Notes: generated by a model not told the origin, from the sequence alone. Shown: positions 1 through 64,000, counted from the stretch's first letter. The stretch is 64,000 nucleotides of DNA from Macrostomum lignano (GCA_002269645.1 NIVC01001571.1:11970-75969), one strand, 5' to 3'. A program made the numbers and translations.

Positions 1-905
1 CTCTTAAACCGAATCTAAAGATTCTCATACCGAATCTCAAGACTCTCAAACCGAATCGCAAGACTCTTAAACCGAATCTAAAGATTCTCATATCGAATCT
101 CAAGACTCTCATACCGAATCTCAAGACTCTCAAACCGAATCGCAAGACTCTTAAACCGAATCTAAAGATTCTCATATCGAATCTCAAGACTCTCATACCG
201 AATCTCAAGACTCTCAAACCGAATCGCAAGACTCTTAAACCGAATCTAAAGATTCTCATATCGAATCTCAAGACTCTCATACCGAATCTTGAGACTCCCA
301 TACCGAATCTTGAGACTCTCATATCGAATCTCAAGATTCTCATACCGACCTCAAGACTCTCAAACCGAATCGCAAGACTATTAAGCCGAATCTAAAGATT
401 CTCATATCGAATCTCAAGACTCTCAAGCCGAATCTAAAGATTCTCATATCGAATCTCAAGACTCTCAAACCGAATCGCAAGACTATTAAGCCGAGTCTAA
501 AGATTCTCATATCGAATCTCAAGACTCACAAACCGAATCTCAAGACTATTAAGCCGAGTCTAAAGATTCTCATATCGAATCTCAAGACTCTCAAACCGAA
601 TCGCAAGACTATTAAGCCGAGTCTAAAGATTCTCATATCGAATCTCAAGACTCACAAACCGAATCTCAAGACTATTAAGCCGAGTCTAAAGATTCTCATA
701 TCGAATCTCAAGACTCTCATACCGAATCTCAAGACTCTCAAATCGAATCGCAAGACTATTAAGCCGAATCGAAAGATTCTCATACCGAATCCCAAGACTC
801 TCATACCGAAGCTAAGACTTAAAACGAAACTCAAGACTCTCAAACCGAATCTCAAGACTCTCATACCAAAGCTAAGACTCTCGATCAAACCGAATCTCAC
901 AAGTC
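1..905. repeat. 21-bp minisatellite (GAATCTCAAGACTCTCATACC-type) downstream of BOP1
   Basis: Visible tandem reiteration from the window start to ~905. ORFs 340..522 and 652..909 are its periodic translations. Confidence 0.95.
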
Positions 906-1071
906 CCATTTCGAAACCCGAAAATCTTATTTTGAATGATTAGCTAGCCACTTTAAAACTTCATCAATCGCAAAACTACACAAAAAACCTTACTTTTACC
1001 GGGTAAACAGCGGGAGCAACTATGACTGCCTAATTATGGTGAAAAAACACTCGTCATCGTTTTTGTCCGTT

Positions 1072-4000
1072 TCAAGAAGAATAGAACACGATACGACCGT
1101 CGGAACCGCCGGTGACAAGCCAGGGCAGGCGAGGATGAAAGTCGCAGGCGGTGACTCGCACAATCCCGCTGCCGCCGACGCTTCCAACTTGATGGCCGCG
1201 CAGGCGTTTCACTGGCACTAGCAGCGGATTCTCTAGCAGGTCGGCGTACACCCTGCTGTGCAGCACTAAACAGCTGCCATCGTCGCTAACAGACGCGCTT
1301 AGTGGCAGCGACGGATGAACGACGCATTGTCGGACTCCGTCGGTGTGAATTCGAAGCTGCTTGTAGGGAGTGCAGGCTAAATCCAGATCGAACCAGGCCA
1401 AACGGCTGTCCAGACTGCCGGCTAGCAGGTGGCAGCCGGTTGGATGAACGCTGAGACAGCTCAACGCGCGGGCGTTTGGCTTCAGAGTCTTCAGCTTGGT
1501 GAGCTTGGCCAAGTCGTACACCTTTAGTAGGTAGAGTTTTAATTGTGTTCAAATTTGAATTCTAATGCTTACATTTGATTGACTCCCAAAAATACCATGA
1601 GTGCCACATTGAATCTCAAAAGTGTCTTATACTGAATCTTATGAGTCTCAAGAATGCTGAGTTTTATGATTCTCATGCTGAATCTTATAAGTCTCATACT
1701 GAATCTCAAGACCCTCATAGCGAATTTCAAGAATATTCTGAGTCTCAGGAGTCTCGTATCGAATCTCAAAACTCTCGTGCCGAGTTTAGAGTCTTATACA
1801 GAGTCTCATGAGTCTCATAACGAGCCTCATACCGAGTCTCATGAGTCTCATACTGAGTCTCAAGAGTCCCATACCGAGTCTGAAGAATCTAATACTGAGT
1901 CTCATACCCAGTCTCACGAGTCTCATACTTAATCTCATACCGAGGCTTAACACTCTCATATCGAGTCTAAAGAGTCTCATACCGAGCCTCATGAGTGACA
2001 TACCGAGAGTCATACTGAGTCTCATAAGTCTCATACCGAGTCTAAAGAGTCTTATACTAAGTCTAAAAGTCTTAAACCGAGTCTCATGAGTGTCAAACCG
2101 AGACTCATACTGAGTCTAAAAGTCTCATACCGAGTCTAAAGAGTCTTATACTAAGTCTAAAAGTCTCAAACCGAGTCTCATGAGTGTCATACCGAGACTC
2201 ATACTGAGTCTCATAAGTCTCATACCGAGTCTAAAGACTCTCATACCGAGTCTAAAGACTCTCATACCGAGTCTAAAGACTCTCATACCGAGTCTAAAGA
2301 CTCTCATACCGAGTCTAAAGACTCTCATACCGAGTCTAAAGACTCTCATACCGAGTCTAAAGACTCTCATACCGAGTCTAAAGACTCTCATACCGAGTCT
2401 AAAGACTCTCATACCGAGTCTAAAGACTCTCATACCGAGTCTAAAGACTCTCATACCGAGTCTAAAGAGTCTCACACCGAATTCCAAGACTCACTTGAAT
2501 CCTAGCCTTCTCGGCCACGTAGAGCACAGGCTTCACCGGATCGAACTGGGCACAGCAAACCGCCGCTGTGGCCGCCTTCTTGCCGGCGCCACCTAACGGA
2601 GACTGGCTAGATCTAGTCGTCAGCCGGTGCACCAGTAGGGAGCCGCTGTCAGATACGGTCAGAAAATAATCACCCTGACGATGCCAAGCAAGCTGTTTGA
2701 CACCGCCTTGAGCAGTAGGCAATTGTACAGTTGCCAGAGTGCGAGACTTTGTTATTGCAGCGCCATTAGCGGACGCTTCGGTGGAGAGAATAGTCCAAAT
2801 GGCTGCTGACTGTTGCTGCTGCTGTTGCTCGCCAGAAGTGGTGGCCCAAGCTTCGGCAAATCGAGATGCCAACAGCCGGTCGCAGCTGATTAGTTCAGTG
2901 TGTAGTGGGGAAATACTATCTTAAATACTATGAATAACTAAATTTCACTAGCAAAAAATGCGTTTATTTACTGGCTTTAGTAAGTAGCAAAATTAGCGTT
3001 TTTTTTTATTTTCGGCACTTTTTCCAAAATATTATTCAAACAGGGAAGGGGTGGTACAGAAAGCTCAGCCTCTCTACTAGCTCACTTTAAACGCTATTTT
3101 ACTTAATTTTACGTACTACTCGTACTACTCTCTGATTCGAAGGTAAGCATGGACTAAAAAAGAAACAGATGTCGATTTGTTTCACATACCGACACACAGA
3201 AGACACATACCAATTCTATGAAAAAATACTGATTCTGAGAAACTGATACTGATTCTGAGAAACAGATACTGATTCTGAGAAACAGATACTGATTCTGAGA
3301 AACAGATACAGATTCTGAGAAACAGATACTGATTCTGAGAAACAGATACTGATTCTGAGAAACAGATACAGATTCTGAGAAACAGATACTGATTCTGAGA
3401 AACAGATACAGATTCTGAGAAACAGATACTGATTCTGAGAAACAGATACTGATTCTGAGAAACAGATACTGATTCTGAGAAACAGATACAGATTCTGAGA
3501 AACAGATACTGATTCTGAGAAACAGATACTGATTCTGAGAAACAGATACTGATTCTGAGAAACAGATACTGATTCTGAGAAACAGATACTGATTCTGAGA
3601 AACAGATACCAATTCTAAGAAACAGATACCAATTCTAATAAACAGATACCAATTCTAAGAAACTTATACCGATTCTAAGAATAGATACCGATTCTAAGAA
3701 ACAAAAAACCAGTCCTAAGAAACAGATGTCGATTCCAAGAAATCGATAGATTCTGAGAGATCCATACAGCTTCCACGTAATTGCTAGACTCTAATAAATA
3801 GAAATTTAAGAAATTGATGAACTTATTAAATCGATAGGCATTCTAAGAAAAAGATACAGATTCTAAGAAACAAAAATACACACTTGATCATTTTTTATAA
3901 CTCTCACCGATCCGTAGCAACCAGGTACACCCGTCCGGAGCCCGCTCCACCAGCGGCGATGCACGGCCTATCGGCGCACGGATTCCACGTGGCCGAGACC

Positions 4001-6999
4001 AGGCCGCCTTCACTTGCGGACTCCAACTGGGCCGACCAGGCTCTATAGCCGGTGGTGAGTTCGAATACGGCTAGGCGGCCGCCGGCGCCTGACGCGGCAA
4101 ACCATTGACCGCTGGGATCAACAGAGCAGGCGGTGATGGGGAGCGGCTGCTGACTGTCCTGAGCCTCCTCTGGCCAGGCCAGATACTGCAACACGCGCAG
4201 ATGTGGAAAAGGTCGCAAATCTCTTGGAGCGGGCAATTTGGGCAGCAGATCCTCAGGATCCATGCTAACCCGATGTCGGACAACTCGGGCCGCCAGATGT
4301 AGATCTTGGCAACGCTCGTAGCTGAGTTAAGCAGAGTTGGCGATGGTTAGAAATTGTTAGAAATACAGAATGAAAGTAGCGACCCATTACATGAGGCAGT
4401 TTAAAGCCTTAAACTTATGTAGTATTATGTAAGCCTACAAAGAATCTACCGTCCAACAGTCTGTAAGCCGCTACACCTCAACGATCCTTACAGTCTGTAA
4501 GCCGCTACATCTCAACAGTCCTACAGTCTGTAAGCCGCTATATCTCAACAGTCCTACAGTCTGTAAGGCCACAAAAAAGTTCCCTATTCGCTAAATCGCT
4601 AAAATTGCACAGCAGCCTCACAGCTCCGATGTGTATCCTGGATACGCCGGCACGCGTCGCAGAGCCGCGTATTTGGTTGGCACAAAGTTAACACGACGCT
4701 CGTAATCCTCTTGATTGCGCCATTTCTCCAATTCTTCGTCATCGAATAGGTACTCCTCTGGCGGATTGTAGCTCTCGTAGTGCGTTGGCGGCGCCTATGA
4801 ATATTGTAATTTTGCTAAAAAATTGGCTCATTTTGCTGAACAAAAAAAGCTATCAATCGATCAAAATATCAATGAATCAACCTATCAAACTATTAATGAA
4901 TGAATCAATCAATTAATCAATCGATCAAAATATCAATGAATCAACCTATCAATGAATCAATCTACCAAACTATTAATGCATCAGTCTATCAACTAATCAA
5001 TCGATCAACCTATCAATGAATCAATCCATCAATAATTCAACCTATCAACCTATCAATGAATCAACCTATCAAACTATTAATGAATCAATCAATCAATTTA
5101 TCAATCGATCAAACTATCAATGAATCAACCTATCAATGAATCAATCTATCAAACTATTAATGCATCAATCTATCAATTAATCAATTGATCAACCTATCAA
5201 TTAATCAATCTATCATTTAATCAATTCATCAACCTATCAATGAATTAATCGATCAACCAAATCGCCTATCACTTCATCAATCTGTCAAGTCACTACCTGG
5301 TCAATTTTACCAATCTGCTTAATCAATCAATTATCTACCAAGACCATAAAGGTACTAGGTACCTTCTTAGGCGGCCTAATATAAGGCAGTTTCCGTCTAA
5401 TAGCTTCGTCCTCGTCGCCAGCCTGCCGATCCCAGATGTCGTAAAATCTGTTGGCATTGTCACCTCGGGCGGCAGCTTCGCGTTGGCGACGCGCTTCGGC
5501 CCGCTGCTCACCGGTGAGCATCCAGCCCATCTTGATGGCGTGCACCATGCGCCCCACGCGGAGCCGCTCCCATTTAGATGGCACAAACGAGCTTTTACTT
5601 GGCGGGTGAGCAGTCACGGGCGTTGCCATGGTGTCAGAGGTGAACCAGTCAGTCTGAGAAGATTGGACAAATTAAACATACAGATTTAGACATTTTCTAG
5701 AAAAGTAAGACACAGCTAGTAGATATCCTGACACAAACTAAACACACCCTGACACAAACTAAACACACCTTGACACAAACTAGACACACCCTGACACAAA
5801 CTAGACACACCCAGACACACCGTGAAACAAACTAGACACACCCAGACACACCCTGACACAAACTAGACACACCCTGACACAAACTAGACACACCCTGACA
5901 CAAACTAGACACACCCAGACACACCGTGAAACAAACTAGACACAACCTGACAAACTAGACACAATCTGACACAAACTAGACACAATCTGACACAAACTAG
6001 ATACAAGCTGACACAAACTAGACACATCCTGACACAAACTAGACACACCCTGACACAAATTAGACACACCCTGACACAAACTAGACACAATCGGACACAA
6101 ACTAGACACAATCTGACAAACTAGACACAATCTGACACAAACTAGACACACCCTGACACAAACTACATGTAGACACACCCTGACAGACACAAACTACATG
6201 TAGTCACCTGACAAACTACATGCAGACACAACCTGACACAAACTAGACACCCTGACACAAACTAGACACCCTGACACAAACTAGACACCCTGACATAAAC
6301 TAGACACAACCTGACACAAACTAGACACCCTGACACAAACTAGACACCCTGACACAAACTAGACACAACCTGACACAAACTAGACACCCTGACACAAACT
6401 AGACAACCTGACACAAACTAGACAACCTGACATAGTGACAGTGAACACTGAAACACCGCAAGGAGACACCCTGACACAAACTACATGTAGACACAAAGTA
6501 GACACACCGATACACTCAGACACAAATAACAAACAGCTGACTTGCTTGAGTGAAATAGGACACATCCACTGAAACAAATCAGGCGCGTCAAAGTCAATCG
6601 GACAAATTAACGAAATTCCCAACAATAAACAATTCAGCTTACGTGGTCCTCGTATGGATCAACATTGGGATCCGGCACGCGACCCCGCACAATGTTCTTA
6701 ACTAACTGTACATCCTCGTCGCACAGAACAATTCGCTGCCCAGTTTTGGGGTCGATAACAGTTCTCCAGTATTCTGGATCGTCCATCTTGGCCATGAAAT
6801 CGTCTAACTGATCCCCAGTGTCTGGCTTCATCAGTTTCCTACCCTCGGTATCGTAGCCAATATGAGGATATTTTGTATACCAATGCATTGGCACGTTGCC
6901 AACCGTATTGCGTATGTCCTCATCATCAGACGAATCGTAATCATATTCGTCTGGAGCTGTCAGAGGCGATTCAATTGGCTGCTTTTTAATATCCGACAT
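1072..6999 (-). CDS. BOP1: Ribosome biogenesis protein BOP1/ERB1 (PeBoW complex WD40 protein), 6 exons: 6999-6643, 5653-5363, 4794-4622, 4321-3908, 2885-2495, 1521-1072 (2076 nt, 691 aa)
   Basis: Hallmark motifs: [116 protein letters not shown]. All five introns are GT-AG and the phases join into one open frame. Confidence 0.97.
1580..2490. repeat. 21-bp minisatellite (GAGTCTAAAGACTCTCATACC) filling BOP1 intron 5
   Basis: Near-perfect tandem units at ~2220-2470 and degenerate units from 1580. Same family as 1..905. Confidence 0.95.
3225..3780. repeat. 20-bp minisatellite (GATTCTGAGAAACAGATACT) in BOP1 intron 4
   Basis: Exact 20-bp periodicity at 3241-3600, decaying at the 3' side. Confidence 0.95.
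4455..4565. repeat. ~33-bp tandem repeat (CAGTCTGTAAGCCGCTACATCTCAACAGTCCTA) in BOP1 intron 3
   Basis: About three copies, with CAGTCTGTAAG at 4457, 4491, 4524 and 4557. Confidence 0.85.
4850..5325. repeat. Degenerate ATCA-based (ATCAATGAATCAACCT) repeat in BOP1 intron 2
   Basis: Reiterated ATCAA/TCAAT motifs fill nearly the whole intron. Confidence 0.85.
5725..6520. repeat. ~21-bp minisatellite (GACACAAACTAGACACACCCT) in BOP1 intron 1
   Basis: Visible tandem units. ORFs 5905..6111, 5936..6190 and 6380..6625 are its translations. Confidence 0.92.
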
Positions 7000-7087
7000 T
7001 GCTAAAGCTCTGCAATATTGTTAACAGAAAATGGTTTATATTGGTTGTGTTAATGTAGGGGCTTTGTAAAACGTGCTTGTAGCTTAA

Positions 7088-7390
7088 GGGGTTGCAGCCT
7101 ATTGGTTAGAGCGTCGGACGCACAACTGAAAGGTCGGGGGTTCGATTCTCGACCATCTCGAAAAAATTGTGTCCTTGAGCAAGACACTTAACTCTGCATT
7201 GCTTCAGTTCACCCAACTGTAAAATGGGTGCCAGCATTAGCTGGGGTAATTGAGGGTGTGTGGCGACCCCCCAGTCGTTGGACTGAACAGAATTACACAG
7301 CCTTCAGATGCGTATGCAACAGCTGCGGCTGAGCTGTCAATTGCACATCTGCCCATTAGGGCAGGTTTAATTATTTATTATTATTATTAA
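7088..7390 (+). mobile_element. tRNA-derived SINE with CORE/Meta-like central domain and (ATT)n tail
   Basis: A-box-like TTGGTTAGAGC and B-box GGTTCGATTCT head, then GTGTCCTTGAGCAAGACACTTAAC...CTGTAAAATGGG (resembles the MIR CORE consensus), a unique 3' tail and (ATT)n. Other copies occur in the window. Confidence 0.8.
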
Positions 7391-7819
7391 ATTAAAACTA
7401 GGTACAGTATCACTATAAAAGCAAAGGGGCAACAAATATTCAGTCCTGTATTCTACAACAGAGCCATGCTGCTACCATATCACAGTATAGTTATAACACA
7501 ACAGTTACTCACTGTGGCAGTCTCAAAGGTTGGTAAAACCAGCCTATTTGATTGTGTATACTAACCACAGCCAACTCTGCTTAACTTGCAGAACTTTCAT
7601 AATTTATAATTGGCATTTGTTCTAATTATAAATAAGAAATTAAGAATAAAATCAAAGAAAATTGTTGTTTATTTGATTTAGTAGGCAGGTAAAATCCAAA
7701 AAAAAATTATTTATCAAATAAATGTTTAACTGCTAGCTGACCTGGCTAGCATAAATTGATAGACTAAAGGTAAGTTAAAAAATTGACAAGCACATCTAAA
7801 TGGACTAGGAAGCCAACAT

Positions 7820-7950
7820 GCATATACTCAATTATCCTAGCTAAGGCTAATGCCCATTTTATAGCTGGGTGAACTGAAACAATGCAGAGTTTGAAGTCTC
7901 TTGCTCAAGGACACAAATTATTTTATGTGGTTTGAGAATCAAACCTCTAA
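7820..7950 (-). mobile_element. Degenerate fragment of the same SINE family
   Basis: CCCATTTTATAGCTGGGTGAACTGAAACAATGCAGAGTT...GCTCAAGGACACAA is the reverse complement of the central domain at 7165-7230. Confidence 0.7.
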
Positions 7951-8718
7951 CTTTCTATTTGTGAGTCCAACACTAAACTTTAGGCTATACTCCCTAATAA
8001 ATAAAACTAAGGACCAAAATTTGACAAGCCAAAAAATCAAATAGAATAGATGATCTGGGAAAATGACTTGAGCACTACTTAACTTTACAATAATGATTGG
8101 CTTTATACTCAATTTGACTAGACTTTCACAAAAATGAAACATTTTTGCATGTAATATAAAAAGAATTTTGTAAATAGTTGCCTCTTTTCCTTCCATTTTT
8201 CAGTATTTTTTTCTTGTATCATGCTTTTATTATTTTTTGTTTCTGAAAATATTATAGCTATTTTTTATGAATTATTTGATAGTTCAAAAAAATTCAGCAA
8301 AAAAGGTCAATATTGAATAAAACTATAAAGGGAAATTTTATAAAAGCATATTATAATTTGAATAGATAAACTTTTAAACTAATTTATTTCATCAAACTAA
8401 CCTATCAATTTTGCAAATAAAAATTCCAATTTAAACAAACTTAAATTATACCTACAAAAATATGATGCAAAACTGATAATCTTAGCAACAATTGACACTA
8501 ATTTTTTTCATTATTAATTTCAAAGAAGCAAAAATGTTATTATTGATGATACAAATTTTCCATTACTTTACGTAAAAACATTAATTTACATTACAATTTT
8601 CATGCATGGCATGAATTTATTCACCAAAATGTGTATGCCAAAAAAGTATGTGTGGCTGTGTGTTACTTGTGTATGCCAATAGTGTACGCCAACAAAGTTT
8701 GCCAGGGGTTGTGTACAC

Positions 8719-10319
8719 CAGTGCTGCCACTACCTGCATTTTTAACGCAGCTGCATTTTTTAGCTCTTGCTCTGCGTTATGCGATAATTTTTTCACTAGG
8801 CATAATATCTGCATTTTTTCTTATTATATACACTGTACCCTGGAACTCTGGAAAGATCTGGACTATTGATCTGCGAAGAAATAGCCAAGTTGATGACAGC
8901 CAGCTGGGAGTCGGCAAGGAGACTCAAATTCTACTCCGCGACCCAGGAAGACGAGAATCTCAAAATGCACTATTCTTTCTTAAGTTTTGTGCATTCTATC
9001 AAGCCCTTGCTGCCTACCTAGCAACTGAACTTCCATTTAGGAAGTTAATTCTACGGCGCCTGCAAGTTCTCAATCCAGGCAAACTGCTTGACAAAGAGAG
9101 TCCCGACCTTGCTTTTGCGCTGGCCAAGCAGCTGCCAACAGTAATATGCCAGAACGAACTTGACTCTCTTCATCAAGAAGTTCAGCAGCTGCGTCTTCAA
9201 GGGCATTTTGTCGAAAGCTACCCAGTACCAGCACTTTTCTGGCATCAGGTCGCCAATAAGAAGAACATCTTTGACGAGCCAGTGTTCCCCTTGATGACTA
9301 AGTTAGCGCAAGCTGTCATGACCTTCTTCCACACCAATGCCAATCCAGAACATGCTATAGGGAAGTCAAGTGACATTGATGATAATTCAAAGCGAAATGC
9401 AATGGCTGACACCACTCGTCTAGCTAGCTCATCTTTGAGTTTGTAGCTTCCTTTGCTCAACTCAGCAACTGCATGTGCATCGATACAAACATCAGTTGGA
9501 ACCTGATTGATCTTGGGATAATGGGATTGAAGCATGAACCAAGTATTTCACCCACTAGGCAGAAAAGAAAAAGCATAAGGCAACAGAATTGAAAAGGCTC
9601 AGGCGGCTGCTGCAGCGCAAGCGGCCAAGGATGCTGAGGCAGCAAAGTATGAAATGCAGTGCCTAGAGCAAGCAATGAAGATTCGCTAGCAAGAGAAGGC
9701 TGCTCATGACCTCAAGCAGGAAGCCAATCAAAAGGTTACCAAAGCAGAGTTGGTGCTGCAGAAGGTTGCTGAGCACCTAAAGCAAGTGCAGTGTGAGAGG
9801 GAGGCTGCCCAGAAAGCCAAAATGGCAGTGGAAAAGGACCACCAAATGCTAGACCAACGTGCTTTTGATGGAGGTGGAGCTACAAAGCGCAAGTCCTCTA
9901 GTCAAGCCAATGTGGACCAAGAATCCATCGCCGACGCCAATGGAAAAGCTTCCACCAGCAAGAAGCCCTGTGACTATGACAATGTAGTATAATAAATTGA
10001 TCTGACTGTCTATAACAAAAAAAAACTTTCACATTGTTTTTTAAGTACAAGCAACTTTTTAGCAATCAATTTATTATTAAAGTCAATTAATAACAGCTAT
10101 TTTTACCGTTGATTATTCTGCTACACTGTGTTGTGTGTTTTGTTTGTTGTGTTGCCTATCTGAAATCAAGGAAAAAAATTAAATAAAAAATTTGAATTTA
10201 GCGTTAAAAATTTCTATATTCAAATATCTTTTAGTGATGGGAAGTAAAAACAATCATAATTTTAGAATGCATTTTTTCCTTGTGCATTAAATTTTTCACA
10301 ATATAGAATGGCAGCACTG
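8719..10319 (+). mobile_element. 1.6-kb internally deleted hAT-superfamily DNA transposon
   Basis: 11-bp TIR CAGTGCTGCCA...TGGCAGCACTG, flanked by GTGTACAC (8711-8718) and GTATACAC (10320-10327), an 8-bp TSD with one mismatch. Contains a transposase C-terminal remnant. Confidence 0.8.
8950..9446 (+). pseudogene. hAT transposase C-terminal (dimerisation domain) remnant
   Basis: FWHQVANKKNIFDEPVFPLMTKLAQAVMTFFHTNANPEHAIG resembles the hAT motif FW...FP.L..LA...L..P.SNA..ER.FS. No catalytic N-terminal core is present, and a broken coiled-coil tail follows (9750..9992). Confidence 0.7.
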
Positions 10320-11694
10320 GTATACACCGATTGTATACTCTAAGGGCTTAAGATGGCCATTTTGTATGCTGGAAAAGTTCCGGTGTACATGCATACCATC
10401 TGCAACCTAGCTAGGCCTTAGCTGTATAGAACACAACTAAATTTATTTCTTGGCATAAATTTGAATTAATGGTATATTAACATATAGGGGATCATTTTTT
10501 CTAGTATACCATGTCATTTAACAGCTTTGGGGTGTGGTCTGAGCTTTAAAATTGCTCATTTGCTCAGTATTTGGCTCTAGGCCTAGTTAGTCTTAGCTCA
10601 TTTGTATGCCATTGTCTAGTCCAGCCCATACATGCGCAACTTCTGAAATTACGCTGGCCGTGCGACTTAGTTTTCGATCAAAAATGCGACTTACCTATGT
10701 AAGAAAGCTAAACAAAGAATTGTGGGTAAACGGCAGGAGTAACTATGACCATATTTTAAAGGCTAAATGCCTCGCCAGCTAATTAGTGCAGATTTCGCAG
10801 TTTTTATTACAGCTAATCAGTATATCATAGTGGCGGCCTGAGGCAATTAGTAATGATGACAATGAGTAAAGACATGTAATGACAAAATTCATGATTCATG
10901 AATGTCTAGAAGTAAGTGAAGTGAATACAGTGTGGCCTATAGCTCAAGAATAATTTCACTTGCTAGACGATTTGGCATGGAAGATGAGAGCCCTGATTCA
11001 GATGGCTCATCAGATGCAGAATACAAATCCAGTAGAGATACAAGCTGTGAAAACCCACAGATTTTGAAACCACTGAATTCCAATTCCCGGAACTATTTTG
11101 CATAGATTCTTAAATTTGAAGTCATGCTTAAACAAAAACTTGTTAACAGTTAGGAAAAAGGCAAACAAGGATAGGAGTAAATGCATGTTAAATTAAGATT
11201 TGAGGCCTTTGCAAATTCTCTCCTTTCCTCAATCTTCTCATCCTCTTTTTCTTTTCTCTCTCATCCCTCATCCCTTCTCTCTTTCCTCTCCTCTCTCCTC
11301 TCTTTCCTCCTCTCTTATCTCTTCTGTCTCCTGTCTACATTCTTATCTCTCCTCTCGTCTCTCTCCACTTCACTCTACTCTCTCATCTTATCTCTCCTCT
11401 CGTCTCTCTCCACTCAACTCTCTCATCTCATCTCTCCTCTCCTCTCTACTCTCTTCTCTACTCTCTTATCTCTCCTCTCTTCACTCTCCTCTTATCTCCT
11501 CCTTATCCTCTCTTCTATCATCTACTCTCTTATCTCCTTTCTTCTCTCCTCTTTCCTCTTTCCTCTCTTCTGATCTCATCCATCATCATATCTTTCCTCT
11601 TTCCTCTCATCTCTCTCCTCCCTCAGCTTTTCTCTCATCTTCTATCTTTTCTCCCATTGCATCGCTCGTCTCTCCTCTGTTTGCTTATCTCCAA

Positions 11695-11980
11695 CATACA
11701 TGCGCAACAGTCGGCCGATCCGGCCGACCGATTTGGCGGCCAATCAAGGAAGTCGCAAAAATGCCCACCCAAAAAATAACCTGGAGTAGTACTAAGTAGC
11801 TGACGAGGCATTTTAGCTTAATAAAACAGTCATAGTTACTCCTGCCGTTTACCCAAAGTTGCGTTGATTTTGCTTTCGGGTTTTTTATATGTAAGTCGCA
11901 TTTTTGGCCAAAAACTACGTCGCATTTTTGTTAAAACTAAGTCGCACGGCTGACCGAATTTTGGAGGTTGCACATGTATG
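11695..11980. mobile_element. 286-bp MITE of the CATACATG family, nested in the 2.8-kb element
   Basis: TIR CATACATGCGCAAC / GTTGCACATGTATG and perfect TSD ATCTCCAA (11687-11694, 11981-11988). Near-identical copy at 58702-58989. Confidence 0.92.
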
Positions 11981-12439
11981 ATCTCCAATCTTCTATTCCC
12001 TCTACTTTGAAGTAAGAAAATATGCACACATTTTTGCTGAAGATAAGAGGAGAGAAGAGGGCCTTGAGGACAAAGGGTAGAGAGAAAAGGGGAGAAAGGA
12101 GAGGGGAGAAGAGAGGAGAGTAAAAATGAAAGGAGAGAGAAGAGGGAAAAGGGGGAGAGAGAGAAGAGGGGAGGCAAGGTAGAGAAGAGAGAGATGAGAG
12201 TTGAAGAGACACCAACCTTGCTAGTTAGAAAGTTTCAAAGAACCCGAGGGGCGAGGGCCAGATAGAGGGGCTTCGCGAGCTGGACTTTGCCGACCCCTGC
12301 TCCAGAGTTAAAGAAATCAATGGGAAACTGTTGACATAGGCTGCTGATTTCAAAGATCTTGTCTGTGGTTGAAGGCTTCTATTCTGTTTTTTTTGCTCTC
12401 CTGCCACACTTGCACCTACTACCCCTTGATCGCCTCTGA

Positions 12440-13260
12440 TTGCGACTTAGTTGCTCCGTTTGCGACTTACCTAACCCTTTTGCGACTTACCTAATCCTTT
12501 TTGCGACTTACCTAATCCTTTTGCAACTTACCTAATCCTTTTTGCGACTTACCTAATCCTTTTGCGACTTGACCTAATCCTTTTTGCGACTTAGTTGCTC
12601 CTTTTGCGACTTACCTAATCCTTTTTGCAACTTAGTTGCTCCTTTTGCGACTTACCTAACCCTTTTGCGACTTACCTAATCCTTTTTGCGACTTACCTAA
12701 TCTTTTTGCGACTTGACCTAATCCTTTTTGCGACTTACCTAATCCTTTTGCAACTTACCTAATCCTTTTTGCGACTTACCTAATCCTTTTGCGACTTGAC
12801 CTAATCCTTTTTGCGACTTAGTTGCTCCTTTTGCGACTTACCTAATCCTTTTTGCAACTTAGTTGCTCCTTTTGCGACTTACCTAACCCTTTTGCGACTT
12901 ACCTAATCCTTTTTGCGACTTACCTAATCTTTTTGCGACTTGACCTAATCCTTTTTGCGACTTAGTTGCTCCTTTTGCGACTTACCTAATCCTTTTGCGA
13001 CTTACCTAATCCTTTTTGCGACTTACCTAACCCTTTTGCAACTTACCTAATCCTTTTGCGACTTACCTAATCCTTTTTGCGACTTGACCTAATCCTTTTT
13101 GCGACTTAGTTGCTCCTTTTGCGACTTACCTAATCCTTTTTGCGACTTACCTAATCCTTTTGTGACTTACCTAATCCTTTTTGTGACTTACCTAATCCTT
13201 TTTGCGACTTGACCAAATCCTTTTTGCAACTTAGTTGCTCCTTTTGCAACTTACCTAATC
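12440..13260. repeat. ~20-21-bp tandem array (TTTTGCGACTTACCTAATCC) inside the 2.8-kb element
   Basis: About 40 units. The core TGCGACTTA equals the subterminal motif of the host element and the MITE. Confidence 0.92.
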
Positions 13261-13778
13261 ATTTGTGCAACTTAATTTCCTTCTGCTACAACTTGTTTTT
13301 CTTTTGCTTCACCATTTTACTTCCCTATATTGCTCTTTCCTCTTGCATTTTTTCGTTTTTGGTCAACTCAATTTTGCGACTTACCCTGGTCCACTACAAT
13401 TTACGGTAGCCGGATCGGCCAGCTCGGCCAGCAGTTGCGCATGTATGGTCCAGCCTATTGCCCTATTTACCCTTTTAGGCCTATACAAAAATTATTCAAC
13501 TTTATTTTAAAGCTGAGATCTAGAATTTCTAGGGTCTAGGCCTAGTTGATAATAGGACCTATACAAATACAAACACATTGCATATTAACACTTAGAGACT
13601 AGAGGCCCCTAGGCTAGGCCTAGGGTAGGCCTAACTAAATATTGCATATAATATTATTACTAAAATTGTTATAATCTTAGCCTGTGGCCCAATTAGGCTA
13701 GAGGCCTAGGGCTAGGCTAAAAATTTTAACTTATATGTCCCCTATATATTGCATTGGTATGATGTAGAATTGTAGGCC

Positions 13779-14345
13779 CCATAGTCAGGAAGGTGTCCTA
13801 TACGCTAGAAAATTCCAGCATGCATTTACATTAGATAAATTTTGGCATACATTATTGGCGTGCAAATTTTGGTATGCCAAAATGATTGGCATACCTATTG
13901 GATAGCATCCTTGTACGCCATACAAAGGGTTATTGTTCAAATTGCTTTGTTGTGTCGTGATAATACAATACTGAAATACGTGAAGTAAAAAAAATGATAA
14001 AAAAATTGATATTAAAAATCTTTTTTAGTTATCTTACTTTTTTAGAATTTTATGCTCAAGGGGAAATTTATTTATAAAGTAAATTTGCAAATATAATCTA
14101 AAATCCCCTCGCTTTTAATTAGTACAATTTTTACTTTGTTTATTAACATTCATTTTCCGTTACAGTTTAAAAATATATTAATTGTAATTTTTTAATAGCG
14201 ATTTATTACCGAATTTGGCATACAATTTGGCGTACCTGTAGAGTTTGGAAAATTGAGTTCCAAAAGATTGGCGTACATCAGCCTGCACATGAAGCCTTTC
14301 CTCGGCGTACATTCCAGGGTGTATGGGACACCTTCCTGACTATGG
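13779..14345. mobile_element. 567-bp MITE with CCATAGTCAGGAAGGTGTCC termini and 8-bp TSD
   Basis: 20-bp perfect TIR and perfect TSD TGTAGGCC (13771-13778, 14346-14353). Subterminal GTATGCCA/GTACGCCA motifs and an AT-rich core. Confidence 0.9.
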
Positions 14346-14956
14346 TGTAGGCCTACATACTGTCAAAATTGCCAGATAAAAATTTTAAGTAATTTCAAGT
14401 CAAACTTTCAAATTCGAAACAAAAGTCATGGCGTAAGAAAAAATGGAAAACCCCTTGTAGGCTAGGCTCTAGTCGTGGTAATTTTTACATGTATGCAGTG
14501 CTGTATGCCTGTATTATTGCCAATATTGGTATGCCTAGCCTAGTCTGTAACTCTGTAGCCTACCCATTGCCATTGGCATGAGTAAATTGTGGTCAAGATC
14601 CAGATGCTTGCTGAATTGAACAGTATTACAGTAGGCGGTAGGCCTATTTAGTAATACTATTTAGTTCGGTGTTTGGCCCCTTTTTACTAGGCTGGGCTCT
14701 AAACAAGTTCAAATTATAAGCACGATAATAAACCAAAATATAACAGTTCAATGTAAATGCATAAGAATATCGAGAATAACGAAAAGTTTACAAATAAATT
14801 TTAACCTTAAAGACTTCAGCTTAAGTATCAATCCATGGTCCATGGATCCACCAATGCAAAATTAATCGCATCGAAGTCCGTGAACGAGCTCTCGTGGGTG
14901 GCTTTTTTAAAACTCTGTAAGAAAGAAGAATTAAAACAAAGGTTACTGTAAGATTG

Positions 14957-15719
14957 TGTGGTAGTACGGTCTTTCACGGAGGTCTGAGACAGCTAATTTT
15001 TGCATGAACTTTTTGCAAAAACCCTTCCCCGTATCCCCTCTTCGATGACAAAATTTGTCGTTATCGCCTGTCCGTGGCCTGCCCCATTTGTTGTTCCTCC
15101 GGTCCTGTCCCTGTTTCCCGTGGCTGTCCCTCTCATTGACCCATCCTGTGTTTTATTTTGTTTTATCTGTTTTTCTGCGGGATTTCTCTCGTTGACCCAA
15201 CCAGTGGGCTCCCTTTCCTCTGGTTGACCCGCTGGTTGCTCCGCTCTCTGCCCCACTGTTTGCCCCATGCGTTGGCATTGTTCCCAACTACTTTTTATAT
15301 GGCCGTCCCGGCCGCATTTATTGCATGCTATTGCTCGTGCGCGCTCGTTTCTCTTGCTCTTATCCTTGTACGTTTACGTTTGTTCCTTTAAGTTCGAGTG
15401 TGAGCAATTGCGTTCTTCTTTATTTAGCTAATAGACCTTAAGTAATAGCGTCAGCCTTTGCGTAAACTACCAAGTACTTATTCAGCACCCTCGGCACAGC
15501 CGGATTAACTCTCGTTTCGTTTGTTGTAATACCTGTCGGCGACTAATAAACAACTAAATAGCACCTGCTCATTAATTATTTTCATTAAGTAATCGAAGCC
15601 CTTTATATTGTTTATCTTGAGTTATTTGCCCACGGGGCGTAGCAATCAATAAGTCTCAATCTCAAAGAAAGCTCTGAGACCTAAACGTTCCGTAATACAA
15701 AATTACGGTGGTGGCAGCG
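14957..15719 (+). mobile_element. Putative LTR end plus primer-binding site of a truncated Ty3/Gypsy-like retrotransposon
   Basis: TGGTGGCAGCG at 15709-15719 is complementary to the 3' end of eukaryotic tRNA-Leu(AAG/UAG)+CCA. It is preceded by AATAAA (15545) and an ...AATTAC end. The left boundary is approximate; no gag/pol or second LTR is seen. Confidence 0.45.
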
Positions 15720-16429
15720 CTACTCTACTGAAAGTAACCAGCTCAGCATATCGACGCATTAATTTACGGTGTCAAGACTGCGGTGTCTACCATCTGAACG
15801 ACCGAGCCTGTTCAAGACCGCTCGACCGCGATTGCGACTACCCTCCCCAGGAATTGAGGACCCGGCAGACGGAGTATCAAAGGAGAAAAGCGTTTCGAAT
15901 CATTCAGTGAAACTTTCCGGCTTTACGAGTGCCGATCGAGATAACGAAGGCGGGAATTCAAAGTTCTAGAAACCGCGCGCCCAACCATCCACCGAAAAAA
16001 ATTTTCCTATTCTCCGCCCCACCTCAATTGCATTATTATATTATATAGTTTCTAAGATATTCTAAATTTATTATATCAACAAAAACAAATTTTACTTTAT
16101 TTTTCCAATCAAATTTGTATAAAAACGCCTTACATGTATTTGTATAAGGATGATCATCGAATCAGATTTACGAGCTAAAGGTGGTGTGGAGTGTGTAAGT
16201 TTTTTATTGCATAATTTGACTTGGAGTAGCAATTCAAGTGCAGGGGTGGGCGGGCGGCAAAATTATGAGGTGGAGCAAGCTACTGCAGGAGAGAGAATAA
16301 ACTGCGGGGTGGGGCTGCCATGGGATCTCAAAGATCGAATTGCTATTACATACATGTAGCTGGCTGCAGTCACGTACGCTGAACATATGGGAGCTTAGAA
16401 AACTATAGGGTTGACAGACGACAAGTAGA

Positions 16430-17350
16430 CAACAAATGGTAGTAGGGCACGGCGAGCAAGGAATTTAAACAATTAATCGGAGATGAGAGATCGGGAGTAT
16501 ATCCGATCATCGCAGACTGCATGGGGTACGTGCAGTTCTTAAATGTACATTTCGCCTGATGAGCTTTCTTTGGTACCGGTATCCAAAAGCTGGGATTCTT
16601 TTTTGGAACTGTCGGCTGTTCGACTGAATCTCTATTGGCCGCTTTAAAGCATTGCTTAATTATAGCCGTCGAGGCGTTGAAAACAGATGTATGCTGCACA
16701 GGTCGCGTTTGGTCCTCTGCCGTTGCCGGCAGAGAATAGCTTCAGCCTAGCACCAGTCAGCACAGCCGACGTTGTGAGGCTCGCCCAAAAGTCACCGGGC
16801 GGGGAAGCGCGGGTCCAGACGAGGTGCCCATCGAGGCGCTGCGCATCCACTGTGTGGCCAGTGAGGTCGCAGGAGTGATGAATATCGCGTGCTCTTCGGT
16901 GAGGAGGCACCCAACGAATGGACCACGGCGCACATCGTCGCAGTTCCTAAGAAGCTGAGCACCACGAGGCTTGAAGAGCATCGAGGGATCTGCCCTAATT
17001 CAGTCCTGCGCTGTAAAGTTGTTCAACCGGATGCTGTTACATGTATCGCGGTTGCAGCTGGTGCTGGATCCATACCTTCGTCCTGAGCAGAACGGCTTCC
17101 GGCCCCATCGCGGCACAGTGACGCAGATCCTAGCTCTTCGGCGAGTCATCGAGAAAAGCACCGCGGATACGCCAACTGTCGATCCTGATTGTTATCTTCA
17201 TAGATTTCGAGAAGGCATTCGACTCGGTCGTCAGGTCTGTGCTCCCTAAGGTGCTCCGTGACGTGATGCATACAACGTGCCAGAGCAGCTGATTTCCGCC
17301 ATCATGGCGATGTACCGTGATACAAAAGCTGCTGCATCAACACCGGACGG
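16430..17350 (+). pseudogene. Degenerate non-LTR retrotransposon reverse transcriptase (RTE/L2/CR1-type)
   Basis: RT motifs split across three frames: EWTTAHIVAVPKK..HRGI (frame of ORF 16889), KLFNRML..PEQNGFRPHRGTVTQILALRRVIEK (ORF 16971) and VIFIDFEKAFDSV (17191-17229). Truncated before the YxDD motif. Confidence 0.85.
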
Positions 17351-17559
17351 CCTATGGGACATCCTCCGGGGGCGTTCATTCGCGACCTGGCCTTAAGGCG
17401 CGCCCTGTGACGCTAACTGTGTATTCTGTTGTTGTTGTTATTGTTGTTGTTAACATCCAATATGGCTCAAATTTGGAAAGGTGGAATTTTTTAGATTCGA
17501 GGGGAATCGTTAAGATCCCGATGGCTCAAAGGTGGAATTGTTGAGATTCGAGGGGAATC

Positions 17560-17975
17560 GTTAACATCGGCACTCATTTTGGCGTCGTAGGCACTCATTT
17601 TCGCGCCGCAGGCACTCTTTTTAGCGCCGTAGGCACTCATTTTCGCGCCGCAGGCACTCATTTTCGCGCCGCAGGCACTCATTTTAGCGCCGCAGGCACT
17701 CATTTTGGCGCCGCAGGCACTCATTTTGGCGCCGCAGGCACTCATTTTTGCGCCGCAGGCATTCATTTTAGCGCCGCAGGCACTCATTTTGGCGCCGCAG
17801 GCACTCATTTTGGCGCCGCAGGCACTCATTTTAGCACCGCAGGCACTCATTTTAGCACCGCAGGCACTCATTTTAGCACCACAGGCATTCATTTTAGCAC
17901 CGCAGGCACTCATTTTAGCACCGCAGACACTCATTTTGGCGCCGCAGACACTCATTTTGGCGCCGCAGGCACTAT
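17560..17975. repeat. 21-bp minisatellite (GGCACTCATTTTGGCGCCGCA)
   Basis: About 19 tandem units. ORFs 17491..17955 and 17705..18004 are its translations. Confidence 0.95.
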
Positions 17976-18307
17976 GTTTCGTCGCCCTGCAGCAAAATTA
18001 TTGATTTCCATAACGGGTCACAAGGTGTGGTGGGGGGACAAGGCATTGACATGCCCCCCATATCTTTTACTGGGGGGGACATGTCCCCCTTGCCCCCCCC
18101 TCGGTGGCGACGCTCCTGCTTATCAGATTTTATATCGTTTGCATTACTTTGTGTTAGACTTTGAAGAAAGCGCTGTAGAGCTCTCTATTAAACATTATAA
18201 TATTCTATAATGTTCTGTAAATTTCCACTGCCTGCGTCTTCCGAGGCTTTAACGTGAATTTAAACAACAATAACACCGGAGCTTGATCTCAAAATAATAT
18301 CAAAAAA

Positions 18308-18921
18308 GGGGTCGCCATCATAAGCTCGAAAAATCACATCGTCGAAAACAAGGCTCTATCACAAGCTCGAAAAGTCACAAGCTCGAAAATCATATCGTCG
18401 AAAACTAATTTAGCAACCATCATCACAAGCTCGAAAAGGCACAAGCTCTAACCCTAACCCCAAGGCACTAACCCTAACCCTAAGGCACCAGTACCCTAGC
18501 CTAACCCTAAACCATAACCCCTAAGGCACTACCCTAACCCCAACCCTAACCTAACCCTAGACCCTAACTTAAAGGTTATAAAGGCACTAGTTCTAACCCC
18601 GACCCTAACCCTAAACCCAAACCCTATGGCACAAGTTCTAACCCCGACCCCAACCCTAAACCCAAACCCTATGGCACAAGTTCTAACCCCGACCCTAACC
18701 CTAAACCCAAACCCTATGGCACAAGTTCTAACCCTAACCCTATTCGAGCTTGTGATGGTTGCTAAACTTTTCGACGATGTGATTTTTCGAGCTTACGACT
18801 TTTCGAGCTTGTGATGGTGGATGCTTTTCGACGATGTGATTTTTTGAGCTTACGACTTTTCGAGCCTGTGATGGTGGATGCTTTTCGACGATGTGATTTT
18901 TCGAGCTTGTGATGGGCCCCC
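18308..18921. mobile_element. ~610-bp TIR (foldback-like) element with internal telomere-like CCCTAA repeats
   Basis: Left end GGGG..CCATCATAAGCTCGAAAAATCACATCGTCGAAAA and right end TTTTCGACGATGTGATTTTTCGAGCTTGTGATGGGCCCCC. These modules are reiterated at both ends, CAAAAAA flanks both sides, and degenerate (CCCTAA)n lies at ~18445-18740. Confidence 0.7.
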
Positions 18922-19089
18922 CAAAAAAGCAAACAAATATATACGAATCCATATTTTTTATGCACATAACATCCATTCGGCTAAAAATCAATCAACTTAG
19001 GGAGAGCTTCATAGTTCATATTGTGTGTCAGCTATATTGTTTAGATATCTAGATAAAATTGCTGGTGGCAAAAAACCGAAGCTTGGTTG

Positions 19090-19470
19090 GGTCTGGGGCT
19101 TCACTAAATCAAGTAACATTGAGTACAGGTGTGATAGAACGTTGAAAATACAAACAAATATATAATTAGTGTGTCTGGGATTATCTTCACTAAATTAAGT
19201 AACATTGAGTACAGGTGTGATAGAACGTTGAAAATACAAACAAATATATAATTAGTGGGTCTGGGGTTATCTTCACTAAATTAAGTAACATTGAGTACAG
19301 GTGTGATAGAACGTTGAAAATACAAACAAATATATAATTAGTGTGTCTGGGATTATCTTCACTAAATTAAGTAACATTGAGTACAGGTGTGATAGAACGT
19401 TGAAAATACAAACAAATATATAATTAGTGGGTCTGGGGTTATCTTCACTAAATCAAGTACATGGAGTACA
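19090..19470. repeat. 86-bp tandem repeat, ~4.3 copies
   Basis: AAGTAACATTGAGTACAGG at 19111, 19197, 19283 and 19369, with a variant at ~19455. Confidence 0.95.
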
Positions 19471-20254
19471 GGTAGCTACGATTACAACGATAAAGACAGA
19501 CAGTAATTTATAATTTATGGACTGGGGCATCTTATTTTGAAATCAGTGTTATACTGAGTAGTACGGGTACATGCTATAAAAATGTTAATGCAACACAAAA
19601 TAAAGAGATTTAAAAAATATGTAGCGCAATGGACTCGGTTATCAAACAAATATAAATTCAACAATTGAGAATAGACAGTTAAAATATTGAAATATAGATC
19701 ATATTGCTAATCACTTTATTCAAGGAGTACAATGATGACTCTTCTTTAGTTTAATTTTTCCTGAGTCTTTCATTTCATTTATTTTTCAAAATTTCTATGC
19801 CCCCCATAATAAACAGTAGTAAAAAAATCTGCTTTCTCCAGAGCCTAATACTTCAAACTAACCCCAACTCTAATATTTATTCAAGACCAAACTACTAACA
19901 GTAGAAGCCAAAGAAAAACTGACATAAGGAAGTTCTATTCCAAAGAAAGGAGTCCAGCTTACTTCAGGATGAATACTGACTCCACCTTGCAGACCCTCTA
20001 ATAGACCGAGTGTACTATAGCGTTGTACATGTACTAAAAAACTAATAACAACTCAAAAACTGTTTTCAATCTCACAAAATTTGTAATATTTTATCGCTAT
20101 TTAATCGTCCGAAATAAATTGCTCAAAATTTTGAAGCATCACGCCTTCTTACTACCGGCAGTCCTTCCATTTGCCATTGTCTTACGTCTGATTCTTCGCA
20201 TGGTGCCGAGATCACAACAGAACCACCGCGTTTCGCCTTGCCTTCTTGTACCTT

Positions 20255-21966
20255 TCAAGCGTCCGCATCGAGAAGCTCCTCAGCTGGTCCTGGTTCGGGC
20301 CGATCCGCGGCCTCCTCGCCCTGCTGATCGAGCTGGCGCTGCCGTTTCTGAACAATTCTGAGGTGCACAGCGTGCATCTCTCTGTAGTTACGACTGATTT
20401 CTTCCGGATCAACGTAAACGGGGCCCATGTCCATCACGACGGCTGGTTCATCGTTGTTTTCGTCGCGCCACTTCAGCAGCTGGCACACATCGTTTCTGTA
20501 CTTTTTGTTCAGTACGATGAAGACTAAGAAGCTGGCAGCGCAGTCAACTGTGGCAGACAGATCGATCAGCGGCACAGAATAGTCCGGCAGTAACTTAAAC
20601 AAGTTGAAAGTGACGCAAACCATTCCAGGCAGCTCGAAGACAATGAAAACGACAGCGAGTCCCAGTACGATGTGCGTGGCGAGCAGATGGCTGGCGGCGT
20701 GAGCCTCGGCCTGGGCGGCGTCAACCTCGCCCGGTGGTCTGTTCCGTTGAATGAACAGCTTCAAAGCGGTGGCAACGGTAGTCAAGAAGATCACAGTGAT
20801 GGGCACGTATGTCTGCGGAGTTCGAGTGAGGTGCATTTGCACCTCCAACAGAAGGTACTCGCTACCATTCAGGAAAACGTTCCAGATGACGTAAGTCCCA
20901 GTCACAGAGATGAGCACGATCAGCATCACCACGACGAAGGCGTAACGTTGAAAGCGGCTCGTAATCCACTGCTGGAACAGGAACGGCTTGAAGGTGGCGA
21001 AGCAGCGGAACCCGCTGAGGCAGGCAGTCCACATGTTCCTGAGAGACAGGCTGTACGAAACCAAACAGTAGAGCAGCTGAAAGGAACAAACCCAGATTTT
21101 TCCTATTTACATGAATCATCTACTCGAATATGAAGTTGCTAATAAGCATATCAGGCTTTAATTTCGTAGAAACTTCTAACGACTTCTAAGATAGCATATA
21201 GAGGCAGCTACGAGCGTATGCCCGAAACTGTAGGAAAAATCACTGGAAAATTCCATCACAAGTCGAAAATTTTACAGCTTTTTTGGCGTCCCAGCTATTC
21301 CATGTTTTTAGGTAGAGGGTTAGGGGGTCCTGTATATGAGTCGAGATTTTATTCGGATAATGGAGCCTGATGGAGGCCCCGAACCAGAGGGGGTTACAAG
21401 ATGTAGGCGGGGGGTCTGTAGATGTTCAAAGATTCAGCTGAATCGACAGCGACACCACGCCCTTCTGTAATTCGTCTTCATTGCCTCTAAGCCCACGACG
21501 GCCCCCGAAGCTTCCAGGCCTGACAAGCCTTCTAGAATGAGAATGTCTAAAAAATGACTCGAAGACGTCAGGGGATTTAGAGATGATAATAACCTGCATT
21601 AAGCGGTTAAAACTTAACTATATATCTTCCGAGAGCGCATGTATGCACATAGAAACGAAAAAAACGCTCATTTGAAATTCGGACTCACTTCGAACATGAT
21701 GCCTCCTTCTTCGGTCTTCTCTGTCACTACAAGCATTATATCGTAAATTGCATAGCAACAGATGGACACCGTGAAAACCATATTGCTTATTTGCATTAGA
21801 TACAGGCCTGTGTTGACTTGCTGAGCCATCTGTGTTCGATTGTTCTTCAACAACATCACCGACATAACACCGTTCAGCAGACCAACAATGGCCAAAGGAA
21901 TGTTGATCCGCGAACGAGTATGTAACCGTTGGTGTACGTTGCGTTCGGTATTGTCTCGTTCATCAT
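20255..21966 (-). CDS. Divergent class A (rhodopsin-like) 7TM receptor, 2 exons (21966-21689, 21076-20255), with an apparent 1-nt frameshift near 21910
   Basis: Seven hydrophobic segments: TM1 INIPLAIVGLLNG, TM3 ending SGFRC (DRY position), TM6 VVFIVFELPG (FxxxxLP), TM7 SFLVFIVLNKKYR. Phase-0 GT-AG intron. The upstream MMNETIPNAT frame carries two N-glycosylation sequons but is offset by 1 nt. Confidence 0.7.
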
Positions 21967-22914
21967 TTCCACATGATTTAGTAACGGCAAAGTTTCTCTA
22001 GCTTTAGACATTACGGTGTTATCAACTTGAGCTTCTCTTATGCTACTGCATGGCTCCTCGGGGATAGCGCTTGAGTTTTAATGCACCCGACAATCTCTGA
22101 ACGAGCGGGCTGGGGTTGTACCCGATTTCTAATACCCCGATTGGCTGGTCTCGTCCGTTGTCATGTCTGCGCGTCTAGCCCAAAAACCTTCACTATTGGG
22201 TGCTCAAAAATCTACGGTTGTCTATCTCTTGGAGAGTCCGGGCCAGGCTCGCTGATTGGTCAATCGGTGAGGTATATGGCACACCATTCGAGCATTTCCA
22301 CCTCTAGTCCAGCTCAGCCCTTCCCCGTCCACACTCATGCTATGCATGGGTCTCTGAATTGTGACCCGCCCAATTCAAGGAAGAGCTAGCAAGCTGCTTC
22401 GTGGGGCTGCGTCGAACCAATGCTGGGAGGGGGTAGTGAGGAAAGGGCTGGCTAGCAGATAACTGAATCCCAAATGTGTCAATGCGTCTGACTCCCAAAT
22501 CCGAAGTCGTCGAAAGTACACATGCCCACACATGCTCTGGACTGCCCAGAGCTTGTCGGGTATGATAAGCGGGAGAGCGGCGACCCCCGAGGCGTACAGA
22601 TACTTCGGGGCGGAAGTGGATGGACTGGGAGCGTACAGACACTTGTCCAGCCCTACGGCAAGAGGGAGGTGCTGATGAGGAGGCTGCGAGCAAGTAGCTA
22701 CTCAGCAGGAAGCAGCAGCAGTGGTGAACACGAGACTGGAGGCGTATGGACACCTTGCAGACCCGAATAAAGAATGTGACGAGAGAAGAGAATTTGGAAG
22801 ATGACAAATTTTAAATGACAAGTAGACACAGTCTTACACTGTCACTTGACGCGCTTATACAGGGGCTAAGCCATGCAGGGCTGTTAGGGGTGGGCAAAAA
22901 TCACACAGTTGAAG

Positions 22915-23365
22915 GGCGAGAGAGAAAGAAGGGGGGAGGCTAGCCAATCAGGGTGCCTCCGCGGCGAGAGACATGATTGGATTAGCCCAAACGAGAGGGA
23001 AAGAAGGGGGAGGCTAGCCAATCAGGTGCCTCCGCGGCGAGAGACATGATTGGATTAGCCCAAACGAGAGGGAAAGAAGGGGGAGGCTAGCCAATCAGAT
23101 GCCTCCGTGGCGAGAGACATGATTGGACTGGCCCAAACGAGAGGGAAAGAAGGGGGAAGGCTAGCCAATCAGGTGCCTCCGCGGCGAGAGACATGATTGG
23201 ACTGGCCCAAACGAGAGGGAAAGAAGGGGGAAGCTAGCCAATCAGGGTGCCTCCGCGGCGAGAGACATGATTGGATTAGCCCAAACGAGAGGGAAAGAAG
23301 GGGGAAGGCTAGCCAATCAGGTGCCTCCGCGGCGAGAGACATGATTTGACTGGCCCAAACGAGAG
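22915..23365. repeat. ~73-74-bp tandem repeat (~6 copies) containing CCAATC and GATTGG motifs
   Basis: GCTAGCCAATCAGG at 22939, 23013, 23086 and onward. Confidence 0.93.
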
Positions 23366-25479
23366 AGAGACGAAAAGACGCCAGCAGCCAATGAAAATTA
23401 AAACAAGAAAATTAAAACGAAGAATGGCTGCTCAAGACGGAGGGGGCAGATCAGAATGAACCAGCCGCAGGGAGAGGAGAGACGAGAATGCAAGGGTGGG
23501 GGCAAGGGAATTGTGAAATGCAGCTCAAAACAGAACCAAGAAGTTGCGGCACGAGAGTCAGACGCGTTTACCGATAAGCTAACCTGCCCCTCAACTAGAC
23601 AATTTTAGATTAATATAGCTGCGGGAAGATTTTAGTATTTGATGTTGAAGGCCGTGACTAGTCCTTGACCTCCGTTACCAAGCAACCCTGATGACGTCAC
23701 CCGTCAGCCACGCTGTGATTGGACGAGAAATTGGGGTGGGGCGCAGCGAAAAAATGATTTTGTGGTGGAGGATTTTACGTAACAGACAGAAAAAGGTTGG
23801 GGAGATAGGTTATAAAACTATCACACGCATGAAGGATTTCAACAAACAATTTAGAAAGGAGATGGGGTTTGGTGCGCGGGGAGTGGGGTGGGAGATAAGC
23901 ATGATTCATCGTATCACGGTTGTGTGGGGCGCGAGTGTCAATGTGCCATCCTTTACGTTGACAACACGCCCCCGACAATTCCGTCATTGCGGTACAACCT
24001 GAAATCCGTCAGCAGCCAATAGGTAGGCTTCGTAGTCTGAAACATGAACCCACATGAACCCAATGGGTTCAAAAGTTCTATAAACACAGGAGTTCCGATC
24101 GCCGGTCCAAAAGAGTTATTTCTCAGCTCCCAAATAAGAGATTTACCGACCAGGAAAAATCCTGGAGGTGGATATGGCCGCTCGCCCGGTAGTCCTTAGG
24201 CAGTGGACGGACGAGCTGGCGAAAACTCTCGGGCCTGAAAACGTCCGGAAAGAAAGATCCGTCCGTTTGGGCCGAGGTAGGTGAGCCTGTACTGAGTAAC
24301 TACAGGCGGGGCATTCACGAGGCGTTTGACGGGGATTCACCTTGACTGACCAGCTCTACAAGAGCTCTAAGTCTCTAGGGACGTTTCTTTGGAACCTGCG
24401 GTTAGCCTCCACATGTACATACAGTAAGTCTTTGTGTAGGCTCTTTTACACCGATACAATGACAAGTCAAAAAACGGTCATTATTACACCAATTCAGCAA
24501 CTTCAACCTTCATTTGTTTCAAACTGATACATGTAAGAGCAGGCATATTACATGTACTTTGTTTCTTGGCAGTTTTGGAATTTATGTCCTCTGTACGCGT
24601 AATAAATGTACATCATACTATCTGCCCAAGTGACCAACCAGTTCGCCCAACCCATCTGTCTTTCTCTCGTCCAATCAAATCTATTAATAAATAATTAACT
24701 GGAATGAAAGTGTGAAGGTTAAAAATCGATAAAATCGTATGGATTGTTCAGCGCGTGGCTTGAGTTTACACCAGGCCCGCATACTACTGGTAGTAGCTGA
24801 TTCTTGTCCCAAAAGGTTTAGATGGTCTGGAGAAAAATGATAAAACCGTAGCAAACATTCCGCGTATCATTTTAAAAAAATCGGATGACAATTACAAATT
24901 AGCTATTGAGAAGAAGCAATAAATTTTATAATGTCAAAAAGATTTCGGTTTTGTAGACAAAACCAAGAACCGGCACTCATCACCCTTCAGTTAATATTGA
25001 TTGGTCAAACGTTGTTTAAGTTTGTTAATTAACGCAAATTAACAATTTAAAAGTTTTAAATAAAAGTGTTTTTCAGGCTAATATATATATAGCTCGTATA
25101 TAAGAATCAAAGCACAACCTATGATTAAAATAATGCTGAATTTACAAGAGTATAGTGAATGGTTAGCAAGAAAAGATCATTAAAAATGCAAGGTACAAGA
25201 CCAACACGCGCACATAACTACATCAACAAAAATTGATTAATGATCACAATCTCAATAGTTCCAGATCTGACTAGAGGTCATCATCAAAAGTCATCAGATG
25301 GTTTTGAACTGAAGTTGAAATGACGGAAAAATGACTCGAAATTCATGCACAATGAAGCCAGCACAGTAAAGCCAGGATATACTCGTACTTCTTTTTGATT
25401 AGCATAATAATACTTAACAACCCGAACTCTCCACCGACCCTGGATCTCAGGCGCGATTTTTATCCTAGATCACCGATCC

Positions 25480-26260
25480 TGGATCTCTGACCCGGGATCT
25501 CTGACCTGGGATCTCTGACCTGGGATCTCTGACCCTGGATCTCTGACCCGGGATCTCTGACCCGGGATCTCTGACCTTGGATCTCTGACCCGGGATCTCT
25601 GACCCTGGATCTCTGACCCGGGATCTCTGACCTGGGATCTCTGACCCTAGATCTCTGACCCTAGATCTCTGACCCTAGATCTCTGACCCTAGATCTCTGA
25701 CCCTAGATCTCTGACCCTAGATCTCTGACCCGGGATCTCTGACCCTAGACCTCTGACCTGGGATCTCGGACCTTGGATCCCCGAGCCTGGATCTCTGACC
25801 CTGGATCTCTGACCCGGGATCAAAGGTCCTGGATAGCGCCTGGATTTCGGACATGGGATCCTCGAGCCTGGATCTCTGACCCGGGATCAAAGGTCCTGGA
25901 TAGCGCCTGGATTTCGGACATGGGATCCTCGAGCCTGGATCTCTGACCCGGGATCAAAGGTCCTGGATAGCGCCTGGATTTCGGACATGGGATCCCCGAG
26001 CCTGGATCTCTGACCCGGGATCCTTGAGCCTGAATCTTTGGCCCTGGATCTCTGACCCGGGATCAAAGGTCCTGGATAGCGCCTGGATTTCGGACATGGG
26101 ATCCCCGAGCCTGGATCTCTGACCCGGGTCCTTGAGCCTGAATCTCTGACCCTGGATTTCTGACCCTAGATCCCTGAGCCTTGATCTTTGACCCTGGATC
26201 TCTGACCCGGAATTCTTCAGCCTGGATTTCTGACCTTGGACCTCCGACCATAGAACTCCG
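25480..26260. repeat. 14-bp minisatellite (GGGATCTCTGACCC) grading into a 67-bp higher-order repeat
   Basis: 14-bp periodicity at 25480-25800, and GGATCAAAGG at 25817, 25884 and 25951. Confidence 0.93.
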
Positions 26261-26329
26261 ACCCTAGATCTCCAGAACATGCAGATGCAAGTGAAGGAAT
26301 GTTAAACGCATGGGTCAAAGCAGCTGGTC

Positions 26330-29300
26330 TCAGCCCTGCAAGCTGTCCCGCATCAGGCCCAGCAGCTGTTCCTGCGGCAGCGCCTGAACAGCGCCAAACA
26401 GAGACAGCCAGGCGCGCCCAGCCCGCGCTAACGGACCGGCCAGGAGCTCCGCGCACCTGTTGTATCGTTCCGCGAAATCGTGCGGCCCAACCGAGTACAG
26501 GTGAGCGTAGAGAGCCCCAGCTAGGCGGTTGAGAGACTCCAGCCTGGCCGACTGGCAGCTCGGACAGGCGCCAGCTTCGGCCGAACTCGGCGCCAGACCG
26601 GACAGCGCCGCGACAAGCGCTACCGCCGTCTCGTCGCCGAGACTCCAGTCGGCCAGGCAGACAACGGCCGGGCACAGTTCGGCGAGGCTACCGACGCCTT
26701 CGGGCGCGCCGGCGGCTAGCGAGTCGCACAGTCGACGCAGCGGCAGTCGAAGTCGAGCGTCGGCAAACAGGCGCAACTCGTCGTCGTGTCGGCTGTAGGC
26801 CAGGCAAGTCAACGGTGCGGCGCCGAACGCCAGAGCGGCGCGGAGGTGGCCGCTGAGACAGCAGGCGCCCATGCCGGAGGAGGCGCATCCGGCAAAGAAG
26901 CCGGTGAGACGGCGCAGAGCGGCGATAGCCTGTTATTAGCAAAGCAAGTGTGTAATCTACCTGACTAAGTGTGTAATTTACCTGGCTAAGTGTGTAATCT
27001 ACCTGACTAAGTGTGTAATTTACCTGGCTAAGTGTGTAATCTACCTGGCTAAGTGTGTAATCTACCTAGCCAAGTGTGTAATCTACCTGAATAAGTGTTT
27101 AATCTACTTGGCTAAGTGTGTAATCTACCTAGCCAAGTGTGTAATCTACTTGGCTAAGCGTGTAATCTACCTGGCTAAGTATGTAATCTACCTGGCTAAG
27201 TGTGTAATCTACCTAGCCAAGTGTGTAATCTACCAGACTAACTGTGTAATCTACCTGGCTAAGTGTGCAATCAATCTAGCCAGGTGTGTAATCGATCTAG
27301 ACAGGTGTGTAATCCATCTAGCCAGGTGTGTAATCGATCTAGACAGGTTTGTAATCCATCTAGACAGGTGTGTAATCCATCTAGCCAGGTGTGTAATCGA
27401 TCTAGACAGGTTTGTAATCCATCTAGACAGGTGTGTAATCGATCTAGCCAGGTGTGTAATCGATCTAGACAGGTGTGTAATCCATCTAGACAGGTGTGTA
27501 ATCCATCTAGACAGGTGTGTAATCCATCTAGACAGGTGTTTAATCCATCTATACAGGTGTGTAATCCATCTAGCCAGGTGTGTAATCCATCTAGACAGGT
27601 GTTAAATCCATCTATACAGGTGTGTAATCTATCTAGACAGGTGTGTAATCCATCTAGACAGGTGTGTAATCCATCTAGCCAGGTGTGTAATCCATCTAGA
27701 CAGGTGTGTAATCCATCTGGCATCCAGGCATCAGACGTCCCTAACCTGAAGGCAGGCGTGGCCAGCCAGAGGCGGCACCGACTGCGAAACGCCAGAGTTG
27801 TCGGCGGCAGCAACTGCGCCCCGACTCGGCGGTTCTAGCGACAGCCCGGCGGGCCCAAATCGACGGTAGAGCGACAGAACGCTGGAGGTCAGGGCGAGCC
27901 GCTCCGGCCGCGCCTCCAGACTGCCCGGTTGGCGGGCTACGCCAGCGAACACGGAACGAAGATTGGCCTCCTCCACAGCCGGATCGGACAGCAGGCCTTG
28001 CAGAGCCGCTTCGGTTTGTGCGGCCCGAGCCACCATGCCGGCCAGGGCGACGAAAGCGGCGTCGGACGCGCTCGGCGCTGGCGCCGGCGCCAGCGGGGGT
28101 GGGGGCGGTGCCGCCGTTGGAATCTCAAGCTTTATACGGGCGTCGTCTGTTGGCGGTGTTTTTAGTTTGAAAAAATCCCAATGCCACTAATTAGTATTCC
28201 TACATTTCTACTATAAGTATAGTAGTTAACAAAATGGCACTGTCGTTAATTTTAAAGAAGCAAAATTTTACTATTATTTACTGCTAGCAGAGTAAAATTA
28301 AAACACGGAAATAATTTTGAATTGGGTCACAATGGTAGGTCATGCCAAGTGATCAGAAAGCTACATGAGTCTCAACAGTGGGTCACAATGGTAGGTCATA
28401 CCAAGTGATCAGAAAGCTTTAGGTCACAATGGTAGGTCAGCCCAGTGATCAGAAAGCTTTAGGTCACAATGGTAGGTCAGCCCAGTGATCAGAAAGCTTT
28501 AGGTCCCAATGGTAGGTCAGCCCAGTGATCAGAAAGCTTTAGGTCCCAATGGTAGGTCAGCCCAGTGATCAGAAAGCTTTAGGTCCCAATGGTAGGTCAG
28601 CCCAGTGATCAGAAAGCTTTAGGTCACAATGGTAGGTCAGCCCAGTGATTAGAAAGCTTTAGGTCACAATGGTAGGTCAGCCCAGTGATCAGAAAGCTTT
28701 AGGTCACAATGGTAGGTCAGCCCAGTGATCAGAAAGCTTTAGGTCACAATGGTAGGTCAGCCCAGTGATCAGAAAGCTTTAGGTCACAATGGTAGGTCAC
28801 AAGAGCAAACACAGCAGCAGACTGGCGCCTCACCGGAAACGTCACCACTTTCGACGCCCAACTGGTTCAGAGCGTCAGCGGCCGCGTCAACTCCGGCGGG
28901 CTCGTCGCCGGAGCATCCAGCGGTCGGAGCTCCGGCCCCGGACCCGGCGGAAGCCGCTTTGCCAACTTGCATGTATCCGGGATCCAGGCCAACAGAGTAG
29001 CACTTGGCTAGGCGGCATGCTGGGCAATCGTTTCGGGTTGTCTTGGTAACCAAACAGTAGGGAGAAGGTCTCGAAGCGCTAGTGTCCCCGTTATCATCTT
29101 GCTGCCGTTTTAATTGCTGCTTTTTGCAGAACAACGTTTTAGCGGAATTCCGCCGGAAGAAGTGCTTGCAAGACTCGCAGCAGACTCTGCCGAAATTATA
29201 ATTGACGGCCAGGTCTCCGCACACGGTGCAGACCCGCTGCTCCGCCGGTTCGCCAGGTTTGGCTTTTTTCTTGGAGTGCCGCTTCCGTTTGGGCGGGTCG

Positions 29301-29383
29301 GCGGGGGCGGAGGCGGCTGGGGCAGGGGCGGAGGACAGGGCAACGACGTCGCTCTCTGTGAGAACGGATAAGTCTGACTGCTC
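26330..29383 (-). CDS. Nuclear hormone receptor, HR96/DAF-12 (NR1J/NR1I)-like; exons 29383-28834, 28146-27746, 26929-26330 (516 aa, start codon not found)
   Basis: C4 zinc-finger [30 protein letters not shown]...[19 protein letters not shown]. The P-box CESCK is typical of NR1I/J. A Pro/Ala hinge and helical LBD-like C-terminus end LLGLMRDSL. The GT-AG introns join in phase (1, 0). Confidence 0.85.
26945..27720. repeat. 21-bp minisatellite in NR intron (GTGTAATCTACCTGGCTAAGT grading to GTGTAATCCATCTAGACAGGT)
   Basis: Tandem units fill the intron 27745-26930, with two subtypes in adjacent blocks. Confidence 0.95.
28330..28800. repeat. 40-bp minisatellite (AGGTCACAATGGTAGGTCAGCCCAGTGATCAGAAAGCTTT) in NR intron
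   Basis: About 11 near-identical units. Confidence 0.95.
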
Positions 29384-29439
29384 CTGAAGTTTATTGCAGG
29401 TTTTAAACTGTATTGGAATGTGGGCAAATTTCACGGGAA

Positions 29440-30065
29440 TGTGAGATAATGAAGGGAGGGCAGTGTGAGATAATGAAGGGAGGGCAGTGTGAGATAATGA
29501 AGGGAGGGCAGTGTGAGATAATGAAGGGAGGGCAGTGTGAGATAATGAAGGGAGGGCAGTGTGAGATAATGAAAGGAGGGCAGTGTGAGATAATGAAGGG
29601 AGGGCAGTGTGAGATAATGAAGGGAGGGCAGTGTGAGATAATGAAGGGGTGTGGGATAATGAAGGGAGGGCAGTGTGAGATAATGAAAGGAGGGCAGTGT
29701 GAGATAATGAAGGGAGGGCAGTGTGAGATAATGGAGGGCAGTGTGAGATAATGAAGGGGTGTGAGATAATGAAGGGGTGTGAGATAATGAAGGGAGGGCA
29801 GTGTGAGATAATGAAAGGAGGGCAGTGTGAGATAATGAAGGGAGGGCAGTGTGAGATAATGAAGGGAGGGCAGTGTGAGATAATGGAGGGCAGTGTGAGA
29901 TAATGAAGGGGTGTGAGATAATGAAGGGAGGGCAGTGTGAGATAATGAAGGGAGGGCAGTGTGAGATAATGAAGGGAGGGCAGTATGAGATAATGAAGAA
30001 AGGGCAGTGTAAGATAATGAAAGGAGGGCACTGTGAGATAATGAAGGGAGGGCAGTGTGAGATAG
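29440..30065. repeat. 24-bp minisatellite (CAGTGTGAGATAATGAAGGGAGGG)
   Basis: Tandem units. They account for the spurious N-terminal 200 aa of ORF 28784..30031. Confidence 0.95.
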
Positions 30066-30519
30066 TTATCAGAGGAGGGAAGTGTATTGGCAAATTTCAG
30101 CCTGTTAAAGTAAATTAAAATAACGAAGCGAGTGCTTACAAGTCAATAGTAGTTTTAAAAAAAATTAAGCACACCAGTTGCTGGAACTGTGCGAGTGTCT
30201 AAAATTTACTATAAATCATTCATGAGCTATAAAGACTTAACAAACTCAGCTGTATTTACATATTATCCATATTTACCACACCTGCAAACTCTAGATTAGA
30301 ATAGAAATAGATAATTACACAAATATTAGAATCATCAGTTTAGCATTGTATGACCTTATCGTAAAAACGGAATTCATGGATTTTAATTATTTATCAGGGA
30401 AATATAAGAATGTATCGTAGACACACGCCAAAACAATTTAAATAATAATAGACAAAGCTTAAAAGACATTTCATTCAGCTATTGAGCAAATAATCTTGAA
30501 ATAGGCCTAGAAGTTAGTG

Positions 30520-30840
30520 GCGGCACATCAAAAGAACTGGGGTAGAGAGAGGGCTAGCCGCGGCACATCAAAGGAACTGGGGTAGAGAGAGCTAGCGGCG
30601 GCACATCAAAGGCACTGGGTTAGAGAGAGCTAGCGGCGGCGTATCAAAGGAACTGGGGTATAGAGGGCTAGCGGCGGCACATCAAAGGCACTGGGTTAGA
30701 GAGAGCTAGCGGCGGCACATCAAAGGAACTGGGGTAGAGAGAGCTAGCGGCGGCACATCAAAGGAACTGGGGTAGAGAGAGCTAGCGGCGGCACATCAAA
30801 GGAACTGGGTTAGAGAGGGCTAGCGGCGGCACATCAAAAA
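30520..30840. repeat. 38-bp minisatellite (GCTAGCGGCGGCACATCAAAGGAACTGGGGTAGAGAGA)
   Basis: About 8 units, with CAAAGG at 30721 and 30759. Confidence 0.93.
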
Positions 30841-30956
30841 ACGACATCACAGGTAAAGTAGCATAAACAAGGTAGCTGAATAAAAAATTAAGAAATTACA
30901 CACTAAACTCATATTTACAGCGCAGAATGGAACACTGTTAACGAATTTCTTACACA

Positions 30957-33381
30957 TCACCTACGCTTATGAGTATAATAGTGCCTACTTTCTCTGGGTA
31001 CGCCCAGCAAGTCGCACATGTGCATGCACACGAAAATGTAATAGGCGTACAGGCCCAAAACTAGCAGTATAACTTTCCAAATCTGCGACGATATGGCGCG
31101 CGGGATCTGAAAGATTTTTTAAAAAATGATGAATTACAATAAATATGTGAGACATAAGGATGAGAGACAGGGAGATAAGGATGAGAGACAGGGAGATAAG
31201 GGTGAGAGACAGGGAGATAAGGATGAGAGACAGGGAGATAAGGATGAGAGACAGGGAGATAAGGATGAGAGACAGGGAGATAAGGATGAGAGACAGGGAG
31301 ATAAGGGTGAGAGACAGGGAGATAAGGGTGAGAGACATGGAGCTAAGGATGAGAGACAGGGAGATAAGGATGAGAGACAGGGAGATAAGGGTGAGAGACA
31401 TGGAGCTAAGGATGAGAGACAGGGAGATAAGGGTGAGAGACAAGGAGCTAAGGATGAGAGACGGGGAGATAAGGATGAGAGACAGGGAGATAAGGATGAG
31501 AGACAGGGAGATAAGGGTGAGAGACAGGGAGATAAGGATCAGAGACGGGAGATAAGGATCAGAGACTGGAGATAAGGATGAGAGAACAGTGAGTCAGAAC
31601 AGAGAGAAGGGTGATTGAGACATAATTGAAATAAACGAAGGATAATGCATTGGAAAAACCGGCTTACAAAGGACTTATGCACGGTATAATATTTGTCGCA
31701 GGTCAGATAGCCGCAAACTGAATCGTACAGCTCGGCTGCAATAGAAAATAGAGTATAAGAAATGAAAAATTCGTTTTTATAAAAAGCATTAAACTACTAA
31801 TAGTAGCTGACTTATACTAGCCTGCGCCGCTTACTTTGAACAGCTTTGCCTGTCTGACCAGAATGAGTGCACGAGGCTACGGCTTGCTTGAAAAATGGAT
31901 TTGACAGGGTTGAGAAGTTAGGTTAATGCTAGATTACGAGATTAGTGTTTCGATTTAAAAATAGCATAGATAAAAAAGCTGATTATTACAATGCATTTCT
32001 CCATTAAGGGCAGCATTTGGGCCTCCTTGCACAGAGCCTGTCGCCAGAAGTCGAAGTTCTCGGGCAACGATAGAACGCGACAGCGCAGCAGGGGACATGC
32101 GTCCGCTAGGCATGCTGTGCCATTCTGTTTAGGGTAGAATTTTGATAAACTTAGTGCTAATTAGTCTACGTAGCGTTAAGAGATGGGCTAGGGTAAGGCC
32201 AACTGTCTAGACTGACCAATCAGACACACCGGAGTGAAGTGGGTCTGCTGGGGTAAAGCCCACTAACCAATTAGACACACCGGAGTGAGGTGGGTGTGCT
32301 GGGGTAAAGCCCACTGACCAATCAGACACGCAGGAGTGAGGTGGGTGTGCTGGGTAAAGCCCACTGACCAATCAGACACACCGGAGTGAGGTGGGTGTGC
32401 TGGGGTAAAGCCCACTGACCAATCAGACACGCAGGAGTGAGGTGGGTGTGCTGGGTAAAGTCCACTGATCAATCAGACACACCGGAGTGAGGTGGGTGTG
32501 CTGGGGTAAAGCCCACTGACCAATCAGACACACCGGAGTGAGGTGGGTGTGCTGGGGTAAAGCCAACTGACCAATCAGACACGCAGGAGTGAGGTGGGTG
32601 TGCTGGGGTAAAGCCCACTGACCAATCAGACACACCGGAGTGAGGTGGGTGTGCTGGGGTAAAGCCAAATGACCAATCAGACACGCAAGAGTGAGGAGGG
32701 TGTGCTGGGGTAAAGCCCACTAACCAATCAGACTCACCGGAGTGAGGTGGGTGTGCTGGGGTAAAGCCAAATGACCAATCAGACACACCGGAGTGAGGTG
32801 GGTGTGCTGGGGTAAAGCCCACTGGCCAATCAGACACGCCGGGTGTGGTGTGGATAAAGACTACTGTTTTCGAGTTTTAGCATAACACTGAACATCGCTC
32901 ACAGCCACAGTCTCCGGATGTCGCCTCTCGTAATGATTCCAAAGCGACGACTCTCTATAGAACGACTTGCCGCAGTAGCCGCACTGCCAATTGCTGACAC
33001 TATTGGCAAATGTTCGTTTCTCGTTGTCATAGTAACGGCTTGGTTTAGGTTGGAATAAACAGCCGGGAGGCATCTCGGCCGAGTGACGTTCGAAAATAGG
33101 AAGGATCAACTGCGGATTAGGGAGTTAGGAACTAATTTTAAAGACTGATACAATTCTACCTTTGATCACATGCACATCAATACTAGATATGAACTGCTCA
33201 CTTTTTCTATGATACTAAGAGCCTCCTTGGACTTCTGCCGACTGCAGCGGTCGCTTCTAGAGCTGTCATCTGCTCGATAGCCAATAGGCAACAAAGCGGC
33301 GAGAATCAATACAGTAGCAAGCTGTCTCGCCGATGGCAAAGGGCGTGCCACCGATAGACAGAACGGTCCAATAGAAGTCAT
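30957..33381 (-). CDS. Signal-peptide, cysteine-rich 'C2H2-like' protein with C-terminal TM anchor; 6 exons: 33381-33202, 33109-32903, 32124-31990, 31886-31835, 31735-31668, 31106-30957 (263 aa)
   Basis: Hydrophobic N-terminus [12 protein letters not shown], then [68 protein letters not shown] and [18 protein letters not shown]. All five GT-AG introns join in phase. The start ATG is uncertain. Confidence 0.8.
31150..31585. repeat. 21-bp purine-rich minisatellite (GAGAGACAGGGAGATAAGGAT)
   Basis: Tandem units in the last intron of the C2H2-like gene. ORFs 31126..31575, 31160..31555 and 30985..31443 are artefacts. Confidence 0.95.
32210..32845. repeat. 51-bp minisatellite containing CCAATCAGACAC
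   Basis: CCAAT at 32216, 32267, 32318 and onward, ~12 units. Confidence 0.95.
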
Positions 33382-33479
33382 GAAATCCAATTCATTTTTT
33401 TTATAAATCAAAGCATTCAAGTATTACTGATATTTTATTGAAACACATGAGTGAGGGGTTGTATTGAACTGGTAAGAAG

Positions 33480-33870
33480 TCTACAGGCTTAGCTGGCCAA
33501 TCAGACACGATAGAGTGAGGTGGCTGAACTGGCAAGAAGTCTACAGGCCTAGCTGGCCAATCAGACACGATGGAGTGAGGTGGCTGAACTGGCAAGAAGT
33601 CTACAGGCCTAGTTGGCCAATCAGACACGATGGAGTGAGGTGGCTGAACTGGCAAGAAGTCTACAGGCCTAGCTGGCCAATCAGACACGATGGAGTGAGG
33701 TGGCTGAACTGGTAAGAAGTCTACAGGCCTAGCTGGCCAATCAGACACGATGGAGTGAGGTGGCTGAACTGGCAAGAAGTCTACAGGCCTAGCTGGCCAA
33801 TCAGACACGATTGAAGTGAGGTGGCTGAACTGGCAAGAAGTCTACAAGCCTAGTTAGCCAATCAGACACG
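33480..33870. repeat. 60-bp minisatellite containing CCAATCAGACAC, upstream of the C2H2-like gene
   Basis: Exact 60-bp periodicity at 33481-33810. Confidence 0.95.
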
Positions 33871-34869
33871 TACGCTCTTAAACACAGATTATGTACACCC
33901 TTACACACAGCTTCTAATTTTGACTGAAAAAGACAAAAAGTAGGAATTAACACAGACCGAATTTGACTTTTGGTATGAATAAATGCTGCAAAAAATATTC
34001 GACAATATGTTTATTTATTAATCTTGCAATTTACAAAAATATAAGTCAATCGGACCAGGACAAACATAGGAATGCTAAATATACAGCAAAGGTACATTCA
34101 AAGACTGCTGATGAAATATAACGTAGAAAAATGTACAAAAATAAATTACTAGGTTAAAATTTACAAATTACATGCACTTGTAGAGCAAAACTGAAAGAGA
34201 AAACAACCGGGTGTCATGAAGACAAGAATACGAAGCAAAACAAAGCCTTGAAAGTATTTAAATGCTTTTATAACGGACACTTTTTGGGACGACTTGATAT
34301 CATAGAAAAAAACAAATAATAACTGGCAGATTCTATTTATATTACTTAGTAGTAGCATCAGACATTTTGAGCTAGATAAGTACACTGAAAATTGTTACAA
34401 AATGCATTAGAACAGACGAGTAACAACCTGAAATATTTGATTTCAATGAGTCGTGTACAAATATATTCGTACACTTACACTGACCGCAATCGAAAATTGA
34501 ATATAGATATGTACTGAATAAAAAGCAACAGGAATGATTGTGAGATAAAACTTTGGCCCCGGACAACTCCAGAATAATAATAGATGAATAGCTCCAAAAG
34601 GAACTGAAAGTTTAGCGGAAATTGAATGCAATTTTTTAGAAAGCTTAACAACTATTTTATGCAAATTGCTTACTTTGACAGCACTTGGAACTGAAATTCG
34701 AAAATGCTTATCTGCTTACTCAAAGTAGCAGCAATGCAAATCGACTTAGTCGCATTATCACGACATATTATATTTAGATTTATTACACACTTGTTTGAGC
34801 CATCCTTTTGTCTTGTGTAACAAATCGAAAAAATTAAAAGTTACTTTCAATCAATTCATTAATTTGTTA

Positions 34870-35370
34870 GTCAGTCAGTCAGTCAGTGAGTCAGTGAGTC
34901 AGTCAGTGAGTCAGTGAGTCAGTGAGTGAGCCAGTGAGTCAGTGGGTCAGTGAGTCAGTGAGTCAGTGGGTCAGTGGGTCAGTGAGTCAGTGAGTCAGTC
35001 AGTGAGTCAGTGAGTCAGTGAGTGAGTCAGTGAGTGAGTCAGTGAGTGAGTCAGTGAGTGAGTCAGTGAGTGAGTCAGTCAGTGAGTGAGTCAGTGAGTG
35101 AGTCAGTGAGTCAGTGAGTGAGTCAGTGAGTGAGTCAGTGAGTGAGTGAGTCAGTGAGTGAGTCAGTGAGTGAGTGAGTCAGTGAGTGAGTCAGTGAGTG
35201 AGTCAGTGAGTGAGTGAGTGAGTGAGTGAGTCAGTGAGTGAGTGAGTGAGTGAGTGAGTGAGTGAGTGAGTGAGTGAGTGAGTGAGTCAGTCAGTCAGTC
35301 AGTCAGTCAGTCAGTCAGTCAGTCAGTCAGTCAGTCAGTCAGTCAGTCAGTCAGTCAGTCAGTCAGTCAG
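34870..35370. repeat. Compound tetranucleotide microsatellite (GTCA/GTGA)n
   Basis: About 500 bp of AGTC/AGTG units. Confidence 0.97.
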
Positions 35371-36057
35371 TCATCAGTCAGTTCTCCTATTAATCCGAAA
35401 GCAAAAGCGAAAACTCGGGTACCGGTCTACCTAAAGCTCAAATCGTGTGTACCTCACATACGGTCAGACTTGATACAGTTGTATTTATTTCTCACCTTTG
35501 TACATATGACTTTGTTAGAAACAAAAGAGCAAGCATATTGTGCAAACATTGTTCAATATTTCGACACAGACACAATAAAACTTTCCAACAATACAATTTG
35601 ACCAACAAACAAAAGCAACAAAGGACAGTCGCAATTCTGACTGGCAATAAAAAATTAATAATACATCGAAGCAATAGCAAAACACAGAAACAAAACCACA
35701 CGCAGTTGAATAGAATAGTTCGAGTCGAATAAAAACCAACGTCAACTGTGCATAAAATTAGCATATTTAATTAGTAGAATCGTACAATTTGAACGCAGAA
35801 AAAAGTTTTGTTTTGAGAAAAGCAAAAGCAGTTTACTCTGATAATTTTTTTATTTTTATAAAACAGGCAAACAACAATAACTAGGCGATAAAAAAGCTGT
35901 GGGACAACTGAATGACGCGCGATATAGACTACTACTTGACTATATGACTTAGTAGTAGTAAGCAGAGAAAATCTAAGCAAAATCACACAGAGACAGCAAA
36001 TTTACTATGCATAAATATAGATAGAAGGTCGAATTTATTAAATAATTATTTTGCAAA

Positions 36058-55641
<19,584 letters not shown>

Positions 55642-56129
55642 AACTTTTTGTTGTTGAATTTAAACAGCGCAAAAGATGCTAATGCAAAAACTTCTCAAGA
55701 TTTAGAATTCAGCAATTCAGAGATCTTGGGAGACCGGAGCGGTCGGTTGAGAAAAAATGAAAGATGCCGCTCGATCCGCCGGGGTGGTTGGGGAAGATGA
55801 GGCGGGGCGGAGCGGGAAGCTGAGGAGGGGGACAGAGAATTGGGGTAGAAATCTTCTCTGCATCCTGCTCACAGATAATCCGCGTCCAATCCAACCAGGG
55901 CTTCATAATTCGTTCTCTCTCATTTTTCTTTCTCTAACCCTGATCTCAGTGATTTGCTAGCTCAGCACTGAATGATCATCATTACAGACCAGCTCTGGCG
56001 GCTGGTTCCTCTGTCCTCTCCGAAAAATTGACCAGGTCAGAAAAAAGACTGACAAGTCTCGAATAGACTAACACGGGTCAGGGTTAGCGTTTAACTATAA
56101 ATGACGCATGGGGAAATAGCGAAGATATT

Positions 56130-56570
56130 GAGGCTCATTGGGGGAATTGTTAAGATGTCAAGAATCATGGGGAAATTCTTAAGAAGTCAAGACTAATGAG
56201 GGAATTGCTAAGATGTCAAGGCTCATGGGTAAATTGCTAAAATTTTAAGGCTTAAGGGGGAATTGCTAAAAGGTCAAGGCTCATGGGGGAATTGCTAAGA
56301 GGTCAAGGCTTATGGGGGAATTGCTAAGAGGTCAAGGCTTATGGGGGAATTGCTAAGATGTCAAGACTCATGAGGGAATTGCTAAGATGGCAAGACTCAT
56401 GAGGGAATTGCTAAGATGGCAAGACTCATGAGGGAATTGCTAAGATGGCAAGACTCATGAGGGAATTGCTAAGATGGCAAGACTCATGAGGGAATTGCTA
56501 AGAGGCAAGACTCATACAGGGATTTTTGAAATGCCGCGGCTCATGGGGGTTGCTCAGATGCTTGGAGCCA
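56130..56570. repeat. 29-bp minisatellite (GGGAATTGCTAAGATGGCAAGACTCATGA) upstream of the NFI-like gene
   Basis: About 14 units, homogeneous in the centre. Confidence 0.92.
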
Positions 56571-58454
56571 AAGCTCATAGCAGGTAATGATATCTTAGGC
56601 TAGATAGCTAGCTGTCAGGGCAGCTGCTTTTTGCTTTAAACATCAGTTTCCTTAATAAAAAATCTAGCAAAACTAGCAAGATTAAAAACTACATATATGA
56701 AGAGTGTCCCAAAAGTTCCCAGAATGTTTGTTCTAGCTCCTCCATATTTTGACCCATTTTTATGCATTTTTGTGTCAAACTAAAGATAATTGTTCAACAA
56801 GAAAATGTCATATGAATTTCTTTTCCATCTGGTTTCAGACTTTCAGTTAAGAGCTACACTAGAAAATGTGAAGGAAAGTCAGCACTAGTGTTACACAACC
56901 TTGAATCCCCACCTCATTTAGAATGAGCTGCTTCTTTATGGCATAGCAACTGTTTCCAATCCAAAAACTACTTAAAAATGAATTGCCATCATTTGTGCAA
57001 AAACAAACAGATCAATCTATCCAAATAACCAATTTCCCAGTCATTGTGCTACATAAAACTCAAGCTACCCAACTAGTCACTTTCAGATTCAAAGGTCAAG
57101 ATTGTTGGCTAACTTCCCAAAAAAATTAAGAAGCACTGAAAAAAAGAAATTTTTGTAGTTTGCCTTTTGTATTTATACTGCTTAAAGGTAGCTCAAACTT
57201 GGAACTTCAAAATTCAATTTAAAACATCTTCATTTCTGTAAAATTGTAGCATTGAAAATCTTGTATAAACAGAAATTAGAGAACACTGATTGGAAAAACT
57301 AGGAAACAAGGGGTCAGCTGATGACCTTTTCTACCTAAGGAAATTAAGGGGTTAAGACACCAAAAAATTGAATTAACAACTTCAACTAGTTAGCATTTTA
57401 AAGCAACAAATGAAAATTAAGTTACTTTTCAGACACTTTTATTTCTACTTTAAGTAGTCATTAAAGCACAGTATAAAATATCAACAATAGATATATACAT
57501 AAAATATCCTATAGCAAAGTTGAATTATTTCTCATGATTCTTTGAAATTAGAAAAAAAGAATAAACTTTTGATTCAGTTTGGCACTTGACTAGTGCAAAA
57601 TAATAGCTCATAAGCACTTTTTTGCTCAGATTTTTAGTCATTTGTCACTATAGACCTAGGGCACAAAGTTTATAATATTCTCTTTAACTATATTTGCTTA
57701 GACTTATTAGCTTTTATATATGCAGTATAAATTGTTTAATAGCTATAATTTGAAGTTAACAATTTATTTATTTATTTATGACCTCATTTTAATATCTGGA
57801 CTTTTTGTTTATGATTCAAGTCAATATATTGGTTACAATGTATAATTTTATTTTCTGTTAATATGATGTAATAAAGCATATTAGTTTATAGTTTTCTTTA
57901 ATATTTTATAGTCAAAATAGGAATAAATAGTTATTAAACAATAGATAGGCTAACTAGATTTGTAACTTTTAACTCAAAGCTATTTTGAAATAATAAAAGA
58001 AATAAACAAACAAAATAAACTAAGACAAAAGTAACTACTTACAAAGTGAATACAAAAAGCACAAAAAATTAATACAAGAAAATTGTTTTCTAACTAAAGA
58101 AAAATGTTAAAACAAATGAAGCCAGCAAATATAGCATATGAATAAAAATAACTAATCCAATAATCAACAAACAAAGAAAGAGAAAATATATATTGAGAAA
58201 AGTTACACTACTTATTATAATACATTTTGTAATACAAAGCATAGCACAAAGTTTATCAAAAAGATCTAGGTAACAAATTAACAATTAAATAAAAAAAATA
58301 AGTTAATAAATTTTATTTGATGATATAAATTATATATATTGATAATATTCCAAAGGTTGGTTTTGCATTTTAATCAAAATTTGGTTGCATAAACAAAGCA
58401 ATTTTAGAAACTGGGTTACAAAAAATAATAACTAATTGATTATACTTGCTCAAA

Positions 58455-59027
58455 TTGGGCCAGATGTGCAACAAACAGCTTAGTTGCAGCTATTGTATGG
58501 TATATCTGAAGGCTGCATATAGCTGTTTACTCTAAGGACTAGGGGGTTGCCATACACACCCTCAGTTATCCTAGCTAATGCTGGCACCCATTTTACAGCT
58601 GGGTGAACTGTACAATGCAGTGCAGAACAATGCAGAGTTAAGTCAAGTGTCTTCCTTAAGAACATAAATTGTTCCAATAGAATTGGGAATCAAACCCCTA
58701 ACATACATGCGCAACAGTTGGCCAAGTTGGCTGACCAATTTGGCGGCCAACCAAGGAAGTCGCAAAAATGCCCACCCAAAAAAATAGCCAAGTAGTAGTA
58801 CTAAGTAGCTGATGAGGCATTTTGGCTTAATAAGACAGTCATAGTTACTCCTGCTGTTTACCCAAAGTTGCGTTAATTTTGCTTTAGGGTTTTTTACATG
58901 TAAGTCACATTTTTGGCCAAAAACTACATCACATTTTTGTTAAAACTAAGTCGCATGGCCAACCGAATTTCGGAGGTTGGGCATGTATGACCCCTAACCT
59001 TCAAGTTGTAACTCCAATGCTCTAACT
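58455..59027 (-). mobile_element. Old copy of the CORE-like SINE, split in its B-box region by a MITE
   Basis: Tail (AGATGTGCAAC...), central domain (CCCATTTTACAGCTGGGTGAACTG) and GGGAATCAAACCCC lie left of the MITE. CCTTCAAGTTGTAACTCCAATGCTCTAAC (tRNA head) lies to its right. Confidence 0.75.
58702..58989. mobile_element. 288-bp MITE of the CATACATG family
   Basis: TIR CATACATGCGCAAC / GTTGGGCATGTATG and perfect TSD ACCCCTAA (58694-58701, 58990-58997). Colinear with 11695-11980. Confidence 0.92.
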
Positions 59028-61094
59028 TAAGTTGTAGATAATTGTAGACATAGATAAGTTGTAGAAATAAACTAAAAATTAATTATTAAGTTTTAAAAGA
59101 AAAAAGTCTAATAGACTATAGTTATTTTAAGTATAGGTATTAATATCATCAGATGTACTAAAAATGAAAACTTATAATACAAACAGCTAAATTAAATAGG
59201 AGTATTTACAATTTAAGAGAATTCCATAATCTAGAAGGAATGTGTAAATAAGTTATAAAATCCCTTTTATTAAAAAAGAAAAAGTTTAACTAAAAAATCT
59301 AATAAACATTTATATTTTTTCTTTAATAGACAAGATAGCCTTTTTATAGATGCTATCTACTAGTTTATAGATTGTGGTTCCATGGTCTAGGAATATCAAT
59401 ATGGAAAGAAAAATAACATGTTTATTATCTGGTGCACTTTACAAAGGTATTGGTAAAATGTGGTATATTTAAAGTATATAAAAGGTGACCAGCATGCAAT
59501 TTTATGCATCTGCAGGTTTTTAAAAGCTTTTAAAGGTTTTTGAATAGTATTTCAACAAGGATCTTATCTAGAGATATTTTATTTTTAGGTTGTATGTTTT
59601 ATTTCTACTATGTCTATTAGTAGACATAGTCCAAACTGAAAAGTTGAAAAATCTTAAAAAGATGCAAAAAAATAGGTAGTGCTTATTCCCACAGTACTGT
59701 AGAAAAAATCTTATTACTATGCTATGGGATTATGCAAATAATTTTCTGCTTAACTGCATGATATAACACAAGCAAGATAGCTATCCTATTGATATATATA
59801 TATCATAGGGATAACTTTCATCTTATCTATATAGCACATTGACAAGTTAGCTGCTTTATCTTATATATACATTTACTTAAAAAGTTATTTTTACATTTAT
59901 AAAACAAATATTTTTAAAGCAAAGTCATATTGTTATACTGCAAATAAACCATAAGTAACAAACTAATGATTCCTTGTTATATCTATAAAAACAGGAATAT
60001 AAGACTATTTTGTCATAGTAGCATATGAATAGGATGTTAATTATTCCTTATAGCTATAGTATCTATAGAAAAATAAGACAACTATCTTGTTAGTATGCTA
60101 TGCAGATAAGATTGAGGCAATGGCTAGAGTTTCAGCATTGGAACCAGTTTTCTAAGAGCTATGGATCTAGCAATGCAATTATAATATATATGGAACATTA
60201 TTATACTTTTCCTTTTATAAGTTGCTAATATTGAGATTTTGATCTAGATAAGATTCAAAATGATATGATAAGATTCAAAACACAATGCTTTAAATATTCA
60301 GACTTCTTATTCCTACATACTAATTATACTATACTGAACAAAATTTTAACTTAATATAATGAATGATTTACATTAGTATTTTTAAAAAGAAATATAAAAA
60401 TGTATATTTGTCACTCGTATTAAAAATATAATTATACAAGCAAATATAATAACTATAATCTCTGTACATTTTAAACACTGACATTAGAGGTCAGACAGGA
60501 TCCCAATCCCGATCCCAAGGAAAATTATATTCCTGCGGGACCAGGATCCCAACCCTAAAAAACACAAGAATTGGGAACAGGTCTTTTGATTAAAAGTTTA
60601 TAGAATTAGTGATTACTTAAATGTATTTTGTTTTAACTTGTATCTATTACATCATTACTTTGTTTGTTACAAAACTTTGTATCAATTTTGTTGTGTTTTA
60701 CTTTTGATCTTGACATTTTTTGCTCAAATTTGTTTAACTTTATATGGACCTACAAACTACAATACACTAAAAGACCTAATCTTGATTCCCAAATCCTGAT
60801 CCTGATCTGATCCCAAAAAATTATTCTCAATCCCAATCCCACGCGAAGATTTCAATCCCATTGGACTCATACATGCCTAACACCCGTCCGACCCGTCCGA
60901 ACCAGACGGGTGAAATGGCCGCTGGCCAAGGTAAGTCACAAAATCGAAAAATTGGGGAAAGAAAGAAAGGAGAGAAAGAGAAAAAGAAAAAAAAGGAGAG
61001 AGAAGAGAAAGAGAGAGAAAAGAGGAGAGAAAAGAGGAGAGAGAAAGAAAAAGCAAAAAAGAGAAAAAGGCAAGAAAAGTCATATACAATTGAA

Positions 61095-61550
61095 AATTAA
61101 GTCGCAATCGAGAGGAACTAAGTCGCAATTGAGAGGAACTAAGTCGCAATCAAGAGGAACTAAGTCGCAATTGAGAGGAACTAAGTCGCAATCGAGAGGA
61201 ACTAAGTCGCAATCAGGAGGAACTAAGTCGCAATCAGTCAGGAGGAACGAAGTCGCAATCGAGAGGAACTAAGTCGCAATCGAGAGGAACTTGAAGTCGC
61301 AATCGAGAGGAACTAAGTCGCAATCGAGAGGAACTAAGTCGCAATTGAGAGGAAATAAGTCGCAATCGAGAGGAACTAAGTCACAATCGAGAGGAACTAA
61401 GTCGCAATCAGGAGGAACTAAGTCGCAATCGAGAGGAACTAAGTCGCAATCAAGAGGAACTAAGTCGCAATCAAGAGGAACTAAGTTGCAATCGAGAGGA
61501 ACTAAGTCGCAATCAGGAGGAACTAAGTCGTAATCGGGAGGAACTAAGTT
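61095..61550. repeat. 21-bp tandem array (AAGTCGCAATCGAGAGGAACT)
   Basis: About 21 units. The core AAGTCGCA is the reverse complement of the core in 12440-13260. Confidence 0.95.
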
Positions 61551-61659
61551 GTCTTGAATTCCATATTCTTAAACATCTCCAAATCCTTTGCAAAGCCTTT
61601 TAAATACCATATCTTGTTTTGCCCGTTTGCAAAAACTGACTTCCATTGTCTAGACTCAG

Positions 61660-62340
61660 ACTCTCATGTCTCCTCTCTGCATTCTTGCCATTACTCTCTT
61701 CTCCCTCCTCCTCTCTACCTCTTTATTTATCTCTTCTCCCTCGTGTTTGCTCTGTACCCTCTCCTGTGTCCTCTCTTCTCTCTTATCTCTCCCCTCTTCT
61801 CTCCTCTCATATCTCATCTCTACTCATTTATCTATTGTCTCTCCTATACTCTCTCTCTTCTCTTTTCTCTCTCCTCGCTGCTCTCGTTTATCTTATTTTC
61901 TATACCCTCTCCTTTCTTATCTCCTATCTTTTTTGCTTCCTTTCTACCATCTTTATCCTATCTTCTCTCTTCTTTTCTCTAATATCTAATCTCTTCTCTT
62001 TCTTATTTTTGCACATATCTCTTTTCTCATTGCATCTCACATCTCTAATCTCTGTACTCTTACCTTTACCCTCTTCTTTCTCTCTTAACTCTCTCATCTC
62101 TGACCTTTCATCTCTTTCCTCTCTCCTCTCTTTTATTTCAGCTGTACTCATACACTCTCATCTCTCTTGTCTCCTGTCTGCTATCTCATCTCTCTCCACT
62201 CCCATCTCATTTCTCCTCTTCTCTTCGATTCTTCTCTCTCCCTCTTCATTCCTGCCTTACTCCCTCTTCTCTCCCATCTGTCCTCCCTCATATCTACTCT
62301 CTTTTCTATTCTTTAACTTTTCTCTATACCCTCTTCTCTG
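61660..62340. repeat. CT-rich low-complexity tract
   Basis: Polypyrimidine tract giving the spurious Leu/Ser ORFs. Similar tracts lie at 11215-11690 and (GA) 12030-12210. Confidence 0.9.
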
Positions 62341-63315
62341 ACTCATTTATGTGCCAAATCCATCGAAATCCTCTCCATAAAACTGAAATTTATCAAAAAC
62401 TCTCCATGAGACTGAACTTCATCAAAATTCCCTTTTGATAAACTACAAAAATATCTTTCTCTTGGAGGACTCTCACTTCTTTGGCCATCAGTCTTAGTCT
62501 CCGAATCTGAGTCCAAATGAATGGCTGTGTTATAGTTGGATCCATGCTTCAGTACTAGCATCAGTTGATGGTCAAGATTCTATAGCAATAGATTCAGCAT
62601 GAGCAGTGCGCCATTGTACAAATCCTGTCTCAAGACTTCTAGTTTCTTCTTTATTTCAAAAACAGCTTCTCCTTTAGCTGACATTACTGGAGAAGAGCTA
62701 TATGTGTGGGTTGTTGCATCTGTACCATGAATCTAATTTTTTGCATTCTGCATAGATAGATCTATATTAGAAGCAACAAGCTCTGGATTTTGCACTGCCA
62801 TTAACAGTCCCTCTCTGTGTGAGCTTGCTGAGCATTGGAATGGTTGTGCTTCTAGTTCCCTTGAATATGCTGCAGCTGCACCATCACCTAATCCCTGGGC
62901 TGCGCTTAAGATTGCTGGTAAATTTTCTTCTAATATCCAATGCATACTAGAACAATAATTAACTTCTCCAGTGAGTTACACAACCAAGTTTCCATTGTGT
63001 AAAGAGCAATGGCTTTCGCTCTTCAGCTGCAGAAAGGGGGAGCTGGTTTATGGAATAGTCTTCATGGCCTTTTTCATCCCACTCACGTGCAGGATTCAGT
63101 ATATAATCAGGTGCAGGTCTATCTTTAAGTGAAGTATATAATACTCAATGAATGACATGAGTGCACGAGTACAAATTTGCACAAGTATAAATACAAAGTG
63201 CATAAGTATATATATATACAAGTTAGTTTGCCAGACATATACAGTAATAGTACAGTATGTAGAGTGTAGCTTACAGGGTATAGGCTACAGTTCAGTTTAG
63301 TACTGCAGTCTGCAA

Positions 63316-63485
63316 CATACATGTGCAACCTTGGGGAATCACCAGCAATTTCTATTGGCAACACACATATAAGTCACTATTGGACAGAATAGTAGTCACA
63401 TGACTGCTCTCAGCCAATAGCGATTTACATATATGTGTTGCCAATAGAAACAGCCAGGTGAATCCCAAGGTTGCGCCCAAGCATG
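63316..63485. mobile_element. 170-bp hairpin MITE with CATACATG-type terminus
   Basis: Long imperfect inverted arms (CAACCTTGGG..TTCTATTGGCAACAC / GTGTTGCCAATAGAA..CCCAAGGTTG) and perfect 8-bp TSD GTCTGCAA (63308-63315, 63486-63493). Confidence 0.85.
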
Positions 63486-64000
63486 GTCTGCAATGCTGCA
63501 TAAGTGAATAAGTGAACAATAAATCAATCGAGAAAAAGTGAGGGCAGGAGAAAGGGAAGAGAAATAAGGTACTTAATTTTTCAGTAAGCACAAGCATGCA
63601 AAGTGTGCTACCCCCCCCCTGGTCCTTTAGTATGGTGGTACATAGGTAAGTAGCAAATCTTAGACAAAACTAAGTTGCACTGGACAGGTGAAATTTTGAG
63701 GTTGGGCATATATGAACCCAATAATGTTATGCATCTTAGTAAGGCGCACCTATAACCCTCGAACATTTTTAGCTTGAGTTTGAATGTGCATGAGGAAATG
63801 CACTTTTGTAAAGACAATCTTAAGACAAACATTTCAACTAAAGCCTGTTCCTTTTTTCTGCAGTGAATCCATACAAACTATACTCATTAAATAGATTAGA
63901 TTCTTCTCTTTAAATGACACATCACTTGTGCAATTTGCTATTGTAGTTTTGAAGTTACAGCAGTTTTTGTGAGATTTTTTTTGTCAATTTTCAATGCACA

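Follow-up and report, generated by a model that had tools for sequence, protein, structure and literature searches.

Judged by its sequence, the locus described here encodes MlHR96-5, a nuclear receptor of the flatworm Macrostomum lignano that is HR96-like but divergent. Of the routes considered, the gene most likely takes its initiator AUG from a trans-spliced leader, a reading to which we assign a probability of about 0.5. The exon structure of the gene, the relation of its frame to the leader, an intergenic stretch that offers no credible other start, and purifying selection on the coding sequence, each observed here, support this route. Positions refer to the window, that is, the whole 64,000-nucleotide stretch of DNA that was analysed. 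Initiation at a spliced-leader (SL) AUG has been known in flatworms since 2006, and MlHR96-5 would add one gene; a literature search found no published list of SL-AUG-dependent M. lignano genes.

Receptor gene and its missing start codon

The gene model, built from the sequence, comprises three exons and 516 codons on the minus strand (a caret marks splice junctions).

28834–29383, minus strand: exon A, encoding 50 Met-less N-terminal residues, the DNA-binding domain (DBD) and the hinge (from splice sites, translation, Pfam and PDB)
28985–29233, minus strand: DNA-binding domain (zf-C4; Pfam and PDB sequence matches)
27746–28146, minus strand: exon B (acceptor ccaacag^AC, donor CTTCAG^gttagg; phases compatible; 98.5–98.8% conserved in the other genomic copies)
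26330–26929, minus strand: exon C, C-terminal region predicted to be all-helical (acceptor aataacag^GCT; stop TGA at 26332–26330)

The initial annotation had the DBD exon begin in phase 0 at an acceptor at 29383, and both this boundary and the phase hold; the exon runs to 28834. The acceptor context is aaacctgcaataaaCTTCAG^GAGCAG (that is, aaaCTTCAG^GAG, with 29383 as the first exon base), and the exon ends in phase 1 at the donor TTTCCG^gtgagg (G^gtgagg). The absence of a Met before the zinc fingers, likewise proposed earlier, is borne out: none occurs in the 50 residues preceding the first Cys of exon A, and the first in-frame ATG of the exon lies at GYMQ, 3′ of the DBD. Upstream of the exon the frame remains open, without an ATG, through a 24-bp minisatellite to about position 30031, an openness of little weight, since the repeat is free of stops in every one of the three frames. 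The closest paralogues, PAA90734.1 and PAA73279.1, start at their own ATG, whereas MlHR96-5 has none, a difference that counts against the leader-AUG reading. The entire A/B region of these proteins spans 22–43 residues, fewer than the 50 that precede the DBD in MlHR96-5.

The translation of exon A matches Pfam zf-C4 over residues 51–133 (E = 2.4e-15; bit score 57, cut-off 21.1) and 87 nuclear receptor DBDs in the PDB (best E = 9e-11), and all eight Cys of the C4-C4 double zinc finger of nuclear receptors are present. Its first-finger peptide is verbatim that of ‘MlHR96-5’ in supplement 3 of PMC8363021, a name given by Wu & LoVerde (2021), whose HR96 assignment was based on the first finger alone and who count 16 HR96 genes, with much divergence, in M. 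lignano. With the HR96 (NR1J) paralogues MlHR96-2/-3 and PAA90734.1 (Mlig010675g1), the protein shares a first finger of the CxVCGD...NFG..CESCKxFFRRN type, a basic patch before the DBD and the second-finger ending C-P-A-C-R-L-A-K-C. In contrast to their P-box, CESCKA, that of MlHR96-5 is CESCKH, and its DBD departs from the standard length: an 18-residue insertion between the first two Cys of the second finger turns the usual C-X5-C into C-X23-C (an alignment gap of 16 residues against NR5A2), so that MlHR96-5 has neither of the two features, P-box and DBD length, by which membership of HR96 was judged. The C-terminal half also differs, with no ligand-binding domain (LBD) recognizable by sequence: Pfam (Hormone_recep) and PDB sequence searches gave no match, and no similarity to the LBD of the paralogues was detected. 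AlphaFold, run on the single sequence, returned an all-helical model of low confidence (pLDDT of 47).

Three genomic copies of the gene (L002, L003 and L004) have the same acceptor, the same junctions and the same ATG-less structure. The open reading frame (ORF) is intact across the three exons in every copy, all splice sites are kept and the one indel that occurs preserves the frame. L003 differs from L004 at 15 synonymous and 6 non-synonymous positions; pN/pS among the copies is 0.15–0.30, with P = 3e-5 against neutrality. The ORF is thus maintained by purifying selection and must be translated somehow, and because the synonymous bias extends to exon A, where 3 of the 8 changes are non-synonymous, the DBD is part of what is translated.

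Spliced leader and candidate acceptor

The M. lignano SL is a 35-nt sequence, CGGTCTCTTACTGCGAAGACTCAATTTATTGCATG; approximately 30% of the genes of this species are trans-spliced and approximately 15% lie in operons, the trans-acceptor motif is [T/C]TNCAG, and 35% of cis donors lack GTRAG (PMC8629364). The host is M. lignano, as the exact first-finger match shows, and the window is identical to GenBank contig NIVC01001571.1 (assembly Mlig_3_7). The published leader ends in ...TTGCATG, so the expectation of a flatworm host with a leader ending in AUG proved right on both counts, and a Macrostomum genome paper regards the final ATG of the SL as the likely start codon. No SL gene was found in the 64-kb window.

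Exon A is separated from the stop codon of the next gene upstream, Mlig020853, by an intergenic stretch of 1573 bp (29384–30956).

29384–29389, minus strand: candidate SL trans-splice acceptor, CTTCAG^ (fits the M. lignano motif; identical in 3 of 3 genomic copies)
29390–29395, minus strand: AATAAA hexamer that may serve Mlig020853 as a poly(A) signal (adjoins the acceptor motif at a distance of 6 nt from exon A)
29440–30064, no strand assigned: 24-bp minisatellite, 27 copies (TRF; length differs between genomic copies)
30515–30838, no strand assigned: 38-bp minisatellite, 8.5 copies (TRF)
30957–33381, minus strand: Mlig020853, with a signal peptide, one C2H2-like motif and a C-terminal transmembrane (TM) segment (99–100% identical to PAA91212.1 and PAA66296.1)

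The description of this spacer as mostly minisatellite is accurate, the TRF arrays totalling 949 bp (60% of 1573 bp); a unique AT-rich segment of 450 bp lies at 30065–30514. [T/C]TNCAG, a short motif, occurs three times in the stretch, and CTTCAG^ is both the sole in-frame occurrence and the sole one adjoining exon A. ATACAG^ at 29407 is likewise an in-frame acceptor and a possible alternative to 29383. The only two GTRAG sites in the stretch (30953 and 30139) are phase-incompatible or follow an in-frame stop. PMC8629364 cites a rule by which acceptors with no donor upstream are trans-spliced; the exon A acceptor conforms to it, since no GTRAG donor was found between 30139 and this site.

In the proposed mechanism, the primary transcript would start upstream of the 24-bp minisatellite, either at the promoter of the upstream gene, giving a two-gene operon of Mlig020853 followed by MlHR96-5, or within the unique AT-rich segment. 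The 35-nt leader (...TTGCATG) would be trans-spliced onto CTTCAG^ at 29383, its terminal AUG would then stand in frame with the MlHR96-5 ORF, and translation from that AUG would yield M-E-Q-S-D-L..., the product proposed in the initial annotation. Joining the two sequences does place the leader ATG in frame 0, and the resulting ORF runs for 517 codons with no intervening stop. An in-frame leader AUG is weak statistical evidence on its own, because chance alone provides one in three. The joined mRNA carries no AUG of its own for the full-length protein: after the leader AUG, the next ATGs are at mRNA positions 322 and 401, both out of frame, and at 447, in frame and 3′ of the DBD.

The arrangement resembles that of the SL-AUG mRNAs of Schistosoma mansoni (Cheng, Cohen, Ndegwa & Davis 2006, J Biol Chem 281:733; ‘slORFs’, PMC9851317), in which the SL AUG is reported to be in frame in 28% of the mRNAs that are trans-spliced and to be needed by more than 40 cDNAs. 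The two systems have in common a flatworm SL ending in AUG, an acceptor directly before an AUG-less ORF, and an SL AUG that is in frame and required for the full-length protein; they differ in that M. lignano is a free-living macrostomid and that trans-splicing of MlHR96-5 is inferred.

Other explanations for the absent ATG

Nuclear-receptor genes often have separate 5′ exons, and MlHR96-5 could have a conventional start in an unrecognized ATG exon, within the spacer behind a non-consensus donor or further upstream, that is cis-spliced to 29383 and lengthens the N-terminus. The initial annotation found no convincing phase-0 ATG exon in the spacer, and a systematic count agrees: there are 13 phase-0 ATG...GT candidates, for example ATGAGTTTA^gtgtgt at 30912–30904, and none of them has a GT[A/G]AG donor. 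One of these mini-exons could still be real, given the 35% of M. lignano donors that depart from this consensus. Against this stand the number of candidates, which does not exceed a rough expectation for 1.5 kb of random sequence, and the length of the pre-DBD region, which already surpasses that of the paralogues. Moreover, the unique spacer of L004 differs by 2.7–3.2% from that of L002 and L003; this approaches the synonymous rate, and no part of the spacer therefore looks constrained. We consider a conventional start unlikely, although it survives best among these alternatives.

A lower probability attaches to the gene being a silent or decaying duplicate, a recently amplified HR96-like copy that lost its start and is not translated. 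The number and divergence of HR96 genes in M. lignano fit such a history, as do the unusual finger insertion and a C-terminal half with no detectable LBD similarity and a low-confidence model. In addition, the GenBank annotation has no gene call at any of the copies L002, L003 and L004, and no protein containing exon A was found in a collection of 15 billion proteins that includes two M. lignano gene sets; these absences, which count against the leader-AUG reading as well, are weak evidence, because the annotation is incomplete and also misses the first exon of BOP1 in the same window. The intact ORF in all three copies, with its in-frame indel, retained splice sites and bias towards synonymous change, argues against decay.

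Alternative 3′ exons offer a further route, in which the last donor of Mlig020853, or an earlier phase-0 one, would be cis-spliced to 29383 and its TM-encoding last exon skipped. In the six-exon model of that gene (33381–33202, 33109–32903, 32124–31990, 31886–31835, 31735–31668 and 31106–30957, with the stop TGA at 30959–30957), the last exon starts at 31106 and not at 31108, and four of the five donors, including the last, at the end of 31735–31668, are in phase 0. Since that donor (TTT^gtaagc) and the acceptors at 31106 and 29383 are all in phase 0, skipping keeps the frame and the joined sequence has no stop; acceptors are common to cis- and trans-splicing in parasitic flatworms, and an older UniProt model, A0A1I8F372 (P0190), joins both genes. 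However, phase-0 compatibility is common by chance, and a signal peptide and Cys-rich luminal domain ahead of a nuclear receptor would make little biological sense. A0A1I8F372 itself skips the zinc fingers and reads parts of the receptor exons out of frame, and so looks like a prediction artefact in an indel-rich assembly. Such a fusion is very improbable.

Least probable of all is trans-splicing at or near 29383 with initiation elsewhere, at a non-AUG codon or at the GYMQ AUG to give a DBD-less product: the −3 base of the SL AUG is weak (T), though its +4 base is G, and in other phyla SL-bearing mRNAs are documented to initiate at non-AUG codons, but a scanning ribosome would meet the SL AUG first, the in-frame AUG at 447 comes only after the out-of-frame ones at 322 and 401, and the selection on exon A indicates that the DBD is translated.

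Upstream gene and the operon question

Use of the leader AUG by MlHR96-5 has what looks like a local precedent for a start at a trans-acceptor in Mlig020853, which appears to be trans-spliced too.

33378–33384, minus strand: 5′ end of the annotated ‘partial’ Mlig020853 coding sequence, which begins with ACT (33378) and is preceded by TCATG here and by TTCCAG in L004

In L004 the coding sequence begins exactly after TTCCAG^ and no in-frame ATG lies between the upstream stop and ACT, so this copy needs an SL AUG; the GenBank annotation pipeline trimmed transcripts wherever an SL site had been mapped. RNA-seq reads were used to polish the reference assembly, and it is conceivable, if somewhat doubtful, that neither gene has a genomic start, that both take their initiator Met from the SL, possibly within one operon, and that polishing overwrote ..TTCCAG^ with the leader-derived ..TTCATG^ in two of the three upstream-gene copies. 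If acceptors were overwritten in this way, false genomic start codons in the assembly would mask SL-AUG-dependent genes genome-wide.

Operons, which the initial annotation attributed to some flatworms, are present in M. lignano, where they are recognized as adjacent same-strand genes at a repeat-adjusted distance of less than 1 kb with a trans-spliced downstream gene, repeats being known to inflate intercistronic distances (Ustyantsev & Berezikov 2021, PMC8629364). Mlig020853 and MlHR96-5 are neighbours in the same orientation, and no gene on the opposite strand separates them; the only opposite-strand insert is a 2.5-kb antisense LINE fragment in L004, which splits the 24-bp minisatellite. 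Subtracting the arrays leaves 1573 − 625 − 324 = 624 bp, and roughly 600 bp in L002 and L004 (arrays and insert subtracted by hand), distances that qualify the pair as an operon only provided that MlHR96-5 is trans-spliced. The pair resembles published M. lignano operons in its co-orientation, repeat-dominated spacer, adjusted distance and apparently trans-spliced upstream gene, and differs from them in that approximately 624 bp lies in the tail of the distribution, far from the mode of roughly 100 bp, and in the LINE fragment in one copy's spacer. The distance, this insert and the evolution of the unique spacer at the synonymous rate all count against an operon. Co-transcription of the two genes may occur, and we regard operon membership of MlHR96-5 as less probable than leader-AUG initiation.

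In spacerless operons, found as the ‘SL1-type’ in Caenorhabditis elegans and in Ciona and Oikopleura, 3′-end formation of the first gene and trans-splicing of the second take place at the same site. The AAUAAA a few nucleotides upstream of the candidate MlHR96-5 acceptor recalls this arrangement, since its proximity means that 3′-end formation of Mlig020853 and trans-splicing of MlHR96-5 would share a site; unlike in spacerless operons, Mlig020853 would need a 1.57-kb 3′ untranslated region full of minisatellites. Between 25064 and 33434 the minus strand contains no AATAAA other than the hexamer at 29390–29395, although weaker poly(A) variants occur elsewhere, including ATTAAA at 30387. Since the receptor gene itself lacks an AATAAA in the 5 kb around its stop, the hexamer may be a coincidence or may not be needed.

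The receptor gene MlHR96-5

MlHR96-5, a divergent HR96-like nuclear receptor (NR) gene, is composed of three exons with compatible phases, totalling 516 codons and a stop.

Exons of MlHR96-5
29383-28834, minus strand: exon A, phase-1 end at G|gtgagg
28146-27746, minus strand: exon B, ccaacag|AC ... CTTCAG|gttagg
26929-26330, minus strand: exon C, aataacag|GCT ... TGA

The minus-strand frame is open from 29473 to 28834, exiting a 24-bp minisatellite and crossing aaacctgcaataaaCTTCAG|GAGCAG at 29383. Exon A matches Pfam zf-C4 (E=2.4e-15, 57 bits against a cut-off of 21) and 87 solved NR zinc-finger domains (DBDs). The DBD (28985-29233, minus strand) has all eight cysteines, and its tail reads CPACRLAKC. 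The spacing between the first and second cysteines of finger II is 23 residues, rather than the usual 5; the stretch contains no GT and is therefore an insertion, which rules out a retained intron, and it is kept in all three genomic copies of the locus with a single Y/N difference. Translation confirmed the observation of the initial annotation that this exon starts in phase 0 at 29383 and has no Met ahead of the fingers; an in-frame ATG first occurs in GYMQ, beyond the DBD. The C-terminal 305 residues show no similarity by Pfam, PDB sequence search or BLASTP against a paralogue. A single-sequence AlphaFold model of this part is all-helical with low confidence (pLDDT of 47), and a ligand-binding domain here is plausible.

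The first-finger peptide is printed verbatim by Wu & LoVerde 2021 (PMC8363021) as '>MlHR96-5 (prjna371498 scaffold:Mlig_3_7:scaf1047)', so that the organism, earlier presumed to be a flatworm, is indeed one, Macrostomum lignano. Wherever the two were compared, the window matches GenBank contig NIVC01001571.1 (M. lignano assembly GCA_002269645.1) exactly. In their comparison table the receptor has no GenBank protein accession and, probably owing to the finger II insertion, it is given solely as a first-finger fragment from the genome.

Leader, acceptor and reading frame

The spliced leader (SL) of M. lignano, 35 nt long and ending in ATG, has the sequence CGGTCTCTTACTGCGAAGACTCAATTTATTGCATG; approximately 30% of genes are trans-spliced, approximately 15% lie in operons, and the top trans-acceptor motif is [T/C]TNCAG (PMC8629364). 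The species thus has the trans-splicing that the initial annotation had presupposed. For Schistosoma mansoni, PMC9851317 and PMC12582326 cite Cheng et al. 2006 for an SL AUG that is in frame in 28% of the trans-spliced mRNAs and is required by over 40 cDNAs.

The exon A acceptor, CTTCAG|G, matches the [T/C]TNCAG motif. Of the three such motifs on the gene strand of the 1573-bp intergenic stretch that separates exon A from the upstream same-strand gene Mlig020853, it is the only one in frame; the remaining pair would start exons at 30281 and 30180. Joining the leader to exon A places its ATG in frame 0 with an ORF of 517 codons, as had been proposed. Later ATGs of the joined mRNA lie at 322 and 401, both out of frame, and at 447, which is in frame but would remove the DBD. 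The rise in GC content from 37% to 60% at 29383 fits an exon boundary. An alternative in-frame acceptor, ATACAG|, gives an exon start at 29407, which makes the exact junction uncertain by 24 nt; if trans-splicing occurs here, untrimmed reads soft-clipped at 29383 (or 29407) would be expected to carry the SL tail ...TTATTGCATG. In the window, the SL sequence was absent at up to three mismatches, and an Rfam scan gave nothing at the gathering score.

Motif and frame point to SL trans-splicing onto the acceptor at 29383, after which the leader AUG would serve as the initiator for MlHR96-5, as the likeliest mechanism, with a probability of about 0.5. The earlier interpretation is partly supported to that extent. 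Such dependence on the leader would not be a family trait, since the closest M. lignano paralogues of the receptor (PAA90734.1 and PAA73279.1) have their own ATGs. PAA73279.1, annotated as 'partial', was considered as a precedent and rejected: at its acceptor, TTTGCAG|CTGTAA, an SL AUG would meet TAA, and the gene has an ATG of its own 27 nt further down. If confirmed, initiation from the leader would make MlHR96-5 a transcription factor that can be produced only after trans-splicing, in a free-living, genetically tractable flatworm, and receptor output would hang on both transcription and trans-splicing. It would add one more case to a mechanism known from flatworms since 2006 and would leave the established picture of flatworm trans-splicing unchanged.

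A minor but real chance remains with an ATG-bearing exon that escaped recognition, having a weak donor or lying further upstream. Much of the intergenic stretch is minisatellite, as noted previously (tandem repeats occupy 625 and 324 of the 1573 bp). It holds 13 phase-0 ATG...GT mini-exons, none with a GT[A/G]AG donor, in agreement with the earlier statement that no convincing candidate is present; the GTRAG sites at 30953 and 30139 are phase-incompatible or follow a stop. Also rejected were 5'-UTR mini-exons that would splice from the donor at 30139 into 29383, with 30281 or 30180 as their acceptor: being 142 or 41 nt long, they would shift the SL AUG into another frame.

Three copies, selection and the remaining alternatives

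Copies of the locus were reached through the annotated protein of the upstream gene: L003 (this contig), L002 (NIVC01000093.1) and L004 (NIVC01000507.1). In each copy all three NR exons are present, 98-100% identical and with the same junctions; aaacctgcaataaacttcag|GAGCAGTCA and the absence of an ATG are likewise shared. The NR exons of L003 and L004 differ at 15 synonymous and 6 non-synonymous positions and by one in-frame 3-bp deletion. Across copy pairs, pN/pS is 0.15-0.30 (P=3e-5 against neutrality), which indicates that the MlHR96-5 ORF is under purifying selection; some start codon is therefore needed.

That MlHR96-5 is a silent duplicate is accordingly improbable: the synonymous bias speaks against it, and a dead gene would not be expected under purifying selection. 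L002, L003 and L004 all lack a called gene downstream of Mlig020853. A word-index protein search with exon A gave zero matches, and a HMMER search of 1.8 billion representatives returned paralogues and generic NR DBDs, none of which contains MlHR96-5. The first exon of BOP1, another gene of the window, gave hits of 57% only in the same kind of search and is lacking from the M. lignano gene annotation that was searched; this annotation being incomplete, the uncalled receptor gene is not read as proof of silence. MlHR96-5 is a complete three-exon gene under selection, overlooked by current annotations.

In-frame cis-splicing from the phase-0 donors of the upstream gene, with its last exon skipped, is distinctly unlikely. 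Such a skip would leave read-through into exon A open, but a protein fused in this way would be hard to account for biologically. The sole fused database model resembles an artefact. This model, UniProt A0A1I8F372 (P0190; older ML2 annotation), maps to 33396-27917 on the minus strand, fuses the C2H2/TM gene with pieces of the receptor exons, and is the one sign in public data that a pipeline joined the two genes. It was rejected as evidence of cis-splicing, as its NR exons are partly out of frame and skip the zinc fingers, and is probably a prediction artefact from an indel-rich assembly. Initiation elsewhere has very little probability.

The intergenic lengths in the three copies are 1573, 1622 and 5195 bp. 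The longest, in L004, contains an antisense 5'-truncated LINE (non-LTR) inside the 24-bp minisatellite (L004 14258-16561, minus strand), with a 767-residue RT ORF and RT- and RNase H-like sequence. The divergence of the unique spacer segment among copies is close to that of synonymous sites. The 118 nt past the upstream stop (30839-30956, minus strand) are identical in all three copies, whereas the adjoining unique spacer differs by approximately 3% (P ~0.03). No AATAAA occurs in these 118 nt, which are probably a constrained proximal 3'UTR of the upstream gene.

The upstream gene, a possible operon and other features of the window

The six-exon model of Mlig020853 (33381-30957) encodes a protein with a signal peptide, a single C2H2-like motif, which bears out its earlier description as C2H2-like, and a C-terminal TM segment; it is 99-100% identical to PAA66296.1 and PAA91212.1. 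The GenBank CDSs of this gene are 'partial', with a first codon ACT (33378) directly after a genomic ATG. In L002 and L003 the start reads ..TTTCATG|ACT (window 33378-33384, minus strand; L002 9990-10003). In L004 (9990-10003) it reads ...GGATTTCCAG|ACTTCT, ending in TTCCAG|, a perfect [T/C]TNCAG acceptor, and no in-frame ATG occurs from ACT back to the preceding stop. Older UniProt models read ...NELDFQTSIG, like L004. On the simplest reading of these sequences, the upstream gene is probably trans-spliced before ACT, with Met supplied by the leader.

For the Mlig_3_7 gene models, reads were mapped after removal of the SL, and transcripts were cut at the sites so marked. When a gene-finding pipeline removes the entire leader together with its ATG, SL-AUG genes end up as 'partial' models or go missing. 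The assembly was polished using Pilon with RNA-seq as well as genomic reads, so that its trans-splice sites may carry bases from the leader, and the CATG of L002 and L003 may be of this origin. As a check on this idea, sequences resembling the SL 3' tail were counted across the window and are not enriched (243 at up to three mismatches, 254 expected), and leader tails of at least 8 nt number two (2.2 expected). With or without a polishing artefact, the neighbouring gene supports SL-AUG initiation operating at the locus.

At 15316-15327 on the plus strand, 12 nt match the SL 3' end (ATTTATTGCATG) exactly, where ~0.01 such 12-mers would be expected; the next 72 nt lead up to a GTGAGC donor (~15400). 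The match could be due to chance or mark a second trans-splice site at which leader bases have replaced the genomic ones; an SL RNA gene is ruled out, as GTAAG does not follow.

Repeats inflate intercistronic distances in M. lignano, and operons have been defined by a repeat-adjusted distance below 1 kb and a trans-spliced downstream gene (PMC8629364). Mlig020853 and MlHR96-5 are co-oriented, with a spacer of approximately 624 bp without repeats (1573 - 625 - 324) and an apparently trans-spliced upstream gene, and would therefore count as an operon under the published definition, provided that MlHR96-5 is trans-spliced. What speaks against an operon is that published M. lignano operons have a distance mode of approximately 100 bp, far from the 624 bp of this pair. 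The minus strand of 25064-33434 contains a single AATAAA, directly before the acceptor motif and 6 nt from the exon A start. An AATAAA beside a trans-acceptor resembles the spacer-less operons of tunicates and the SL1-type operons of C. elegans. No AATAAA follows the stop of the NR gene, so the hexamer may be dispensable here. Judged from these features, co-transcription of the pair is possible, though rather doubtful.

All recognizable protein-coding genes in the window lie on the minus strand, a long co-oriented run as expected for an operon-rich genome, and minisatellites crowd introns and spacers throughout.

Other genes and ORFs of the window
1072-6999, minus strand: BOP1
20255-21064, minus strand: 7TM-like ORF
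36058-39579 and beyond, minus strand: low-complexity gene, 1068 residues
51109-51669, minus strand: ORF
52203-52943, minus strand: ORF
55228-55641, minus strand: ORF

The BOP1 start (7005-7015, minus strand) follows ATTGCAG|AGCTTTAGCAATG, with the trans-acceptor motif 10 nt from the ATG; an SL AUG joined there would begin a short uORF out of frame with BOP1. Close by on the upstream side (7100-7260, minus strand) lies a tRNA-like, SINE-looking stretch (..ggtcgagaatcgaacccccgacc..).
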